Under the pieces are notes generated by a model. That model was not told where the DNA came from. It ran no database searches and saw nothing but the letters and a program-made list of their open reading frames with translations. A DNA stretch of 64,000 nucleotides from NCBI GenBank assembly GCA_963803805.1, contig CAWDOD010000002.1:1184001-1248000 (forward strand), given 5' to 3'. Positions 1 through 64,000 of the stretch are shown here, piece by piece (within the stretch, counting starts at the first letter, position 1; every line of letters starts with the position of its first letter). The position numbers and the translations under genes were made by a program. The DNA is from an uncultured cyanobacterium. Lineage in GTDB: Bacteria; Cyanobacteriota; Cyanobacteriia; Cyanobacteriales; CAWCAG01.

Positions 1-1107
1 GCATTAAATGAATCCATCGTGCGAGTAGGAGATAAAGCCTTGGCAATTTTATGGCAAGAACAATTATTTGAACTAGATGTTATCTCCCTTGCTAAACTCG
101 TTTCCAAAAAATTAAACTCTCCCCTTAACTTAAATGATTATGAAATATATTCTCCTGTTAGTATAGGAATTGCTTTTGGCAACAAGAATTCTCAAACAGA
201 AAAAAACTGCTTTTCTCAGCCAGAAGATTTACTAGATGCAGCAGATACGGCTATGAATTATGCCAAAACTGAAGCTAAAGCTGGTTATGCTGTCTTCAAA
301 CCCCAAATGCACCAGCAAGCTTTAGCACGTTTGCAGTTAGAAACAGACTTGCGACGAGGTATTCAAAATGAGCAACTGAAAATTGTTTACCAACCAATAG
401 TTTCTCTAAAAACCGGCGTTATTACTGGATTTGAAGCCCTAGTGCGTTGGAAACACCCTACAGAGGGCTGGATTTCTCCCAACAAATTTATTCCTTTAGC
501 AGAAGAAAGCGGTTTAATAAGTTCAATTGATTGGTGGATTTTAGAAAAAGCTTGCCAACAAATCAGCACTTGGCAAAGAGAAGGTAAAGTAAGTGATTCT
601 TTTGCTGTAAGTGTGAATATGTCTGGGCAAATGCTCTATCAAATCGGTATGCAGTCTCGTTTGGAGAGTATTTTAAGTAAAACTCAAATTAAAAGAGGTA
701 GCTTGAAGCTAGAAATCACTGAAAGGGTGATGATGAAACACAATGATGTCGAAACAGGAATGCTGCAACAGCTTAAGTCTCTCGGTATTAAACTTTCTAT
801 TGACGATTTTGGTACAGGTTATTCTTGTTTGGAAAGATTGCATCAACTGCCCATTGATACTTTAAAGATAGACCGTTCTTTCGTTAGTCGTATGGATTCT
901 GACGAAGAAAGTTTAGAAATTATTCGCACCATTATTACCTTAGCCCACGGCTTGGAAATGGATGTGATTGCCGAAGGGATTGAAGAAGCAGAACAAATTT
1001 CTCAACTACTTTGGTTACAGTGTGAATATGGACAAGGATATTTGTTTTCTAAACCTCTTCAAGGGAAAGCAGCAGAGAAGTTGTTAGCAGAAAAATTGTA
1101 TTGGTAA
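1..1107 (+). CDS. GGDEF(degenerate)-EAL c-di-GMP phosphodiesterase, 5' part outside the window
   Basis: Frame is open from base 1. FEALVRW, DDFGTGYS, LKIDRSF, EGIE and GQGY motifs are intact. The GGDEF position reads RVGDK. Confidence 0.9.
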   Translation, partial: ALNESIVRVGDKALAILWQEQLFELDVISLAKLVSKKLNSPLNLNDYEIYSPVSIGIAFGNKNSQTEKNCFSQPEDLLDAADTAMNYAKTEAKAGYAVFKPQMHQQALARLQLETDLRRGIQNEQLKIVYQPIVSLKTGVITGFEALVRWKHPTEGWISPNKFIPLAEESGLISSIDWWILEKACQQISTWQREGKVSDSFAVSVNMSGQMLYQIGMQSRLESILSKTQIKRGSLKLEITERVMMKHNDVETGMLQQLKSLGIKLSIDDFGTGYSCLERLHQLPIDTLKIDRSFVSRMDSDEESLEIIRTIITLAHGLEMDVIAEGIEEAEQISQLLWLQCEYGQGYLFSKPLQGKAAEKLLAEKLYW

Positions 1108-1132
1108 TAACATTTATTATTAGACATCCAGT

Positions 1133-1246
1133 AAGGGAGATTCAATTAAATAAGTATCCAACCACCCCATCAAATATCTAATTGGTTTGTCGATATTTTC
1201 CCTGCACCTGAATAAACTTGGATGTTTTATTTTCTGGAGTTCCCTA
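1133..1246. mobile_element. Possible degenerate MITE
   Basis: Left end AAGGGAGATTCAATTAAATAAGTATCCAA is an imperfect match to the reverse complement of the right end (TAGGGAACTCCAGAAAATAAAACATCCAA). Confidence 0.3.
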
Positions 1247-2040
1247 ACTAGCTATGAGCCATCTAGAAAGATTTTTTAGATATTCTTTCCGGCTGTACGA
1301 AAAAGGAAAAAAGCATTGCCGCTTAAAAATGCCTTTGAAAACTTGTTTTTAGGAACGCACCTTTTCCACCATGTACAGAATATCATGTCAAGGAAGGAAA
1401 AAGCAAAGTTTGGTTTAATTTAAACACTGATAAGCAAAACTTTTGTTTTTATTAGTTAACCTAAAAATAATCTAAACAAAGCAAGTTTTTAGAGCTTTTA
1501 TAAAGCTATATTAAGAAGGGTTTTAGCAACGTATTTTCAAGGTTATCTTCTGTAGTACTATAATTAGTGAATTATTAAAGAGTGTTATTTTGGGTTTTTT
1601 GTAACTATAAAAGTTTGTTCTTGATAAAGCTAACGCAACATCAAGCTTTATCTCCAACTTAACGGCTATTGAAAAGTATTTGGTTCATAATACAACTGGC
1701 CTTACATTTACTTCATACTTCGCAATAAAACAAGCTACCTCTTGACAAAGCATGAGTAAGGTGCAATCGCTTAGTTGAAAAATAGGTTGCCGTGAACCAC
1801 AATTCTAGAATTTCTTAGGATTTAAGTGAGATTAGGAGAAAGAGTGTTTGTCTCTGCGACTTCCTGAGTAGAAAAATGCTATAGCTATTTAAAAAGGTTG
1901 CTGTAGCTGAATTCAAGAATATTAGCTAGCAAAAAAACCATCACAAGTATGCTCATATAACTAAGATTTGACATTCTCACGTAAATTGACTATAAAAGTG
2001 ATATCTCACATAAATGAAGTAATTTTATTGGTTTTAAGCT

Positions 2041-3429
2041 ATGAAAACTATTTATACAAAAATCCTCATCTTTCCCCTCACTTTTGTATTAGGTTTATCT
2101 ACCGTAGGTTGCGGCGAAACTCGGTCTGTACAATGCAACAAGATTGGTGATATTGTCAACGACACAAGCTCCAAATTACGCGGGGCCGGAACCGGAAAAG
2201 CAGGATTGCTCGAAGGTATTAACATTGCTAAACAAGGAGCAGATCAGTTAGAGAATCTTCAAGTGAGGGATAAAAGCCTTAAGAATTTGCAATCTCACTT
2301 AATAGAAAATTATCGAGAATACAGCCAAGCTTACCAAGAACTAACTCAATTTGTAGACAAACATGGAGTCGTTCAAGGCAACAACCCTCAAATAGAAAAA
2401 CTTATTGTCCGCAGTGCTGAAATTGGTAAAAAATCAAACTCTATTGTTGCAGGATTAGAAAGCTATTGTAGTGGAGATAGCCTCCCCGAAGAGTTTAAAG
2501 CACCTGCTGTCAGCGAATTAATACTTGCAAAGGAAGAACAACCTCAAGTACAAACAGTTTCTGACACTTCTGTAACCTCTACCCCACAAAAACAACAACG
2601 CAACAACTTTACTAAAGCTCTTGATCTAGGTATGAGTGCTGCTGTCATGGGACAAACAGCACTTTCTGCTGAAGATTGGCAGTTAGTAGCTAAAAAATGG
2701 CAAGGTGCGATCACACTTTTAAAAGCTGTTTCCTCATCCAATAGTAATTACAAACAAGCCCAGAACAAAATCTTTGAATATCAATCTAACTTAGAGATTG
2801 CCCAAAATAAAGTTGCTCAATACCAACGCAACTACTTTCAAGAAGCTTTAAATAGCGGTAGACGGGCTGCCAATGGTGCAAGTTCAGCTAATAGTGCCAA
2901 AGATTGGCAACAAGTAGCCCAAAACTGGCAACAAGGTATCAAACATTTGCAAGCAGTATCAAAAACTAGCTCCAATTACAACAAAGCTCAAAACAAAATC
3001 TATGAATATGAGAATAACCTTGCCATTGCTAAATATCAACAAGAGCAATACCTTTACCGAGAAAATCCTTGTCTTTTAGTCGCCAAAGAAGCTAATTCCT
3101 CTCAGCTTGTGGAATTAAATCAAGTCGGATTTTACCCAACCTCTTCTGGGCAAAGCAACTATATTACGGGTTGCCTTACCAACCACAGTGGCAAAAGTTT
3201 AAGCAATGTTAGGGTTAGCCTAAACTATGCCGGCTTAAACCCCGCTACTGGCATTATTTTTGGCCAAAAAACTTCTTCCCTCACCTTTACTAACAGCACT
3301 GTTAAACCTGGACAAACAGTACCGTTTCAACTTAATTCTTCCCTAAACAGAGATATACTATACGTAGAAATAACCACCCTATCCTCAGAACTAGGAACAA
3401 CTCCTTTATATGTTGAGGTAGGTGGATGA
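2041..3429 (+). CDS. Lipoprotein with two helical (TPR-like) repeats and a C-terminal FxLYD-like beta domain
   Basis: Lipobox STVG-C. Duplicated unit 'F..AL..G..AA......SA.DWQ.VA..WQ..I..L.AVS...SNY..AQNKI.EY..NL.IA'. C-terminal ITGCLTN...PGQTVPF. Confidence 0.6.
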   Translation: MKTIYTKILIFPLTFVLGLSTVGCGETRSVQCNKIGDIVNDTSSKLRGAGTGKAGLLEGINIAKQGADQLENLQVRDKSLKNLQSHLIENYREYSQAYQELTQFVDKHGVVQGNNPQIEKLIVRSAEIGKKSNSIVAGLESYCSGDSLPEEFKAPAVSELILAKEEQPQVQTVSDTSVTSTPQKQQRNNFTKALDLGMSAAVMGQTALSAEDWQLVAKKWQGAITLLKAVSSSNSNYKQAQNKIFEYQSNLEIAQNKVAQYQRNYFQEALNSGRRAANGASSANSAKDWQQVAQNWQQGIKHLQAVSKTSSNYNKAQNKIYEYENNLAIAKYQQEQYLYRENPCLLVAKEANSSQLVELNQVGFYPTSSGQSNYITGCLTNHSGKSLSNVRVSLNYAGLNPATGIIFGQKTSSLTFTNSTVKPGQTVPFQLNSSLNRDILYVEITTLSSELGTTPLYVEVGG

Positions 3430-3898
3430 GGGGATGAGATACGGGAGAAAAAACTGTTGCCTATTGCCTACTGCCCATACCAGATAAAGTTAATTGATTT
3501 AACTCTTAATAATTATTCTGATAAGGGTATCATACCTATAGTTGAACTTGCTTACCTGTGTTAATTTTGAAGCTAAACTTGTTGAAAGTAACCAAGCTAT
3601 AAAATCAGAGAATTTTTATGGTGTAAGTAGAGATGATTATTTTAAATAAAAGAATTTCTTCACTAAAATAAGCTATTTTGAGCCTAATAAAACAGGTATC
3701 TATGGTTAAAACAATTGATTATTCTCTCTGTAGAGTGATGCGTAAGTATTCAAAATTAGTTTATTACTATCTCAAGTATATTTTGATAGCTAGTTTTCAC
3801 TGTTAAAGGTTCTCCTTTACTTGTCAATGTTCAGTTGACAAACTAGGAATTGTATTAGTTTATAACTTAACTCTTTCCCTATTGACTAGTTTCACCAA

Positions 3899-5344
3899 AT
3901 GAAATTCAGTATCATTATCACTACCTACAATCGTCTGCCCTTATTAAAGCGTGCTATTGAAAAATCTTTGGCTCAAACTATTCCCTGCGAAGTTATTGTC
4001 GTAGATGATTGTTCTGAGGATGGAACCCAAGATTACGTCACTACTTTTATCAAAAAAACCGGTAATAAATCCTTGGTTTATCATCGCAATCAGGTTAACC
4101 TAGGTCATTCCCAGAGTGTTAATGTCGGGGTTAAAATTGCTACAGGAGAATGGCTTAAATTTCTTGATGATGACGATTATCTTGCCCCTAATTGCATCGA
4201 AGAAATTACTCAAGTTGTTTCTCTACATCCTCAAGGGGTAATTTGCTCTGTACAAGCAGCCCAAGTAGATGAAAATGAAGTAGAAATCACCAGAACTAGA
4301 CAAATCACTGCTGGTAAAGCTTTTTATATCCCTCAAGAAGACATTCACTACGGTATGCTGCTAGAGATGGTTCCTTTTGGCACTCCGGTTCAAGTTGCTT
4401 GTCGCCGAGATGCTTTCCTCAAATCGGGGGGTTGGGATTCTGGTTTGGACGCTAATTTTGATGATATAGATTCTTGGATTAAAATTGCTCAGTTTGGAGA
4501 TGCTATTTTCATCAATGAGTGTTTAGCTTATCGTACTATTTGGTCTGGTGCATTTAACCAAAAGTTTTCTTTAGAAAAGCGGCTAGAAACCAACCTATTA
4601 ATTAAGCGAAGTATTCATGGTTTAATACATCCTAAACATCGCCACACGACCCCCAGCATTGAAACTATTGCTAGATATCTTAAGTTACATTGGAGCTTGG
4701 TTGCCCTCAAACAAACCAAATTTAGCACAGCTTTTCAATTAATGTTTCCCAACGTCTTTTTCTGGCCTGCTTGGCAAGTAATCTTAGGCAAAGCCGGAGA
4801 AAGCTATCGCAATCGTAACTTACATCAAATTGTGGTTAAACAGGATGTTAAGAAAGTCACTCAAGAGCAACAGTCTTACCAGGAAATAATAGAGCAAATC
4901 AGAAGCTATTTAAAGCTACGTTGGGGGCTAAAAGCTTTTCAAAAAGGTGAGTTTGCTCTAGGTATTCAAGCAGCTTTATCAGCTTTATTTTCTTCTCAAG
5001 TTTGGGGTATCACCTTCGCAGCCGCTCTTCCAAGATTGTATCAAGAAAATCTGGACTTTAAAAAGCAATTAAACCAGAATATTTTGGTAATGGAAGGGAT
5101 TTTCTCTTTGCTTAATGACAAGTATCAAGAAACATTACCTAACCTCCAAGAATTAGAAAAATATCTTAAAGTACGTCTATTTCTTTTAGCTTTTCGTGAA
5201 GGGAAACTGAGGGTTGCTATGAGGTTGGCTTTACCAACAATTCTCTCACCGGTGGTCTGGAAGCTATTATCGAGAATTGCTATCTTAACCCGTATTAGTA
5301 AGCAAAAACCCGCTATTCGTAGATTTATTTTATTAGAATCATGA
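3899..5344 (+). CDS. Family 2 glycosyltransferase with an extended repeated C-terminus
   Basis: SIIITTYNR, VVDDCSEDGT and FLDDDD motifs. Confidence 0.9.
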   Translation: MKFSIIITTYNRLPLLKRAIEKSLAQTIPCEVIVVDDCSEDGTQDYVTTFIKKTGNKSLVYHRNQVNLGHSQSVNVGVKIATGEWLKFLDDDDYLAPNCIEEITQVVSLHPQGVICSVQAAQVDENEVEITRTRQITAGKAFYIPQEDIHYGMLLEMVPFGTPVQVACRRDAFLKSGGWDSGLDANFDDIDSWIKIAQFGDAIFINECLAYRTIWSGAFNQKFSLEKRLETNLLIKRSIHGLIHPKHRHTTPSIETIARYLKLHWSLVALKQTKFSTAFQLMFPNVFFWPAWQVILGKAGESYRNRNLHQIVVKQDVKKVTQEQQSYQEIIEQIRSYLKLRWGLKAFQKGEFALGIQAALSALFSSQVWGITFAAALPRLYQENLDFKKQLNQNILVMEGIFSLLNDKYQETLPNLQELEKYLKVRLFLLAFREGKLRVAMRLALPTILSPVVWKLLSRIAILTRISKQKPAIRRFILLES

Positions 5345-5471
5345 TAAGCTGATGTGCATTTAAACTGCGTATTACTCAACTCGGAAATAAGCCCTAAAAC
5401 CCTCCCCCCATCTCCCTATCCCCCTATCTCCCCATCAAACCTAATAAGTAAATTAAATGCCTGACAGCTTA
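5345..5471. mobile_element. MITE, copy 1 (TA-flanked imperfect TIRs)
   Basis: TAAGCTGATGTGCATTTAA...TTAAATGCCTGACAGCTTA; near-identical copy at 25126-25236. Confidence 0.75.
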
Positions 5472-5478
5472 TCATTTA

Positions 5479-6900
5479 TCACCCTAGCTTTTCTTGACAG
5501 CGTTCTACATAAATACGAGCAGTTTTATCTTCAGGATTCTGCTCTACACATTCACAGAAAAGCATTTCTGCTTCAGCATAATACTTTTGGTGGAAAAACA
5601 GTAATCCCTGTTCAAATCTAATTTTAGTCTCCAATTTTCCTTGGCGTACTTCGGGAGGATCACCATCAAACACCTCATAAATAGTAACCCAATCCGATTT
5701 ACCTTTAACTTTAACCCGGTCAATAATACGAATACAATAATTGTTAGCGTCTTTTAATTTTAAGAAAGTATGATGGGAAATAAAGAAAGATACCCCATAA
5801 CTTTCGGTTATTTCTTCTAGTCGAGCAGCTAAATTAACCGTATCACTAATAACAGTACCATCCATACGATTTTTGCCTCCAACTGTACCCAACATCAAAG
5901 AACCTGTATTAATACCAATACCAATTTTAATCGGCGCACGTCCCGGTCTTTGTCTGGTTTGATTATATTCATCTAAAAGTTTTAACATAGAAATGCCAGC
6001 GGTAACAGCATCATCTGCACTACCACTAAAAAGAGCCATAATAGCATCGCCAATATATTTATCAATGAAACCATTATTATTAATAATTGCTGGCTCCATG
6101 CGGCTTAAATAGGCATTAATAAAGTTAAAGCTATCTTTTGAACTCATGCGTTCAGAAAGACTAGTAAAAGCTCGAATATCAGAAAATAAAACCGACATTT
6201 CCTTTTCTACAGATTCTCCTAATTCCACATCAATAATACTTTTTTTATTTAAGAACTGGAGAAACTCATGGGGAACAAAACGTTCGTAAGCTTGGTTAAG
6301 TTTAAATAATTGGTTAGTATATTTGCGAAGCTCTAACTCAGCATTTTTGCGTTCTGTAATATCAGCAAAAGCCGCGATCGCATAAATAATTTCTTTCTTT
6401 TCATTAAAGATTGGTGTCGCCCAAACTTCCACAGAAATAGTTTTATTTCCTTGGCGTATTTCTACATCATCAACAGCAACACTTTCTCCTTGCAAAGCCC
6501 TTAATAAAGGTTGGCGATCGCCAGGATAAAATTCAGCAGTTTCTGATAGATAAAATTGATATACTTCTGATAGCTTCTCGGCGGTGATTTCTGGAGCGAT
6601 ACCTTTACCTAACAATTGTTCTGCTCTTTTATTAGCGTAAAAAGGTTTGCCTTGAGCATCAACAACAAAAACGCCTATGGGCATAGCTTCTAGAAATTGC
6701 TGCAATCTCTTCTTGCTTTCAACTAAAACAGTTTCTGCTTGTTTGTGTAGTTCTGCTTCAATAGTGTCAGAATGTTCAGTAGTTGTCTCTAGGAGAATTT
6801 CTAGGTCAACTTTTTCCTGCTTTAACTCCGCAAGTTCCTGACGCAGATTTTCTATCTCTAATAAGAGTTGTTCTGTAGAGGGTGGTTCTTCTTGCTGCAT
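5479..6900 (-). CDS. Coiled-coil-PAS class III adenylate cyclase
   Basis: VLFSDIRAFT, IDKYIGDAIM and GTVISDTVNLAARLE (both Asp, Lys, Thr, Asn and Arg present). PAS motifs MPIGVFVVD...DITERK. Confidence 0.9.
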   Translation of the reverse strand: MQQEEPPSTEQLLLEIENLRQELAELKQEKVDLEILLETTTEHSDTIEAELHKQAETVLVESKKRLQQFLEAMPIGVFVVDAQGKPFYANKRAEQLLGKGIAPEITAEKLSEVYQFYLSETAEFYPGDRQPLLRALQGESVAVDDVEIRQGNKTISVEVWATPIFNEKKEIIYAIAAFADITERKNAELELRKYTNQLFKLNQAYERFVPHEFLQFLNKKSIIDVELGESVEKEMSVLFSDIRAFTSLSERMSSKDSFNFINAYLSRMEPAIINNNGFIDKYIGDAIMALFSGSADDAVTAGISMLKLLDEYNQTRQRPGRAPIKIGIGINTGSLMLGTVGGKNRMDGTVISDTVNLAARLEEITESYGVSFFISHHTFLKLKDANNYCIRIIDRVKVKGKSDWVTIYEVFDGDPPEVRQGKLETKIRFEQGLLFFHQKYYAEAEMLFCECVEQNPEDKTARIYVERCQEKLG

Positions 6901-6966
6901 TGCACAGGATGGGATTCATTTTTCAAAGTTTAATTCGATTTACTTAATTACTTATTACTTACTATT

Positions 6967-7311
6967 CTACGCCCATTCTAATTCTAAGCTAGGCATCAAG
7001 CGTTGGAGATTTTTCAAGGATTTGCCTTGCCAAGGAATTTGCTTAGATCCCTGTACTACCATAGAAACATCTTTTTTCTGGCGGACTTTAATAACAAATT
7101 TTGATAAAACATTAATACCTGAACTATTAAGAAACTGCAAGTCTTGCAAATTCAAAGTAATAATGGGAGACTTTTGTTCAAGGACTTGGTGTAGTAACTC
7201 AATAATTGGTGCATATTCTTCCATACCACTAAGTCTTAGAGTCCCTTGACAGTTTACCGTTGCTGTAGATTGTTTATAGCAAATACTGTATTCTTTTGTC
7301 TTAATCTCCAT
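6967..7311 (-). CDS. Slr1659-family STAS/SiaC-like anti-anti-sigma-type protein
   Basis: 114 aa; GTLRL...LQFLNSSGI...IPWQGKSLKNLQRL signature. Confidence 0.8.
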   Translation of the reverse strand: MEIKTKEYSICYKQSTATVNCQGTLRLSGMEEYAPIIELLHQVLEQKSPIITLNLQDLQFLNSSGINVLSKFVIKVRQKKDVSMVVQGSKQIPWQGKSLKNLQRLMPSLELEWA

Positions 7312-7326
7312 TTCTACCTCTGTAAG

Positions 7327-7908
7327 CTATAACTTTAGCTGTACTAATGTGGTTAAAGCAACTATTTCTGGATCTTGCTGCACCGTCTCTAATTTCCAGC
7401 CAACCTGTGCCATATAATCATTGATTATGGTTAAAAAGCCTAACCCAGAGTTGGTATCGTTGTCACCCTGAGCATTTTCTTCTAATTGCAGAATATATAA
7501 TTCTTGGGGATCGTAGGTTGCTAGTTTGTTGATAAAAACTTTAAGTTTATCTTGGTATTGAGAACTAATGCTATTAGTAGTAGAAAAAACCACTCTATCC
7601 CGGTGAAAATGCAAGCTAATACTGATCGGATAATCCTTTTCTTCATCATTGAACTTCATTGCATTTTCTAACAATTCATTGGCAATATAACTAACAGCAC
7701 CTTTAATCTCTGCTTGATGCTCCATCTCATTTAACTCAATTTCATTGTTAAGAAAGAAAGTGGTTAAATAGTCTCCTAAAAAATCAGCCGATAAACCATT
7801 GTTGCGCCAACGTTTCTTGATGGGAACTGAGCTAGGTGAAAATTGCAGGATCAAATATTCTTGAGTTGCAGGTAGATTGTGTCCGTAGTCTCCAAATACT
7901 TGCTTCAT
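7327..7908 (-). CDS. Slr1658-family SiaB-like HATPase_c Ser/Thr kinase
   Basis: RWRNNGLSADF, N-box NELLENAMKF and G-box SGLGFLT. Start overlaps the upstream stop (ATGA). Confidence 0.8.
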   Translation of the reverse strand: MKQVFGDYGHNLPATQEYLILQFSPSSVPIKKRWRNNGLSADFLGDYLTTFFLNNEIELNEMEHQAEIKGAVSYIANELLENAMKFNDEEKDYPISISLHFHRDRVVFSTTNSISSQYQDKLKVFINKLATYDPQELYILQLEENAQGDNDTNSGLGFLTIINDYMAQVGWKLETVQQDPEIVALTTLVQLKL

Positions 7909-10397
7909 GGTAATTCAATTATTTCTAACCCTTTTCTTTTAATTGCCACCAAAGTAATATCATCATAAATCTTTTGCTCCCCAATATATTCTTTGAGATG
8001 GCTAATTACCTCAGAGCAAATCTCCCCCACAGATTTAGACCAATGTTGTTGGATTACTTGACACAATCTTTCTATGCCGTAATGTAAACCATCCTCATTT
8101 TCAGCCTCGGTAATCCCATCTGTATAAAGTATTATTCCATCTCCTGGCCCTAACTCTACCTTTGTTTCTGCTAAGAACTCAACTACATCTTCAATTAAAC
8201 CTAAAGGAAAACCTAAATCAATGGTATCAATCCGCTCAATTTCGCCATTTTGGCGTACTAAAATGACTTCTTCATGTTGACCACTTAAGGTAAGAATACC
8301 TGCTTGATAGTCCAATAAACAAAGGGTAAGATTTTTGTCAGAACTCATACGTTGGACATTCTCATACACTGTCCAATTAATAGCTTCTAGGTATTTTTTG
8401 AGGTCAGTCTCGCCATTGGCTAATAGGGTTCGTACAGCAGTTTGTACCATCAACATCAGTACCCCACTCTCTAAGCCATGTCCTGTCACATCGCCAATAC
8501 CAATTTTGAAACTACCGTCATGATAGATGACATCATAATAATCTCCTCCCACTTCGTGGGCAGGTTCCATGAAACCAGCTATGTCTAACTCTGGTATTTT
8601 CCTAAGTTCTTCCTGATTAGGGAGAATCATGGTTTGGAGGCGACGGGTGATATCTACTTCTGCACTGAGGCGGAGGTTTTCTTGTTGCAGTCTTTGATTA
8701 AGGGTGGTAATTTCTAAGTTAGCTTGGGCTAAAGCTTGTTGGGCTTCTTTGCGATCGCTTATATCTCGAAAAATGCCAGTGTAGAATCCCCCGGAGGCTA
8801 ATTTTGCTTCTGATAAGCTAGCTTCTAAAGGTAGTGTTGAATCATTGGCTTGCTTACCAATAATTTCATGTAAACCTACTCCTAATAAATTCTCTAAGGA
8901 AATATCTTCCGGCAATTCCAAAAGTTGATACATCGACATTCCTACTAAATTGCTAAGAGGATAGCCGAAAATCACTTCTGCACTAGGATTAGCCATAATA
9001 ATTTGTAAATCTAGTTTGCTGAAGGTGATGATGGCATCAGTGGCGGTTTTAAAAAGAGCTTCTGTGCGGTTTATAGCTTCTTCTAAAGCATCCATTACCT
9101 GATTGTAGCGTTGGGCAATTAAGCCGACTTCAGTAAAGGGTTCTACGGGAACACGCAAACTCAAATCTTGAGTTTCGGCTTGCAAATCCATAACCTTAAA
9201 TAAGTCGTGAACCTCTGTTTTAGCGCGATGTTCTGATATATTTAAACCAACTTTCTCTTCTTGCAAAGAAACTCGTAAAGGGAAGAAACGTTTAAGGGAG
9301 CTTAGTAGCAAGTAACTTAGACCGAAAGACCAGATAAAACAGACAAAAATCCCCAACAATTGTACTAAAATTTGGTTTTCTTTGTTTAATCCGGTTGCTA
9401 ATAAATCTGCTTTGCCAAACAAAGCTACAGCTAAAGTTCCCCATACTCCTGCCCCACCATGAACGGCGATCGCATCTACTGCATCATCAATACGCCAACG
9501 TTTAAGCCAGTAGGAAACAACCATAGTAACCCCTGCACCAATAGAACCAATAATTGCTGCTTCCCCTGTATTAACCACATTACAGTTAGCTGTGATGGCT
9601 ACTAGCCCCGCTAGAGAGCCATTAATTAGTACCTCTACTTCCGGGATTTTGTGCTGCTGCCAACCAATTATTCCGGCGGTAATCATCCCTGCCACCCCAG
9701 CTAAGACAGTGTTAACAATGATGCCAGGGACTTGCTCGTTTAATTCTAGGGTGCTGCCACCATTGAAGCCTAACCAACCAATCCACAATAACATGGCTCC
9801 TAAAACAGAAAACTGTAAATTGGAGCCGTGAATTTTAAGGGGCCTTCCTTCAGGGAGAAATCTGCCAGTGCGAGAACCAATAACTAATAAAGCGGCTAAA
9901 CCTACCCAACCTCCTACGCTATGAACAACTGTAGAACCAGCAAAATCTACAAAACCAAGTTGTTTTAACCATCCGGCTTGGTTCCAACTCCAATGGCCAA
10001 AAAAAGGATAAATTGTACTGGAAACTAAACCGGTAGTGATTAGGTAAGCCCCAAACTTCATACGTTCTGCCACTGCCCCGGAAACTATGGTGGCGGTAGT
10101 GCTACAAAACATGACTTGGAAAAGGAAGAAGGCAGCTTTTTGAGGTTGGGAGTCTAAATTGGTCAAAAAGTCCGTTGAGCCAAGCCAGCCCCCCTGGGAA
10201 ACCCCAAACATCAAAGCATAACCGAATAGCCAAAAGAAGGCTACGGAAATGCCGAAATCTGCTAAGTTTTTAACCGCAACGTTAATACTATTTTTTGAGC
10301 GTGTTAATCCTGACTCCAAACACATAAACCCTGGTTGCATTAAAAATACTAAACCAGCAGAAACCAGGAGCCAGAGGATGTTAACAGTTGTCTCCAT
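7905..10397 (-). CDS. amt: Ammonium transporter fused to HAMP-like, PAS and SpoIIE/PP2C phosphatase domains
   Basis: Amt motifs FQVMF, GHWSW, DFAGSTVVH, GWLGFNGGS and DDAVDAIAVHG. PP2C motifs GGDYYD, GDVTGHG, YTDG and DDIT. Confidence 0.92.
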   Translation of the reverse strand: METTVNILWLLVSAGLVFLMQPGFMCLESGLTRSKNSINVAVKNLADFGISVAFFWLFGYALMFGVSQGGWLGSTDFLTNLDSQPQKAAFFLFQVMFCSTTATIVSGAVAERMKFGAYLITTGLVSSTIYPFFGHWSWNQAGWLKQLGFVDFAGSTVVHSVGGWVGLAALLVIGSRTGRFLPEGRPLKIHGSNLQFSVLGAMLLWIGWLGFNGGSTLELNEQVPGIIVNTVLAGVAGMITAGIIGWQQHKIPEVEVLINGSLAGLVAITANCNVVNTGEAAIIGSIGAGVTMVVSYWLKRWRIDDAVDAIAVHGGAGVWGTLAVALFGKADLLATGLNKENQILVQLLGIFVCFIWSFGLSYLLLSSLKRFFPLRVSLQEEKVGLNISEHRAKTEVHDLFKVMDLQAETQDLSLRVPVEPFTEVGLIAQRYNQVMDALEEAINRTEALFKTATDAIITFSKLDLQIIMANPSAEVIFGYPLSNLVGMSMYQLLELPEDISLENLLGVGLHEIIGKQANDSTLPLEASLSEAKLASGGFYTGIFRDISDRKEAQQALAQANLEITTLNQRLQQENLRLSAEVDITRRLQTMILPNQEELRKIPELDIAGFMEPAHEVGGDYYDVIYHDGSFKIGIGDVTGHGLESGVLMLMVQTAVRTLLANGETDLKKYLEAINWTVYENVQRMSSDKNLTLCLLDYQAGILTLSGQHEEVILVRQNGEIERIDTIDLGFPLGLIEDVVEFLAETKVELGPGDGIILYTDGITEAENEDGLHYGIERLCQVIQQHWSKSVGEICSEVISHLKEYIGEQKIYDDITLVAIKRKGLEIIELP

Positions 10398-10731
10398 AAT
10401 GAGTTAAGGATAATCTTTCATCGCAAAAACTATTTCTCAATATAAAGGGAATACAGTACTAGTAGTTTAATGACCTCCTAGACCTTTCTAAAGCCAAGTT
10501 TTAGGAACTACAATAGATAAAACTAAGCTTGGTAATATAACGGTATATATGAGCTAGTGTCAACATAATATTTTTTTACGAATTCCCCTGCAAATTATAT
10601 TTATCTAACTCAAGTTGAACATTAAGCGAACGTGATCGCAAACGTAGCTGTCCGACTATAGAAACAATCGAGGGATAATTTATACCAATAGAAATAAAGG
10701 GGTCAACTAGATACTACTAGTCTATTAACTC

Positions 10732-13182
10732 ATGCAAATTTTAACTTCTTCTCCTTCACTACCGACCCTAGAACAAATTATTAATCCCTATCCTTTAGTT
10801 GTGCCAGCTAATGCCCCAGTTAGAGATGTGATGACTTTCTTAATACAGGGACAAAAAGATACTCACGGTGAACTTTGTGCTGTTGTTAAAGAGCAGGAAA
10901 AAATCCTGGGTATATTGACTCAACAAGATGCTATTAAATTAGCATTATTAGGAAAAAGTTTGGGATTTGTAGGTGTTGCAGATGTAGTAGAGAAAAACCC
11001 GATAGTTTTAACTGAAGCTCAATACAATAATGTTTTTCAGGTTTGTGCTTTATTGCGCCAATACCAAACTAATCACTTACCAGTTGAAGACGATCAAGGA
11101 AGCTTAAAAGGAGTAGTAACTTCAGAGTTAATTCTCAATTTTTTGCAAGGAAGTCATATTTGGCAGCAATGTCTTATTAATGAGGTGATGAATATTGAGA
11201 GCTTCAGTATTGCTCCCCAAACTTCATTACTTCAAGCGACTAAATTAATGTCTAAAAACAAGAAGAATTACGTCATTATTTGTCAAGGTATTCAACCTTT
11301 AGGATTACTAACTACCAGAGATATTCTCCAGTATCAACTGAATGACTCTAATTTGGCACAAGTCCAAGCTTCGGCAGTTATTAATACTTCTGTGTTGAAA
11401 GTATTGCCAGAAGATTCTTTAGACTCAGCATGGCCAAAACTACAGCAAAATAATTGGCAACCATTGTTAGTGATCAATAGTCAAGGAGTATTACTCGGAA
11501 CCTTAACTACAGCTAGTTTTTTGCAATGCTTTGAACCAAAGGAAATGTACAAAGATATTGAGCGATTATACCAAGAAAATCAACAGCTTAGAAACGAAAA
11601 AGCCAATCTTTTAAAGTATCAATCTCAAGAAACACAATCAGAGCTACAAGAAGCAAAAGACCAACTCCAAGCAGTTTTGGATGCTATGCCAGGAACTATT
11701 TCTTGGATTGATTCAGATTTACACTATTTAGGAGTTAACAAACAATTATCTAGTCTTTTTGAGAAGCCTACAGAAGCTTTTGTGGGCAAGCAAATTGGCT
11801 CTTTTAAACAAAATGATGAATTTGGCACTCATATGGAATGCTTCTTTTCTAGTTCCGATAAAGAGTCTTCCCTAGAAGTAGAAATGCAAGTTGGTGACTC
11901 GTTTAATAACTATTTAGTTGTTACCCGTAAGTATAACCATGATCGAGCGGCTGTGGCTGTAGGCGTTAATATAACTGACCTCAAGCGCTCAGAAATAGAA
12001 TTACGCCGCCAAAGTCTTAAATCTCGACTATTCGCTGAAATTAGCTTGAAAATTCGCCAATCTTTGCAATTAGAAGAAATCTTACAAACCACTGTTACAG
12101 AAGTACAGCAGATATTTCAAGTAGACAGAGTTTTAATTTATCATTGCTTAGCTTCTGGGCTAGATAAAGTCATTATGGAAGAAGTTTTATTTGGTTGGCC
12201 AAAAACTTTAGGGATGTCTTTTCCCCAAGAAGTTTTTTTTCAAAATCACCAAGATAGTTGGCAGCAAGGACAAGTTTTAGCTATTGCTAATTTAGAAGAA
12301 GAATATAGTCAGACTTCACCATCTTTAGTAGCTTTCTGGCGAACCTGGTTAGTGAAGGCTAAGTTAGTTGTACCTATTTTACAACAAGAGAAACTTTGGG
12401 GTTTAATCATCGTTCATCAATGTTCTAGTTCCAGAAATTGGAGTAGTTTTGAAACAGAATTATTACAACAGCTAGCTGATCAAGTAGGTATTGCCATTTC
12501 TCAAGCTCAACTTTTAAAAGAACAGCAAGAAAGTGAAGCGATGATTCGAGCATCTTTACAGGAAAAAGAAGTTTTATTAAAAGAGATTCACCATAGAGTT
12601 AAGAATAACCTCCAGGTCATTTCTAGCCTTTTTTCTTTACAGTCTTATTACCTGGAAGACTCTAAAACTTTGCGAGTACTTGAAGATAGTCAAAGTAGAG
12701 TCAAAGCCATGGCTTTAATTCATGAAAAAATCTATAATTCTCAAGATTTATCCAAGGTGGATTTTGCTAAATATATCCAAGATTTAGCAAGTTATTTATT
12801 CCATGCCTACGAACCTAACCCGCAGGTAGAGCTAGAAATTGATGTTGAACCTATCTCCCTGAATTTAGATACTGCTACTCCTTGTGGATTGTTGATTAGC
12901 GAAGTTATTTCTAATGCTTTGAAATACGCTTTCCCTAATAAAGAGCCAGGGAAAATATGGATTAAACTTCGTCATTCAAATCAAAAAGAAATGGTCTTAG
13001 AAATAGGAGACAATGGCGTGGGCTTGTCCTCTAACATTAATTTAGATAACTCAGAATCTTTAGGACTTCAGTTAGTTAGAGATTTAGCACAACAGTTAAA
13101 AGGCAAACTAGAAATAAATTGTCATCAAGGAACAAGCTTAAAAATTAGTTTTTCCGAACTACAATACCGGAGACGAATGTAA
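10732..13182 (+). CDS. CBS-PAS-GAF sensor histidine kinase (HisKA_2 type)
   Basis: N-terminal CBS pairs, PAS, CBCR-type GAF (DRVLIY...LVVPIL...LWGLIIVHQC) and EIHHRVKNNLQ H-box. Confidence 0.9.
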   Translation: MQILTSSPSLPTLEQIINPYPLVVPANAPVRDVMTFLIQGQKDTHGELCAVVKEQEKILGILTQQDAIKLALLGKSLGFVGVADVVEKNPIVLTEAQYNNVFQVCALLRQYQTNHLPVEDDQGSLKGVVTSELILNFLQGSHIWQQCLINEVMNIESFSIAPQTSLLQATKLMSKNKKNYVIICQGIQPLGLLTTRDILQYQLNDSNLAQVQASAVINTSVLKVLPEDSLDSAWPKLQQNNWQPLLVINSQGVLLGTLTTASFLQCFEPKEMYKDIERLYQENQQLRNEKANLLKYQSQETQSELQEAKDQLQAVLDAMPGTISWIDSDLHYLGVNKQLSSLFEKPTEAFVGKQIGSFKQNDEFGTHMECFFSSSDKESSLEVEMQVGDSFNNYLVVTRKYNHDRAAVAVGVNITDLKRSEIELRRQSLKSRLFAEISLKIRQSLQLEEILQTTVTEVQQIFQVDRVLIYHCLASGLDKVIMEEVLFGWPKTLGMSFPQEVFFQNHQDSWQQGQVLAIANLEEEYSQTSPSLVAFWRTWLVKAKLVVPILQQEKLWGLIIVHQCSSSRNWSSFETELLQQLADQVGIAISQAQLLKEQQESEAMIRASLQEKEVLLKEIHHRVKNNLQVISSLFSLQSYYLEDSKTLRVLEDSQSRVKAMALIHEKIYNSQDLSKVDFAKYIQDLASYLFHAYEPNPQVELEIDVEPISLNLDTATPCGLLISEVISNALKYAFPNKEPGKIWIKLRHSNQKEMVLEIGDNGVGLSSNINLDNSESLGLQLVRDLAQQLKGKLEINCHQGTSLKISFSELQYRRRM

Positions 13183-13184
13183 CT

Positions 13185-14285
13185 ATGAAACCAACAAAAA
13201 TTCTCATTGTTGAAGATGAGATTATTACCGCTAGGGATATATCTTTGAAATTGCAAAAGCTTGATTATCAAGTAGTTGGTATTGCTGACTCTGGAAATGT
13301 TGCCCTGGAAAAAGTAGCTGAATATGAACCAGATTTAGTGCTGATGGATATAGTTTTGCAGGGAGATATAGATGGTATAGAAGTGGCTCAACAAGTTCGC
13401 CATTCCTTCAATATTCCTGTGATTTATTTGACTGCCTATGTTGATCAAGAAACTTTACAAAGAGCAAAAATAACTGAACCTTTTGGTTATATTCTCAAAC
13501 CTTTTAAAGGGCAAGAACTACGCACCCATATCGAAATTGCTTTATATAAACATAAGTCAGAAATAGAAATTCGTCGTGCTTTAGCTAAGCAAAAAGAATT
13601 AAATGAGCTTAAATCTCGATTCATTACCCTTGCTTCCCATGAATTTCGTACTCCCTTAACAGCAATTCTTGGCTCTACTGAATTGCTAAGACATTATGGA
13701 GAGAGTTTACCTCAAGATAAAAGAAATCATTATCTTGAAAAAATTAAAGCTACTATTAAAGGAATGACAGATACCTTAGATAGTATTTTAACTCTTAGTC
13801 AAGCAGAAGCTGATAAAATCATCTTTAAACCAGTAGCCTTAAATTTAAGCAAAGTTTGTCAAGAGGTGGTTAGAGAATTTCAAGGAGATGAGGAAGAGGA
13901 AAAGAGGATTATTTTTTTTGATGAATGTCAGTTAAATTCTGTTTTAGCAGATAAGAATTTGATTCGCTATATTATTGCTAATTTATTAGTTAATGCAATT
14001 AAATATTCTCCTCAAAATAGCAAAATATCATTTTCCTTAATCTGTCAGGAAGGAGAAGCTATTTTCATTATTAAAGATAGTGGTATTGGTATCCCTTCAG
14101 AAGAATTGGATAAACTATTTGATTCTTTTTACCGGGCTACTAATGTAGGAGATATTCCGGGAACTGGTTTAGGTTTATCTGTGGTTAAGCAATTGGTTAG
14201 TTTGCATGGTGGCAATATAAAAGTAGAAAGTGAGTTGGCAAAAGGGGCAACTTTTACCGTTACTTTACCATTAGGCATTGTTTAA
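13185..14285 (+). CDS. Hybrid receiver-histidine kinase
   Basis: ILIVED...DLVLMD...KPF receiver; SHEFRTPL H-box; DSGIGI and GTGLGL boxes. Confidence 0.92.
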   Translation: MKPTKILIVEDEIITARDISLKLQKLDYQVVGIADSGNVALEKVAEYEPDLVLMDIVLQGDIDGIEVAQQVRHSFNIPVIYLTAYVDQETLQRAKITEPFGYILKPFKGQELRTHIEIALYKHKSEIEIRRALAKQKELNELKSRFITLASHEFRTPLTAILGSTELLRHYGESLPQDKRNHYLEKIKATIKGMTDTLDSILTLSQAEADKIIFKPVALNLSKVCQEVVREFQGDEEEEKRIIFFDECQLNSVLADKNLIRYIIANLLVNAIKYSPQNSKISFSLICQEGEAIFIIKDSGIGIPSEELDKLFDSFYRATNVGDIPGTGLGLSVVKQLVSLHGGNIKVESELAKGATFTVTLPLGIV

Positions 14286-14348
14286 CTTTTCGTTTTAGGA
14301 AAAAGTAACTTAAAATCAAACTATAATAGCTAACTATTCCCTAAGACT

Positions 14349-14987
14349 ATGAGTACTATTTCCCTAAGCCCAAAAACAGAATCACAAAACCCAAACTCAC
14401 CAGAAACACGATACTATTCTCCAGAGGAATATTTAGCTTTAGAGGAAACAGCAGATTACAAAAGCGAATATATTAATGGGGAAATTTTAACTATGGCGGG
14501 GGGATCTATTAATCATAATCGAGTTGCTCTTAATTTAAGTACGGAACTCAACTTTGCCTTCAAAAAGCTAGATTACCAAGTTTTCATGGCTGATGTACGT
14601 CTATGGATACCAGAAAAGAATAGCTATACCTATCCTGATATTATGGTGGTGAAAGGAGAACCAGAATATTATAAAGATCGCAGCGATACTATTACCAATC
14701 CTTTATTGATTGTAGAAGTTTTATCTAAGTCAACTCAAAGTTATGATCGTGATCTTAAATTCCGCGCTTATCGTAGTATACCAACCTTTCAGGAATATTT
14801 ACTCTTTGAGCAAGATGAAATTTATGTAGAACAATATGTCAAAACAGATACTAAGCGTTGGTCATTGCAGGAATATGATCAAGAAGATAAAGCAATATCT
14901 TTTGCTGCTGTGGAAGGTAAAATTATCCTTGCCGATGCTTATAATAAGGTGAAATTTACTCAGCAAACATCTGATACTCAAAAGTAA
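14349..14987 (+). CDS. Uma2 family putative endonuclease
   Basis: YPDIMV, VEVLSKST and Y..IPTFQEY motifs. Confidence 0.88.
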   Translation: MSTISLSPKTESQNPNSPETRYYSPEEYLALEETADYKSEYINGEILTMAGGSINHNRVALNLSTELNFAFKKLDYQVFMADVRLWIPEKNSYTYPDIMVVKGEPEYYKDRSDTITNPLLIVEVLSKSTQSYDRDLKFRAYRSIPTFQEYLLFEQDEIYVEQYVKTDTKRWSLQEYDQEDKAISFAAVEGKIILADAYNKVKFTQQTSDTQK

Positions 14988-15072
14988 ATGTCACCCTTTC
15001 CCCTTCCCCTAAAAAAATAGTCTAATAACTAAATACGCTACATTGAGGAAGTGTGCTTTTTAAAGAGATTAA

Positions 15073-16896
15073 ATGACTATTTCCTCCAAATTACCAGGGA
15101 AGAAAAACCGCGAGAATGATTGGCGGTTATTCCTGAAACTCTTTCCCTACGCCCGTCGTAACAAAACAATCTTCTTTGTCTCCCTAGCTTTATTAATTCC
15201 TTTGTCTTTAGCTGGGGCAATTCAGCCTTTGATTATCGGACAAGCTATATCACTACTAGAAGATGAACCCAGTTGGGCTTTTCTTCAAGGTTTAGGTTTA
15301 GCAGAAGCATTGAATATTCTTATTGGTTTATTGTTAGCAACAATAGTTTTACGGTTATTATTTAGTTCTCTCCAAGGCTACTTAGTACAAAAAGTCGGAC
15401 AAGAAATTACTGCAGGGATTCGTGAGGACTTATTTGCCCACGTTACTTCTTTAGCAATGAACTTCTTTAATAAAACTCCTGTAGGCAGGCTTGTTACTCG
15501 CCTAACTAGTGATGTTGAAGCTTTAGGAGATGTTTTTGCAACTGGGGCAATTGGCATTGTTAGCGACATCGTTAATATTTTAATTATTATTGTCACCATC
15601 TTTTTGTTGCAATGGAAATTAGCTTCCCTGCTTGTCTTGATGTTGTTACCTATGACAGCTTTAATTATTTACTTTCAACATCAATATCGCCAAGCTAATT
15701 ACAAAGTAAGAGAAGAACTTTCTACCCTTAATTCCATGTTGCAAGAAAATGTGACTGGTATTAATATTGTGCAGTTATTTCGCCGGGAAGGTTTCAATGC
15801 TAAGATGTTCCGCCGGGTTAACCTAAATTACCTCAAGCAGGTAGATAAAACTATTTTCCACGACTCAGCTATCTCAGCTTCTTTAGAATGGATTTCTTTA
15901 GTAGCGATCGCCGGGGTATTATTGGTAGGAGGTAGGGCTGTTTTAGGAGATACTCTTACCTTTGGGGTTTTATCGTCCTTTATTCTTTATGCCCAACGCT
16001 TTTTCGATCCTCTTAGGCGATTTGCCGAAAAGTTTACCATGTTGCAAGCTGGTTTCACTGCCATTGAACGTATCAGCGAATTAATGAGTGAACCTGTGGA
16101 AATTAAAGATCCTGAAGGATTACAGCTTAAAAACTTGCAAGTTACCAATTCTCTAAGTAATAGTCAAAGTGGCGAAATTAGATTTGAGAATGTTTGGTTT
16201 GCTTATAAAGATGATGATTACGTCATTAAGAACTTAGATTTTACCATTCATCCAGGGGAAAAGATTGCTTTAGTCGGACCGACAGGGGCAGGAAAAAGTT
16301 CTATCATTCGCCTCCTTTGTCGCCTTTATGAACCCACCAAAGGGCGAATTATTATTGATGGTGTTGATATTCGTGACTTAACCCAGGAAGAATTACGTCG
16401 TCATGTTGGGGTAATACTCCAAGAAAGTTTTCTCTTTGCTGGGGATGTGAAGCGTAATATTACCCTGGGAGAATCTTATAGTTTAGAAGAAGTCAAAGAA
16501 GCTGCTGTAGCTACGAATATTGACGGCTTCATTCAACAATTACCCCAAAGTTACGCCACTCAATTAAGGGAAAGGGGTACTAACTTATCCGGGGGACAAA
16601 AACAACTCCTAGCTTTTGCCCGCGTTGCCATTCGTGATCCTCATATTTTAGTTTTAGATGAAGCCACAGCAAGTTTAGACGTAGGGACAGAAGCTTTAAT
16701 TCAAGAGGCATTAGAAAGTATTTTAGCAGAACGAACAGCTATTATTATTGCTCACCGCCTTTCTACCATTCGCGATGTTGATCGGATTTTTGTACTTAAG
16801 CGAGGGGAATTAATAGAGTCAGGAAGTCATGAGGAGTTGTTGAACCAAGGAGGTATGTATGCAAGTTTATATCGTTTGCAAATGCTTGAGGATTAG
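15073..16896 (+). CDS. ABC exporter, fused permease/ATPase (MsbA/MdlB-like)
   Basis: TM region, Walker A GPTGAGKS, LSGGQ and ILVLDEAT. Confidence 0.93.
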   Translation: MTISSKLPGKKNRENDWRLFLKLFPYARRNKTIFFVSLALLIPLSLAGAIQPLIIGQAISLLEDEPSWAFLQGLGLAEALNILIGLLLATIVLRLLFSSLQGYLVQKVGQEITAGIREDLFAHVTSLAMNFFNKTPVGRLVTRLTSDVEALGDVFATGAIGIVSDIVNILIIIVTIFLLQWKLASLLVLMLLPMTALIIYFQHQYRQANYKVREELSTLNSMLQENVTGINIVQLFRREGFNAKMFRRVNLNYLKQVDKTIFHDSAISASLEWISLVAIAGVLLVGGRAVLGDTLTFGVLSSFILYAQRFFDPLRRFAEKFTMLQAGFTAIERISELMSEPVEIKDPEGLQLKNLQVTNSLSNSQSGEIRFENVWFAYKDDDYVIKNLDFTIHPGEKIALVGPTGAGKSSIIRLLCRLYEPTKGRIIIDGVDIRDLTQEELRRHVGVILQESFLFAGDVKRNITLGESYSLEEVKEAAVATNIDGFIQQLPQSYATQLRERGTNLSGGQKQLLAFARVAIRDPHILVLDEATASLDVGTEALIQEALESILAERTAIIIAHRLSTIRDVDRIFVLKRGELIESGSHEELLNQGGMYASLYRLQMLED

Positions 16897-16959
16897 AGTT
16901 AACCAACAGAAAAAACATTCAAATCTTTCTTTTTCTTAAATTGTAATTGTCTTATAGTT

Positions 16960-17598
16960 ATGTTGATTGACTTACAACAAATTACTATCCCTCCAGGCGA
17001 TCGCCTTCTACTTAATAAAATCACTTGGCCACAGTATGAACAAATATTAGTTGAGTTGGGAGAATATCGCTCCACAAAAGTTGCTTATAGTCAAGGTTTG
17101 CTGGAAATCATGACTCCTCTTTTTAGCCATGAAAACGCCAAAGTCGTCATTGGTGATTTTGTCAAAATTCTCCTTGAAGAATTAAACTTGGATTATGAAC
17201 CAGCAGGTTCTACCACCTTCAAAAATGAGAAGATGCAACAAGGAGTAGAACCCGATGAATCTTTTTACATTACTAATTGTCAAAAGATAAGAGGTAAAGA
17301 AAGAATCGATTTAACCATTGATCCTCCTCCCGACTTAGCTATTGAAATTGACATCACTAACCGTACTAAATTCTCTAACTATCTCCTTCTTGGTGTTCCA
17401 GAATTGTGGCGTTATGACGGTAAGCAATTACAGATTAATGTCTTAGTAGAAAATCAATATGTAGAATCCCCATTAAGTAATACTTTTCCTGACTTTGACC
17501 TTAAGAAAAAAATACCTGAACTACTCCAACAAAGCAAGCAAGTTGGTAGTGCAAAAATAAGGAAAGTTTTTCGGGAATGGCTTAAAAAGGAAGTCTGA
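16960..17598 (+). CDS. Uma2 family putative endonuclease
   Basis: EPDESFY, PPPDLAIEID and LGVPELWRYDG motifs. Confidence 0.88.
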   Translation: MLIDLQQITIPPGDRLLLNKITWPQYEQILVELGEYRSTKVAYSQGLLEIMTPLFSHENAKVVIGDFVKILLEELNLDYEPAGSTTFKNEKMQQGVEPDESFYITNCQKIRGKERIDLTIDPPPDLAIEIDITNRTKFSNYLLLGVPELWRYDGKQLQINVLVENQYVESPLSNTFPDFDLKKKIPELLQQSKQVGSAKIRKVFREWLKKEV

Positions 17599-17738
17599 AT
17601 TTAGAAACAATTAAGATCAGAAGCCCACCCTATACCCCACAGGTTTAGTGCTGGGTAGTTCACTAACTTTATCTTTGAGGAAGTTTGTGTTACTCTTGCC
17701 GTCAGAATAATCCCAAAGTCTAAACTCGAAGGGCATTC

Positions 17739-18821
17739 ATGGGCGAACAAAAAAGAATTGGTATTCTCACTAGCGGCGGTGACTGTGCAGGTTTGAATGC
17801 TGTTATTAGGGCTGTTGTACAATGCGCCGCAGGTAAGTATAACTGGGAAGTATTAGGTATTTGTCGAGCTACCCAAGGGTTAATGAATAATCCACCGCAA
17901 GTACAGCATTTGGATTCCCATCAAGTGGATATGTGGTTAACCAGGGGGGGAACTATGCTAGGAACAACTAATAAGGGTAATCCTTTTGCTTTTCCCCTAA
18001 CTGATGGACAGGTAAAAGACTGCTCAGAAGAGATTATTGCGGGTTATCATCAGCTAGGGCTAGAAGCCTTAATTGGGGTTGGTGGCGATGGCAGTTTAGC
18101 CATCCTACGCCGTCTGGCTCAACAAGGTGGTATTAACCTGGTAGGGATTCCTAAAACCATTGATAACGATGTGGGGGTAACAGAAAGATCCATTGGTTTT
18201 GATACCGCCGTGAATATTGCTACAGAGGCTTTAGATAGACTCCATTTCACCGCAGCTAGCCATAGCCGAGTGATGGTTTTGGAAGTGATGGGAAGGGATG
18301 CTGGACATATCGCCCTCAATGCAGGAATTGCTGGGGGCGCTCATGTTGTTCTAATTCCAGAAATTCCCTATAAAATTGAGAGAGTTTGCCATAAAATTAG
18401 GCAACGCCAAGCTCAAGGACAAAATTTTTCTTTAGTGATTGTTTCTGAAGCTGTTTGTACAGAAGCAGGAGAACAAGTCACCAAAATGGAACAGTTTGGG
18501 GAATGCCGCTTAGGGGGCATAGGACAGTATATCTCTGAACAAGTTGCCCAAGGTACAGGGGCAGAAACGAGAGTAACTGTGTTGGGGCATATTCAACGAG
18601 GTGGCATACCTTCTCCGTTAGATCGGGTTTTGGGTTCAGCTTTTGGGGTGGCAGCAGTAGACTTGATCGCTCAAGAAAAATATGATCGCATGGTTAGCTG
18701 GCAAGATCGTCAAATAGTTAGCGTACCTATTGCTGAAGCGATTAAAGATTATCGAGCAGTAGATCCTCAAGGTACTTTAGCGAATACAGCTAGGGGTTTA
18801 GGTATTTGTTTAGGGGAATAG
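17739..18821 (+). CDS. pfkA: 6-phosphofructokinase (PfkA family)
   Basis: ILTSGGDCAGLN, GGDGS, PKTIDND, EVMGR and LGHIQRGG. Confidence 0.93.
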   Translation: MGEQKRIGILTSGGDCAGLNAVIRAVVQCAAGKYNWEVLGICRATQGLMNNPPQVQHLDSHQVDMWLTRGGTMLGTTNKGNPFAFPLTDGQVKDCSEEIIAGYHQLGLEALIGVGGDGSLAILRRLAQQGGINLVGIPKTIDNDVGVTERSIGFDTAVNIATEALDRLHFTAASHSRVMVLEVMGRDAGHIALNAGIAGGAHVVLIPEIPYKIERVCHKIRQRQAQGQNFSLVIVSEAVCTEAGEQVTKMEQFGECRLGGIGQYISEQVAQGTGAETRVTVLGHIQRGGIPSPLDRVLGSAFGVAAVDLIAQEKYDRMVSWQDRQIVSVPIAEAIKDYRAVDPQGTLANTARGLGICLGE

Positions 18822-18937
18822 CTAATGGCTAGTTGCTAATGGCTAGTTGCTAATGGCTAGTTGCTAATGGCTAATGACTAATTATTCTATCTCCCCATCT
18901 CCCCATCTCCCCATCTCATCTCCCCATCTCCCCATCC
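18821..18937. repeat. STRR tracts: (GCTAATGGCTAGTT)x3+ then (CCCCATCT)n
   Basis: Read directly from the sequence between pfkA and tRNA-Leu. Confidence 0.9.
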
Positions 18938-18972
18938 CTAAATAAAATTTCAACAAGAACAAACTAAAAAAA

Positions 18973-19057
18973 TGGGGGTGGAGAGACTTGAACTCTCACG
19001 ACCTATTACGGTCAACGGATTTTAAGTCCGTAGCGTCTACCATTCCGCCACACCCCC
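18973..19057 (-). tRNA. trnL: tRNA-Leu(UAA), intronless, CCA not encoded
   Basis: GGGGGTG/CACCCCC acceptor stem, ACGGA-CTTAAAA-TCCGT anticodon arm, long variable arm and GTTCAAGT T-loop. Confidence 0.95.
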
Positions 19058-19197
19058 TTGAGGTGGTTAAAGAAATTTAATCAACCGATAAATTTCTCCA
19101 TTTGTATATTCCAACATTATCTGGGTTTCTGTGCAACCTTTTTGAGCAAATAAATTATGATCTTCTTTTAAGATAGAACAAAGATACTATTTTTTCT

Positions 19198-19854
19198 ATG
19201 TGTGGTCGATTTACTCAAACTAGTTCAGCAGATGCTATTGCCACAGCCTTTAACTTAAGTGCTGTCTCTCTTCAACAACCTCAATATAATATTGCTCCCA
19301 CCCAGATGATTCCCACTATTTTATACCCTTCCTCAGAAAGCCAGAAAGAATTTAAGGAGTTACGGTGGGGATTAATTCCTAGTTGGGCAAAAGACCAGAA
19401 AATAGGTAATAAGCTCATTAACGCTAGGGCAGAAACTGTGGCGGAAAAGCCTTCTTTTCGTAGTGCCTTTCGTAAGCGTCGCTGTTTAATTGTTGCTGAT
19501 GGTTTTTATGAATGGCAACGCCAGGAAGAGGGGAAACAGCCTTTTTATATCCGCATGAAGGATGAGCAGGTTTTTGCTTTTGCCGGACTCTGGGAACGCT
19601 GGCAAGCCCCAGAGGGAGAGATAATAGAGTCTTGTACAATTATCACCACTGAAGCTAATGAGATGATGACCCCTATTCATAAGCGAATGCCGGTGATTTT
19701 AAACTCTCAAGATTATCAGCTTTGGTTAGATCCCCAGGTAACGGAAAAAGAAAAACTGCACCCTTTGTTAACGCCCTACAATAGTGAGATGATGAAGGCT
19801 GAGCCTGTGAGTAAAAAAGTTAATAATCCGAGAAATTCTTTTCCTTTCAAATAG
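19198..19854 (+). CDS. SOS response-associated peptidase (SRAP/YedK/HMCES abasic-site protein)
   Basis: MCGRF N-terminus, WGLIP, INARAET, GFYEW and HKRMPVIL. Confidence 0.93.
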   Translation: MCGRFTQTSSADAIATAFNLSAVSLQQPQYNIAPTQMIPTILYPSSESQKEFKELRWGLIPSWAKDQKIGNKLINARAETVAEKPSFRSAFRKRRCLIVADGFYEWQRQEEGKQPFYIRMKDEQVFAFAGLWERWQAPEGEIIESCTIITTEANEMMTPIHKRMPVILNSQDYQLWLDPQVTEKEKLHPLLTPYNSEMMKAEPVSKKVNNPRNSFPFK

Positions 19855-21049
19855 AATTCAACAGCAACAAGTCACCGGAGGAAACACTACCTTCAACATT
19901 ACCAAAAGCTAATAAACCTTTGCGATCGCGATAAGTTACCAGCCCTTGTTTATCAACAACAGTAAACTGCATTCCTCGTTCAACTTTACCAGGATCAATG
20001 CCACCTAACCAAAATTTAGCCTGGTTGTTTTCAACTTTAATTACTGCACCGTGGGCGGCTGATTTGGTGGGAGAATTAAAATAAACTGGTTGTTGTGCAT
20101 AATTTGTATCTACTTCCACCTCTAAAGTAGGAGTTTGTCGGAAATCTTTTCCTTTTAAGTAGTTAGTTAGCCTCTCTACTGTATAAGCAACCGCTTCTTC
20201 TGGGGTAGCATTTTCTTGCCAAAGATATTGAGTCAAGTTATAAGTAAATAGCCCAGCATGGAAGCCATTAAGACGAACATCAGCAGCATATTGGTTAGGA
20301 TTTGTTGAGGCGATTACCACCCCTTTGGCAACTCCTTGACGATAACCAGCAACGAACTCTTCAGAGGAAAGATTTAACTTACTTAACCATTGTTCTTGAT
20401 AAACTTTTTCTTTGGGAGAAACTACTGTTTTTGTCCCCCCTAAACGGGAACGAACCCGGAAATCATTTTTAGTAGCAGCACCAGAAAAACAACTATCTAA
20501 TACCGCAGTAAAGTTTTCTGTGGGTACAGCAGACATAAGAAGATAAAGGGTATGACCCATAATATCTTCAACAATAGTTTCTTCTCGAACATATCCTCTA
20601 GGAGTAGCATCAAAAGGTACAAAAGTACCGTTTAAATTACTTTCTTTCTTATCAGTATCAGTAACAATAGGATCAGGGTCAAAAATCCGGGAACCGTGAC
20701 CAGAATAGTGATAGACTGCCACATCTCCTGGTTTAACTTGATTAATTAAATACTCTTCAAAAGCCCCCAATATTCCCTCACGGTTAGCTTTTTCATCAAG
20801 AAGGATATGAATATCTTGAGGGTTAAAACCAAAGCGGTTAATTAATAACTCTTGTTGCATAAAAACATCATTCACACAACCTTCAAGAGAGCCAGCGTGT
20901 TGATAATCATTAATACCCACTAAAAGAGCAACTTTGCGGGGTGTATTTTGTGCCAAAACCTGACCATAACGCTCCCATTTACTTAAGCCTAAAGTGGCTA
21001 AGGCAGCCCCAGAAAATTGTAAGAAATGACGGCGAGATAGTTTATTCAT
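19847..21049 (-). CDS. Caspase-like (peptidase C14) protease with Tat signal
   Basis: SRRHFLQ twin-arginine motif; ALLVGIN; catalytic SGHG and DSC. Confidence 0.9.
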   Translation of the reverse strand: MNKLSRRHFLQFSGAALATLGLSKWERYGQVLAQNTPRKVALLVGINDYQHAGSLEGCVNDVFMQQELLINRFGFNPQDIHILLDEKANREGILGAFEEYLINQVKPGDVAVYHYSGHGSRIFDPDPIVTDTDKKESNLNGTFVPFDATPRGYVREETIVEDIMGHTLYLLMSAVPTENFTAVLDSCFSGAATKNDFRVRSRLGGTKTVVSPKEKVYQEQWLSKLNLSSEEFVAGYRQGVAKGVVIASTNPNQYAADVRLNGFHAGLFTYNLTQYLWQENATPEEAVAYTVERLTNYLKGKDFRQTPTLEVEVDTNYAQQPVYFNSPTKSAAHGAVIKVENNQAKFWLGGIDPGKVERGMQFTVVDKQGLVTYRDRKGLLAFGNVEGSVSSGDLLLLNSI

Positions 21050-21149
21050 GTTTAGATTATCTCCTTTATTTAATAGGTTAATTATTGTGATACCAGATTG
21101 GTGGCTGAAAGTTTATCAAGATTTAGTGAAGAAATAAATAATTATTCAT

Positions 21150-21429
21150 TACACGACTTGGAAGGTTGTGGGGGTGTACAAAATGATTCTTCTGTTACTC
21201 ATACCGCCCGCGAATAAATTCGGGGCTAATAGTTTAAGTCATCTCAAGATGACTGGGAGGTTGGTTTTTGTGACCCTTGCCAAATTTTTTCTTGGAGAAT
21301 CATTTAATGATTGGGAGTCATCTTAAGATGACTTAAGCTGTAAGCTGAGGATTTTAATCCTTAGCGAGTCGAGTGAACCGTCACTGGGTTTGCCCTCTAT
21401 ATGTAGGCAGCAACCTTCCAAGTCGTGTA
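21150..21429. mobile_element. MITE with perfect 19-bp TIRs containing a REPIN-like inverted hairpin pair
   Basis: TACACGACTTGGAAGGTTG (21150-21168) is the exact reverse complement of CAACCTTCCAAGTCGTGTA (21411-21429). Confidence 0.8.
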
Positions 21430-21432
21430 CCT

Positions 21433-21467
21433 TATTTCGCAGCCAAATCTCAAGAATTACGCAAATC
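21433..21467. repeat. 35-bp direct repeat, copy 1 (upstream of the caspase gene)
   Basis: TATTTCGCAGCCAAATCTCAAGAATTACGCAAATC, 34/35 identical to 24589-24623. Confidence 0.85.
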
Positions 21468-21509
21468 AACTAAAATCTTCGTAGTATTACCCATTACCCA
21501 TTACCTAAA

Positions 21510-24500
21510 TTACCATTCTCCCTGAACAGTAAAAGCCGCCCAGTGATAGGGATCTTTTTCAGCACCATCACTTCGCCACATCTCTAACTGTGCCTCCCTC
21601 AAAGCCGCAGCAGGTTTGAGGTTGTCTTGGTACATCTTTTCATAAAACCTACTCATCAACTTAGAAGTAGAAAGATCCTGCACTGCCCACAAACTCACTA
21701 CCACTCGCTTAGCCCCAGCATACATAAAGCCCCTAGTTAAGCTTACTAAACCTTCCCCGGCTAACTCTTGCCCTAAACCAGTTTCACAAGCACTCAAAAC
21801 TACTAATTCTGCTGGTAAGTTGAGGTTGTAAATGTTGTTTAAACGCAGTAGAGGGTCTTGGAATTGTCCTTGGGAGTTGTAAGCTGATAGGGCTAAACCA
21901 GAAAGTTGAGGATTATCTTTGTTGAGGCAACCGTGGGTAGAAAAGTGAACGGTTTGGTAATTAGCAAGTTGAGGACTGGTTGCTGTAGCTAGGGAGGCTT
22001 CATAACCCAAGGCGGCAAAGCTTTGGTTTTCTGGGACGAGGGCAAGGATGTTTTCTGCTTCTGCGCGTGTGAATTGTAGGTTAGCTAGCTCTCGACAGGA
22101 TTTTAGAGCTTGTTGAGTTAAGTTTTCTGTGAGATACTCAGTATCTGAGTCTTCTTTCCTTTCTAGTTCGTAAATTGGATCTGCAATAACAGCTAGCTTT
22201 TTAGGGGCCGGAGTACGACCTTGAACATTTTGCCGTAGGGCGGCTAGGCTGGAGGCGGAAGGTAGGGTGATGATTTCGTGGTTTGCTAACAGAGGTTTTG
22301 TAGATTGGGGAGATGGTAAGGCAGCGAAAGGGATACTTTGCAATACTCCATCACCGACGATTAAGAGGCGTTTATTTTGTAATTCCTTGGCGGCAGGGGC
22401 AAAGAGGATATTGCTGAGTTGTTGGGCTGTTTCTGGATCTTTGATATTAACGTTGGCGATGTCGTTGCGGAATGCTTCAGCGAGTTGTTCTATTTCTGCT
22501 TGGGGAGGAAGTTGGTAGCTGGTGACTTTGTTTTTGCTGACTAGCCAAAGATAGCTTTGTTTTTCGCTGAGGTAGTATTCTAATAAGATGGTGTCTTCGT
22601 CCAGGAGTTGTTGAATTTCTTTGGTTTGTAGAGTGAATTTAGTCGGTTGATTGATGGCAGCGTAGTTAGGGCTTTTCAGGCGGATGGTGGCTTCTACTTC
22701 GTCAAGTTGGGTGAGGAGTCGATTGATTTGGTTATTGGCGGCTTCTTTTTCTGGGTTACTAGCATTTTTACTCCTTTGCAGTTTGCCTTGATTTTCCAAA
22801 GCGGCAGTGAGTTGTTGGTTAAGTTGTTTTTCTTGTGCTAAAAGTTGTGCATCTATGCCTTGGCGAATGTCTACGTTAGCTTCTTGGAGTTCGGTGAGGA
22901 GTTGGCGGGCGCGGACTCTTTCGCTGTAATGGAGTGCTTGGGCGTTGTATTGTTGGGTGGGTTTTTGTTGGTGCAACTCCATTAGTAACCTGATGTGGAA
23001 GTCGTAGTAGTCTTCAATGGTTTGGTAGAAGGAGGTTTGTAGTTGGGGGTTGAAGATTTGGTTGCGGAGAAATTCTATTTTTTCTATGGCTTGCTCCATT
23101 GTTTGGGATGCAGCGAGGAGGTTGCCTTGTTCGTATTGAAGTCGAGCAATGTTCCAGAGAGTAGTCGCTTCTCCTTTGCGATCGCCTACAGTACGAATTA
23201 GGGGTAAAGCTTGGTTATAGTAATTAAGTGCTTGTTGCTTTTCTCCTAATGAGTAGTAGACAAGACCAATGTTATTGAGGATTTGTGCTTCCCCTCTTCT
23301 ATCTTCCACAGCACGAGATAGGGGTAAAGCTTGGTCATAGTAATTAAGTGCTTGTTGTTTTTCTCCTAAATCGTCGTAGACAAGACCAATATTGTTGAGG
23401 ATTTGCACTTCCCCTGCTCTATCTTCCACAGCACGAATTAGAAGTAAAGCTTGGTCATAGTAATTAAGTGCTTGTTGTTTTTCTCCTAATGATGAGTAGA
23501 TACTACCAATGTTATTGAGGGTTGTTGCTTCCCCTCTTCTATCTTCCACAGCACGAATTAGAAGTAAAGCTTGGTCATAGTAATTAAGTGCTTGTTGTTT
23601 TTCTCCTAAATCTGAGTAGACGCGACCAATATTATTGAGCGTAGTTGCTTCCCCTCTTCTATCTCTCACAGCACGAATTAGAAGTAAAGCTTGGTCATAG
23701 TAATTAAGTGCTTGTTGTTTTTCTCCTAATGATGAGTGGACACCACCAATATTGTTGAGAATAGCTGCTTCCCCTTCTTTATCTTCCACAGCACGAATTA
23801 GGGGTAAAGCTTGGTTATAATAATTGAGTGCCTCTTGCTTTTCTCCTAATGAATTGTAAACAAGACCAAGATTGTTGAGGGTATTTGCTTCTCCTATTTG
23901 ATCTTCTACGGCACGACGTAGAGGTAAAGCTTGCTTATAGTAATCAAGTGCTTTTTGCTTTTCTCCTAAATCATCGTAGACAGCACCAATATTGTCGAGG
24001 GTAGTTGCTTCTCCTATTTGATCTTCTACGGCACGAAATAGGGGTAAAGCTTGATTGTAGTAATTGAGTGTTTTTTGTTTTTCTCCTAATGAGTTGTAGA
24101 CAAAACCAATACTGTTGAGAATAGTTGCTTCTCCTGCTCTATCGCCTACAGCACGACGTATAGTTAAAGCTTGGTTGTAGTAATTAAGTGTTTTTTGTTT
24201 TTCTCCTAATAAGTAGTAGACAGCACCAATATTATTTAGGATTAAAGCTTGTCGAGATTCATCATTTATCTGCTGCCAAAGTTTAAGTGCTTCCTTATAT
24301 TTAGCGCTCGCCTCTCGCAAAGACTCCGCCGTCCCTTCCCGATAAAGCCGCAAACCTTCCTGATAAGCTTCCTCAGCAGCAGCGCGAATATCTTCAGCAT
24401 TCGCATCACTTTCTTGGGCAACTTCTATCGCATCTGTACTTGCTACAGCAACAGCAATAGGACTAACCAAAGAAACAAACAAAGCAAAAGAAAAGAGGGA

Positions 24501-24515
24501 GAATTTTTTATTCAT
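21510..24515 (-). CDS. Secreted TPR-CHAT (caspase HetF-associated) protease
   Basis: Signal peptide, about ten TPRs, and CHAT motifs HFSTHG, LSACETG, SLWAV and PYHWAAF. Confidence 0.93.
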   Translation of the reverse strand: MNKKFSLFSFALFVSLVSPIAVAVASTDAIEVAQESDANAEDIRAAAEEAYQEGLRLYREGTAESLREASAKYKEALKLWQQINDESRQALILNNIGAVYYLLGEKQKTLNYYNQALTIRRAVGDRAGEATILNSIGFVYNSLGEKQKTLNYYNQALPLFRAVEDQIGEATTLDNIGAVYDDLGEKQKALDYYKQALPLRRAVEDQIGEANTLNNLGLVYNSLGEKQEALNYYNQALPLIRAVEDKEGEAAILNNIGGVHSSLGEKQQALNYYDQALLLIRAVRDRRGEATTLNNIGRVYSDLGEKQQALNYYDQALLLIRAVEDRRGEATTLNNIGSIYSSLGEKQQALNYYDQALLLIRAVEDRAGEVQILNNIGLVYDDLGEKQQALNYYDQALPLSRAVEDRRGEAQILNNIGLVYYSLGEKQQALNYYNQALPLIRTVGDRKGEATTLWNIARLQYEQGNLLAASQTMEQAIEKIEFLRNQIFNPQLQTSFYQTIEDYYDFHIRLLMELHQQKPTQQYNAQALHYSERVRARQLLTELQEANVDIRQGIDAQLLAQEKQLNQQLTAALENQGKLQRSKNASNPEKEAANNQINRLLTQLDEVEATIRLKSPNYAAINQPTKFTLQTKEIQQLLDEDTILLEYYLSEKQSYLWLVSKNKVTSYQLPPQAEIEQLAEAFRNDIANVNIKDPETAQQLSNILFAPAAKELQNKRLLIVGDGVLQSIPFAALPSPQSTKPLLANHEIITLPSASSLAALRQNVQGRTPAPKKLAVIADPIYELERKEDSDTEYLTENLTQQALKSCRELANLQFTRAEAENILALVPENQSFAALGYEASLATATSPQLANYQTVHFSTHGCLNKDNPQLSGLALSAYNSQGQFQDPLLRLNNIYNLNLPAELVVLSACETGLGQELAGEGLVSLTRGFMYAGAKRVVVSLWAVQDLSTSKLMSRFYEKMYQDNLKPAAALREAQLEMWRSDGAEKDPYHWAAFTVQGEW
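23160..24240. repeat. Nine 120-bp tandem units encoding 40-aa TPR repeats
   Basis: TAATYRAGTG recurs at 23221, 23341 ... 24181 with exact 120-bp period. Confidence 0.92.
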
Positions 24516-24588
24516 GGCTTAGTAAAAGGTGCAAAATAAATCCATTGGCAGAGATTATTCTCATAACCCGAAAAAACACCCTTAACTC

Positions 24589-24623
24589 TATTTCGCAGCC
24601 AAATCTTAAGAATTACGCAAATC
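24589..24623. repeat. 35-bp direct repeat, copy 2 (upstream of the CHAT gene)
   Basis: TATTTCGCAGCCAAATCTTAAGAATTACGCAAATC. Confidence 0.85.
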
Positions 24624-25125
24624 CACCAGATTTCTTTTAGCCTCCTCGCCGAAAGCCTCTCACTTATAAACTTTTGAAGCGGTGAGATGATAGCCGAGAT
24701 AGGGTCTGTGCTACAATAATTGCCTCAAAATCGAATCTGTACTCGCTACAGCAACATTCAACTAAACAAAATTAAAAATCACACTGATGTCCGAAAATGA
24801 AGCGTCGGAAAATCGACATTCGGTAACAGAAAAAAAGTATTGCTATAACTAGGATATCCCTCCTTGGTTACTCTCCGAAGACATTTGCAATTTCTGAATC
24901 CTAGAGCATTGATATAGTATGGGATAAGCCTCCGGCATGGCTACGCTACGGGAGCTTTTTTCGTCCTCAAAATTATTGCGAGGAGCAAAATGCCAAAATT
25001 CGATTACCGGAGTCTGTATCCCTTAGTGTAGGCTTTGTTCAGGAAGTTCAAATAATAGGGAAAATAGCAACCTGACAGAAGAGGGATACAATTTATTGAC
25101 TAAGCCATCAAACATTTAAACGAAC

Positions 25126-25236
25126 TAAGCTGATGTGCATTTAAACTGTGTATTACTCAACTAGGAAATAAGCCCTAAAACTCTCCCCCCATCTCCCCAT
25201 CAAACCTAATAAGTACATTAAATGCCTGACAGTTTA
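25126..25236. mobile_element. MITE, copy 2
   Basis: Same sequence as 5345-5471 but 16 bp shorter in the internal CCCCATCT tract. Confidence 0.75.
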
Positions 25237-25250
25237 TTACCTATTACCTA

Positions 25251-26456
25251 TTACCTATTACTCAAGTTTTCACTACGTAAGCTTTGAGCCGCTAAACATA
25301 TTTTGCTCCATTCTCCTATTACTTGATGGATTTTCCAGTTGAGATTTTGAGCGATCGCCTCAAAACTTTGTTCGTCTTTCAATGCTTCAATTAACTTATG
25401 TTGAGTAGGATTGAGATTGCCGACGAATTCTTCCCATTGTTTAGGAGTTAGCCCTAGGTTATGTTCTTTCAAAGAGATTTCTAACCAATCGGTAACTAGT
25501 TCTGGCTTGCCTTTAAGGGCGAAAACTTTGATAGCATGGTAACTAACTTTTTCTCGCAAGCGATAAACTTGTTTGATGGGCAGTTCGAGAATTTTAGCGA
25601 TGGTATCTTGAGAACGTCCTTGAAGATACAATTGCAGCCAAAGTGCGGCGGTGGGGCTAATATTCTCTGCTAAGTATTTTTCAAACTCCCCTTTAACCTG
25701 GGAACGTTGAGCTTGTTTTTCTTGCCAATTTTTTGTCTCTTGCCAGTCGTTTATGGCTTGGGAGTCAAGCAAACTGATAGGAGAGTCTGATTCTTCTAAA
25801 GTGAGTTCTTCAGAAATTAAGCGTACAATATCTCCTTGGGGAACTTGCGTCATGCCTCCTCTTTGGGAACGACGGAGAAAGTTCACAAAACGGTAGACAA
25901 GAAGTGGTTGATTGCGTATGGGGCGTAAGCAATATTCTTCAATACTAGTAAGTAATAAAGTATCTCGCAGACGTTCTTCATGGGTACATTGAGCAATCCA
26001 AGCAATTTGCTTTTGTATGTAGCGATCGCTATTAAGCATTTCTTGAATTACTTCTTGAATAACATCAGCTACTGCTCTTTGGCGATCACGACTTAGAGCA
26101 ACCCAAGTGCGGATTTTGTTACGCAACATAACCAAAGAACCTAAGCGAGTAATCAAGTTTCGGTAAGCTTGGGTTGGGGCTACGCTAAAGTAACGCTGTT
26201 GGAGAATACGGTAACGATAATCCATCGATTGTCGGACAATTCTTGCCTGGCTAGGAGTCAATCCTTCAAAACGTTCTAAGTCTTCACCGATTAACCAACG
26301 TACAATACTTTGCAATCTCTCTGGCTTTTGTTGAGGATAATCTTCCTGAAGGCGAGAGCGCCAAGTTTGTTCTAGTTGTGAAGCTAGCTTAGTCATGGGA
26401 TCTGGCTCCTCTAACGCTGGCTTCATTTGCATAACACCATCTCCAATTCTCCCCAC
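25251..26456 (-). CDS. HetZ-related protein (sigma-like HTH regulator); true start probably later
   Basis: YRYRILQQRY, RNKIRTWVALSRDRQRAV, LYLQGRSQD..A..L...IKQVYRLREK; family recognised from memory. Confidence 0.7.
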   Translation of the reverse strand: MGRIGDGVMQMKPALEEPDPMTKLASQLEQTWRSRLQEDYPQQKPERLQSIVRWLIGEDLERFEGLTPSQARIVRQSMDYRYRILQQRYFSVAPTQAYRNLITRLGSLVMLRNKIRTWVALSRDRQRAVADVIQEVIQEMLNSDRYIQKQIAWIAQCTHEERLRDTLLLTSIEEYCLRPIRNQPLLVYRFVNFLRRSQRGGMTQVPQGDIVRLISEELTLEESDSPISLLDSQAINDWQETKNWQEKQAQRSQVKGEFEKYLAENISPTAALWLQLYLQGRSQDTIAKILELPIKQVYRLREKVSYHAIKVFALKGKPELVTDWLEISLKEHNLGLTPKQWEEFVGNLNPTQHKLIEALKDEQSFEAIAQNLNWKIHQVIGEWSKICLAAQSLRSENLSNR

Positions 26457-26564
26457 ATACTGACAATTTTAGGGTCAGCTATCTTAAATTTGACCATTTT
26501 TTCTTAGCTGTGACAGTGATTCTGAGACTTAAGCGGGATGAATAGTTATTACATCATCATTCTT

Positions 26565-26664
26565 TAAGTTGTTAAGCATTTGTATTACTTGCTGAGGAAT
26601 AGGGAATAGTTACAGTTTATTTTAACTAACTCAGTAATATGTCATTTAGATACGTGACAGCTTA
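26565..26664. mobile_element. Diverged member of the TAAGCTG-ended MITE family
   Basis: TAAGTTGTTAAGCATTT...ATTTAGATACGTGACAGCTTA ends. Confidence 0.45.
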
Positions 26665-26671
26665 TAAATTG

Positions 26672-27541
26672 TCAAGCAAGAATCATTCCTGCTAATAAAA
26701 TAAAACCTAACCAAACATTTTGTTGGAAAATCTTGCCGTATAAAGGGCTGGGAACTTCTGCTTTTCTTAATTGTGAATATTGCCAAACCCAACCTATTGT
26801 TGCGACTACTAAAGCTAGCCAAAAGCTTAGTTGCAAATTCATAGCTATACCGAGATAAACTAATAAACCTGCGGTAATAGCGAAGAAAATACCTACAGCT
26901 TCAGCAGCATATTTACCAAAAAAGAGAGCGCTGGAATTGATACCTAGTTTGGCATCATCTTCTTTGTCTGCCATCGCATAAACAGTATCAAATCCTAATG
27001 TCCAAAAAACAGTTGCCCCCCAAAGTAACCAAGTTTCTGTGGTTAATTGTGGGGTTACAGCACTCCAACTAATCAAAACAGCAAAACCCCAAGCGAGGGA
27101 CAAAACTAGTTGAGGTACAGGGAAAAAACGTTTCGCCAGGGGATAACAAATAATTATGGGGACGGCGATCGCACAGAGCAAAAAACTGAGAGGATTAAGA
27201 TAGGTTGCCAAAACAGCAGCACATCCCAAAGCAACTAAAGCAATCACAATACCAACTTTTACAGATAAAGCTTTAGAAGCCAGGGGACGACTTTTGGTTC
27301 TTTCTACTTGAGGATCAATATTACGATCCCAGAGATCATTCACAGTACAACCTGCGGCACTTGTCGCTAAAGTACCTAAAATAACGACTCCCACTAGGCT
27401 TAAAGGAGGTTTCCCCCCAGCCGCCAAAAAAACTGCCCACAAAGCAGGTAACATCAAAATTAGTCTTCCTGCGGGTTTATCCCAACGCAGTAAACGTACA
27501 ATGGTTAACCAAATTGGTTCTTGTGGATATTGAGTTTCCAT
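26672..27541 (-). CDS. ubiA: 4-hydroxybenzoate solanesyltransferase (plastoquinone synthesis)
   Basis: RWDKPAG, NDLWDRNID..VERT..RPL and DTVYAMADKEDD. Confidence 0.92.
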   Translation of the reverse strand: METQYPQEPIWLTIVRLLRWDKPAGRLILMLPALWAVFLAAGGKPPLSLVGVVILGTLATSAAGCTVNDLWDRNIDPQVERTKSRPLASKALSVKVGIVIALVALGCAAVLATYLNPLSFLLCAIAVPIIICYPLAKRFFPVPQLVLSLAWGFAVLISWSAVTPQLTTETWLLWGATVFWTLGFDTVYAMADKEDDAKLGINSSALFFGKYAAEAVGIFFAITAGLLVYLGIAMNLQLSFWLALVVATIGWVWQYSQLRKAEVPSPLYGKIFQQNVWLGFILLAGMILA

Positions 27542-27613
27542 AATCTTTAGACAGTAAATTACAATCAGTAAATCAGGGTTCGTAGTTGTTGTTTTATATA
27601 TTTTAAAAAGCTG

Positions 27614-29254
27614 ATGCTTGATTCTATTCTCTCAGTGAAAGCTAATAGTTCTTATATTCCCGTGTCTATTTCTCAAGAAAACTGCGTTATCGCTGCTATC
27701 GATATCGGTACAAATTCTATCCATATGGTAGCGGTTAAAGTGGATTTGACTCTGCCCACTTTTACAATTATTGCCAAAGAAAAGGATACTGTTAGATTAG
27801 GAAATCGTGACCCGAAAACGGGTAATTTAACTCCAGAGGGCATTAAAAGAGCCTTAGCAACCCTGAAACGCTGTCAAGACTTAGCTGAAAGCCTCCAAGC
27901 TATCAAAGTTATTGCCGTGGCTACCAGCGCGGTTAGAGAAGCCCCCAATGGCCAAGATTTTATTGATGAAGTAAAAAAGAAATTAGACTTGTCTATTAAC
28001 CTCATTTCTGGGCAAGAAGAGGCACGGCGTATTTATTTGGGGGTTTTGTCGGGGATGGAGTTTGATAACCGTCCCCACGCTATTATTGATATTGGCGGCG
28101 GTTCTACAGAATTAATTTTGGGGGATGGCCATGCTGCTAGTTTTCTCACCAGTGTTAAAATTGGTGCGGTACGCTTAACTCAAGATTTGGTTAAGAATGA
28201 TCCCCTCACACAGCAAGACTTCCTTTATTTGCAAGCTTATATTCGAGGTAGGTTAGAGCGCCCCATTAATGACTTACTAGATGTTGATCTTTCTGGGGAA
28301 GAACTAAAATTAGTCGGAACTTCAGGAACTATCGAAGCCCTAGCTGCCATCCACGCGAAAGATAAACTTGGTTACACTCCTGATCCTCTTAATGGTTACA
28401 GTTTTAGTCGCAAAGATTTAGAAGAATTGGTAGAAAATTTAGCCAAAAAAGATTATAAAGAACGCCTAAAGGTATCGGGAATGCAAGAAAAGCGGGCAGA
28501 AATTATTGTCCCAGGGGCGATGATCCTTTTAGAAACCATGAAGATGCTGAAAGTTAAATCTATTCGCATTTGTGAAAGGGCTTTAAGGGAAGGGGTAATT
28601 GTTGATTGGATGTTAACCCATAAGTTAATTGAAAGCCGTTTGCGTTACCAAAGTGAAGTGCGTGAACGTAGTGTGATTAAAATTGCCCGTAAATATCAAG
28701 TGGATCTTACCTATGCAGAAAGGGTAGCAAATTTAGCTTTAAGTATTTTTGATCAAACTCAAAATATACTCCACAATTGGACAGAAGAAGAAAGGGAATT
28801 ACTTTGGGCGGCGGCGATGTTACATAATTGTGGTTTATATGTTAGTCATAGTTCCCACCATAAACATTCTTATTACCTAATTCGTAATGGAGAACTTTTA
28901 GGTTATACAGAAATAGAATTAGAGGCGATCGCTAATTTAGCTCGTTATTATCGTAAGAGCAAACCGAAAAAGAAGCATCAACCCTACAGTGATTTTCTTA
29001 ATGATAAATATCGTTTAGTCGTAAGTCAGTTAAGCCCCATCTTGCGTCTAGCAACAGCCTTAGATCGGCGTAAAATTGGTGCAGTTTCTCAAGTGAAGTG
29101 TGACTACAATTCCAAAAAAGAAGAGCTACTTTTAAGCATTACCCCAACTTATCCAGGGGATGATTGTAGTTCGGAATTGTGGAGTGTGGAGGATAAAAAA
29201 GTAGTTTGTGAAGAGGAGTATGGGATTAAGATAGAATCAAAAATTGATAGTTGA
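27614..29254 (+). CDS. ppx: Exopolyphosphatase, Ppx/GppA family
   Basis: AIDIGTNS, ATSAVREA, DIGGGSTE, ALREG and a C-terminal HD-like domain. Confidence 0.93.
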   Translation: MLDSILSVKANSSYIPVSISQENCVIAAIDIGTNSIHMVAVKVDLTLPTFTIIAKEKDTVRLGNRDPKTGNLTPEGIKRALATLKRCQDLAESLQAIKVIAVATSAVREAPNGQDFIDEVKKKLDLSINLISGQEEARRIYLGVLSGMEFDNRPHAIIDIGGGSTELILGDGHAASFLTSVKIGAVRLTQDLVKNDPLTQQDFLYLQAYIRGRLERPINDLLDVDLSGEELKLVGTSGTIEALAAIHAKDKLGYTPDPLNGYSFSRKDLEELVENLAKKDYKERLKVSGMQEKRAEIIVPGAMILLETMKMLKVKSIRICERALREGVIVDWMLTHKLIESRLRYQSEVRERSVIKIARKYQVDLTYAERVANLALSIFDQTQNILHNWTEEERELLWAAAMLHNCGLYVSHSSHHKHSYYLIRNGELLGYTEIELEAIANLARYYRKSKPKKKHQPYSDFLNDKYRLVVSQLSPILRLATALDRRKIGAVSQVKCDYNSKKEELLLSITPTYPGDDCSSELWSVEDKKVVCEEEYGIKIESKIDS

Positions 29255-29313
29255 TAGTTAGTATTGTCTAGTTAAAAAGTTGGTGTTGCTAATTTGAAGT
29301 ATAAGATGCTATT

Positions 29314-29346
29314 GTTTTTAGTTTTTAGTTTTTAGTTTTTAGTTTT
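29314..29346. repeat. (GTTTTTA)x4 STRR
   Basis: Read directly from the sequence. Confidence 0.8.
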
Positions 29347-29347
29347 G

Positions 29348-29674
29348 ATGTCTATCGTAGCGACTAAAGCTTATGTAGAGTTGAAAAATGAAGGTTACTG
29401 GATTATTGGCACTCGAATTTCCCTAGATTCTGTTATCTACGCTTTTCGTCAAGGGTTATTACCGGAAAGTATTGCTCAATGCTACCCTTTACTTGACCTA
29501 GAAAAGGTATATGGTACTATCACGTTTTACTTAGCAAACCGTGCGGATCTTGATGCCTATATTGCCTCTGAAGAAGAAGCCTTTGCTGCTATGCCACAGC
29601 CTTTACAAAAAGATGCGCCATTTTTATATGAAAAGCTAGTTGATGCTAAAAAGTCTTCACAGCAAGCACAATGA
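29348..29674 (+). CDS. DUF433 family antitoxin
   Basis: GTRISLDSVI...G..PESI...YP.L.L..VY..I.FYL. Confidence 0.85.
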   Translation: MSIVATKAYVELKNEGYWIIGTRISLDSVIYAFRQGLLPESIAQCYPLLDLEKVYGTITFYLANRADLDAYIASEEEAFAAMPQPLQKDAPFLYEKLVDAKKSSQQAQ

Positions 29675-30039
29675 CCATAATTAGGTTTCAGGCAGATGCC
29701 GATCTAAATCAGGCAATTGTCACAGGAGTTGTTCGCAAGCAACAGGAAATCAACTTTCAAACAGCTACTGAAGCTGCTTTAGAAGGACTAACAGATTTAG
29801 AAGTATTAGCCTTGTCTGCGAATCAGCAAGGTATCTTAGTAACACATGATCGTAGGACAATGCCAACGGAGTTCGCAAAATTTATTGTCAACAAGCAAAG
29901 TTCAGGTGTGTTAATTGTTTCCAGAAAAATAGCTATAGGAATTGTTGTTGAGGAATTGATTTTAATTGGCTTAGTAACAGTTGCCGAGGAATGGATTAAA
30001 TGTACCTTGGAATTGCTAATTAGAAATACAAATAACTAG
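29671..30039 (+). CDS. DUF5615 PIN-like toxin
   Basis: FQADADL, DLEVL and ILVTHD; ATGA overlap with the DUF433 gene. Confidence 0.8.
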   Translation: MTIIRFQADADLNQAIVTGVVRKQQEINFQTATEAALEGLTDLEVLALSANQQGILVTHDRRTMPTEFAKFIVNKQSSGVLIVSRKIAIGIVVEELILIGLVTVAEEWIKCTLELLIRNTNN

Positions 30040-30117
30040 CGGTGAAGATCAACTTCTAAAAGAATTCTGAGAAAAGGGCATTACGGCAGAATGGACGTAA
30101 GCCTTTCTCTACTCTAA

Positions 30118-30747
30118 TTAATAGTCGTCTCGCTCAATATTTTGAACATATCTTGTTCTACGAGGAGAAGCTAATTCTGGATGTCTTCCTGGTAAGGCTT
30201 GGGAAGTTGGTAAATTCATAGGATGGAAGACATGGGTAGTACGGGGAGTACGTTTTGGTTGGGCGGCGATTGCAATTAAACCCACTAGTAAAACACTGCC
30301 AACCACCACTAAAACCACAACTATACCACCTACAGCCCAAATCATCCCTGTTTGAAAGGTTTTTGCCTGTTCTAGGGCTTCTGGGGTAACTTGTTGACTT
30401 TGGACTTGTTCGAGAACTTGTCTTGTCTCCGTGTTTTGTTGATCAAGTTGTAATTTGAGTTGCTCGGTGGCAGTTTTTTGTTGTTCGAGTTCCGTCATCA
30501 GTTGCTCTGTAGCAACCCTTTGTTTCTCTAAATAAGCTCTTAGCTGCGGATCAACATTTAAAGCTACCGTCGCCGGATCAGAGGGCGCTGGAGTTGTTCC
30601 TAGGGGATCAGTAGTTACTGTAGGTGCGCCGGGTTGAGTTTGCATTGGGAAACTAAGTTGCCCAACTCCTTGCCCTCCTCTAAATAAAAGGAGAGTAGCA
30701 ACTCCTGCCATGGCACACCCTGTTAAGAATGCCGTAGTATCACTCAT
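30118..30747 (-). CDS. Membrane protein: hydrophobic N-terminus, Q-rich coiled coil, C-terminal TM helix; PatN-like
   Basis: Architecture seen directly; resemblance to Nostoc PatN is from memory. Confidence 0.5.
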   Translation of the reverse strand: MSDTTAFLTGCAMAGVATLLLFRGGQGVGQLSFPMQTQPGAPTVTTDPLGTTPAPSDPATVALNVDPQLRAYLEKQRVATEQLMTELEQQKTATEQLKLQLDQQNTETRQVLEQVQSQQVTPEALEQAKTFQTGMIWAVGGIVVVLVVVGSVLLVGLIAIAAQPKRTPRTTHVFHPMNLPTSQALPGRHPELASPRRTRYVQNIERDDY

Positions 30748-30912
30748 TTATTTTCTTTCCCTCACACTACGGCTGAATGCAGACCTTTTGGTTGGTTCTG
30801 GATTCACCTTGGGTTTCAAAAATTATAACTAAACTTACTCGACTATGAATGGTAGCACCAATATTCGTTTAGGGCAATTGGGTAAATTCATCCCTGGCAG
30901 TACACAATACTA

Positions 30913-32859
30913 TTATTCTAGAGCCAATCTTCTGGTATCTTCCACCATACGAATGAATTCTTGGCGATATCCTTCTCGATCTTCTCCTTTACCTTCCCTG
31001 GCTAATTCTAATATTTGATTGAAGGTAGTTGCTCCTTTATACTTAGATTCCCTTAGCATCATGCCATAGGCTGCTACAGCAGCAGAAAATTTAAAATCCC
31101 TAGAAGCTTCTTCTAGTGTGAGGTTCGCGTCAGTGAGGGGATTGGCAATCAGTTGAGAGGTTTCTCCCTGGGGTTCTTTGTAACGTAATTTTACATTTAG
31201 TAATTCATTCCCCATAGAGGTTTCTGTATTTATAGGAGGGGTTTGGTAGCGCAGAGGATCTATTTCTGGTAATTCTAGATCCGTTTCCACTCCCACAGGA
31301 ATAATTTCATAAAGGGCAGTAACAGAATGTCCTGCCCCTAATTCCCCGGCATCTTTAGTATCATCGTTAAAATCTTGGTCTTGTAAAAGACGATTTTCGT
31401 AACCGATTAAGCGATATGCTTGAACTTTTTCTGGGTTGAATTCTACTTGCAATTTTACATCTTTAGCAATAGTGAATAGAGTTGCTCCCATTTCCTTGAC
31501 AAGTACTTTTCTCGCTTCTAAAAGACTATCTATATAAGCATAGTTGCCATTACCTTTATTAGCTAATTGTTCTATTTTTGCATCTTGCAAATTTCCTGTA
31601 CCGAAGCCCAATGTAGTGAGAAAAATACCATCCTGGCGCTTTTCTTCAATCAAACGAACTAATTCCGCCTCACTAGAAACACCAACGTTAAAGTCTCCAT
31701 CCGTAGCCAAAATAACGCGGTTATTTCCAGATTTAATAAAGTTATCTTTAGCAAGTTTATAAGCAAGATTAATACCTTCTCCCCCTGCGGTTGAACCTCC
31801 CGCTTCTAAACTATTTATAGCCGCCAGAATTTTATCTTTTTGATTCCCAGGGGTAGGAAGTAGAACGACTCCTGCCGCCCCAGCATAAACAACAATGGTG
31901 ACGCGATCATTGCCATCTAATTCATTAACTAAGAGTTGGAAAGCAGACTTTAATAAAGGCAGTTTATCAGGAGAGTCCATAGAACCGGAAACGTCCAATA
32001 AAAAGACCAAATTATTAGGAGGAATATTTTTTTGCTCAATACGTTTTCCTTGCAAACCGATATGGACTAATTTATGTTCTTTATGCCAAGGGGCTTGAGC
32101 TATTTCTGTGGTCAAGGAGAATGGTTTATCACCCTCTGGTTGAGGATAGTTATAAGTGAAATAATTAATTAGTTCTTCAATTCTGACGGCATCTTTGGGA
32201 GGTAGTTCACCTTCTTTAATAAAGCGCCTAACATTACTATAGGAAGCTGTATCTACATCAATAGAAAAGGTTGATAAAGGTTTATTTATAGTTCTAAAGA
32301 AAGGATTTTCATCAATAGGATTATATTCTTCGCGATTAAAATCTTCTGGTAAATTATTATCAGGACGACTAGGAGAAGGATAACGAGTAATTTCAGCATT
32401 ACCACCACTTACTCTTCCTAATGTTCTAAGCGGAATACCAGGAGAAGGCAAATCTCTACGCCCTATTACTTCTGCTTCATTAACCGTTAATACAGGTTTA
32501 AATTTCTGTTGTAACTGTTGCAGTGCGGTGATATCTTCAGGAGAAATAATACTAGCGTTACCTTGATTTTTTATTTCCTCTAGTTTATTTAAACAATCCT
32601 CAACAGCAAGAGCAAAAGCCTCACGAGTTATAGTTTCTTTTATGATAATTTCTTCGCTACATTCATACTTTTTACTAATTGCTTCAAGGGCTTGAAACTG
32701 CTCATCTTCTGCTGTTATTTCTGCTTCTTCTGCCACAGCAGGATCAAGAGAAATCAAGAGTGCGATCGCCAAAGTTAATCCTAAGCAAAATGAGCTTAAA
32801 ATTGCAGCTATGGACGAGATAAATTTATTCATTATTTTCCCCTCTTTAGAAATATTCAT
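30913..32859 (-). CDS. YfbK-like VWA domain protein with signal peptide and SLH-like N-terminal module
   Basis: STFSIDVDTASY, MIDAS DVSGS, ATDGDFNVG, YRLIGYENR and FNDD.KDAGE. Confidence 0.88.
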   Translation of the reverse strand: MNISKEGKIMNKFISSIAAILSSFCLGLTLAIALLISLDPAVAEEAEITAEDEQFQALEAISKKYECSEEIIIKETITREAFALAVEDCLNKLEEIKNQGNASIISPEDITALQQLQQKFKPVLTVNEAEVIGRRDLPSPGIPLRTLGRVSGGNAEITRYPSPSRPDNNLPEDFNREEYNPIDENPFFRTINKPLSTFSIDVDTASYSNVRRFIKEGELPPKDAVRIEELINYFTYNYPQPEGDKPFSLTTEIAQAPWHKEHKLVHIGLQGKRIEQKNIPPNNLVFLLDVSGSMDSPDKLPLLKSAFQLLVNELDGNDRVTIVVYAGAAGVVLLPTPGNQKDKILAAINSLEAGGSTAGGEGINLAYKLAKDNFIKSGNNRVILATDGDFNVGVSSEAELVRLIEEKRQDGIFLTTLGFGTGNLQDAKIEQLANKGNGNYAYIDSLLEARKVLVKEMGATLFTIAKDVKLQVEFNPEKVQAYRLIGYENRLLQDQDFNDDTKDAGELGAGHSVTALYEIIPVGVETDLELPEIDPLRYQTPPINTETSMGNELLNVKLRYKEPQGETSQLIANPLTDANLTLEEASRDFKFSAAVAAYGMMLRESKYKGATTFNQILELAREGKGEDREGYRQEFIRMVEDTRRLALE

Positions 32860-33126
32860 TTTCTATCAGTTTTATCCACTGAAAAGAACTTGTATAACTA
32901 ATTCAAAACAATACCCCCTTGGAAAATACTCACCTTGCCACTATAATAAACAATCAGGAACAGCAAGTAGTCTGAGTAAATAACGAATAAAGTTGTACTC
33001 TGGTTGCGTCTAAATCAAGCTTGCTGAGGGTAATTTACTAATTTGTCATGAATGCAGGGAAGGAGAGAAAATACTTCTCATTGTTCCCTTGTGCAGTTCA
33101 GTTCTTAGATTAGGGTTAAAAGTGTC

Positions 33127-33369
33127 ATGCAATATACATTAAACCATGAACAAGAATTGAAGGAGAAAAAAGTGCTTATGTATCCTAACCAAAGTTCTTC
33201 GTTGATAGAAAAACAATCAAGTCTGGAAAATTCAGATAATTCTACTGAAAAAAAGGCAGCGGAGCAAAGAAAAGAAAGGGATAGCAACTCATCTAAACCA
33301 GAGGGGCAAAAAAAAGCGGCAAATTTGAACGAATCTTCTCCTTTAAAGAATTTATTAAATTTAAAGTAG
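33127..33369 (+). CDS. Small hydrophilic hypothetical protein
   Basis: 80-codon intergenic ORF of low complexity; no recognised motif. Confidence 0.35.
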   Translation: MQYTLNHEQELKEKKVLMYPNQSSSLIEKQSSLENSDNSTEKKAAEQRKERDSNSSKPEGQKKAANLNESSPLKNLLNLK

Positions 33370-33507
33370 TAGAAAATTAGTGACGATTTTTGAATAACTA
33401 CATAGCTTAGGGATTAGCAGTTATTTGATCTTGCAATTTGCTTTCTAAGCTATTTTTCCTAACAACACGAATTGTCTACGCATAATAGCTTAATTATATT
33501 TGGAATA

Positions 33508-35541
33508 TTAAAAAGTCGCTTCTGCCTTACGACTTTTTAATAAGTAGGTAGGCATTTTTCCTTTGCCTTTTATATCAACCAAACCTCGTTGTTGGAAATT
33601 ATATTCATCTCTAAGACGCTGAAAAGTTTCTTCTGTTACTTGTATTTCATCAGCAATACCTTGAGATTCCATACGACTAGCAATATTCACAGTATCTCCC
33701 CACAAATCGTAGGTAAATTTTTTCGTACCAATCACCCCTGCCACCACAGATCCTGTATTAACTCCAATGCGGATACTAAATGGTTTCTCTTGGGTGGTAT
33801 TAAATCTCGCCATAACTGTTTGTATATCTAAAGCCATTTCTGCGATCGCTTCAGCATGATTTTCGCGCTGGGTAGGCAAACCTCCAACTACCATATAAGC
33901 ATCACCAACGGTTTTGATTTTTTCTAAGCCATATTTTTCGGTTAAGCGATCAAACTCAGAAAAGATAGCATTAAGAATTTCCACTAATTCAATAGGAGAT
34001 AAAGAAGAAGCCAAATGAGTAAAACCAACTAAATCAGCAAATAAAACTGTCACCTCATCAAAACTATCCGCAATAGTACTGGGTTGCTGCTTTAATCGCT
34101 CAGCAATAGGTAAAGGTAAAATATTTAGCAACAGAGTTTCTGTTTGTTTTTGCTCTTCCCGTAAAGCCAACTCTACTTTTTTCCGTTGAATAAATTGACC
34201 TAATTGATTGCCAATTGCTGTCATAATTTTCAGCACTTCTGGGTCAATTTTCTGTGTTTCTCGACTAAAGAAAGTCATTACTCCCAAAACTTCACCACGA
34301 TTTTGAATTGGGAAACCAAAAGCAGAACTCAAACCTGCTTTGACAGCGAAAGAACTCTGACCAAAATCAGCATCTTCATTAACATTTGTAATCCATTGAG
34401 GACATTGGCTAGCCCAAACTCTTCCTGCTAAACCCATACCAGAAGGAAGATAAATTTGTTTAGTTACTTCAATAAATTTTCCTGCGGCATCAGCATTTTT
34501 TGACCATATTTCCATACGCCTTAAAGAAATATCACTGCTAACTTCAAGATGATTCTTAGAATTTCTATTAATAGTAATAGGAGTCCAAAGTTCTCCAATA
34601 TTCCAACTAAGACTTTCGCAAACAGATTGCAAAATCTCAGGAGTAGCTTGTTCCAAAGAAGAAGTTTCTGAAAGGACTCTGGCTACAGAATACTGAACTG
34701 CTTGACGCTGTTGAGCGCGTTTACTTTGAGTTATATCTCTACCTATATAAATAAAATCATAGCTTCCTTTTAGTTCTGTTTCTACTAAGGAACAAGAAAA
34801 AGAAATCGTTAGATGTTCCCCGCTTTTATTGCGACAAGTTATTTCAATATTTTTGCAAATTCCTTGTTCTTTATTAGCTAATAATTCTCTATGTACGTTC
34901 GTTAAAGATATATTATTATCATTAATTAAAGCTAAAAACTGATTACCAACAAGTTCATTTTCTCCATAGCCTAAAACATCTTGGGCTGCTTGATTAATAG
35001 CTTTAATAGTCCCTTCAAAATCGAGAACAACCATGGCATCAGCCATAGAAGTAATCAATTTACTAAAATACTGTTGTGAAGCACTAAAAGCCTCAAAAAA
35101 GAGATTTGCCTCATTATTAACTTGTACTAAATTTCGTTCTAATAAAATTTGTTCCGTAACATCTTCTAGAAAAACAATCAAACATTTTTGCTCATTCTCC
35201 GGATGTTTGTAGAGATTAACGAATAAATTAATAAAGATAGTATCTTTTTCTTCTCTAAAACGACTAATACTCCGCAACTGTAAATTATCTTTTTCTTCTA
35301 GTAAAATGCTTTGCAAATCTTCTTCATAACCCTGTAATTCTGCAAATCCTAGGCGAATATCTTGTCCTCTATTAATAGTATTTGCTTCTACTACAAATTG
35401 CGTTGCCTTCCAAGACCGATCAATTATAGTTAGGTTACTATCTAAAATAATATATTCTAAATGGTTAGGAACTACAATTCTCCTGGTTAAGGACTTCATA
35501 GGTGCTATGTATTTGACAGAACCGTGCATATGTTTGACCAA
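33508..35541 (-). CDS. PAS-GAF class III adenylate cyclase
   Basis: LLLNILP, VLFADLVGFT, KIKTVGDAYM and YDLWGDTVNIASRME (Lys/Asp adenine specificity). Confidence 0.92.
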   Translation of the reverse strand: MVKHMHGSVKYIAPMKSLTRRIVVPNHLEYIILDSNLTIIDRSWKATQFVVEANTINRGQDIRLGFAELQGYEEDLQSILLEEKDNLQLRSISRFREEKDTIFINLFVNLYKHPENEQKCLIVFLEDVTEQILLERNLVQVNNEANLFFEAFSASQQYFSKLITSMADAMVVLDFEGTIKAINQAAQDVLGYGENELVGNQFLALINDNNISLTNVHRELLANKEQGICKNIEITCRNKSGEHLTISFSCSLVETELKGSYDFIYIGRDITQSKRAQQRQAVQYSVARVLSETSSLEQATPEILQSVCESLSWNIGELWTPITINRNSKNHLEVSSDISLRRMEIWSKNADAAGKFIEVTKQIYLPSGMGLAGRVWASQCPQWITNVNEDADFGQSSFAVKAGLSSAFGFPIQNRGEVLGVMTFFSRETQKIDPEVLKIMTAIGNQLGQFIQRKKVELALREEQKQTETLLLNILPLPIAERLKQQPSTIADSFDEVTVLFADLVGFTHLASSLSPIELVEILNAIFSEFDRLTEKYGLEKIKTVGDAYMVVGGLPTQRENHAEAIAEMALDIQTVMARFNTTQEKPFSIRIGVNTGSVVAGVIGTKKFTYDLWGDTVNIASRMESQGIADEIQVTEETFQRLRDEYNFQQRGLVDIKGKGKMPTYLLKSRKAEATF

Positions 35542-35777
35542 CTTTTACTAAAAAAATAATTTACTAAATAAATAGAATTAAGACTCTTTCATAAGAGTGC
35601 CTTTCTATCAAACTTTTCTATCTGTTTGGTCAAGGTAGATCCCAGTATTTCATATTCAGCTACTTGATAAAGTGATTTCACTTATATACAGGTTGTGAAT
35701 TTCACGGTTATTTAGTGTGATTACGTATGTCTATTGACCGCGATCGCACTTCTCACAAAATTGTGATTAGTTGAGTA

Positions 35778-35805
35778 TGGGTTTGCGATCATGATCACAA
35801 ACCCA
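35778..35805. promoter_or_regulatory. 28-bp palindrome containing a CRP-type box (TGCGA-N6-TCACA)
   Basis: TGGGTTTGCGATCA|TGATCACAAACCCA, 13/14 symmetric; 9/10 match to TGTGA-N6-TCACA. Confidence 0.5.
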
Positions 35806-35963
35806 GATTTTTGCTGATTATCCAAAACCTATCTCTACAGTTGTTGAGTTAGAGAAAGCTTAGCGCTAGCCTTGTTACTATGACTACGCTACAAAGAATC
35901 ATCAGGAATTATTTAGTTAAATAACACAAAAATGCCAATAGGGGCATCACCCCTCAGATATCT

Positions 35964-36491
35964 TTAAGTCACTATGGTAGATGATAGTGTGTGGAACATC
36001 TCGTCTACATCTTTGCCAGTTTTAGCTGAAGTTGTGTAGGTAGCAATCACTTGGGGGAAATCTTGCAGATTATTTTCCGCCAGTAACTTTTCTTGTTTCT
36101 CCTCGTCTAACAAATCGGTTTTGTTAAAAGCAACAATACTAACTCCTTTGGGATTAACTGACTTGAAAAGCTTGATGTGCTGCGGGATATTGTCAATGGT
36201 TTCTGGGCGAGTTACATCGCAGACAATAATCACTCCTGCAGCACCTTGTAAATAGGTAGGGGCGATCGCTTTGAACTTAGTCTGTCCTTCTATATCCCAG
36301 ATGAGCAGTTGTACTTGGATAGGTTCACTCTCACCCTTGTCCTCTAACTGCACCGCCTTGCGGGAAATTTTTACTCCTACAGTGGATAAGTATTGATCGC
36401 TAAACTGGCGATCTACAAAGCGTCGGATTAAGCTAGTCTTACCTACACTAAAGTCACCAATGAGACAGATTTTTTTGGAAATAGTGGTCAT
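35964..36491 (-). CDS. Rab/Ras-like small GTPase
   Basis: G1 GDFSVGKTS, G2 YLSTVG, G3 WDIEGQ, G4 NKTD and G5 TSAK. Confidence 0.92.
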   Translation of the reverse strand: MTTISKKICLIGDFSVGKTSLIRRFVDRQFSDQYLSTVGVKISRKAVQLEDKGESEPIQVQLLIWDIEGQTKFKAIAPTYLQGAAGVIIVCDVTRPETIDNIPQHIKLFKSVNPKGVSIVAFNKTDLLDEEKQEKLLAENNLQDFPQVIATYTTSAKTGKDVDEMFHTLSSTIVT

Positions 36492-36493
36492 TT

Positions 36494-39111
36494 CTAGTTT
36501 GATTTTCCTGGCGGGCTGAACAAATTAAAGCGCACACATCTACTTAACCACATTGGCTGTTCAGGAGTCACATCTGGGGGCATTTTAGCTGTACCGGATA
36601 TTTTAATTCGTTTAGGATCTACTCCTTGCTCCTCTAAGGCTTGTTTTACCGCCTTAGCCCTACCTGTGGCAAGTTCTCTATTTTCTTTTTCGCCTCCTAT
36701 GCGATCTACATGGCCAGTTATTTCCAGTTTAGCCTTGGGGTTAATTTCCAGGAACTCTTGAATAGGAACGATAAACTCACTCATATATTCTGGCTTAAGT
36801 GTCTTAGAACCCAATTCAAAATAGATACGTTCTTCTAAAGCTTTTAATTTTAAGTTATCAATATTAACAGAGTTAACCCCAGCAATTTTTTCTAATTCTT
36901 CAACAATCTTAGGGATATCTGTAGCTTTGTCTACTGTCCCTTTAACAGTAACGATTCTATCTTCATAACTACTGGTAATCTCAATACCTGGTTGTTCCTC
37001 AAGTAGGGCTGTCTTTAATTCTATTGCCGTATCAACTAATTCTGGTGGTACATCTACCGCCACAATTTGATTCTCGATTTTCAAATCGGGATTGTTGGCT
37101 TGGATAATTTCTGTGGCCCTTTCTTTAAGGGCAGGGTTCGGTACTCTTCCGGTTAAAATTAATTTGTTACCCTTCAATTTCGGGGTTATGTTAGCAAAGT
37201 ACAACTCCGGTGCTTGGGCTATCGTTGTAGTAGTTTTTGCTTCAATACGTTCGGCCAGATTAGCTCGATAAAGATAAAAGCCCCAAGGCAAACCTAACAG
37301 AAACAAGATTAACAACGCTAATTTTAAAATTCCTTGGGGAGAACGCTTTTCTGTTTCTTCTTGCTCAACAAATTTCTCTACTGGAGCAAGTTCCATTAGC
37401 CGTTCGAGCCAAGAGTGAATTTCTTCTGGAACTGTGGTGGGATCACCGGCAAAGTTTTTTATTTCACTGCCATACTTCTGATTAATCTTGCCCATAGTGA
37501 AGCGCATTTTTTTGATAAATACATCTGAAGGTTTTCCTTTAAGCACCACCGCCAGATAGCAATAGCCTGCTGGTTCAATAATTACCCTAGAGTTGCCATA
37601 TTCAATTTCACTAAGTTCAGAAATATTTTCTGATTGAATAATACAATCATTAACAAAACCGCGAATAGCTGTGAGCATTCCTGCCAACATATCTGCTTCG
37701 AGTCTTTCGTCTTCTGAAGGCTGAGCTTTTTCAATCACCAACCCAGAAGTTGTCTGAATCAAAAATACCGCCTTAACCGTAAAACCGACTGATTCGAGGA
37801 GAATTAGTTCTGCATCAGATACCCCTTGTACCTTCGCACGCATCTTACGCATTACTCCTTGGGGACTCAAGGTGTGTTCCACTTTTTCGTTAATAGAACT
37901 AACTACTTCTCCCATATATTTAGAGACGGTACTGCCAATTACTGGGTAAAGGGCATCTACCATCGCTTCCCTTTCACATTCGATTTGGGCCCTAATTGCT
38001 TTACCCATTTCCGGCCCTAGGGCTTCAGAAATGGCGTTTTGTTGTAGCTTACTTTGCTCCCTAATTGCTGTAGCGATTTCTGGGGCCAGGGCCTTAGCTA
38101 TTTCTTCAGGAGAGTCTTGAATTTGCTTCCTAATGGCCCCAGGAATTAAATCAGCGATCGCAGAACTCATCGCGCCACGATTTTGGGAAGAGCGTTCTTG
38201 AATAACGCGATCAATAACCGGAACCATACGTCCTAGAATTTGGTCTTGAGATTCAGATAACTGGCTTTTGAGGAGTTCTACCATCAAAGGTACAATCTCA
38301 TTAAGCATCTGTGTGGTTTTGTCGGCTTGATGCTCTACTTGGACAAATTTGTCCTCTAATTCCTCTACTGACTGGCGGAGGCGTTCTTGTTCAATAGATT
38401 CTCTTATAGATAGAGAACGACGGGTCTTAGTTTTGCGAGGTAGCTTTACTTTTCCTGATTTTGCTAGTAGTTCTTGCAAATCATCCCAAACAGAAGATAG
38501 AGTCCTACTAGAGTTCTGCTGAGGCATGGATTCGAGCCACTCAGGGACAGGTAAAGAAGTGGTCTTGTTTTTTGGTTCGGGATGATTATCTTTTGGTACT
38601 TCAGTCGTAGGATTGAGGTTTTCTGAAGTGCTTTCTTCAAAGGAAGGCTGTTCCTGTGAAGGGCTTTCTGTTGAGGAGATAATGCTCTGTTGTTCAGTAT
38701 CAGCTTTCTTTTCCTTCTTTCGCTCTTCTAGCTGAACTTTAGGGGCATTGAGGTTTTCTGAAGTGCTTTCTTCAAGGGAAGGCTGTTCTTGTGAGGAGCT
38801 TTCTGTTGAGGAGATAATGCTCTCCTCAGTTTCGGCTTTATCTTCCTTCTCTTTCTCTTCAGGTTTAGATGAAAAACCTTTTTCTTGAGGTTTAACTACA
38901 TTTTCCAACATCGCCCATAAATCAGCTTGATGCTGGTTCTCAGTTTCTTTTGTAGAGGGAGAAACTGAAGGGGAAGAAAGCTCTTTTTTTCTTCTTGTAG
39001 CTCCAATAATAAATCAACCAATTCTTCCATAGGTTGTTCTTGGGGTGACAATTCTGCTTGGGAACTTAAAAGCGAGTTTTCTTGATTGGGTTGTTCTTTT
39101 GATAACGCCAT
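36494..39111 (-). CDS. Coiled-coil / longin-roadblock-like / TM / BON / OmpA membrane protein, split by a frameshift in an A7 tract near 38984-38990
   Basis: Adding one A joins ORF 38896-39111 to ORF 36494-38911 via ...EEKKELSSPSV...DLWAMLENV. OmpA motifs IYFELGS, ITGHVD..G, N.EL...RA.AV and RCVRF. Confidence 0.8.
38612..38845. repeat. 135-bp tandem duplication (45 aa) in the disordered N-terminus
   Basis: ATTGAGGTTTTCTGAAGTGCTTTCTTCAA at 38612 and 38747; SIISSTES.SQEQPS.EESTSENLN twice. Confidence 0.85.
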
Positions 39112-39414
39112 AAACTGCCGTCCAATATGCTCAATTATTCATTTTCTCTCTTCAGGCTGCGAAACAGTAGTCTGTCACCTTTAGCATGAGACTATAAACA
39201 ATTAAGATATCCCAAGCTCTTAAGTTCAGTCTGCTCGGTTTAAAGGAGTTTGTAATCGCCAACCAGCTTTTTTGGTAGTTAAGTATAGTTTCTGTCAATT
39301 ATACTTAACTACCATAGTAAATGTATTCACTAATCTCAAGTTAGAGTGAGAGACTAGGGCGGCATTTTAAACATTTACTAATTTCGAGTAAGATTCCTTA
39401 AGCTTAAAAGAACT

Positions 39415-40014
39415 TTATTGTTGTTCTGGCAAAAGAAAATCTGCTTGGACATTATTGTCTGAAGCCTCCTTTAAATCGGGAACGAAATCTGCTCCTTTGA
39501 TTTTGATACAAAGTTCAAACAGTACCTCGGCTAAATCATCCCTCGAAACTTTAATATCTTTTAAAGCATCTAGTTCTGCTTCAATCTTGCTGATAATCTG
39601 ATTCTTAAAGCTGTATATATCTTCTTGCAGCTTTTCTTTATTTTGAGAAATTTCTTCTCTAATCGTATCGGTTTTGAGCTTAAAGTCTTGGCTAAGAGTA
39701 TCTATATCTCTGGTTGTGGTTCTTTCCCTTCTAGCGCTATCTTGAATTATTTTATTAATTTCTTCATGGGTAGTTAAGCCCAAGTACTTAATTTTTTTTT
39801 CTAGAGAATTAACAGAATCTTGCAGCTTTTCAGACAAAGATGATTGTATCTCAGATAACTGTTCGCGCATTTCCTGCTTAAAGCCAGTTAAATCTGACTC
39901 CAACTGGTTAAACCTTCCGGCAAATTCTTCTTCTTTGCTACCAAACAATAAGTCGCGAATTTGATCGATATTACCGAGTCTTTCCCGCATCTCATCTTTA
40001 CTAATGTCATTCAT
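39415..40014 (-). CDS. Coiled-coil protein of unknown function
   Basis: NIDQIRDLLFG N-terminal motif, heptad-rich body, KVSRDDLAEVLFEL; RBS GGAGG upstream. Confidence 0.75.
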   Translation of the reverse strand: MNDISKDEMRERLGNIDQIRDLLFGSKEEEFAGRFNQLESDLTGFKQEMREQLSEIQSSLSEKLQDSVNSLEKKIKYLGLTTHEEINKIIQDSARRERTTTRDIDTLSQDFKLKTDTIREEISQNKEKLQEDIYSFKNQIISKIEAELDALKDIKVSRDDLAEVLFELCIKIKGADFVPDLKEASDNNVQADFLLPEQQ

Positions 40015-40273
40015 GTTCTACCTCCATTAATTTAGTTATTAGTATTTTGTGCTGATACTTCCTGATAATTTCTTACAAACTGCCGCTTTCGCTTACTGTC
40101 TAGATACGGTGCAAATAGACAATTATTATTTGTAGTTTGCAATAAAAAGCGCTCAGTCGTTTCGTCTGCTGGCAACTTTGTTATGCACTCGGATACAACT
40201 ATATATCATGGTTAAGCGTATTGGTCAGAAATTCCTCTGCTTCTTGTATCCGGGTTAGTCAAGTCCTGTATTT

Positions 40274-42256
40274 TTAGGAAGTGGGAGAATTATTAGCTAG
40301 CCATTTTAACCATTGTAAAAATGAACTAAGGGGATTTAAAGGAGTTAACCCTGGGGCGTGATTAGAGGCTAAATGGTCTACAACTTTCAAAGCTGTGTAT
40401 TGTAAACCCAAGAAGCTATCAACAGCCGCATAGGGGCCCCCTAACGTAGTTGCACCTGCTGCATACATTCTTCCCTTCCCAGTCCGCATTTGTACCAACT
40501 CAAAATTATTGCTTACCCAAAGGCGTTTAAGGTGGTTGAGGGGGAGTTGGTAGTGGTTGATGAGATCATTAAGGAGAGGACTAGCGCTGACATCGGCATC
40601 CAGCCCTGTGGCATCGATGATGAAATCAGCTTGTAAGCGCATTTCTCCTTTCATGTTTTTTTCTTGAATATAAGTAATAACATCTTCAGATTCTTTCTCC
40701 ACCCTTTTTACTTCGCCAAACTCGATTCTGTACCACCCCTGACTTAAACCGTCCCTAACAATTTTCTGCCAATCACGACGATCGGCGGTGGTAGTTCCTC
40801 CCCAGTCAGCAATCAATCTTTTGCGTTGTTCTGGGTTAGCTTTTTCTAATTCAAGGCGCAAATCCCCTCCCCAACAAGCTTTAGGCCAATTGAAGGGTTG
40901 AAATTCGAGATGATTTTCCACTAGTCTTTGGGTTTGGCGAAATTTCTGCCCCACGGGTTTGGGAGAACGCATTAAGTTAATGAGGCGAATGTGAGGGTTT
41001 TTACTTCTTGCTTCATAAACCCGTTGAATAATCCGCGAAGCAACGATTCCCCGCCCCCGAATCACTACTGTACCCCCAAGTTTTTCTAAATGTTCGTAAA
41101 CATGATCATGGGGTTCGTAGGCGTTGACCACTGATTTAAAATCCTGGGTCTTTTCCCGATAGGCTTGTAAGTCAGGGAGAAATTTAATGGCTGGATAACC
41201 AATGGCTAAATGGAGGTAGCTGGCGACTAAAAAAGCCCGTTCCCGCCCTGTACTAGTAGTCCGAGAATAGGCGATCGCATATCTACCGTCACTAGTTTGG
41301 CGAATGCTACGGGCGCTACCATAACGGAACATTTGTTGCCAACCGATGCGTTGTTGTTCCCTATCTACAGAATCAAAGACGTTTTCAGCTTTAGGGGTAT
41401 AGGTTTCGCTAAAAGTTGGCTCACTAAAAACTTGCCACAAATATCTTAAAGAATTGGTTAATTTTCCTTTCTGTAAATCCCTCCATGCTTCCCGCAAGGC
41501 ATAACTAGGCCAGCCCCAAATATTATCAGGACAAGAATCGGAATTAGACCGCAATCTTTCTCGGAGGGGGATTTGAGAGTTGAGGCAAAGTTGTTTGTAA
41601 CGCCCGTAGGGCAGTGTATCTACCCCTAAAGCAATAATTTGCTCTGGTTTAACTCCGTATATACGTAAAAAATCCACCCACACAAAACTCCCCATTCCTG
41701 CACCGATAGTTAAATAATCCACCTCATCTACAGGCAAGCCTGTGGCATAGAGGTCTTGGAGTTCAACTTTTTCAGCTTGGAACGCCGCTGGGGGAAAACT
41801 TCTAGGGGCAGGAGTTACAGGTACTAGTTGCTGCTGTTGAGGGTCGAGTACATTTGTAGTGGGGTTGAAAACGATTTGAGAATCTTTCCCTGGAGAGGGA
41901 GGAGGTGCAGTTGTGCCAAATGAGAGAATAATGGTGATTTCATAGGGGCCAACTTGGATGGTGTCCCCATTATCTAAAGTAGCTTGTTTTTGAGCTTGGC
42001 CATTGACTAAAATGCCATTACGACTATTTTGGTCTTTGACTACCAAACCACCGTTTTCCCAGGCAATAAGGACATGAAAGCGAGAAACTTCCAAGCTATT
42101 AAGTACCAGCCTAGAAACCCTCTGATTACCAAAATTAACAGGCATACGCGGGAACTCCCGACCCAAAGCAATAGGAAGTTGCAATACTGGTTCTCGCAGT
42201 TCTCCAGTAGCCAGATCTGCCCAACTTAATTTGACTTGTAGAGGAGAGAAAGCCAT
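40274..42256 (-). CDS. FHA domain fused to an FAD/NAD(P)-binding oxidoreductase-like domain
   Basis: FHA GR...VSRFH...SRNG. IGAGMG, LRSNS, RGRGIVA, IIDATG and YAAG are flavoprotein-like motifs. Confidence 0.75.
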   Translation of the reverse strand: MAFSPLQVKLSWADLATGELREPVLQLPIALGREFPRMPVNFGNQRVSRLVLNSLEVSRFHVLIAWENGGLVVKDQNSRNGILVNGQAQKQATLDNGDTIQVGPYEITIILSFGTTAPPPSPGKDSQIVFNPTTNVLDPQQQQLVPVTPAPRSFPPAAFQAEKVELQDLYATGLPVDEVDYLTIGAGMGSFVWVDFLRIYGVKPEQIIALGVDTLPYGRYKQLCLNSQIPLRERLRSNSDSCPDNIWGWPSYALREAWRDLQKGKLTNSLRYLWQVFSEPTFSETYTPKAENVFDSVDREQQRIGWQQMFRYGSARSIRQTSDGRYAIAYSRTTSTGRERAFLVASYLHLAIGYPAIKFLPDLQAYREKTQDFKSVVNAYEPHDHVYEHLEKLGGTVVIRGRGIVASRIIQRVYEARSKNPHIRLINLMRSPKPVGQKFRQTQRLVENHLEFQPFNWPKACWGGDLRLELEKANPEQRKRLIADWGGTTTADRRDWQKIVRDGLSQGWYRIEFGEVKRVEKESEDVITYIQEKNMKGEMRLQADFIIDATGLDADVSASPLLNDLINHYQLPLNHLKRLWVSNNFELVQMRTGKGRMYAAGATTLGGPYAAVDSFLGLQYTALKVVDHLASNHAPGLTPLNPLSSFLQWLKWLANNSPTS

Positions 42257-42337
42257 TTACTCAGTTATCATTAAACATTAAACATTGAACATTTTATAGA
42301 GTTTCATAATTATCAATTATTGATTAGCTACTAGCCA

Positions 42338-42673
42338 TTAGCTACTAGCAACCCCTAATGTAATAGTAATTTCGTAGGGATCAATAAATAAGACATCTCT
42401 GTTAGCTAGGATGCTACGAGTTTTTGCTTGACCATTAATTAAAACTCCGTTACGACTAGTTTGGTCAGTGACGAGGAAACTACTATTTTCCCAAGTGATT
42501 AGGGCGTGGAATCGAGATACTTGAGAATCTTTCAATACCATGCGAGAAACTCGCTTCCCTCCAATTTCTTCTGGCATATCGCTAAATTCTCGCCCCAAAG
42601 CAATAGGTACAGTTAAAATTGGCGATCGCTTCTTTCCGGTAGAGGGTTCTTGCCAACTCAATTGAATTTGCAT
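42338..42673 (-). CDS. Stand-alone FHA domain protein (start reassigned to MQIQLSW)
   Basis: IALGRE...VSRFHA...SRNG; the longer ORF call overlaps the upstream gene. Confidence 0.8.
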   Translation of the reverse strand: MQIQLSWQEPSTGKKRSPILTVPIALGREFSDMPEEIGGKRVSRMVLKDSQVSRFHALITWENSSFLVTDQTSRNGVLINGQAKTRSILANRDVLFIDPYEITITLGVASS

Positions 42674-42699
42674 AGGAATTTTTAAGTAAGGAAATAGGG

Positions 42700-43248
42700 T
42701 TAGCTTTTGGGAACTAAAATACTCGCTGCCCCCGCTAAAGAAGTGCCGCACCACTGACAGCCCAAATCTATTCTTTCGTAGGAGGAAATGCGATGACAAT
42801 GGGGACATTCTAATCCATAGTTACCACTATTCAAAGCAGGGTTATTAACAGCTTGAGGAACTTGCTGAGGTGGAGGAGGCACAATTACTGTTTGGGGAAA
42901 GTTGTTGCTAGGTAAATCTATAACCATTTGCACAACGTTGAGAGTCATTTGCCCTAAATTAATCACGCTACCTTGACTAAGTTTTGCTTCTCCTTGAATG
43001 ATTCTTTTTCCATCTACAAAGGGAGGATTAGACTGTCTTAAATTTCTTAATAAAAATTGCTTTCGGTGAACATCGAAAAATATTTCTATATGCAATCCGG
43101 AGACAGTAGGATCATTTAAAACTACGTCGCAACGCCCAGGATTGCGACCAATGCGAACAGTTCCAGAATTCTTGCTTGGTTGATTTTCTTTAATATTTAT
43201 AGTTTGAGTTTGGTTTGCTTCTTGCCAGCTTAAAGTAAGTTCAGACAT
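42700..43248 (-). CDS. FHA domain protein with C-terminal zinc ribbon
   Basis: IGR...VSGLH; CPHC...CQWCG. Confidence 0.85.
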   Translation of the reverse strand: MSELTLSWQEANQTQTINIKENQPSKNSGTVRIGRNPGRCDVVLNDPTVSGLHIEIFFDVHRKQFLLRNLRQSNPPFVDGKRIIQGEAKLSQGSVINLGQMTLNVVQMVIDLPSNNFPQTVIVPPPPQQVPQAVNNPALNSGNYGLECPHCHRISSYERIDLGCQWCGTSLAGAASILVPKS

Positions 43249-43292
43249 AGTTGTTATTCATTTATAATCAAGCCGTAGGATTTAAAATCCCC

Positions 43293-43586
43293 TTAACCAT
43301 GAGATAAAAATTCTATTTTCGGCAACAAAGGATCTTCTACTAAACCAATACCCTGAAATCCCCAACGTTGCAACAAATTTTTAAGTTGACTTCCCGAAAT
43401 AGATTCCACCACAAAACGATTAGCAACTTCCTGGGCATGGGTATTAAGATAACTAAGAGCTTCAAAACTTTCACGAAAGATTAATAAATACCCTGTTTGC
43501 TTTTGATTTGGTTCTACTTGAGGACGAGCAACTAAATATTTACCATCTGTTTGAGAACGGATTAAATAGTGGATGTCATTTATCAT
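43293..43586 (-). CDS. Hypothetical cyanobacterial protein
   Basis: 97-aa ORF in operon orientation (DGKYL, ALSYLNTH, RWGFQGIG..DPL). Confidence 0.65.
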   Translation of the reverse strand: MINDIHYLIRSQTDGKYLVARPQVEPNQKQTGYLLIFRESFEALSYLNTHAQEVANRFVVESISGSQLKNLLQRWGFQGIGLVEDPLLPKIEFLSHG

Positions 43587-43686
43587 TTAAGAAGGGAATA
43601 GTGTTAATTAAAAATTAAAAATGTAAAGGCTTAAAGATTATCTTCGCCAAATAATAATTAGCAACAATTAGCAATTAGCAAATAAC

Positions 43687-44730
43687 CTATTTAAGATTTT
43701 CTAACTTAATACGAGGATCGACAGCTTTAAGGAGTAAATCTGCTAATAAGTTGCCAATAATGAGCATTAATGCTCCCATCATTAAACTTGCCATCACCAA
43801 ATAAATATCTTGAGCAGTTACAGCTTGTAAAATTAGTCTTCCCAAACCTGGCCAATTAAAAAAGAATTCGGTAATAAAAGCACCACTAAGTAAGGTAGCA
43901 AATTCAAATCCTAACAGAGTAATCAAAGGGTTAATCGCATTACGCAAGGCATGAATGTAAATTACTTTATTTTCCGGCAATCCTTTAGCACGGGCCGTTT
44001 GAATATAATCTTGGCGCAATACATCTAATAATTCTCCCCTCATCAACCTTTGTAAAGCGGCAAAACTAGTAATACTTAAAGCAATGGTTGGTAAGATTAA
44101 ATGCCAACCAATATCTAAAATTTTACCCAAGGGCGATAAATCCGCATAATTGATGCTAGTCATTCCTCCTACTGGAAATAAAGGAGAGACATATTGAGCT
44201 ATAACTAAAAGAATTAAAGCGGTAATAAAACTAGGAAATCCGTTACCTAAATAACTTAAGAAACGTAATAAGCGATCGCTAAAACGATTTTGATTGACAG
44301 CGCTAAAAATTCCTAAAGGAATTGCAATAGTCCAAGTAATTAAAATAGACGAAAATGCTAATAAAAGTGTAGCAGGTATGCGGTCTAAAAGTAGAGAAGA
44401 TACAGAACGAAAAGATACAAAACTAGTACCAAAATCTCCTCTCGTTACCACTCTAACCAACCATTTCCAATACTGTATAATTGCTGATTGATCTAGACCA
44501 AATTGCTTCCTTAATTCTTCAATGCGTTCTGGGGAAATTTGTGGATTCTGCTGCAAGGTACTTACATAGTCTCCAGGTGCAAACTGAATAATAGTGAAGC
44601 AAAGCATTGAAGCTAACAGCAGAGTAAGAAATGCTTGAGCTAAGCGTTTAATTATGTAGAGAAATGTCTCACTGCCTAGAAAAGTTTGCAGAAAGCTCGG
44701 TTGGGAACTAGTTATTTTATTAGTAGTCAT
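43687..44730 (-). CDS. Peptide ABC transporter permease (OppB/DppB family)
   Basis: FGLD...QY..W, RIPATL, DYIQTARAKGL, HALRNA and WPGLG. Confidence 0.92.
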   Translation of the reverse strand: MTTNKITSSQPSFLQTFLGSETFLYIIKRLAQAFLTLLLASMLCFTIIQFAPGDYVSTLQQNPQISPERIEELRKQFGLDQSAIIQYWKWLVRVVTRGDFGTSFVSFRSVSSLLLDRIPATLLLAFSSILITWTIAIPLGIFSAVNQNRFSDRLLRFLSYLGNGFPSFITALILLVIAQYVSPLFPVGGMTSINYADLSPLGKILDIGWHLILPTIALSITSFAALQRLMRGELLDVLRQDYIQTARAKGLPENKVIYIHALRNAINPLITLLGFEFATLLSGAFITEFFFNWPGLGRLILQAVTAQDIYLVMASLMMGALMLIIGNLLADLLLKAVDPRIKLENLK

Positions 44731-44897
44731 AATATAGCCATTCTATTTAGGATGTGAGTAAAGAGTTACTTGTCATAGGGAATAGTCAATAGTCAATATG
44801 AGAAGAGAAATACAGTCTTTTTCTAAACAGGATAAACGTCACTAAACTTTTACAATTTGTTTACTACGGCAACTAGCAACTAGCAACTAGCAAAATA

Positions 44898-45416
44898 TCA
44901 ATACTCAACCAAATTAATAATCGGTACATCCGGTAAAATCTTACGACCTTCCAAAGCAATTAACTCAACGATAAAAGCGAAACCAATTAATTTACCATCA
45001 CTATTTCCGATCAACTCTGCTGTCGCTTTAGCTGTACCTCCTGTGGCAATGAGGTCATCTACTACTAAAATTTTAGCCCCAGTCTCAAAAGCGTCTTGGT
45101 GCATTTCTAAGGTATCGCTACCGTACTCTAGTTCGTATTCCACCCGATGGACTTCAGCAGGTAGCTTTCCTGGTTTGCGTACTGGAATAAAACCGATTCC
45201 CAACTGATAGGCTAGAGGCGGACCAAAAATAAATCCCCTAGACTCCATACCTATAATATAATCTGGCTTTAAATCTGCTTCATTAATCTTATGTGTCAAA
45301 GCATCAATAGAATAGCGCAATCCCTCCGGATTGTTCAAAACAGTAGTAATATCCCGAAAGACGATTCCTGGTTTAGGAAAATCTGGTATGTTGCGAATTA
45401 AAGATTTAAGATCCAT
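44898..45416 (-). CDS. apt: Adenine phosphoribosyltransferase
   Basis: [31 protein letters not shown] and [10 protein letters not shown]. Confidence 0.96.
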
Positions 45417-45667
45417 TTTTGAAGCAAGCTAATTTTCGTTAAGGATTACTGGTATATCTATAGCAATTTTAGGGTGAAATATGAATATAAAAGCACCCTA
45501 TGAATATAAAGGAAAGGAAAGGCTCTGCCGTTACCGCAGGCTAAACTGTAAAGTAAGCGACCCAATCAGAACTTTAGCTGAATTGATCATAATTGGGAAA
45601 ACGGGTCGTCCCTACACTAACTAATAACTGATAACTGAATCATTGATAATTGATAATTGATAAAAGA

Positions 45668-46294
45668 ATGACCCATTCCGCAAGCGTAATGCCAGATTAT
45701 AGTCCTCAAGAACAGCAGCCACTGATTCTGGACAATTTACCAGATATTTCTATTTCCGACCAGGGATGTTCCCCTAAAGTTAAACGGCACATAGATTTGC
45801 TCCTCCTTGCCCTTGAAGCTTTAGAATTAGGAGGATCTGAAAAAATGTTAGCCACAGCTAAAGAATTGGAACTTCAGGGGATTATTAAAAGTCGAGTTGT
45901 CTTCTGGCGTTTGCGCTGTACTAATCCCTGGCGACGTTCCCATACACGACGGCCTTTAAGCTTAGAGGAAGCCAAAGCTTTGGTGGTAATTGCTAACTAC
46001 CGGGCGAAAAACCTAACTGTATTAATTCGCCAGTTAGTGATGGCGCAACAACAAATGCAGGAAAAGGGTCTACCCTTAGAACAGCATTTTCGTTTATCAG
46101 AATATTTAGAACGTTTTCGAGCGCACTTCCGTAGTCGCATGAATCCACGGCGTGCTAAAGTAACAGCCTATGCTTCCTCAGAAGAAAACTTGAACCAATT
46201 GGCTCTTTCTTTGTTGAATCAATTACTGTTCTGTACTGGAACTTCTGGAATGCAGCGATTCTGGACTAGTTTGTTTGATGGAGAGGTGGCATGA
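45668..46294 (+). CDS. DUF3038 family protein
   Basis: IDLLLLALEAL, WRLRCTNP and LLFCTG..G.QRFW.SL.DGE. Confidence 0.75.
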   Translation: MTHSASVMPDYSPQEQQPLILDNLPDISISDQGCSPKVKRHIDLLLLALEALELGGSEKMLATAKELELQGIIKSRVVFWRLRCTNPWRRSHTRRPLSLEEAKALVVIANYRAKNLTVLIRQLVMAQQQMQEKGLPLEQHFRLSEYLERFRAHFRSRMNPRRAKVTAYASSEENLNQLALSLLNQLLFCTGTSGMQRFWTSLFDGEVA

Positions 46295-47685
46295 CAATTA
46301 AGCGGCAGTACAGTTTGCCTAACTGCACTCTAATTTTAGAAGGATTAAGTAACGAGATTACCCCAACAGGGCAGTCTAACAGCAGACCCCTAATTTCTAT
46401 CGCCACTAATGCTGAGTGTCGTTTTTCTCACTCTCCCTATTTCTTAACAGGAGGCCGAGATTTTCTAGAAAATTTGGTTAAATCAGTTAGCGCCTATGCC
46501 CAAGAATTACTTAGCGGCATCAGACATCCTCAAACCTCTGACACTTCAACTGATTCTGTACATATAGAAAAAGCTGAAGACAATACTCTTCATCGCTTAA
46601 CTTGGCAAGAAAATCCCCAAGCAAAACCAGTACAAATTGACCTCAACAATGTCCAATTTTTTGATTTGCTAGAAGCTGTAGATCAGTTTTTGACAGATAG
46701 TCGTACATTACCAGACTTGTCTTTACAACTACAGCCCATTAGTAGGCGCTATCGCCAGGCTGATGAACCCTTAACCCAAAGAACAGCCCCCCTAGCAGTT
46801 GGTATAGGTAGTTTAGCTTTAGCAGGGGCAGCTTTATTCTTTACTCCCATACCGAAAGTAACTGAACCAGAACCAATTAAACAATCTCAAAGCCAAGAAG
46901 AAACACCTAAAACTTCTGAAACTTCTGAAATTGCCACAGAAGAACCTTCCTCAGAGAAAACAAGCAGCGAGGAGTTGGAACCAGAAGAAATTGAAGCATT
47001 ACTTTCTGAGGCGCAACCCATAACCGATGCTACAGAAATAGGATATATCCAAGATAAATTATATAAAAATATATACGAAGAATGGGAAGATCGCAACGAG
47101 GTTGATAGAAATTTAGAATATCGTGTCTCTGCGACTCAAGATGGTTCTATTGTCGCTTTTGAACCGGTAGAAGGCACTTCTAAACAAGCGCAGAAGAAAA
47201 CACCATTGCCAGAGTTGGTTTATACTCCTACTTCTGACACCATTGCTAACCGAGAAGAAATTGCTGAATTTCGGGTTGTCTTTACTGATAACGGGATCTT
47301 ACAAATAAGTTCTTGGGATGGTAGAGAAGAAGAACTTAGTTTTGGTCCAGAAATTACTGACAAAGATACTTTAAGGGATTTAGTTCCTGAAGTTAAAGAA
47401 AAAATCATTGATGCTTGGTCAGAAGAGGAAACTTCTTTTTCTCGAGATTTAGTTTACCGTGTTGGTGTCACAGAAGATGGGATTATTGCCCATTATGAAG
47501 CAGAAAATCAATCTGCTTGGGATTTTGCTGATGAAACTCCTTTACCCAAACTCACTAAGCCAAAAGCTGCCGGTATTGGTACAAGAAGGGGAGAAAGTTT
47601 AGTTCCGAAAAAAGAACTAGGTCAATTTAAAGTTGTTTTCACTACCAATGGTGTGGTACAAGTTAGCCCCTGGCGTGGTTATTAG
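46291..47685 (+). CDS. DUF4335 family membrane protein with duplicated C-terminal domain
   Basis: RQYSLPNCTL.LEG, GGRDFL, VS.YAQE.LSG and FDL.EAVDQF; ATGA overlap. Confidence 0.75.
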   Translation: MTIKRQYSLPNCTLILEGLSNEITPTGQSNSRPLISIATNAECRFSHSPYFLTGGRDFLENLVKSVSAYAQELLSGIRHPQTSDTSTDSVHIEKAEDNTLHRLTWQENPQAKPVQIDLNNVQFFDLLEAVDQFLTDSRTLPDLSLQLQPISRRYRQADEPLTQRTAPLAVGIGSLALAGAALFFTPIPKVTEPEPIKQSQSQEETPKTSETSEIATEEPSSEKTSSEELEPEEIEALLSEAQPITDATEIGYIQDKLYKNIYEEWEDRNEVDRNLEYRVSATQDGSIVAFEPVEGTSKQAQKKTPLPELVYTPTSDTIANREEIAEFRVVFTDNGILQISSWDGREEELSFGPEITDKDTLRDLVPEVKEKIIDAWSEEETSFSRDLVYRVGVTEDGIIAHYEAENQSAWDFADETPLPKLTKPKAAGIGTRRGESLVPKKELGQFKVVFTTNGVVQVSPWRGY

Positions 47686-47693
47686 ATGAATAG

Positions 47694-47781
47694 GCTAATT
47701 GCTAGTTGCTAGTTGCTAGTTGCTAGTTGCTAGTTGCTAGTTGCTAGTTGCTAGTTGCTAGTTGCTAGTTGCTAGTTGCTA
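47694..47781. repeat. STRR (GCTAGTT)x11 perfect units
   Basis: 47701-47777; the same heptamer occurs near 44868-44892, 57288-57313 and 18821-18880. Confidence 0.95.
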
Positions 47782-47856
47782 ACAGTGAATGGGTAATAAT
47801 TTTTGCACCATCTCCTTATCTCCCCGCCAATCTTAGCTTCTAAAGTAGTATGTAGT

Positions 47857-49245
47857 ATGAAGAAAAAACTGACTAATCAAAGTACTATTGCTTGGACAAT
47901 TGGCATCAGTACCTTAGTCTTCTTTCTTTGTAGTAGTATTCGGCATATTCTGTTTCAATCCACAGTTTTTGATTTAGGATTTTTTACTCAAGCTGCTTAT
48001 TTGATTAGTCAGGGCAAACCTCCTATTTCTTCCTACTTAGGAGTCCATATTCTCGGAGATCATGCTGCTTGGATTTGGTATCCCTTATCTCTATTCTATA
48101 AAATTCATCAAACTGTTTATTGGTTGTTTCTTGTTCAAGCTTTTTCCTTAGCATTAGGTGTTTTACCTACCTGGCTATTAGCTTTACAAGCTGGCTTAAA
48201 AGAATCTCAAGCAGTAGCCGTTTCCTTTGTTTATTTGCTTTATCCGGTGGTATTTAATATCAATCTATTTGATTTTCACCCGGAAGTAATGGCCCTTCCT
48301 GCTTTACTAATAGCAGTGTGGTTTGCACGAAAAGGAAAGATAATTTGGTTTTGTGCCAGTATAATTTTTATTCTAGGTTGTAAAGCAGTTTTATCCCTCA
48401 CAGTATTAGGAATGGGCGTTTGGTTACTAATCTTTGAGAAGCGGCGTTGGTGTGGTGGAATCGCAATTTTAGCTGGGGTTAGTTGGTTTACCATTGCTAC
48501 TCAATTAATCATGCCTGCCTTTACGGGGCAAGAAGCATTATCTGTAGGGCGTTATAGCTACCTTGGGGATTCAATTTTAGAAATTGCCACTAACTTGGTT
48601 TTGAAGCCAGGATTAATCTTCGGAAAAGTTTTTTCCTTAGCAAATTTAGAATATTTAATTCTGCTAATCTTACCCATAGTCTGGGGTTTATCATGGGTAA
48701 GTATTCAGCCGTTAATTCCAGCAATTCCTTGTGTCGCCCTTAACCTACTTGCTGATTACCAAGCACAAAAAGACTTAGTTCATCAATATTCTCTACCAGC
48801 GCTACCATTTCTAATCTTAGCTGTAATTGCTAGCTTAACTGCTAATAAAGCATGGTTGCAAAAACCTAAATATATTATCCTCTGGTCATTAATAACTTTC
48901 TTGTGTTTAGCAAAGTTCACTCATTTTGGTAGTATTTATTTACAAACTTTAGATACTTGGCAAGCCACCAGAGAAGCCCTCAACCGAGTACAAACTTCAG
49001 GTAATATTCTCACCACAGCGGCAATTTCTCCCCATCTTTCCCATCGCCAATTAATTCATTTCACAGAAGCTAATAACCCACCCACTAACTTGAAAACATA
49101 TGATTACGTGTTGCTAAATGTGCGTCATCCCGGTTGGGCAAGTAACCAAGAATTTGCCACAACCTTAGTCAATCAACTTAAAAATCGGCCAGAATTTAAG
49201 TTAAGCTATCAACGCGATGATGTTTATTTGTTTCAACAGCAGTGA
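47857..49245 (+). CDS. DUF2079 family (GT-C-like) membrane protein
   Basis: FDLG.F.Q, HILGDH and FDFHPE; multiple TM segments. Confidence 0.8.
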   Translation: MKKKLTNQSTIAWTIGISTLVFFLCSSIRHILFQSTVFDLGFFTQAAYLISQGKPPISSYLGVHILGDHAAWIWYPLSLFYKIHQTVYWLFLVQAFSLALGVLPTWLLALQAGLKESQAVAVSFVYLLYPVVFNINLFDFHPEVMALPALLIAVWFARKGKIIWFCASIIFILGCKAVLSLTVLGMGVWLLIFEKRRWCGGIAILAGVSWFTIATQLIMPAFTGQEALSVGRYSYLGDSILEIATNLVLKPGLIFGKVFSLANLEYLILLILPIVWGLSWVSIQPLIPAIPCVALNLLADYQAQKDLVHQYSLPALPFLILAVIASLTANKAWLQKPKYIILWSLITFLCLAKFTHFGSIYLQTLDTWQATREALNRVQTSGNILTTAAISPHLSHRQLIHFTEANNPPTNLKTYDYVLLNVRHPGWASNQEFATTLVNQLKNRPEFKLSYQRDDVYLFQQQ

Positions 49246-49721
49246 ATTCTTGGCAAAGTGATCTTCCTAATCTTCAAGCAACCCTTAACTTTGGTAAAAA
49301 GTTAGGTGAGTCTCTTCCTGGTGGGAGTACAATTTTGTTACAAGGGAATTTGGGGGCAGGAAAAACTAGCCTCATTCAAGGAATTGGCCAAGGATTGGGA
49401 ATTACTGAACCCATTGTTAGCCCGACTTTCACTTTAATTAACGAATACACCGAAGGACGTTTACCCCTATATCACCTAGATTTATACCGCCTACAGCCTG
49501 AAGAAGTCGAAGGTATTTATCCAGAAATCTATTGGGAAGCCTTAGAAGTAACCCCAGGAATCACCGCCATAGAATGGTCACAACGCCTACCCTACCAACC
49601 CGATCATTACTTAGAGATTAACTTGACAAGTCCATCCAAAGGAGGAAGACAAGTTGATTTAAGGATAATCGGAAACTCAAAACTCCACAGAATAGCCTCA
49701 TTAATTACTGATAACTGGTAA
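49242..49721 (+). CDS. tsaE: tRNA threonylcarbamoyladenosine biosynthesis ATPase
   Basis: GNLGAGKT, SPTFTL, HLDLYRL and IEW. Confidence 0.95.
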   Translation: MNSWQSDLPNLQATLNFGKKLGESLPGGSTILLQGNLGAGKTSLIQGIGQGLGITEPIVSPTFTLINEYTEGRLPLYHLDLYRLQPEEVEGIYPEIYWEALEVTPGITAIEWSQRLPYQPDHYLEINLTSPSKGGRQVDLRIIGNSKLHRIASLITDNW

Positions 49722-49736
49722 TTGATAACTGAATCA

Positions 49737-50405
49737 TTAATCAGCCCATCTACGCAACAAATTAGAATGACTTTTAGAAATCAAATCAAACTCTATAGTT
49801 TTTCCTTCCTTAGCAAAAATTGACCGTCTTGCTACATCCAAATCGAACAAAATTTCTCGCTGGTAAGGATCTCGGATTAAACTCTGTACCCATGCTACCG
49901 TCACTAATCTTACTCCTTCTGTCACCTTTTCTACCCGATGCAAAGTTGAAGAAGGATAAACAATTGCTGAACCTGCCTCTAACTTATATTTTCTCTCATC
50001 ATCAGTACCTTCAATAACTAACTCGCCCCCAACGTAGTCAGAAGGAGAGTTGAGAAATAAGGTTAGAGAAACATCTGATTTTAAGAAGTTTTGTCCTCCC
50101 ATAAGTGCATTGTCAGTATGTCTGCCATAGGACATACCTACTTCATAGCGGCTGAAAAGGATAGAGTGGACAATTCTAGGTTTGATTGCTGAGTTGAAAA
50201 TTAAGTTACGTTTGAGGGCTTTTTTAATTAATTCTTTTAAATCCTCACCATAGGAAATTTTCTTCTTTAATTGAATATTATTTTTAACTAGTTTGGCGTG
50301 CCAACCTGCGGTTGTCTTGCCATTTATGAAGTCAGCCTCATTTAAACTAGACGCTATATCATCTAGCTCTTGGGAATTAAGTACATTGGGAATAACAAAT
50401 ATCAT
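49737..50405 (-). CDS. PKHD-type Fe(II)/2-oxoglutarate dioxygenase (PiuC/YbiX-like)
   Basis: G..TAG, YG.HTDN, DVSLTLFL, GGEL, LHRV..VT.G.R and NLLRRW. Confidence 0.9.
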   Translation of the reverse strand: MIFVIPNVLNSQELDDIASSLNEADFINGKTTAGWHAKLVKNNIQLKKKISYGEDLKELIKKALKRNLIFNSAIKPRIVHSILFSRYEVGMSYGRHTDNALMGGQNFLKSDVSLTLFLNSPSDYVGGELVIEGTDDERKYKLEAGSAIVYPSSTLHRVEKVTEGVRLVTVAWVQSLIRDPYQREILFDLDVARRSIFAKEGKTIEFDLISKSHSNLLRRWAD

Positions 50406-50684
50406 AATGACAAATTTTAGCAAAAACGAAGAGATTTATATAGTCATAATGACAAAGAATTTTTACGGGTAGAAATTATAGACGCAAATTACTGAGAAAG
50501 TACCAATGAATAAAAAATTTAAACTTTCCTTGCCAATTAAGCTAAAAAATGTAATTACTTTGTAGACGATTATGGCAATTGTGCTTTATTATTTTTAAGC
50601 AGGTTAAGAAAATATTATTTCTACCTACTTACTAGCGATGGTTAGTGTCATTATTGTGTGTGGAATATCTAGAGGAGTGAACAA

Positions 50685-50918
50685 ATGAAATTAAAGTCCC
50701 TTGAATTGTTACTAATACTTGGTTTAGCAAGCACAACCATGGTGGCTTGTGATGCCGGAACCGACGAGGAGACGGAACAACCAGCAGAAGAGGAAACTGT
50801 TGAAGAGATACCAGCAGAAGAGGAAACTGTTGAAGAGACACCAGCAGAAGAGGAGACTGTTGAAGAGGAGACACCAGCAGAAGAGGAGACTGAAGGCGGC
50901 GAAGGCGGCGAAGGCTAA
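50685..50918 (+). CDS. Small acidic lipoprotein with PAEEETVEE repeats
   Basis: GAGGAG RBS; lipobox MVA-C; 30-bp tandem repeats at 50781, 50811, 50841 and 50874. Confidence 0.75.
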   Translation: MKLKSLELLLILGLASTTMVACDAGTDEETEQPAEEETVEEIPAEEETVEETPAEEETVEEETPAEEETEGGEGGEG

Positions 50919-50970
50919 TTAAGTCCTTGGTAAATCTGTCCCATAACAAACCAAAGTACTTTTTCTTGTA

Positions 50971-51040
50971 AAAGAGAGGAAAGTTTGATTAACCGAAAGT
51001 TAGGCATAAGGCCTATACTCAAATCAGACTTCCTCTCTTT
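50971..51040. terminator. Long stem-loop downstream of the lipoprotein gene
   Basis: AAAGAGAGGA(A)AGTTTGATT / AATCAGACTTCCTCTCTTT. Confidence 0.45.
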
Positions 51041-51075
51041 GTTAATTGAAAAAGATTTCTAGGCTAGCATGAATC

Positions 51076-51630
51076 ATGATTGTGGAATCTGAACAAGTTG
51101 GGTTAATAATTAAGGCTCTTGATTTTGCTGCTCACAAGCACCTAGATCAGCGTCGCAAAGGTGAAGAGGCTGCTCCCTATATCAATCATCCTATTGCCTT
51201 AGCCAACTTGTTATGGAATGTAGCTAGCGTCCAAGATCCTGTGGTTGTAACTGCGGCCTTACTCCACGATACCGTAGAAGATACTGATACAACCTTTCAA
51301 GAATTAGCAGCAGAATTTGGTCAAGAAGTAGAAAACTTGGTGAAAGAAGTAACTGACGATAAGTCTCTTCCTAAGCCAAAACGCAAGCAAATGCAAGTAG
51401 AACACGCTGCTCATCTTAGCCAAAAAGCTAAACTTATTAAGTTAGCTGATAAAATTTCTAATCTCAGAGATATGATTGTTCATCCTCCTGCTGATTGGTC
51501 AAAAGAGCGTCAACTAGAATACTTTCACTGGGGAAAACAAGTTATTGATCGCTTACGAGGATCTCATACAGAATTAGAGAAAATTTTTGATCAGGTATAT
51601 CAGCAAGGGATAAAAGAACTAGCAGATTAA
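51076..51630 (+). CDS. Stand-alone HD hydrolase (Mesh1 / small alarmone hydrolase-like)
   Basis: H..QRRK, PYINHP, LLHDTVEDT and KLADK..NL. Confidence 0.88.
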   Translation: MIVESEQVGLIIKALDFAAHKHLDQRRKGEEAAPYINHPIALANLLWNVASVQDPVVVTAALLHDTVEDTDTTFQELAAEFGQEVENLVKEVTDDKSLPKPKRKQMQVEHAAHLSQKAKLIKLADKISNLRDMIVHPPADWSKERQLEYFHWGKQVIDRLRGSHTELEKIFDQVYQQGIKELAD

Positions 51631-51788
51631 AAAATTTTGAGTTGCTGCTCACCCCTACATTCAATAACTGACTAAAACCTGAGTGTAAACTAGAGTTAGA
51701 CAACCAACCCAACGAGTAGGCTAGCTTATGATCTAAGCCTGCACTCCACTAACTTAAAACTTGTACACTCCAATAGGATAAATACGTT

Positions 51789-52553
51789 ATGGGATTATTT
51801 GATCGCCTTAGTCGAGTTGTTAGAGCCAATCTTAACGATGTGGTCAGTAAAGCAGAAGATCCAGAAAAGATTCTCGAACAAAGTATCATTGATATGCAAG
51901 AAGACCTAATCCAACTGCGTCAAGCAGTAGCTAGGGCCATTGCAACTCAAAAACGTACCGAACAGCAACATAATAAAAATCAAGAAGAAGCCAACAGGTG
52001 GCAACAAAGGGCCCAGTTAGCACTAACTAAAGGTGATGAAAACTTGGCTAGGGAAGCCTTAAGCCGGAAAAAAAGCTATGTGGAAACTGCTGGCGCTTTA
52101 AAAGGTCAGTTAGAGCAGCAAAATGGTCAGGTAGCAACCTTAAAGCGTAACCTCATTGCCCTAGAAAGTAAGATTTCTGAAGCTAAAACCAAGAAGGATA
52201 TGCTGAAAGCGAGGGTAAGCGCAGCAAAAGCTAATGAGCAGTTACAAGGGGCTATTAGCAACATGAATACTAGCGGCTCTATGGCTGCTTTTGAGCGCAT
52301 GGAAGAAAAAGTCCTGGAAATGGAAGCACGCTCTGCGGCGGTTGGCGAGTTAGCGGGTAGCGGGTTGGAAGGGCAGTTTGCTCAACTTGAGTCTGGTAGT
52401 GATGTTGATGATGAACTTGCAGCTATGAAAGCTCAATTAACTGGCGCACCGGCCCCTCAAGCTTTACCTCCCGGCTCAGCACAATCCTCTCCCTCAGCAG
52501 ATTCAGAAGTTGATGCAGAGTTGGAATCTTTACGTAAGCAACTCGATCAGTAA
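51789..52553 (+). CDS. vipp1: Vipp1/IM30 (PspA family)
   Basis: MGLFDR..RVVRANLN, AEDPEKILEQ and an extra C-terminal helix after a P/S-rich linker. Confidence 0.9.
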   Translation: MGLFDRLSRVVRANLNDVVSKAEDPEKILEQSIIDMQEDLIQLRQAVARAIATQKRTEQQHNKNQEEANRWQQRAQLALTKGDENLAREALSRKKSYVETAGALKGQLEQQNGQVATLKRNLIALESKISEAKTKKDMLKARVSAAKANEQLQGAISNMNTSGSMAAFERMEEKVLEMEARSAAVGELAGSGLEGQFAQLESGSDVDDELAAMKAQLTGAPAPQALPPGSAQSSPSADSEVDAELESLRKQLDQ

Positions 52554-52811
52554 CAAGATGATAGCGAGGAGTCATTTGCCATTTAGCTAATAGCTATTAG
52601 CCAATTTCCTATTAGCTATTAGCTATTAGCTACATATAGCCCCAAACTTAGTAGAAATTGCCCCTTGACTCCCTTGCCGAAAAAGCTGAGACTTATTTAC
52701 AGCAAAAAAAGTTTAATAATTAACTATATTGCCCAGCCAATTTTAAAATTTGCCCTAGATTAGGGGCAATTTGTTGTCATAGGCCATTTTAAATTAGGTT
52801 AAATAAATATT

Positions 52812-53138
52812 GTGAGTAACGTAATTGAAATTGATGATTCTCGGTTTGATCAAGAGGTTTTTACCGCTGATAAACCTGTTTTAGTTTATTTTTGGGCTGA
52901 TTGGTGTGGCCCTTGTCGCCTAGTTTCTCCTTCAGTGCAATGGGTTGCAGATAATTATAATGAGGCTTTAAAGGTTATAAAAATGGAGGTAGATAGTAGC
53001 CCTGAATCTGTAGCTAAGTGTGGTGTAGAAGGAGTTCCTGCACTAAGGCTTTATAAAAATAATCAAATAGTTAAGTCTCACGAGGGGGCGATCGGCAAGC
53101 AAGCATTACAACAGTTGCTAGAAAGCGGACTTGAGTAA
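52812..53138 (+). CDS. Thioredoxin
   Basis: WCGPC active site. Confidence 0.93.
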   Translation: MSNVIEIDDSRFDQEVFTADKPVLVYFWADWCGPCRLVSPSVQWVADNYNEALKVIKMEVDSSPESVAKCGVEGVPALRLYKNNQIVKSHEGAIGKQALQQLLESGLE

Positions 53139-53185
53139 TAATACTCATTTTCCATCCCCCTGCTCCCTGCTTCCTTTTATAAATA

Positions 53186-54370
53186 ATGATACAATTTGCT
53201 GAGCGTTTGAAAGCTTTGCAGAGCAATGTTTTTGCTGACATGGACTTGGCAAAGGCTCAAGCAAAAGCTTCCGGAAAAGAAATTATAGATCTCTCGTTGG
53301 GTTCTTCTGATTTGCCAGCGCCGGAGATGGCGATCGCGGCGATGGAAAAATCCTTGCGGGAGACTAGCACCCACGGTTATGCTCTTTTCCAAAGTACTCA
53401 AGCCTTTCGCCAAGCAGCAGCAAGTTGGTATACCAAAAGATATGGGGTAGAAATTAACCCGGAAACCGAAGTATTGAGCTTGATTGGTTGTCAGGAAGGT
53501 ACAGCTCATTTACCTTTAGCTTTGCTTAACCCAGGAGATTACGCCCTTCTGCAAGATCCTGGCTATCCTTCCCATGCTGGAGGAGTTGCTTTGGCTGGAG
53601 GGGAAATTTATCCCATGGCTTTAAGGGAAGAAAATCAGTTTTTACCAGTATTCGAGGAAATTCCTGCCGCCATTTTAGACCAGTCGCGGCTAATGGTCTT
53701 GAGTTATCCCCATAATCCTACTACAGCAGTTGCCTCTTTAGGCTTTTTTCAGTCAGCAGTAGCTTTTTGCCGTCAACATAATCTTGTTTTAGTTCACGAT
53801 TTTCCCTACGCCGATATCGTTTTCCCTGGTACTGCGACTCCCCCTTCTATTTTGCAAGCAGACCCCTACAAAGAAGTGTCTCTAGAGTTTTTCACCTTTT
53901 CTAAATCCTATAATATGGGTGGCTTTCGCGTTGGTTACGCTGTGGGCAATCAACAGTTAATCAAGGCTTTACGTCAGGTTAAATCTGTCATTGATTTTAA
54001 TCAATATAGAGGCATTTTAAATGGCGCGATCGCCGCTTTAGAAAGTTCTCAAGAAATTGTTCAGGCTACAGTAGAAACTTTTAGGCAGCGACGGGATATT
54101 TTTGTTCAAGCTTTAGGAGAAATTGGTTGGTCAGTACCTTCTCCTCCGGCAACAATGTATATTTGGGCAAAATTACCGAAAGAATACTCTGAGGAGTCCG
54201 TAAAATTTTGTACTAAGTTGGTGCAGCAAACCGGGGTGGCAGTTTCTCCTGGCGCTGGTTTTGGCAAAGCTGGTGAGGGCTACATCCGTTTTGCGTTAGT
54301 AAGAGAACCAGAGATTTTGCAAACAGCAGCTCAAAGAATAGCAGCATTTTTAGCTAAAGAAGACGTATAA
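53186..54370 (+). CDS. Class I PLP aminotransferase (LL-diaminopimelate aminotransferase-like)
   Basis: YPHNPT, HDFPY and SKSYNMGGFRVG. Confidence 0.85.
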   Translation: MIQFAERLKALQSNVFADMDLAKAQAKASGKEIIDLSLGSSDLPAPEMAIAAMEKSLRETSTHGYALFQSTQAFRQAAASWYTKRYGVEINPETEVLSLIGCQEGTAHLPLALLNPGDYALLQDPGYPSHAGGVALAGGEIYPMALREENQFLPVFEEIPAAILDQSRLMVLSYPHNPTTAVASLGFFQSAVAFCRQHNLVLVHDFPYADIVFPGTATPPSILQADPYKEVSLEFFTFSKSYNMGGFRVGYAVGNQQLIKALRQVKSVIDFNQYRGILNGAIAALESSQEIVQATVETFRQRRDIFVQALGEIGWSVPSPPATMYIWAKLPKEYSEESVKFCTKLVQQTGVAVSPGAGFGKAGEGYIRFALVREPEILQTAAQRIAAFLAKEDV

Positions 54371-54696
54371 AATTATATATAAAAATACGTATCGTATCTT
54401 CAATTATAAAGAAGAAAATACATATATCTCTTCCTCTGGTAGTATACAGAACTTGTATCATCTGCTTAAATCGTAGAAGTTGTCATCTACGCTATTTAGC
54501 CTAAGCGAAACGGCTTAGATGAAAGTAAAACTTTGCGGCTTAGTGTTTAAGTTGCTAATCAGCCCAAGATAAAGGCAATCAACAACTAGTATTTAACCCA
54601 TGTTTGTCTAAGCTAAATGATGCAGACAACGTCAAGAGTGATTCAATTATTAATTCTAGATAACAAACGGCTGAAGTAACGGGGGAAACTCAATAC

Positions 54697-55638
54697 ATGA
54701 AAGATAAAATAAAAATACTACTAGGAGCCTCAGTAATTGCTGGTATAGCGGCAACTACTTCTCCAGCATCCGCAGCAAGTATAAAAATTCTTGGCACAGA
54801 TTATTTTCTTTACGAAGCTATTGATACTGATTTAGATGGTATCCCTGACAAAACCAGACTCAACAACGATGCAGACGTAGAAGAGGTAGTAAAGGGAACC
54901 TGTACCATTGAGGGAGGGGCAGTTAAAGTCTGTGCTGATGGCAGTCCTGGAGGTAACATTGAGTTATTTGCCAGTAGTGAAAAAGGAGAGTTTAAAGATC
55001 CAGATGCTTTCAACAATGTTGAACCCACTAGCATAGTGAAAACCTTTGATGATGGTACAGAGGTAAAACTAAGTAGTCTGACAGGGAGAGATTGGTTTGA
55101 AACTCCAGATGGCGTGATCGAAATGAGTTGTCAAAAAGATAACTTAATCGGCAGGTGGTTTGAGGAAGCTTTAAATTCCGATGGCGGAGTTTTGCAAGGG
55201 CGAATAGTAGCTTTAGGTGCAAGCACCCAAGAAGCTTGTCAACAGTTTATTACTTTAGGTGGCCCTCAGCGTTTAAGTGACCCGAACATTTCCTACGTTA
55301 ATAAGGTAGGGGAGAACATTATTGTTGGCTTAGCTGGCCATTTTGATGCAGGGAACGCCTTTGAAATAGGGACTCTACCTAGCCGGCTATTTGCAGGAAT
55401 CCAGCTTAGTGAATTGGTGAAAGCAGAGTTTGGTAAAACGGAAATTCTCTACAGCTTTGACGCTTTTGCATCAGGTTTAGTAGAAGAAGGAGATAACCTA
55501 TCTCAAACAGGAGAATATGAAGTAGATCCAACAATCGCCACAGTAGCAGTAGAAAAGGTTCCTGAACCCTCAGCAATGTTAGGTTTATTCGCCGTAGGCA
55601 GTTTGCTTTTCGCTACAGGTAAACAGAAAAAGAAATAA
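54697..55638 (+). CDS. PEP-CTERM sorted surface protein
   Basis: Signal peptide; VPEPS, TM helix and basic tail KQKKK. Confidence 0.9.
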   Translation: MKDKIKILLGASVIAGIAATTSPASAASIKILGTDYFLYEAIDTDLDGIPDKTRLNNDADVEEVVKGTCTIEGGAVKVCADGSPGGNIELFASSEKGEFKDPDAFNNVEPTSIVKTFDDGTEVKLSSLTGRDWFETPDGVIEMSCQKDNLIGRWFEEALNSDGGVLQGRIVALGASTQEACQQFITLGGPQRLSDPNISYVNKVGENIIVGLAGHFDAGNAFEIGTLPSRLFAGIQLSELVKAEFGKTEILYSFDAFASGLVEEGDNLSQTGEYEVDPTIATVAVEKVPEPSAMLGLFAVGSLLFATGKQKKK

Positions 55639-55671
55639 AAGTTTTTTCAAGTTTGACAACATATCAGGGTT

Positions 55672-55700
55672 AAAGGGGGTTTTCGACTCCCTTTTTTTTT
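55672..55700 (+). terminator. Intrinsic terminator
   Basis: AAAGGGGGT-TTTCG-ACTCCC-T9. Confidence 0.75.
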
Positions 55701-56369
55701 ATGACTATAGATACAATACTTGTACCGAAAGGGGCAGAATATCAAGCTGTTTGCCGAGGTTTGCAGGGGATTTCTCCTCAACCATTGGTTTTATCCCTTC
55801 CTATTGGCATTATTCCTGTCACTACTTACTTGCAACAATGGCAAAAAAATCACATTATGCCAGAAAAAGTTTTATTGGTAGGACTTTGTGGCAGTTTGTT
55901 ACCTAATTATCAAGTAGGGGATTTGGTTTTCTATGAAAAGTGCCTTTATTATGATGAAAAGTTTCAGTGGCAGACCAAAAATTGCGATCGCCCCTTAACT
56001 ACTCAGCTAAGGCAAAGATTAGAGAGAAAAGTTTCTTTGGTTACAAGTGTGACTAGCGATCACACCATCTCCTCAGCTAAGGAGAAACAGCAATTAGGTA
56101 GATCATCTCAAGCTGCGGTGGTAGATATGGAAGGTTTTGCCGTTTTGACTAGTTTGCCAACTAGGGTAGCTATGTTGCGAATTGTGAGCGATGATTGTAT
56201 CCAGGATTTACCTGACTTAACAGGGGCAATTAGTACAGAAGGAAAATTGCTTCCTTTACCTTTAACCATAGCTATGTTAAGCCAACCTTTAGCTGCTACA
56301 AGGTTAATTCGTGGTTCTCTCAAGGGATTACAAGCTTTACAAAAGGCGATCGCTTCTTTATTTCTTTAG
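55701..56369 (+). CDS. Nucleoside phosphorylase family protein (HpnG / MTA-SAH nucleosidase-like)
   Basis: GLCGSL, VVDMEG and RIVSD. Confidence 0.75.
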   Translation: MTIDTILVPKGAEYQAVCRGLQGISPQPLVLSLPIGIIPVTTYLQQWQKNHIMPEKVLLVGLCGSLLPNYQVGDLVFYEKCLYYDEKFQWQTKNCDRPLTTQLRQRLERKVSLVTSVTSDHTISSAKEKQQLGRSSQAAVVDMEGFAVLTSLPTRVAMLRIVSDDCIQDLPDLTGAISTEGKLLPLPLTIAMLSQPLAATRLIRGSLKGLQALQKAIASLFL

Positions 56370-57169
56370 TTGCGGTACTGCTGTACTTTTGTTACAGATA
56401 GGTTTAAAGCTTCTGCTACTTGCTCTAAACTCAATCCTGTTGCTAACATCTGGTTAATGGCTTTTCCTAAAGCTGATTCTGCTTGTTCAGCCCTTTGGTG
56501 TTCTTGTTCAGCCCTTTCTGCTGGGGTAGCTATCCAACCCCTATGAGGATCATACCACCGTAACCACAACCCTGTAGTTCCAGCAAAGCTACCTTCCCAT
56601 AACCCTAAGCCTAGACATAACTCTTCCAACCATAGTTTCCTATCAGGCAAAAGCAAGGATTGATAACTAGTTCCCTCCAAGCGAAAGGCCTGTAACCGAT
56701 TTTCATAGCGGTCATAAACTACATAGTAAGGAATTCTCAAAATACGTTCATAAACTTCCCATTTAGTGGGAGGTTTATCTACTTGCTGCAAAGTTTGTCC
56801 TAAATCCTCTGCTTCAGTGCCAGGAGAAAGCAATTCTACTACCAATAAAGGATTTCTTCCTTCTTGCCAAGTAACGTAACTAAGACGGAGTTGCCCCTGC
56901 TGTTCATAGCGTGGTACTCCTGTTACTATAAACCAGTCAGGACGTTTATACCAGAGAGTATGCTGAGAGTCATAATAAAGATTGAGGTCACTGCCAACAA
57001 AGACTTCCTCTAGCGGTTGATTAACAGGAAAACAGGTTTGGCTAAGTAAATCCCCTTGAAGGCGATGAAATTCGTCTGGCAAACCTGATTCTCCTATCTC
57101 TTCGCTAGGGAGATCATACATCGTTGGCAGCACTTCTTGAGGCGGGCGGGGAGGTTGAGGTTGATACAT
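56366..57169 (-). CDS. Uma2 family putative endonuclease
   Basis: LPTMYDLPSE, DLNLYY, RPDWF, VELLSPGT and LWLRWYD. Confidence 0.88.
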   Translation of the reverse strand: MYQPQPPRPPQEVLPTMYDLPSEEIGESGLPDEFHRLQGDLLSQTCFPVNQPLEEVFVGSDLNLYYDSQHTLWYKRPDWFIVTGVPRYEQQGQLRLSYVTWQEGRNPLLVVELLSPGTEAEDLGQTLQQVDKPPTKWEVYERILRIPYYVVYDRYENRLQAFRLEGTSYQSLLLPDRKLWLEELCLGLGLWEGSFAGTTGLWLRWYDPHRGWIATPAERAEQEHQRAEQAESALGKAINQMLATGLSLEQVAEALNLSVTKVQQYRN

Positions 57170-57355
57170 TTTCTCAGCAAATGATCTTTGGAGATAATAT
57201 TTGGTACTTTTATACTATTACTTTCTCCAGCAATAATTCATTTAAGAGAGAACCAAGAAAAGACTTATCCAAAAGCGATAAGTTAATGGCTAGTTGCTAG
57301 TTGCTAGTTGCTAAAATCTTATACTTTGTGAGGATATTTTATTTATTGGAGTTCT

Positions 57356-57862
57356 CTAAGCTGTGCCAAACTGTTCTTGAAGAGTTTCGTCGTTGTCGTC
57401 AGCAATTGTTGCTACTACAGTAATGGCGCGGGAAATTTCTCCTGGTGAAAGTTCTGCTACTGTTCGTTGAAAAAGTACGACAACTTGATTATCAACAAGA
57501 CCAAAACAGGATTCAAATGTTTCTGACCAGTTCATTTCTAAAAGTTTACGCATCAAGCCGCTTTCGTCTTTAACTGGCAAGTTTAGTACCGATGACCAAA
57601 CCGTAAGTAAATCTTCTTCAGTCTCTCCGGTCAGCCTTACAAACACCTCTACAGAGCCATACTTAAATTTCCAGAGGTGACCATTTTCATTTTTGCTCAC
57701 CATGGCACTATCATCTTGCTCTAGACTAGAAATAACAGTTTCAATTACTTCAGCATGGGTAGCAGCTATACCATCTTCTAGTAGTACTTCATTAGCTAGG
57801 GCTTCTTCTGCGGATATAGTACCGTCGGTGAGGCTTTCTGTACTCAGGTTAGGTTTGTTCAT
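57356..57862 (-). CDS. YbjN-domain (CesT-like chaperone fold) protein
   Basis: WKFKYGSVEVFV, LLEMNW, LSPGEISRAIT..ATIADD; GGAG RBS before the ATG at 57862. Confidence 0.75.
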   Translation of the reverse strand: MNKPNLSTESLTDGTISAEEALANEVLLEDGIAATHAEVIETVISSLEQDDSAMVSKNENGHLWKFKYGSVEVFVRLTGETEEDLLTVWSSVLNLPVKDESGLMRKLLEMNWSETFESCFGLVDNQVVVLFQRTVAELSPGEISRAITVVATIADDNDETLQEQFGTA

Positions 57863-58100
57863 GGGGAACTCTTCTCCATTTGCGTATATAAGTGGTTGCT
57901 GCAAGATTCTTTCATTATTTAACTTAGCTGTTTTGGTACTAAGTTAGGTAAAATTTTTGGAGCAAACATATATTTGTAAACAAGCCAAAGATAACTCAAA
58001 TCTAGACAACAGAGCAAACCCCTTTGGTACAGCTATATACAAGGTTATATCAATTTTGCTTCTAAGAATAAATAGTTTTAGAAGCAGATTTCAGATTTTA

Positions 58101-58172
58101 TGGGTCGCCTGGGATTTGAACCCAGAACAAATCGGTTAAAAGCCGAGTACTCTACCGTTGAGCTAGCGACCC
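58101..58172 (-). tRNA. trnK: tRNA-Lys(UUU)
   Basis: GGGTCGC/GCGACCC acceptor stem, TCGG-CTTTTAA-CCGA anticodon arm and GTTCAAATC T-loop. Confidence 0.95.
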
Positions 58173-58337
58173 GTAAATTTTTAGTGAACAACCGCACAGT
58201 TAACCATGGTAACACAAAATGTTTAATCTTGATATTATAGCTTTTCTCTATTGGTTAAATTTAACGCCATAACATACATAAACGCAAACATACATTCTGC
58301 ATACTATGAAATAATGAACTTTGCTTAACACATACTA

Positions 58338-58586
58338 ATGAACTCTGAAGCCATTATTCAAAAACTAAAATTCAGTTGCATCACTATGGTTTCCCATGAA
58401 TTGCGTAGTCCCTTAACGAGTATTCTTTCTGCGGCGGAACTTTTGCAATACTACAGTCAAAACTGGACTGAAGAAAAAAAACTTAAGTACCTCCAGCAAA
58501 TTCAAGAATCAGCTATAGAAATCACTAACATACTCAATACCACAGAGTTCGACAGCATTGGCGTGGATTTTGGAATGTTGAAGTAG
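58338..58586 (+). CDS. Stand-alone HisKA (DHp) domain protein
   Basis: VSHELRSPL H-box; no ATPase or sensor domain. Confidence 0.75.
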   Translation: MNSEAIIQKLKFSCITMVSHELRSPLTSILSAAELLQYYSQNWTEEKKLKYLQQIQESAIEITNILNTTEFDSIGVDFGMLK

Positions 58587-58588
58587 TG

Positions 58589-58612
58589 AAGGGGGGCTAT
58601 GCCCCCCTTTTT
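58589..58612. terminator. Terminator hairpin between convergent genes
   Basis: AAGGGGGGC-TAT-GCCCCCCTTTTT. Confidence 0.8.
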
Positions 58613-58688
58613 ACCTAATCTTAATTTTGCTCACCAAGTCTTTTAGTTTCTAAGGTAGAAGGTATTAAGAAATAAGTTCGCATTGAAG

Positions 58689-59873
58689 CTAACGATCTAC
58701 TGACCCCATAATTACGTCTATGCTGCCCAGAATCGCCATAATATCAGCAACCTTGACTCCTTTCAAAAGTTTAGGTAGGATTTGCAGGTTATTGAAGTCT
58801 GGCGCACGGATCTTCCAACGCCAAGGAAAGACGTTATCTTGACCAACAATAAAGATTCCTAATTCACCCTTGCCGCTTTCTAAGCGTACATAATGTTCGC
58901 CTTCAGGAATTTTGAAAGTAGGGGCAACTTTTTTGGCAATATATTGGTACTCAAAGTCATTCCATTTTGACTTCTTTCCTTCTGCCATACGCTTTGCTTC
59001 TAAGTTTTCGTAGGGGCCTCCTGGCAATCCTTTTAAAGCTTGGCGGATAATTTTCACTGACTCGCGCATTTCCCGAATTCTAATGATGTAACGGGCAAAG
59101 CAGTCTCCACCAGTGTCCCAATGAACTTCCCAATCAAAGTCATCGTAGCATTCGTAGTGGTCAACTTTACGCAAATCCCACTTAACCCCAGAAGCCCGCA
59201 ACATAGGGCCAGAAAGTCCCCAATTAATTGCTTCGTCACGGGTAATTGTCCCTACCCCTTCAACACGGCGACGGAATATGGGGTTATCGGTGATTAACTT
59301 CTCATACTCATCAACTTTTTCATCGAAGTAGTCGCAGAAGTCTTCGCATTTATCGATCCAACCATAGGGTAAATCTACAGCAACTCCACCAATACGAAAA
59401 TAGTTGTTATTGATTAGTCGCTGTCCGGTGGCAGCTTCCCATAAATCATAAATCATCTCCCGTTCTCGGAAAATGTAGAAAAAGGGAGTTTGCGCCCCAA
59501 CATCAGCCATAAAAGGGCCAAGCCATAATAGATGGTTGGCAATACGGTTGAGTTCCAACATGATAACGCGAATATATTGAGCGCGTTTAGGAACTTCAAT
59601 GTCTGCTAATTGTTCTGGGGCATTAACAGTGATGGCTTCGTTAAACATTCCTGCCGCGTAGTCCCAACGACTAACATAGGGAACGTACATAACATTCGTG
59701 CGATTTTCGGCAATTTTCTCCATCCCTCTATGCAGATAGCCGATGACAGGTTCACAATCAATGACATCTTCCCCGTCTAGGGTGACAATTAATCGCAAAA
59801 CACCGTGCATCGAGGGGTGATGAGGACCCATGTTAAGTACCATGGGTTCGGTTCTAGTTTCAATTTGTGCCAT
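58689..59873 (-). CDS. ndhH: NAD(P)H-quinone oxidoreductase subunit H
   Basis: [24 protein letters not shown] and [12 protein letters not shown]. Confidence 0.98.
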
Positions 59874-60254
59874 AGATAGGCAATCTCTCCCTCTTTAAAA
59901 CTCTTGCAGGTGGACTCGCTAACCTTAGTCTTGCTTTACTAATTATAGAGAAGAGGGTAACAGAATTTATGTATTGATTGCTTCTACACTTAATTTTTCC
60001 CATGATTGAGGGACTTTAGTTAAACTTCTAACAGAGTAATACTTGTACTTCAAAAGAAGAAGTTTTTTATATAAAAAATGGGATTTTGGATTTTCTTATA
60101 TAACTAGAACTTATGTGGTAGATTAAATTTCTAGTTTTGTAGTTACTTTCAGCATTCAAAAGTGATTTTGGGGAATAATAAAAAAGTTGCTTTTCATTAA
60201 GTATCTACTACTGCTTTACCAACTACTAATTTACATCAAGAGGTTAGCATTACT

Positions 60255-61058
60255 ATGTTGTTGCAAAAAATCAAACAAAAAGTTAAACGCAAGTTAAACT
60301 TTCAGAGTAAAAAACAAAACCCTTCTTTTGCAATTAAACCAGATGATATTTTTATTGTTTCTTATCCTAAATCTGGAAATACTTGGGTCCGCTTTTTGTT
60401 TGCTAACCTAATTAAACCTGATTCTGTACCTTTAATTAATTTTCACAATGTTCATGATTATTGTCCAGATGATAGTAATCTTAGTGAAGAAGTAAAGGCA
60501 CTTCCCTCTCCTCGCTTAATAAAAAGCCATCAAAGTTTCAATCCTAGTTTTCCCAAGGTTATTTATATAGTTAGGGATGGGCGGGATGTTTATATTTCTT
60601 ACTTCCACTACTTAAAACAATCTTTACCACCAAACTGCTCTTTGAAAGATTTCTTAGCAGACAATACTAGTCCTTTCGGTAGTTGGTCTGATCATATTAA
60701 GTCTTGGCTTAATGCTAAAAATAGGAATGAAGATAATTTTTTACTGGTTCGCTATGAAGATTTGCTACAAGACCCTTTTTCTACTTTTAAAAAGATGGCT
60801 GAGTTTGCAGGTTTTGAAGCTAGTTCACAACAAATAGCCAGCGCGGTAGGAAATTCTAGTTTTGTCCATATGCAAAACATTGAGAGGAAATATGGCAGAA
60901 AGTATAGTAATGACAGTGCAGATTCTTTTGTCAGAAAAGGTCAGTCAGGAGAATGGAGAGAATGTTTTGGTCAAGCAGAGTGGGAAGTTTTTCTAGATAA
61001 AGAAGATAAAAATTTATTAGAAAAGTTAGGGTATACAGTGCCTGAATCGATTATTTAA
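60255..61058 (+). CDS. PAPS-dependent sulfotransferase (Sulfotransfer_1)
   Basis: SYPKSGNTW, IKSH, RDGRDV..S, RYEDL and RKG..GEW. Confidence 0.92.
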   Translation: MLLQKIKQKVKRKLNFQSKKQNPSFAIKPDDIFIVSYPKSGNTWVRFLFANLIKPDSVPLINFHNVHDYCPDDSNLSEEVKALPSPRLIKSHQSFNPSFPKVIYIVRDGRDVYISYFHYLKQSLPPNCSLKDFLADNTSPFGSWSDHIKSWLNAKNRNEDNFLLVRYEDLLQDPFSTFKKMAEFAGFEASSQQIASAVGNSSFVHMQNIERKYGRKYSNDSADSFVRKGQSGEWRECFGQAEWEVFLDKEDKNLLEKLGYTVPESII

Positions 61059-61155
61059 AAAAAAGCAAATTGTGCTTGTGATTAAGTTTTTTGGGGTTGG
61101 TAGCTGAGTGAAATTGTTAGCTGTCAGCCACAATTTTAAACATATTAGTTAAGTA

Positions 61156-62106
61156 ATGAACAGCTTATTAGGGGAAAAAATCAAAAGGAAAGTTAAAACG
61201 CAAATAGAAAATATTGCTCCTTATAATAGTTTTCAAAAGCCAATTTTTATTATTTCGCCACCACGTTCTGGCTCGACATTACTTTTTCATTGTTTACAAC
61301 AGTTTGAAGAGCTTTATTTTCTCCAAAGTGAGGCAGATTATATTTGGTGGCCTATTTTTCCCTATGAGAAAATGGCTAAGCCTGCTGATTATATAGGGAA
61401 AAAACAGTTATCCTATCAAAATATTCGTAATTTAAGAAAACGGATTTATGAAGACTCTGTAAAAAACTATTTAAGAAACCATCATCAAGAATCTCCCCGT
61501 GACTATCTTTTTGGTTTAAAATCAATTCGCTATTTAGATAAAACGATTGCTAATTGTTTCCATTTAGAATTTTTGGCAAAAGCTTTTCCTACTGCTCAAT
61601 ATATTTTTTTAGTTAGAGATCCTAGAGCTACTATTAGTAGCATGATTGAAGGCTGGCCATATCCAGAGCGCTTTGGCAAGCCTCAATTAACTCCTATTAT
61701 TCAACAAGATAGTACAGCAAAGATAGAACATTGGTCTTATCCTGCTCCTCCTGATTGGCAAACAGTTATTAATCAACCTTTACCACACATTTGTGCTTGG
61801 AGTTGGCAACAACATATTGAATATCCTTTAAACTTTTTTCAAGGGCGATCGCTAGATCTAAAATGGGTTCGCTATGAAGATTTGCTTGAGAATTTCGAGG
61901 GAGTAATTGAAGATTTAGCTAAGTATTTTAAATTAAAGCTAAATAGTAGAGTTGAAAATTATACAAAGGCCCCACCCATAAGTCCTACTGCTATATCTAA
62001 ACCTGATCCAATTAAGTGGAAGAGCAATAATTATAAGCAGATTGAAGCAATATTTCCTCGGATAGAGAAAATCTCTCAAAAAATAGGCTACGATCTTAAT
62101 CCATAA
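61156..62106 (+). CDS. Sulfotransferase (Sulfotransfer_3-like)
   Basis: PPRSGSTLL, DKT, RDPRA..SS and RYEDL. Confidence 0.88.
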   Translation: MNSLLGEKIKRKVKTQIENIAPYNSFQKPIFIISPPRSGSTLLFHCLQQFEELYFLQSEADYIWWPIFPYEKMAKPADYIGKKQLSYQNIRNLRKRIYEDSVKNYLRNHHQESPRDYLFGLKSIRYLDKTIANCFHLEFLAKAFPTAQYIFLVRDPRATISSMIEGWPYPERFGKPQLTPIIQQDSTAKIEHWSYPAPPDWQTVINQPLPHICAWSWQQHIEYPLNFFQGRSLDLKWVRYEDLLENFEGVIEDLAKYFKLKLNSRVENYTKAPPISPTAISKPDPIKWKSNNYKQIEAIFPRIEKISQKIGYDLNP

Positions 62107-62318
62107 GAAACGTTGGTTGCATCTACAACTGTCAACTAAATAACCTTTCCTAAATTAACTAAGCTGGGGGAATTCGTATTTAATTGCTACAAACAGACTG
62201 AATTAAATTCAGCTATTTTATTCTGTTTTTTTGAAAGACATTCTGCTTTGAAGAAAGCATCTTTAGAATTAGCTGAATAATCTAGTAAATGCTTTTTAGC
62301 TATTAGTATAGTAGTGAG

Positions 62319-63243
62319 ATGATCAACTTAAAAACTAACCTCAAAAAGAACATTAAAAAGGTTTTAATCAGGTTTGATATTAGACACAAAGCTGTCCCAG
62401 ATAACATTTATCATTGTTGTGTTCAAAAAACAGCTAGTCAATGGGTCAAATCAATATTATCTGACCCCAGGGTATATAAATATTCTGGCTTAGTAAGCTA
62501 TAACTACGAGCATAATCTACCCCAGGGTTTTGATCCGAGGAACTTACACGAAAAAAGTATTCAGTTTTCTTTACCAACCAGGACTATAGTTAGCCCTTTA
62601 TATATGGATTTTGCTAGCTTTCAATCTATCCCTAAACCCAAACAATATAAAGCATTTTTTATCAGCCGTGATCCGAGAGATATTGTAGTTTCTTGGTATT
62701 TTTCCATGAAATATTCTCATGCAGAGATGGCATTGGTAAAGGTTCATAGAGACAAGCTCAACTGCTTTATCTTTAGAAGAAGGATTAATTTATTGCATCA
62801 AATATCTAAACCGTTATGGAATTTTCCAGACTCTAAAATCTTGGCAGGAAGCTCAGAATCAGGATACTAATTTGCAATTGATTAAGTATGAAGATATTAC
62901 AGGAACAAATAATCTTGTAAGTTTTCAAAAATTGTTTGCTCATTTAGACATTCCTCTGCCAGAAGATACTTTATTGAATTTACTCCAGGATTACTCTTTT
63001 AAAAAACTTAGTGGTGGCAGAAAACCAGGAGAAGAAAATCAACTATCTCACTATCGTAAAGGGACTCCTGGAGATTGGCGAAAGTATTTTAAGCAAGAAA
63101 CATCATCTTTCTTTCGCAGTATAACAGGTAATTTAACCAAGCAATTAAATTACACAATCGATAATTCGACATCAACATCCAACATCCAACATCCAAGGCA
63201 ACATCAGGGTCTAAAAACTAAATATGAATGTTTTACACATTAA
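62319..63243 (+). pseudogene. Sulfotransferase with a +1 frameshift near 62760 (real or assembly error)
   Basis: Removing one A joins ...HRDKL to TALSLEEGL...KYED...RKGTPGDW. Confidence 0.75.
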
Positions 63244-64000
63244 TCAATCTGACATTAATGGCGGTGCTGCTATTGCTGGCTATAGATTACATCAGGGGTT
63301 ATTAAGAGACGGGTATTAATTCCCGTCTTCTTGTTGCCTCACCTCAAACAAAAAGCAGCAACATAGCACCTATTCCCCGTAAAATGCGTTGGGAAGCAAG
63401 AATCGCCCCTTTTACTGAATCTTTAGGCTTTAATTACTTACAATTTGTTGGTTCGTTTGTGATTCCGAAACACAAGTTTTACAAAGAAGCAGAGATTCTC
63501 AATTTTCACAACCTCCATAGTGGTAAATTCTCTTATTTAGCCCTGCCCTTACTTAACTTAAACAAACCTGCTGTATTTACCCTCCATGATATGTGGAGTT
63601 TCACCGGACATTGTGCTTATAGTTATGGCTGCGATCGCTGGCAAACTGGTTGTGGTAACTGCCCTCATTTAGATAGCTATCCTGCTGTTAAAAAAGATAA
63701 TACTAATTGGGAATGGCAACTCAAAAAATTAGTTTACCGCCTTTCTAAATTAACCATAGTTACCCCAAGTAAATGGTTAGCAAGTCAAGCCAAACAAAGT
63801 ATGCTCAATCGCTTTCCTATTCATCATATTCCTAATGGTGTAGATACGGAAATTTATCATCCCCTCAATAAAGAAGAATGTCGGTTCAACTTAGGTATAC
63901 CCCAAGATAAAAAAGTATTAATATTTGGGGCGCAGGATCTCAGAAATCCGATTAAAGGGCGAGATTTATTATTGAAAGCCCTACAAAATTTACCCGAAGT
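63224..64000 (+). pseudogene. GT4 glycosyltransferase (WcaC-like), +1 frameshift at 63311-63313, runs off the window; missing from the ORF track
   Basis: MNVLHINQSDINGGAAIAGYRLHQGLL, then in the shifted frame INSRLLV...NFHNLH...TLHDMWSFTGHC...TPSKWL...IPNGVD. Confidence 0.8.

Follow-up and report, generated by a model that had tools for sequence, protein, structure and literature searches.

A cyanobacterial gene cluster predicted to couple an ammonium receptor to cAMP production through an slr1658/slr1659 partner switch

Four adjacent genes in the 64,000-nucleotide stretch of DNA analysed here (the window), which comes from an uncultured cyanobacterium, probably constitute an operon in which a partner switch under the control of ammonium sets the output of cAMP. 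Briefly, the genes encode an Amt-PAS-PP2C sensor phosphatase, an slr1658-family kinase, an slr1659-family STAS protein and an adenylate cyclase, and these identities, proposed in an initial annotation, agree with the Pfam and NCBIfam matches. Sequence analysis and comparison established the domains, the receptor signature, the catalytic residues and the kinase and STAS folds.

7905-10397, minus strand: gene 1, sensor phosphatase, Amt-HAMP-like linker-PAS-PP2C (SpoIIE family), open reading frame of 830 aa
7327-7908, minus strand: gene 2, slr1658-family GHKL-type kinase (SiaB-like), open reading frame of 193 aa
6967-7311, minus strand: gene 3, slr1659-family STAS phosphoprotein (SiaC-like), open reading frame of 114 aa
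5479-6900, minus strand: gene 4, adenylate cyclase, N-terminal helix-PAS-class III catalytic domain-TPR-like tail, open reading frame of 473 aa
10534..10563, minus strand: best promoter-like site upstream of gene 1 (11 of 12 consensus positions)

The tight packing and common orientation described initially were reproduced from the open reading frame list in every detail, including the 4-nt overlap of genes 1 and 2 at 7905-7908, the 15-bp gap between the kinase and STAS genes and the 66-bp gap between the STAS and cyclase genes. No terminator-like site was found by the terminator scan in the three intergenic junctions. The region contains 11 promoter-like sites against 14.9 expected from shuffles, which is weak evidence, and both the promoter and the terminator scans performed no better than chance at the operon. 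The four genes are likely to be co-transcribed.

The sensor phosphatase begins with an Amt domain, which reads as a receptor because the full published N1/N2 signature is present.

9219..10376, minus strand: Amt domain, residues 8-393 (Pfam Ammonium_transp, E 7e-122)

A regular expression of this signature, QX6EX15NX2D[F/T]X54-60TX2[S/T] (Pfluger 2024, PMC11152129), matches the protein fully at residues 21-106 through Q21, E28, N44, D47, F48, T103 and S106, in line with the receptor role first proposed. Column comparison with the three other Amts of the window genome revealed Asn at the Gln21 position and Val at the Asp47 position of the two unfused Amts. The Gln, Glu, Asn, Asp, Thr and Ser of N1/N2 are kept in both Amts fused to signalling domains, and the Gln and Asp occur in these two only. 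The twin-His pair (H159/H313) and the Phe gate claimed for the domain were also located, with STVVH at 155-159, IAVH at 310-313, FQVMF at 93-97 and GFNGG at 210-214; the critical positions vary little or not at all among 28 homologues, and the pore residues are intact according to both the homologue alignment and the genome Amt comparison. Such an intact pore would also suit an explanation that we consider improbable, in which ammonium is not decisive, the Amt domain transports or anchors, and the PAS domains sense redox state, light or a metabolite. The presence of a PAS domain in both the phosphatase and the cyclase fits that explanation, as does the description of some N1/N2-signature proteins as characterised transporters, possibly bifunctional (Pfluger 2024, PMC11152129). 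It is opposed by the restriction of the N1/N2 Gln and Asp to the two signalling-fused Amts of the genome, by the fusions of Amt to PP2C, histidine kinase or cyclase modules that homologue searches found in many lineages (Amt with SpoIIE in 81 of the best 120 homologues listed for the gene 1 product), and by the demonstration of two Amt fusions to signalling modules as ammonium receptors (PMC5764959, PMC11152129). Ammonium is the probable ligand of the Amt-PP2C protein.

In the known ammonium receptors Ks-Amt5 (an Amt-histidine kinase) and Sd-Amt1 (an Amt-HAMP-diguanylate cyclase), as in this protein, a helical linker joins the C-terminus of an N1/N2 Amt module to a transducer in the cytoplasm (PMC5764959, PMC11152129). 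Unlike in these receptors, transduction here would fall to a PP2C phosphatase that acts on a separate phospho-switch, and cAMP is predicted to be made by an output enzyme that is a protein of its own. In the two papers, terms for phosphatase or adenylate cyclase fusions are absent except in one reference title.

Three segments follow the Amt domain in the phosphatase.

9078..9167, minus strand: HAMP-like linker, residues 411-440, DLSLRVPVEPFTEVG...RYNQVM (Pfam HAMP below cut-off)
8730..9071, minus strand: PAS domain, residues 443-556 (Pfam PAS_9/PAS_8, TIGR00229)
7935..8519, minus strand: PP2C/SpoIIE domain, residues 627-821 (Pfam SpoIIE, E 3.6e-39)

The HAMP-like character of the linker stood in part: R415, P417, P420, F421, T422, Y431 and N432 do not vary among 28 homologues, but the Pfam HAMP score stays under the cut-off (E 0.039, 14.7 bits against 25). 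A precomputed PF00672 match is present in some homologues of gene 1. In the PP2C domain, all the expected metal-binding Asp motifs were placed (GGDYYD 617-622, GIGDVTGHG 633-641, YTDGITEA 758-765 and YDDITL 811-816), with D619, D622, D636, D760, D812 and D813 invariant in 28 Amt-PP2C homologues.

The kinase and STAS proteins are members, by curated NCBIfam cut-offs, of the families named after slr1658 and slr1659 of Synechocystis sp. PCC 6803 (NF052618, NF047703, NF047705). Gene 2 encodes the only slr1658 member above cut-off in the window genome (slr1658_cyano, NF052618, 271 bits against 200), and the gene 3 product belongs to slr1659_superfam (NF047705, 172 bits against 100) and scores slightly under the cut-offs of Pfam STAS and SiaC. 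The kinase contains the N box ANELLENAMKF at 76-86 and NSGLGFL at 153-159, with N77, E78, N82 and G157 invariant in 70 sequences; the N box claimed earlier was thus found, but just one G box is clear. Its AlphaFold model (pLDDT 86) matches the folds of UsfX, SiaB (6kko_A), RsbW and SpoIIAB, and the STAS model (pLDDT 94.6) has its best PDB match in SiaC of the SiaC-SiaD complex (7e6g_F, TM 0.72).

7123..7125, minus strand: codon of Ser63 (N62-S63-S64-G65), predicted phospho-acceptor (conservation, motif likeness)

The NSSG motif noticed initially lies within LNSSG at residues 61-65 of the STAS protein; in a set of 62 sequences N62, S63 and G65 never vary, and conservation of S64 reaches at least 90%. 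This stretch aligns with DSSG of SpoIIAA, and the equivalence of N62-S63-S64 to N67-T68-S69 of SiaC is drawn from motif and position rather than from a residue-level structural alignment. Phosphorylation of SiaC at T68 prevents SiaD binding (PMC8457831).

Genetic work constitutes the published record on slr1658/slr1659 in the literature searched, which describes no mechanism, input or output. In a mutant of slr1658, recovery from iron limitation is poor and pgr5 is overexpressed (Zer et al. 2018, cited in PMC7555055), and slr1659 is among the nodes of one predicted network.

The whole arrangement resembles SiaABCD of Pseudomonas aeruginosa, which consists of the PP2C SiaA, the kinase SiaB, the phosphoprotein SiaC and the diguanylate cyclase SiaD. 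SiaA is a TM-HAMP-PP2C protein. The order and logic are shared, with a sensor PP2C, a small GHKL kinase, a small STAS-fold phosphoprotein and a nucleotide cyclase whose N-terminus forms a helical stalk, and the analogy drawn in the initial annotation holds at the level of predicted folds, with SiaC and SiaB among the top matches of the STAS and kinase models. The operon proteins nevertheless score far below the curated cut-offs of SiaA, SiaB and SiaC. The acceptor is predicted to be Ser here and is Thr in SiaC, the proposed docking motif differs in sequence, the input here is an Amt domain, and a class III adenylate cyclase that includes a PAS domain takes the place of the GGDEF protein SiaD as output. 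Judged by sequence, the locus would encode a variant SiaABCD-like partner switch that takes ammonium as its input and yields cAMP as its output.

The putative output enzyme is composed of four parts.

6739..6879, minus strand: 47-residue helix motif, residues 8-54, ...EKVDLEILLETTTEHSD..., proposed docking site (common to outputs beside slr1658/slr1659)
6346..6708, minus strand: PAS domain, residues 65-185 (Pfam PAS, E 1e-10; PAS_9, PAS_4, PAS_8)
5683..6204, minus strand: class III cyclase catalytic domain, residues 233-406 (Pfam Guanylate_cyc, E 3.8e-18)
5482..5655, minus strand: TPR-like C-terminal tail, residues 416-473 (Pfam TPR below cut-off, E 0.025)

The PAS domain, which separates the N-terminal helix from the cyclase domain, had been omitted from the earlier architecture. 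The PAS domains of the phosphatase and the cyclase could feed in other signals. The catalytic set proved to be full as described, comprising the metal Asp pair D241 and D285, the adenine-specifying pair K281 and T349, and N356 and R360. K281 aligns with a Glu of the guanylate cyclase Cya2 (2w01) and T349 with a Thr of CyaB (3r5g). From the Lys281/Thr349 pair, the gene 4 product is assigned as a class IIIb adenylate cyclase, and its predicted product is therefore cAMP. CyaB of P. aeruginosa (3r5g) and the cyanobacterial CyaC (1wc0), its best sequence matches of solved structure, have the same metal, specificity and Asn/Arg residues, and differ from it in that gene 4 adds the proposed N-terminal docking helix, the PAS domain and the TPR-like tail. 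Three homologues of the cyclase match TPR at E values of about 1e-4 to 1e-5. To our knowledge, no class IIIb adenylate cyclase is known to be regulated by a STAS protein.

The cyclase opens with the 47-residue helix motif DLEILLETTTEH, in which DLEILLETTTEHSD represents residues 32-45 of the cyclase, and no Pfam family matched over the motif. It recurs in 30 output segments from enzymes of various types, heading GGDEF proteins, two cyclase subfamilies, HAMP-only, HisKA and HisKA_3 proteins beside slr1658/slr1659 pairs, frequently in two to three tandem copies; the SiaD stalk bears two SiaC-binding motifs (PMC8457831). A six-frame search of the window genome gave one match in 14,849 segments, the gene 4 cyclase (E 6.7e-23), which is 1 of the 37 cyclase-domain matches in that genome. 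Across 401 genomes, where counts overstate the support because kin are not independent, the motif occurs in 59, slr1658 above cut-off in 72 and both in 58; the motif thus accompanies slr1658 in 58 of 72 genomes and occurs in 1 of the 329 that have no slr1658, an association with slr1658/slr1659 that is exclusive barring this one genome. The remaining 14 of the 72 have no motif match, so the motif is not the sole output route of the switch, and MscS-like channels follow the pair at seven loci. Because it is common to varied outputs, unique in its genome and tracks slr1658, the helix can be read as the point at which the switch would dock, which upholds the role suggested for it at the outset.

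The same data bear on whether the cyclase gene could lie beside the switch by chance and be regulated independently. Cyclase genes are frequent neighbours in a genome with 37 cyclase-domain matches, and the other Amt-PP2C loci have no adjoining cyclase; we nevertheless regard chance adjacency as very improbable. The gene 4 cyclase is the sole one in its genome with the motif that accompanies slr1658/slr1659, window-type cyclases occur in 14 of the 65 slr1658 loci examined, and the gene is on the same strand after the 66-bp gap, an arrangement retained in a second genome of the genus (G401).

The comparative data tie the motif to the pair and not to one member, and the helix is presumably bound by the STAS protein. 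This leaves some room for a classical partner switch with the same operon and input, which we regard as unlikely, if less so than an input other than ammonium. The slr1658 protein would bind the N-terminal helix and hold the cyclase inactive, much like an anti-sigma factor on its sigma factor, until unphosphorylated STAS protein captured the kinase and freed the enzyme. The resemblance of the kinase model to anti-sigma factors of such action (UsfX, RsbW, SpoIIAB) is consistent with this order of events, as is the linkage of the motif to the gene pair. However, it is SiaC bound to the SiaD stalk that the STAS model matches best, and two loci duplicate the STAS gene, not the kinase gene, beside the output, which argues for binding by the STAS protein.

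In the preferred reading, with the STAS protein on the helix, ammonium would occupy the N1/N2 site beside the pore of the Amt receptor domain in the membrane protein, and the signal would run via the HAMP-like helix and the PAS domain into the PP2C phosphatase. The slr1658 kinase would phosphorylate Ser63 of the slr1659 STAS protein and the phosphatase would take the phosphate off. Unphosphorylated STAS protein may then dock on the 47-residue helix at the N-terminus of the neighbouring cyclase and promote the active cyclase dimer, as SiaC does for SiaD, so that the class IIIb enzyme (Lys281/Thr349) would make cAMP. For the sign of the response we infer by analogy that ammonium most likely turns the phosphatase on, which would dephosphorylate the STAS protein and raise cAMP, because in Sd-Amt1 ammonium turns the transducer on.

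The same four genes are present in G401 (locus L170), with 93-99% identity for the phosphatase, the kinase, the STAS protein and the N-terminal and catalytic parts of the cyclase, and 72% for the cyclase tail. Co-conservation of the four genes as a set, named in the initial annotation as a check, was not borne out beyond this genus: the combination of Amt-PP2C and cyclase with the pair was seen only in the window genome and G401. Full-length Amt-PAS-PP2C occurs in 8 of the 401 genomes, all of which have slr1658 and the motif; it adjoins slr1658 in seven, and the cyclase output is found only in the window genome. In five of the eight, Amt-PP2C lies beside the pair and the sole motif-bearing protein is a short GGDEF protein encoded elsewhere; in a sixth, Amt-PP2C is unlinked and the motif-GGDEF gene adjoins the slr1658/slr1659 pair. 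A class I lysyl-tRNA synthetase gene follows the STAS gene at five loci.

The window genome also encodes a 1140-aa Amt-HisKA-HATPase-REC-cyclase fusion, whose cyclase is 65% identical to that of gene 4 over 274 aa. A scan of 80 loci showed full-length orthologues of the fusion at 6 of them. This fusion is an independent link of Amt with the gene 4 cyclase subfamily, and the operon is therefore not the sole possible ammonium-to-cAMP route in this genome. Collectively, on comparative sequence evidence, the four-gene wiring appears to be a rare variant of a widespread, unstudied cyanobacterial signalling kit.

The four genes of the proposed operon were recovered at exactly the coordinates of the initial annotation, and all motifs quoted there were found again in the four proteins.

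Genes of the proposed operon according to the ORF listing.
7905-10397, minus strand: gene 1, Amt-PAS-PP2C, 830 aa
7327-7908, minus strand: gene 2, slr1658-family kinase, 193 aa
6967-7311, minus strand: gene 3, slr1659-family STAS protein, 114 aa
5479-6900, minus strand: gene 4, cyclase, 473 aa

Genes 1 and 2 overlap by 4 nt, genes 2 and 3 are separated by 15 bp, and genes 3 and 4 by 66 bp. Both flanking genes lie on the other strand (3899-5344, plus, convergent; 10732-13182, plus, divergent), which sets the four genes apart as a block of their own. A consensus scan found no terminator-like site in the three gene junctions, and its overall counts (11 promoter-like sites versus 14.9 expected, 5 terminator-like sites versus 4.6 expected) are uninformative. 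The functional residues are invariant or near-invariant among 28 Amt-PP2C homologues, 70 kinases and 62 STAS proteins. As to the surroundings, two genes at 10732-14285 (plus), divergent from the operon, encode an 816-aa sensor kinase, which by eye seems to consist of CBS pairs, PAS, GAF and a kinase core, and a 366-aa receiver-histidine kinase. Positions 1-1107 (plus) hold the C-terminal part of a protein with, by eye, an EAL-type c-di-GMP phosphodiesterase end (QPIVSL...EALVRW).

Amt receptors are known with kinase and with diguanylate cyclase transducers. In gene 1, Pfam identifies an Amt domain (aa 8-393, E 7e-122), a PAS domain (443-556) and a SpoIIE-type PP2C domain (627-821, E 4e-39; 135 bits versus a cut-off of 25). 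The residues D619, D622, D636, D760, D812 and D813 of the PP2C are invariant in 28 homologues, and the phosphatase is intact by sequence. A HAMP-like linker had been proposed in this protein; the fused PAS-PP2C is clear, while the HAMP match (E 0.039) falls under the Pfam cut-off. In Sd-Amt1, an Amt-HAMP-diguanylate cyclase whose structure has been solved, two ammonium ions at sites N1 and N2 turn the receptor on (PMC11152129). There, Pfluger et al. (2024) proposed the receptor signature QX6EX15NX2D[F/T]X54-60TX2[S/T], and a regular expression places an exact fit in gene 1 at aa 21-106 (Q21...S106). Among the best 120 homologues listed, the strict expression matched 79 and missed 41, possibly owing to incomplete starts or spacing. 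Gene 1 has the N1/N2 signature in common with the Amt receptors of Pfluger et al. (2018, 2024); those carry their transducer C-terminally via a HAMP or helical linker, and in gene 1 a PAS-PP2C is fused to the Amt domain. The genome contains four Amt genes, which were compared at the signature columns.

N1/N2 residues in the Amt proteins of the genome.
Amt-PP2C of the window: Q E N D F T S
Amt-HisKA-HATPase-REC-cyclase fusion, 1140 aa: Q E N D V T S
Two unfused Amts: N E N V F T S

The Gln and the buried Asp are therefore confined to the two signalling-fused Amts of this genome, and the Amt domain of gene 1 is, judged by its residues, of receptor-type build. An Amt domain fused to a distant PP2C also occurs in five Leptospira and other spirochaete records (L067, L068, L071, L072 and L076). 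Those PP2Cs are 21-29% identical to that of the window and are without PAS according to tblastn segments, and no slr1658 or slr1659 match was found within 7 kb of them.

The two middle genes belong to the slr1658 and slr1659 families by curated NCBIfam cut-offs. Gene 2 scores 271.2 bits against NF052618 (cut-off 200) and 242.4 bits against NF047703 (cut-off 100), and gene 3 scores 172 bits against the slr1659 superfamily NF047705 (cut-off 100). The kinase had been described as having N and G boxes, of which the N box and a single G box were seen, on a GHKL kinase fold. By sequence, neither protein falls into the families of the Pseudomonas SiaABCD partner switch: the kinase reaches 24.3 bits against SiaB (NF038262, cut-off 85) and the STAS protein 18.4 bits against SiaC (PF09345, cut-off 24.5). 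The phosphatase likewise scores 60 bits against SiaA (NF038263, cut-off 700). The STAS protein also stays under the gathering cut-off of Pfam PF01740 (21.5 bits versus 22.6), and its fold is still STAS-like. Searches of the PDB by sequence were weak, with a chance match only for the kinase (lambda Cro, E 0.31) and weak SpoIIAA matches for the STAS protein (E 0.14), so that a fold search was needed. AlphaFold models built from our own alignments were of high confidence (pLDDT 94.6 for the STAS protein and 86 for the kinase). Ranked first in the PDB for the STAS model is SiaC as bound to SiaD (7e6g_F, TM 0.72), ahead of the free protein and of anti-sigma antagonists. Matches to the kinase model are UsfX, SiaB (6kko_A, rank 2, TM 0.53/0.59), RsbW and SpoIIAB.

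The segment N62-S63-S64-G65 opens helix 64-78 of the STAS model, and N62, S63 and G65 are invariant in 62 sequences. In SiaC, N67-T68-S69 stands at the N-terminal end of helix 2, and T68 goes between the two stalk helices of SiaD and stops binding once phosphorylated (PMC8457831). The conserved NSSG at a helix start and the parallel with T68 make Ser63 the predicted phospho-acceptor. Genes 2 and 3 therefore have SiaB-like and SiaC-like folds and a counterpart of the N-T/S-S motif, with its phosphorylatable residue at the start of helix 2, in common with SiaABCD. As modelled, the middle of the pathway is a SiaB/SiaC-like phospho-switch. In contrast, the output of SiaABCD is a GGDEF diguanylate cyclase activated when the phosphoprotein binds its stalk, and the output here is a PF00211 class III cyclase. 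The likeness to SiaABCD drawn in the initial annotation holds for the folds and the acceptor motif and does not extend to the curated SiaA, SiaB and SiaC sequence families. In the literature searched, slr1658 is treated by genetics only, with a phenotype in recovery from iron starvation and pgr5 overexpression (PMC7555055). The same literature mentions slr1659 once, as part of a predicted network of interactions that groups Slr1657-1660 with Sll0537. We take Sll0537 to be the amt3 gene.

Pfam places a PAS domain at aa 65-185 of gene 4 and a class III cyclase domain at aa 233-406. The PAS domain, lying between the N-terminal helix and the catalytic domain, corrects the previous description of a coiled coil followed by the catalytic set only. 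The full catalytic set itself was borne out by alignment to CyaB (3r5g) and Cya2 (2w01): the metal pair D241 and D285, the substrate-specifying K281 (Glu in the guanylate cyclase Cya2) and T349 (Thr in CyaB), and the transition-state residues N356 and R360 are all present. A Lys/Thr substrate pair is the class IIIb adenylate cyclase pattern, and gene 4 is, to go by these positions, an adenylate-specific class IIIb cyclase. With 17 matches to the cNMP-binding domain that exceed the family cut-off, receivers of cAMP are plentiful in the genome. Its cyclic-nucleotide repertoire, with 37 class III cyclase-domain matches beside these 17, is unusually large for 5.3 Mb.

A second link between Amt and this cyclase subfamily lies outside the window (G000:C2:753713-757135, or 2717-6139 of the compared locus L180), where a 1140-aa protein fuses Amt, HisKA, HATPase, REC and a class III cyclase. 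Over 274 residues, the cyclase and tail of this fusion share 65% identity with those of the window, and the two Amt domains are 60% identical. Full-length orthologues (58-65% identity) were found in 6 of 80 scanned loci (L012, L013, L019, L022, L029 and L031), and four of the listed homologues of gene 1 (P0090, P0107, P0112 and P0118) are Amt-PAS-cyclase fusions. The large fusion resembles an ammonium sensor kinase in which phosphorylation of the protein's own receiver would control the cyclase; no description of this architecture was found in the literature searched. These fusions tie Amt sensing independently to the cyclase subfamily of the window, and also mean that this organism has another candidate path between ammonium and cAMP besides the operon.

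The slr1658 family was surveyed in 401 genomes of the phylum, 72 of which have a gene over the family cut-off. About 16 kb was inspected around 66 places, comprising 56 of 103 complete over-cut-off matches (every match in one genome per genus, with two genomes for the largest genus) and 10 places from a search of relatives. A 104th match, a broken copy in genome G252, was left out, and the slr1658 ORF was recognized in 65 of the 66 places, the exception being L134. An slr1659 gene adjoins slr1658 in 59 of the 65 loci, as it does across the 15-bp gap of the window, and 44 loci have a PP2C gene at most three genes away. The sensors on these phosphatases vary widely, including Amt-PAS, HAMP, dCache-HAMP, receiver (often with CheB), HisKA-receiver, CHASE-kinase-receiver, Ser/Thr kinase-AAA-GAF, CHASE2, an ethylene-receptor N-domain, GAF and PilJ. 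Cyclases of the window subfamily stand beside the pair of slr1658 and slr1659 genes in 14 of the 65 loci; the other output genes next to the pair encode cyclases of another subfamily, short GGDEF proteins, small HAMP proteins, histidine kinases and MscS-like channels. The MscS-like channel genes (about 530-600 aa) were seen downstream of the pair in seven loci (L115, L119, L156, L158, L165, L175 and L179), all without the N-terminal helix motif, which hints that the switch also has an output of another type. Four loci (L117, L120, L135 and L137) have a giant Ser/Thr kinase-AAA_16-GAF-PP2C protein (about 1770-1834 aa) directly upstream of slr1658.

Many unrelated enzymes beside the pair have in common an N-terminal helix of about 47 residues (consensus S...LL.EIE.LRQE.E.LKQEK.DLEILLETTTEH.D..E.EL), which corresponds to the N-terminal helix of gene 4 (aa 8-54) and for which no covering Pfam family was found. 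A protein bearing it occurs in 29 of the 65 loci, often with two to three tandem copies. This resembles the SiaD stalk, on which two SiaC-binding motifs are present and which binds four SiaC molecules in each dimer (PMC8457831). An HMM of the motif, run on 14,849 six-frame segments of the genome, gave one match, the window cyclase (E 6.7e-23), in a genome with 37 cyclase-domain matches and one slr1658 gene over the cut-off. Among the 401 genomes, the motif occurs in 59, that is, in 58 of the 72 with slr1658 and in one (G324) of the 329 without, a contrast that spans 31 genera and whose figures are inflated by the relatedness of the genomes. It is absent from cyclases of the same subfamily with their own membrane sensor (dCache-HAMP-PAS-cyclase, L128 and L138), and the Amt-fused cyclase of this genome is not among the six-frame matches. 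The genome-wide uniqueness, the phyletic pattern and the absence from self-sensing cyclases together argue that the motif belongs to the switch. From its distribution, the helix appears to be of docking type; apart from G324 it is confined to genomes with slr1658/slr1659, and in the present genome it is unique. Variants of the arrangement were also seen. One ORF (L174:5781-7472), a candidate fusion, joins two motif copies to a GGDEF domain and to a class III cyclase domain of the window type and would make both c-di-GMP and cAMP in one protein under one switch. Between the giant PP2C protein and the slr1658 gene of L117 and L120 lies a cyclase of 411 aa that carries a weak copy of the motif.

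The full-length Amt-PAS-PP2C is found in 8 of 401 genomes, all eight of which also have slr1658 and the motif. Its gene adjoins slr1658 in seven; in the eighth, G344, the two are about 105 kb apart on the same contig. A scan of genome contigs added three loci with Amt-PAS-PP2C next to the pair (L004, L025 and L034), and three others of that scan (L008, L015 and L033) have no pair within 7 kb. The four-gene set, by contrast, did not prove to be co-conserved when synteny was checked, since a cyclase follows the pair at Amt-PP2C loci only in the window genome and in its same-genus relative G401. Compared with the window, the products of genes 1 to 3 and the N-terminal and catalytic parts of the cyclase are 93-99% identical in that relative (L170), and the cyclase tail is 72% identical. 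An unrecognized output after the STAS gene of the other relatives was considered and rejected, as the gene following the pair in L124, L130, L131, L025 and L034 is a class I lysyl-tRNA synthetase. Motif-headed GGDEF outputs do exist in relatives. The sole genome-wide motif match (G008, G014, G092 and G394), or the sole complete one (G194), lies elsewhere in the genome, and in these five genomes checked, with G328 left out, it heads a short GGDEF protein. The common wiring is thus probably from ammonium to c-di-GMP, the same end result as in Sd-Amt1, which these relatives would reach through a phospho-switch. In the genus of the window, the tag appears to sit on a cAMP cyclase instead of a GGDEF protein.

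We propose that ammonium would switch on the gene 1 transducer, as in Sd-Amt1. By analogy with SiaABCD, the slr1658 kinase would phosphorylate Ser63 of the STAS protein and the PP2C would reverse this, and the unphosphorylated STAS protein would then bind the cyclase helix and activate the cyclase. The binding of the STAS protein to this helix is proposed from comparison. Related cyanobacterial class IIIb cyclases are reported to respond to bicarbonate, which opens a further, rather unlikely reading: the cyclase might be a carbon/nitrogen coincidence detector, sensing bicarbonate via its core and ammonium via the helix and the slr1659 switch, with the helix as a portable address tag. If the coincidence were real, cAMP would report carbon/nitrogen balance without PII, 2-oxoglutarate or NtcA. 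If the helix were such a tag, evolution could redirect one phospho-switch towards cAMP, c-di-GMP or kinase outputs, in this case to cAMP and away from c-di-GMP. In the Amt-PP2C relatives the tag heads a GGDEF enzyme, which suggests that the movement of a short helix can rewire a signalling pathway from c-di-GMP to cAMP.

A SiaABCD-type system is already known; new are Amt as the input of a switch of this kind, cAMP as its output and the evidence for an output tag exchanged between enzyme classes. In the literature searched, no Amt-PP2C fusion, Amt-linked adenylate cyclase or slr1658/slr1659 mechanism was found. The locus offers a handle on the slr1658/slr1659 module, as it brings together an ammonium input, a predicted acceptor (Ser63), an output enzyme and a proposed 47-residue docking helix. 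What is understood of nitrogen sensing in cyanobacteria centres almost entirely on PII, 2-oxoglutarate and NtcA, and a membrane ammonium receptor writing into cAMP would be a separate and direct nitrogen-sensing route.

Follow-up and report, generated by a model that had tools for sequence, protein, structure and literature searches.

What might a Rab-like small GTPase be doing in a cyanobacterium, encoded directly behind a large membrane protein that appears to be anchored to the cell wall? The question is raised by a 64,000-nt stretch of DNA (the window) from an uncultured cyanobacterium (CAWCAG01; assembly GCA_963803805.1, contig CAWDOD010000002.1), in which four ORFs follow one another on the minus strand, as do all features described below: firstly, a coiled-coil candidate of 199 aa (39415..40014); secondly, an inner-membrane protein of 805 aa (36494..38911), recognized from its Pfam domains and homologues; thirdly, a Ras-superfamily GTPase of 175 aa (35964..36491); fourthly, a PAS-GAF-cyclase signalling enzyme (33508..35541). 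A 503-bp gap lies between the first two genes, and the membrane-protein gene runs into the GTPase gene as stop TAG, AA, then ATG. A preliminary description of the locus had reported this 2-bp junction and joined the first three genes in an operon; their coordinates agree with it, and a fourth, conserved gene had been missed. In the window genome ~420 bp and a terminator-like hairpin with a T-run, found by consensus scan 16 nt past the GTPase stop (35931..35948), separate the GTPase gene from the cyclase gene. Because the scan returned 7 terminator-like sites in the region as compared to 5.2 expected from shuffles, the hairpin is weak evidence of a terminator; together, gap and hairpin make co-transcription of the cyclase gene doubtful in this genome.

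Judged by its sequence, the locus belongs to the Group 1 Rup (Rup1) small-GTPase cassettes, as a new, cyanobacterial example of a system already catalogued (Wuichet & Sogaard-Andersen 2014, Genome Biol Evol 7:57; PMC4316618). The available text of that paper counts cyanobacteria among the Rup1 host phyla and names four neighbourhood components, all of which are found here: a coiled-coil cytoplasmic protein; a membrane protein with a conserved domain, a TM helix and an OmpA domain; a Ras/Rab-like Rup GTPase with an unconserved G3 Gln; and a signalling protein with an invariant Gln in its N-terminal region. The system is real and interesting but was already catalogued by computer in 2014, a computational account that the earlier remark on a lack of functional description overlooks. 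A literature search found no paper assigning a fold to the Rup1 membrane-protein domain or testing the Rup1 system experimentally.

A neighbourhood survey of 80 related loci revealed how tightly these genes are linked. GTPase homologues were present in 66 loci; all but one (65) follow the membrane-protein gene on its strand, 50 of the 65 at no more than 100 nt from the end of the membrane-protein match; a coiled-coil homologue was found upstream on the same strand in 60, and in 57 the gene next after the GTPase carried the N-terminal module described below. At the remaining 14 loci, mostly from Microcoleus, the membrane protein without an adjacent GTPase is a ~1200-aa paralogue. The four-gene order was also kept in three of the four cassettes of a distant paralogous class (the coiled-coil ORF of the remaining cassette was unscanned, and locus L096 was left out), in which identity in the longin region is 27-31% (two rows aligned). 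The three genes proposed as partners in the preliminary description are therefore co-conserved, even at this distance. The FHA and vWA neighbours in the window recurred at 0 of the 80 loci, and no pilus, Min or Fts genes were conserved near the cassette. The coiled-coil candidate itself, a helical protein, drew sub-threshold helical-repeat matches only (Apolipoprotein, 1.6e-6, 28.4 bits against a cut-off of 90).

The GTPase is Rab-like by sequence. It matches Pfam Ras at 105.3 bits (cut-off 21.6) and Roc at 96.9 bits, and contains G1 GDFSVGKT (residues 12-19), G2 T37, G3 DIEGQ (66-70), G4 NKTD (123-126) and G5 SAK (155-157). Among solved-structure sequences it has 309 matches, of which the best 60 are Rabs without exception, with Rab1, Rab22, Rab35, Rab8 and Sec4 the closest (Rab1a, 3.1e-24). 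Its C-terminus (...LSSTIVT) has no Cys and thus no prenylation site, in line with the complete, tail-less GTPase first described. The "EGQ" signature noted at the same time is present in this protein and is not a family feature: among 66 family members the Gln position is occupied by H in 33, S in 25, Q in 7 and R in 1, so that the window GTPase belongs to a minority within Rup1. In addition, 64 of the 66 have Phe at the position that, from Ras numbering, we take to be equivalent to Ras Gly12. The lack of a conserved G3 Gln fits a GTPase that relies on partners for its cycle.

The 805-aa protein begins with an acidic Ser/Glu/Lys-rich stretch, probably disordered (residues 1-140; 38492..38911), in which a ~25-aa motif is present twice; Tandem Repeats Finder detected no DNA tandem repeat. 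Homologues vary in N-terminal length, with totals of 449 to 1289 aa among the matches listed and up to 2171 aa in another listing. Near-invariant alignment columns define helical repeats of the A-I-x-x-A-x-x-P type (residues ~185-360; 37832..38359) that end in a near-invariant DALYPVIG motif; the repeats have no Pfam match, and an ESM Atlas feature search gave unnamed bacterial clusters only. In a Kyte-Doolittle profile (19-residue window) hydropathy is highest at residue 527 (2.06), in keeping with a single TM helix (residues ~525-547, ILKLALLILFLLGLPWGFYLY; 37271..37339); apart from this, 1.6 is exceeded at one place alone, the first strand of the longin domain discussed below. Beyond the helix lie BON-type segments, predicted to be periplasmic (residues ~580-690; 36842..37174; Pfam BON 9.3e-12, 45.5 bits, cut-off 27, in two stretches, the best at 632-690), and an OmpA-like peptidoglycan-binding domain (residues 697-779; 36575..36823; Pfam OmpA 5.4e-16, 59.2 bits, cut-off 27.2) carrying an HVD...N-R-E-L-A-x-x-R-A motif, with near-invariant G, D and R columns in the homologue alignment. 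Pfam and hydropathy thus bear out the domain order given earlier, and the predicted parts are compatible with no topology other than N-in/C-out with a wall anchor. With 1333 homologous proteins at E ≤ 1e-3 and 570 relatives among species genomes, this architecture is not a product of chance. The homologues listed with a source name are all cyanobacterial and are called OmpA family, BON domain-containing, MotB (partial) or hypothetical protein; the gene is single-copy in the window's own genome.

Between the repeats and the TM helix, a longin fold is predicted with good confidence for residues 377-506 (37394..37783), making this domain a candidate platform on which the GTPase might dock or be regulated. 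The AlphaFold2 model (mean pLDDT 80.5, pTM 0.73; within the core, 83-95 in nine of eleven ten-residue blocks and 61 in one loop block) has the topology strand-strand-helix-strand-strand-strand-helix-helix. Foldseek returned 44 PDB matches at E ≤ 1e-3, those listed being all longin or Roadblock proteins (MglB, E 4.8e-4), and all 50 VIA-align entries listed are such proteins or contain such a domain: the VAMP7 longin (Z 13.3, rmsd 2.4, 119 aligned) and Sec22 (12.2), followed by synbindin and sedlin (11.3-11.7), a Lokiarchaeota longin (10.8), Roadblock (9.6-9.7), Mon1-Ccz1 (9.1-9.4), MglB (9.1) and DENND1A (8.9). A longin/roadblock-type fold had been suspected for 37785-37440 from sequence patterns, and the predicted core agrees with it. 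A domain-profile search of PDB sequences found no longin or Roadblock protein (best match TolR, E 0.11), and Pfam gave no match for the window's domain, while of 47 members a single one matched Fuz_longin_1, weakly (E 0.0021).

The product of the fourth gene opens with a divergent PAS-like domain and a long helix, and continues through PAS and GAF domains to a class III adenylate/guanylate cyclase domain (Pfam Guanylate_cyc 223.7 bits, GAF_2, PAS_9); the true start of the gene is likely the ATG at 35499 (Met15). Residues 15-277 are conserved in the gene after the GTPase in the 57 related loci, whatever the output domain, and an alignment of the 57 sequences shows invariant Y30, S43, E68, G71, R94 and Q140 (ORF numbering). 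The N-terminal module (residues 15-165; 35047..35499), a candidate receiver of the GTPase signal, was modelled by AlphaFold2 as a PAS fold with a helix at 115-150 (pLDDT 86.5), and its top Foldseek matches are LOV/PAS proteins (4.9e-6). Among the 52 downstream ORFs scanned, hybrid histidine kinases were the most frequent (21), followed by class III cyclases (11), histidine kinases (9) and GAF-GGDEF proteins (8); in 3 no output domain reached the threshold. Such a combination, with one input module retained while the outputs change, usually marks a common upstream signal.

Complex prediction set the switch regions of the GTPase on a dimer of the longin domain with an ipSAE of 0.66 (runs 0.60-0.75; best control 0.00), a score that may echo known structures, since those of MglA-MglB, Rag-Ragulator and Rab-longin GEF complexes have been solved. 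Among solved complexes, 116 of 157 attain the ipSAE mark, as do 2 of 215 mismatched pairs, a calibration that is not strictly applicable to a run with custom alignments and two longin copies. The runs share at least 80% of contacts, with partner pLDDT of at least 77. On the GTPase, residues 2-7, 34-44, 61-65 and 75-85 are in predicted contact, which by their position relative to the G2 and G3 motifs would cover switch I, the interswitch and switch II; on the longin side, the contacts come from the strand 1-2 hairpin and the first helix of both copies, this helix bearing an invariant G-M-L-T-A-I-R-x-F motif. In the longin-side interface 16 of 26 residues are at least 90% conserved, an enrichment over the 34 of 120 in the remainder (Fisher one-sided p 0.0016). 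The GTPase side shows no significant excess of conserved residues, with 12 of 25 in the interface and 49 of 150 outside it (p 0.10). The partnership suggested by the preliminary description is thus upheld at the level of modelling.

The best explanation, in which we place about even confidence, is a Rup1 cassette that conveys envelope signals to a second messenger through a longin-controlled GTPase. The 805-aa protein would span the inner membrane, its N-terminus cytoplasmic and its BON and OmpA domains periplasmic and attached to peptidoglycan. Its cytoplasmic longin domain, probably dimeric, would dock the GTPase via switch I, interswitch and switch II and set its nucleotide state; our preference is for a role resembling that of an exchange factor, of the kind played by eukaryotic longin Rab GEFs, with a GAP role, or a dual one as in MglB, as possible alternatives. 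Active GTPase would then act on the conserved PAS-like module of the adjoining enzyme, a scheme in which the coiled-coil protein may also take part. In other species the output would be c-di-GMP or a phosphorelay; because the enzyme here is a PAS-GAF adenylate/guanylate cyclase, envelope state, presumably the signal sensed, would become a cyclic-nucleotide signal.

It is possible, if somewhat doubtful, that the longin domain is a mere membrane docking site, holding the GTPase at the envelope as Ragulator does the Rags, that other components drive the GTPase cycle, and that the invariant Gln of the signalling protein's N-terminal module serves as a GAP residue in trans. Longin/Roadblock dimers are pure scaffolds in Ragulator, and both the unconserved G3 Gln with its accompanying Phe and the invariance of Q140 speak for such a division of labour. 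The available text of PMC10933270 is consistent with the scaffold role, and the in-trans Gln GAP hypothesis has been published by Wuichet & Sogaard-Andersen (PMC4316618). By contrast, the modelled Q140 sits on the long helix past the PAS core, not on an exposed loop, and appears to resemble a signalling-helix residue over a catalytic finger; moreover, the window GTPase keeps its cis Gln, and the predicted longin contacts span both switch regions, which is typical of regulators or effectors as compared to distal anchoring.

The preliminary description had named polarity, division or envelope sensing as possible roles, and an MglA/MglB-like switch for polarity, motility or division, in place of an input to second-messenger or two-component signalling, would draw on several facts: among bacterial small GTPases paired with a Roadblock protein, MglA/MglB is the best studied (available text of PMC13408092 and PMC11016934), most named homologues among the matches listed come from filamentous, often gliding, cyanobacteria, and attachment to the wall could define a fixed place in the cell. 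We consider this reading improbable. The gene that consistently follows the GTPase encodes a signalling enzyme and no motility or division protein, which points to second-messenger or two-component signalling instead; the survey found neither conserved pilus, Min or Fts genes nor recurrence of the FHA and vWA neighbours; and the GTPase is a Rup protein and no member of the MglA family (available text of PMC4316618). It is likewise unlikely that the longin-like domain is a dimerization or small-ligand module of the profilin/longin/GAF-like class, linked to the GTPase by co-regulation only, as the absence of a sequence-level link to GTPase-regulating families, top structural matches to SNARE longins (fold-class members unrelated to GTPases) and the 14 loci lacking an adjacent GTPase might suggest, given a tight, often near-overlapping linkage that persists down to 27-31% identity, a complex prediction far above controls and a conserved interface.

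Set beside known systems, the cassette with its predicted longin-controlled GTPase differs from Rup1 as described in the available 2014 text in two further respects: that text leaves the fold of the membrane-protein domain unassigned, and the longin prediction, with its modelled docking to the switch regions, goes beyond it; and its typical outputs are diguanylate cyclase/phosphodiesterase fusions or histidine kinases, whereas a class III cyclase is found here and in 11 of the 52 scanned relatives. With MglA/MglB of Myxococcus xanthus and Thermus thermophilus it shares a bacterial Ras-like GTPase and, by prediction, a Roadblock/longin-class dimer contacting the switch regions; MglB, however, is a small soluble Roadblock, whereas the domain here matches longin better (Z 13.3 vs 9-9.7) and forms one protein with a TM helix and wall anchor, and the conserved downstream partner is a signalling enzyme in place of polarity proteins. 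Wuichet 2014 explicitly drew an analogy between Rup1 and the actinobacterial conservon (CvnA-D) (PMC4316618). In the conservon, the membrane sensor is a kinase and the Roadblock separate and soluble; at this locus the longin-class domain sits in the membrane-bound, wall-anchored component and the output enzyme is cytoplasmic.

The pairing of a Rab-like GTPase with a longin-like partner anchored to the cell wall would recall eukaryotic longin platforms that control GTPases. The predicted fold and the Rab-like GTPase are shared with eukaryotic longin Rab regulators (TRAPP Bet5/Trs23, Mon1-Ccz1, DENN) and Asgard longins; unlike these, to which the PDB-sequence profile and Pfam detect no sequence similarity, the protein is single-pass with a periplasmic BON-OmpA part, its GTPase lacks a prenylation tail and the context is not one of membrane traffic. 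MotB, Pal, TssL and ArfA likewise carry a C-terminal OmpA-like domain past a single N-in TM helix, although none is known to pair with a small GTPase or to possess a cytoplasmic part of ~520 residues that includes a longin fold. The likeness extends to a PADLOC ZorB/MotB match (1.8e-5) and to the BON plus OmpA arrangement of ArfA/OmpATb, whose N-terminal NCBIfam model matches residues 580-675 below threshold.

Three minus-strand ORFs lie at 35964–36491, 36494–38911 and 39415–40014, as a preliminary description of this DNA had claimed, and the first of them encodes a 175-aa, single-domain protein of the Ras superfamily. It scores 105.3 bits against Pfam Ras (cut-off 21.6) and 96.9 bits against Roc, and all of the G1–G5 motifs that had been ascribed to it can be read in its sequence (G1 GDFSVGKT, T37, DIEGQ, NKTD and SAK). 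The junction with the preceding membrane-protein gene is indeed 2 bp long: only AA separates the stop codon TAG from the ATG of the GTPase. When the GTPase was searched against the sequences of solved structures, the best 60 of 309 matches were all Rabs (3.1e-24 for Rab1a to 2.3e-19), making the eukaryotic Rab family its nearest sequence likeness among these. Unlike eukaryotic Rabs, which carry a C-terminal prenylatable cysteine motif, the protein ends in ...FHTLSSTIVT with no cysteine, and its description as a Rab-like GTPase with no prenylation tail therefore holds.

Alignment of 66 GTPase sequences revealed that G1, T37, WDxEG, NKxD and SAK are invariant, while the residue after G3 (position 70) is His in 33, Ser in 25, Gln in 7 and Arg in 1, the window's GTPase being among the seven with Gln. 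The position that we map to Ras Gly12 is Phe in 64 of the 66. Because Gln after G3 is rare and Phe occupies the presumed Gly12 position, this family probably does without the textbook mechanism of a cis-Gln and an arginine finger.

The second ORF (36494–38911) encodes an 805-aa protein with a number of recognizable parts: firstly, an acidic, Ser-rich N-terminus in which one motif is present twice (Tandem Repeats Finder reported no DNA tandem repeat in this region); secondly, helical repeats that are conserved in an alignment of homologues (A1); thirdly, an unnamed domain at residues 377–506 (37394–37783); and lastly, a single hydrophobic helix at about residues 525–547, two stretches of BON (Pfam, 45.5 bits versus a cut-off of 27) and an OmpA domain (59.2 bits versus 27.2), which together match the TM-BON-OmpA layout first proposed. 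The peptidoglycan-binding Asp/Arg motif of OmpA is present, and its D and R columns are near-invariant in A1. Residues 1–560 match no family in Pfam, NCBIfam or PADLOC, and the ESM Atlas places the helical part plus the unnamed domain only in unnamed clusters from Chloroflexota and Pseudomonadota. A total of 1333 proteins are homologous to the membrane protein at E ≤ 1e-3, and 570 relatives occur among species genomes; those of the listed homologues that have a source name are cyanobacterial, with the annotations OmpA family, BON domain-containing, MotB (partial) or hypothetical protein.

We folded the unnamed domain from residues 345–520 aligned with 46 homologues (A1). The resulting model (mean pLDDT 80.5, pTM 0.73) has the order strand, strand, helix, strand, strand, strand, helix, helix; nine of eleven ten-residue blocks of its core lie at pLDDT 83–95 and one loop block at 61, and the helix that precedes strand 1 (residues 22–29 of the model) lies in blocks at 55–59. 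Foldseek returned 44 PDB matches at E ≤ 1e-3, and every listed match is a longin or Roadblock protein (COPI zeta, Ykt6, AP sigma subunits, Sec22b, Rag C-terminal domains, LAMTORs and MglB), so that the predicted model agrees with the longin/Roadblock fold suggested beforehand for a domain at about 37785–37440. A Foldseek-independent structure search with the same predicted model (VIA-align) gave the VAMP7 longin at Z 13.3 (rmsd 2.4, 119 residues aligned), followed by Sec22 (12.2), synbindin and AP-3 sigma (both 11.7), sedlin (11.3), a Lokiarchaeota longin (10.8) and Mon1-Ccz1 (9.1–9.4); Roadblock proteins scored lower than the longin matches, at Z 8.5–9.7 over ~100 residues, with MglB at 9.1. 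Because the longin matches cover both C-terminal helices of the domain whereas the Roadblock matches end before them, we predict that the domain is longin-type; a Roadblock fold is also compatible with the model.

The suggested similarity stood in the comparison of predicted structure and drew no clear support from sequence profiles: a profile of the domain (A4) searched against PDB sequences retrieved no longin or Roadblock protein, the best match being TolR (E 0.11). A Pfam scan of 47 domain members likewise gave no match for the window's copy and a weak match to Fuz_longin_1 in one member (E 0.0021), with Robl_LC7 absent from the matches of all 47. The domain alone has 2920 representatives at E ≤ 1e-3; in a sample of 301 genomes from the phylum it occurs in 44, which represent 30 of 134 genera. 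One 2171-aa protein (P0255) has three separate stretches that match the longin region at 28% identity, alongside matches to CARDB, TPR and DUF5915 that are all weak; the domain therefore also occurs in a very different architecture.

Complex prediction with two copies of the longin domain (residues 364–509) and the GTPase, in line with the partnership put forward in the preliminary description, gave a median ipSAE of 0.66 (three runs, 0.60–0.75) versus 0.00 for the best of three controls, although such a score may stem from comparable solved complexes already known to the predictor. Of 157 solved complexes 116 attain this ipSAE mark, as do 2 of 215 mismatched pairs; the calibration is only rough here, as our own alignments and two domain copies were submitted. 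Contact agreement between runs was at least 80%, and partner pLDDT at least 77. The predicted contacts on the GTPase fall at residues 2–7, 34–44, 61–65 and 75–85, which by their position relative to G2 and G3 can be assigned to switch I, the interswitch and switch II of the model. On the longin side they involve the strand 1–2 hairpin, residues 144–148 of the submitted chain (488–492 of the protein) and the first helix of both copies, which carries the invariant motif G-M-L-T-A-I-R-x-F. Of the 26 longin interface residues, 16 are at least 90% conserved, as compared to 34 of 120 elsewhere (p 0.0016); the corresponding counts for the GTPase side are 12 of 25 and 49 of 150 (p 0.10). These predictions support a putative binding of the GTPase by a longin dimer, and that the longin-like domain is instead unrelated to the GTPase seems highly improbable to us.

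Conservation of gene order was surveyed in the 80 best related loci. A GTPase homologue is found in 66, downstream on the same strand in 65; of these 65, 50 have it within 100 nt of the membrane-protein match and 4 at more than 300 nt. The single exception (L017) has an opposite-strand GTPase ~2 kb downstream of the membrane-protein gene. A homologue of the 199-aa product of the third ORF lies upstream on the same strand in 60 of the 80, and the order persists in a distant paralogous class (27–31% identity in the longin region, two rows aligned), so that the three genes are co-conserved, as had been expected of them. Four cassettes of this class were examined, in three genomes (L093, 5079–9719; L094, 2579–6965 and 8486–11555; L095, 5241–10206). 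Three of the four have the full order of helical protein, longin membrane protein, Ras-family GTPase and kinase or cyclase; in the fourth, the ORFs scanned include no upstream helical-protein ORF. The distant class has longin membrane proteins of ~600 aa and GTPases of 165 aa, and one genome carries two tandem copies of the cassette. No OmpA match was found in the L095 membrane protein, nor in the shorter L094 protein (465 aa).

At the 14 loci from which the GTPase is absent, the membrane protein is a paralogue of ~1200 aa, in most cases from Microcoleus (L029, L040, L051, L052, L055, L061, L063, L066, L069, L075, L077, L084, L085 and also L078). This paralogue has no adjacent GTPase or signalling gene, and at L029 the flanking ORFs are on the strand opposite to it; Microcoleus genomes hold both the orphan paralogue and a complete cassette. 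Two contigs labelled Candidatus Sericytochromatia and Acetobacteraceae (L019 and L059) carry cassettes 55–65% identical to the window's proteins, an identity similar to that of cyanobacterial cassettes, and these bins may be mis-assigned.

All three genes first described are present, and a fourth component, a signalling enzyme, had been missed. This gene (33508–35541, minus strand) encodes a 677-aa PAS-GAF-cyclase protein, residues 15–277 of which are shared by the gene after the GTPase in 57 loci, whatever follows this region. The 52 such ORFs that were scanned encode a hybrid histidine kinase (21), a histidine kinase (9), a class III cyclase (11), a GAF-GGDEF protein (8) or no output domain at threshold (3), counts that are not independent because related genomes of Nostoc and Microcoleus supply many of the loci. 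Pfam matches nothing in the first ~150 residues of the cyclase protein, and no PAS over 15–140. The model of this N-terminal module (pLDDT 86.5) has a PAS core of five strands with a long helix after it, and Foldseek found 213 matches at E ≤ 1e-3, headed by LOV/PAS proteins (4.9e-6). Six of its residues are invariant in 57 sequences, including Q140 on the long helix.

This arrangement is of a kind already catalogued. The Rup family was defined by Wuichet and Sogaard-Andersen (2014; PMC4316618), and that paper describes a Group 1 neighbourhood made up of a coiled-coil protein, a protein in which a conserved domain of unknown kind is joined to an inner-membrane helix and OmpA, a GTPase without the G3 Gln, and a signalling output whose N-terminal region contains an invariant Gln. 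The hosts include cyanobacteria, and the paper cites Dong et al. (2007) for transcription of a Nostoc punctiforme member. The GTPase, its conserved-domain/TM/OmpA neighbour and the output with an N-terminal Gln are found likewise in the window's cassette. The Gln after G3 is likewise not conserved in the family, but is kept in the window's GTPase. The candidate counterpart of the coiled-coil neighbour is the 199-aa helical protein (39415–40014), a coiled-coil candidate with sub-threshold helical or coiled-coil-type matches only, which the ESM Atlas places only in unnamed cyanobacterial clusters. The locus is thus of the Group 1 Rup kind, and where the preliminary description knew of no functional description, the neighbourhood had already been described computationally (PMC4316618). 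Taken as a whole, the earlier interpretation survives in its predicted fold, predicted binding and co-conservation; it overlooked the fourth gene and the 2014 catalogue, beyond which the only further point here is the longin fold predicted for the membrane partner. Our literature search, with thin coverage of subscription journals that leaves absence unproven, found no paper assigning a longin or Roadblock fold to the partner of the Group 1 GTPase (Rup1) and no experimental test of the Rup1 system.

Our best reading of the cassette, at about even chances, is a putative trans-envelope relay from the cell wall to the adjacent enzyme. The periplasmic BON-OmpA part would anchor to, or sense, the cell wall; the cytoplasmic longin dimer would dock the Rup GTPase and set its nucleotide state; and the GTPase, once active, would act on the N-terminal PAS-like module of the neighbouring enzyme, which at this locus is a cyclase. 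We favour a GEF-like role of the longin dimer, since Rab GEFs belong to the fold class closest to it; a GAP role is possible, or a dual one as in MglB, which is described as both GEF and GAP (PMC11016934). In the window's genome, the relay is opposed by a ~420-bp gap with a terminator-like hairpin between the GTPase and cyclase genes, and by a 503-bp gap upstream of the membrane-protein gene. Scans for promoters and terminators gave about as many sites as shuffled sequence, or slightly more (20 versus 17.4, and 7 versus 5.2), with the hairpin after the GTPase gene the sole notable site.

Among the alternatives, it is unlikely, yet worth weighing, that the longin domain purely docks the GTPase and that the Gln of the output protein acts in trans. 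The counterpart here of the Group 1 output protein is the cyclase gene ~420 bp downstream, with its invariant Q140; the window's GTPase retains a Gln of its own, and the predicted contacts of the longin dimer lie on the switch regions. That the cassette is a polarity or division switch we regard as very improbable, the gene after the GTPase carrying a kinase, cyclase or GGDEF output in 49 of the 52 ORFs scanned.

Returning to the relay, we consider it conceivable, at somewhat less than even chances, that the Rup1 partner domain is a true longin-type GEF or dual GEF/GAP inside a trans-envelope receptor that is anchored to the wall and drives outputs through cAMP, c-di-GMP and phosphorelay. In a 2024 structural study (PMC10933270), longin domains count as a feature of Asgards and eukaryotes, and Roadblock as one that occurs sporadically among bacteria. 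The longin-GTPase pair is usually regarded as a hallmark of Asgards and eukaryotes. Rup1 is placed in published trees as the bacterial group clustering with eukaryotic Rab/Ras/Rho/Ran and Asgard RasL (PMC4316618; bioRxiv 10.1101/2024.02.28.582541). If our proposal is correct, the longin-GTPase regulatory pair would also be an operon-encoded unit across bacteria, beside GTPases that group with Rab/Ras/Rho/Ran, with a bearing on the origin of the eukaryotic pairing. A membrane partner that is a longin-type regulator would provide an operon-encoded bacterial model for longin-platform control of Rab-like GTPases, and would connect the cell wall directly with cyclic-nucleotide and two-component signalling in many cyanobacteria. 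As fragments, the cassette proteins are small and soluble enough for straightforward biochemistry.

The 199-aa protein weakly resembles ZorA of the Zorya defence system in the latter's long cytoplasmic tail (best 1.3e-5), and the OmpA part of the membrane protein matches ZorB/MotB (1.8e-5), likenesses that probably reflect generic coiled-coil and OmpA similarity. We rejected a defence-system reading because the domains matched by PADLOC (ZorB/MotB, the ZorA tail and, for the cyclase domain, Pycsar cyclases) are generic and no defence genes are conserved nearby. FHA genes (40274–43248) and a vWA gene (30913–32859) were likewise rejected as cassette members because homologues of these neighbours were found in none of the 80 related loci. 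The latter, on the minus strand downstream of the cyclase gene, encodes a protein of 648 aa, secreted or membrane-bound, in which a von Willebrand A-like region is recognized by sequence. The former are three minus-strand genes just upstream of the cassette: the product of one (660 aa) has an FHA domain at its N-terminus and an FAD-oxidoreductase-like match that is weak, and the two smaller ORFs (42338–42808 and 42700–43248) overlap.
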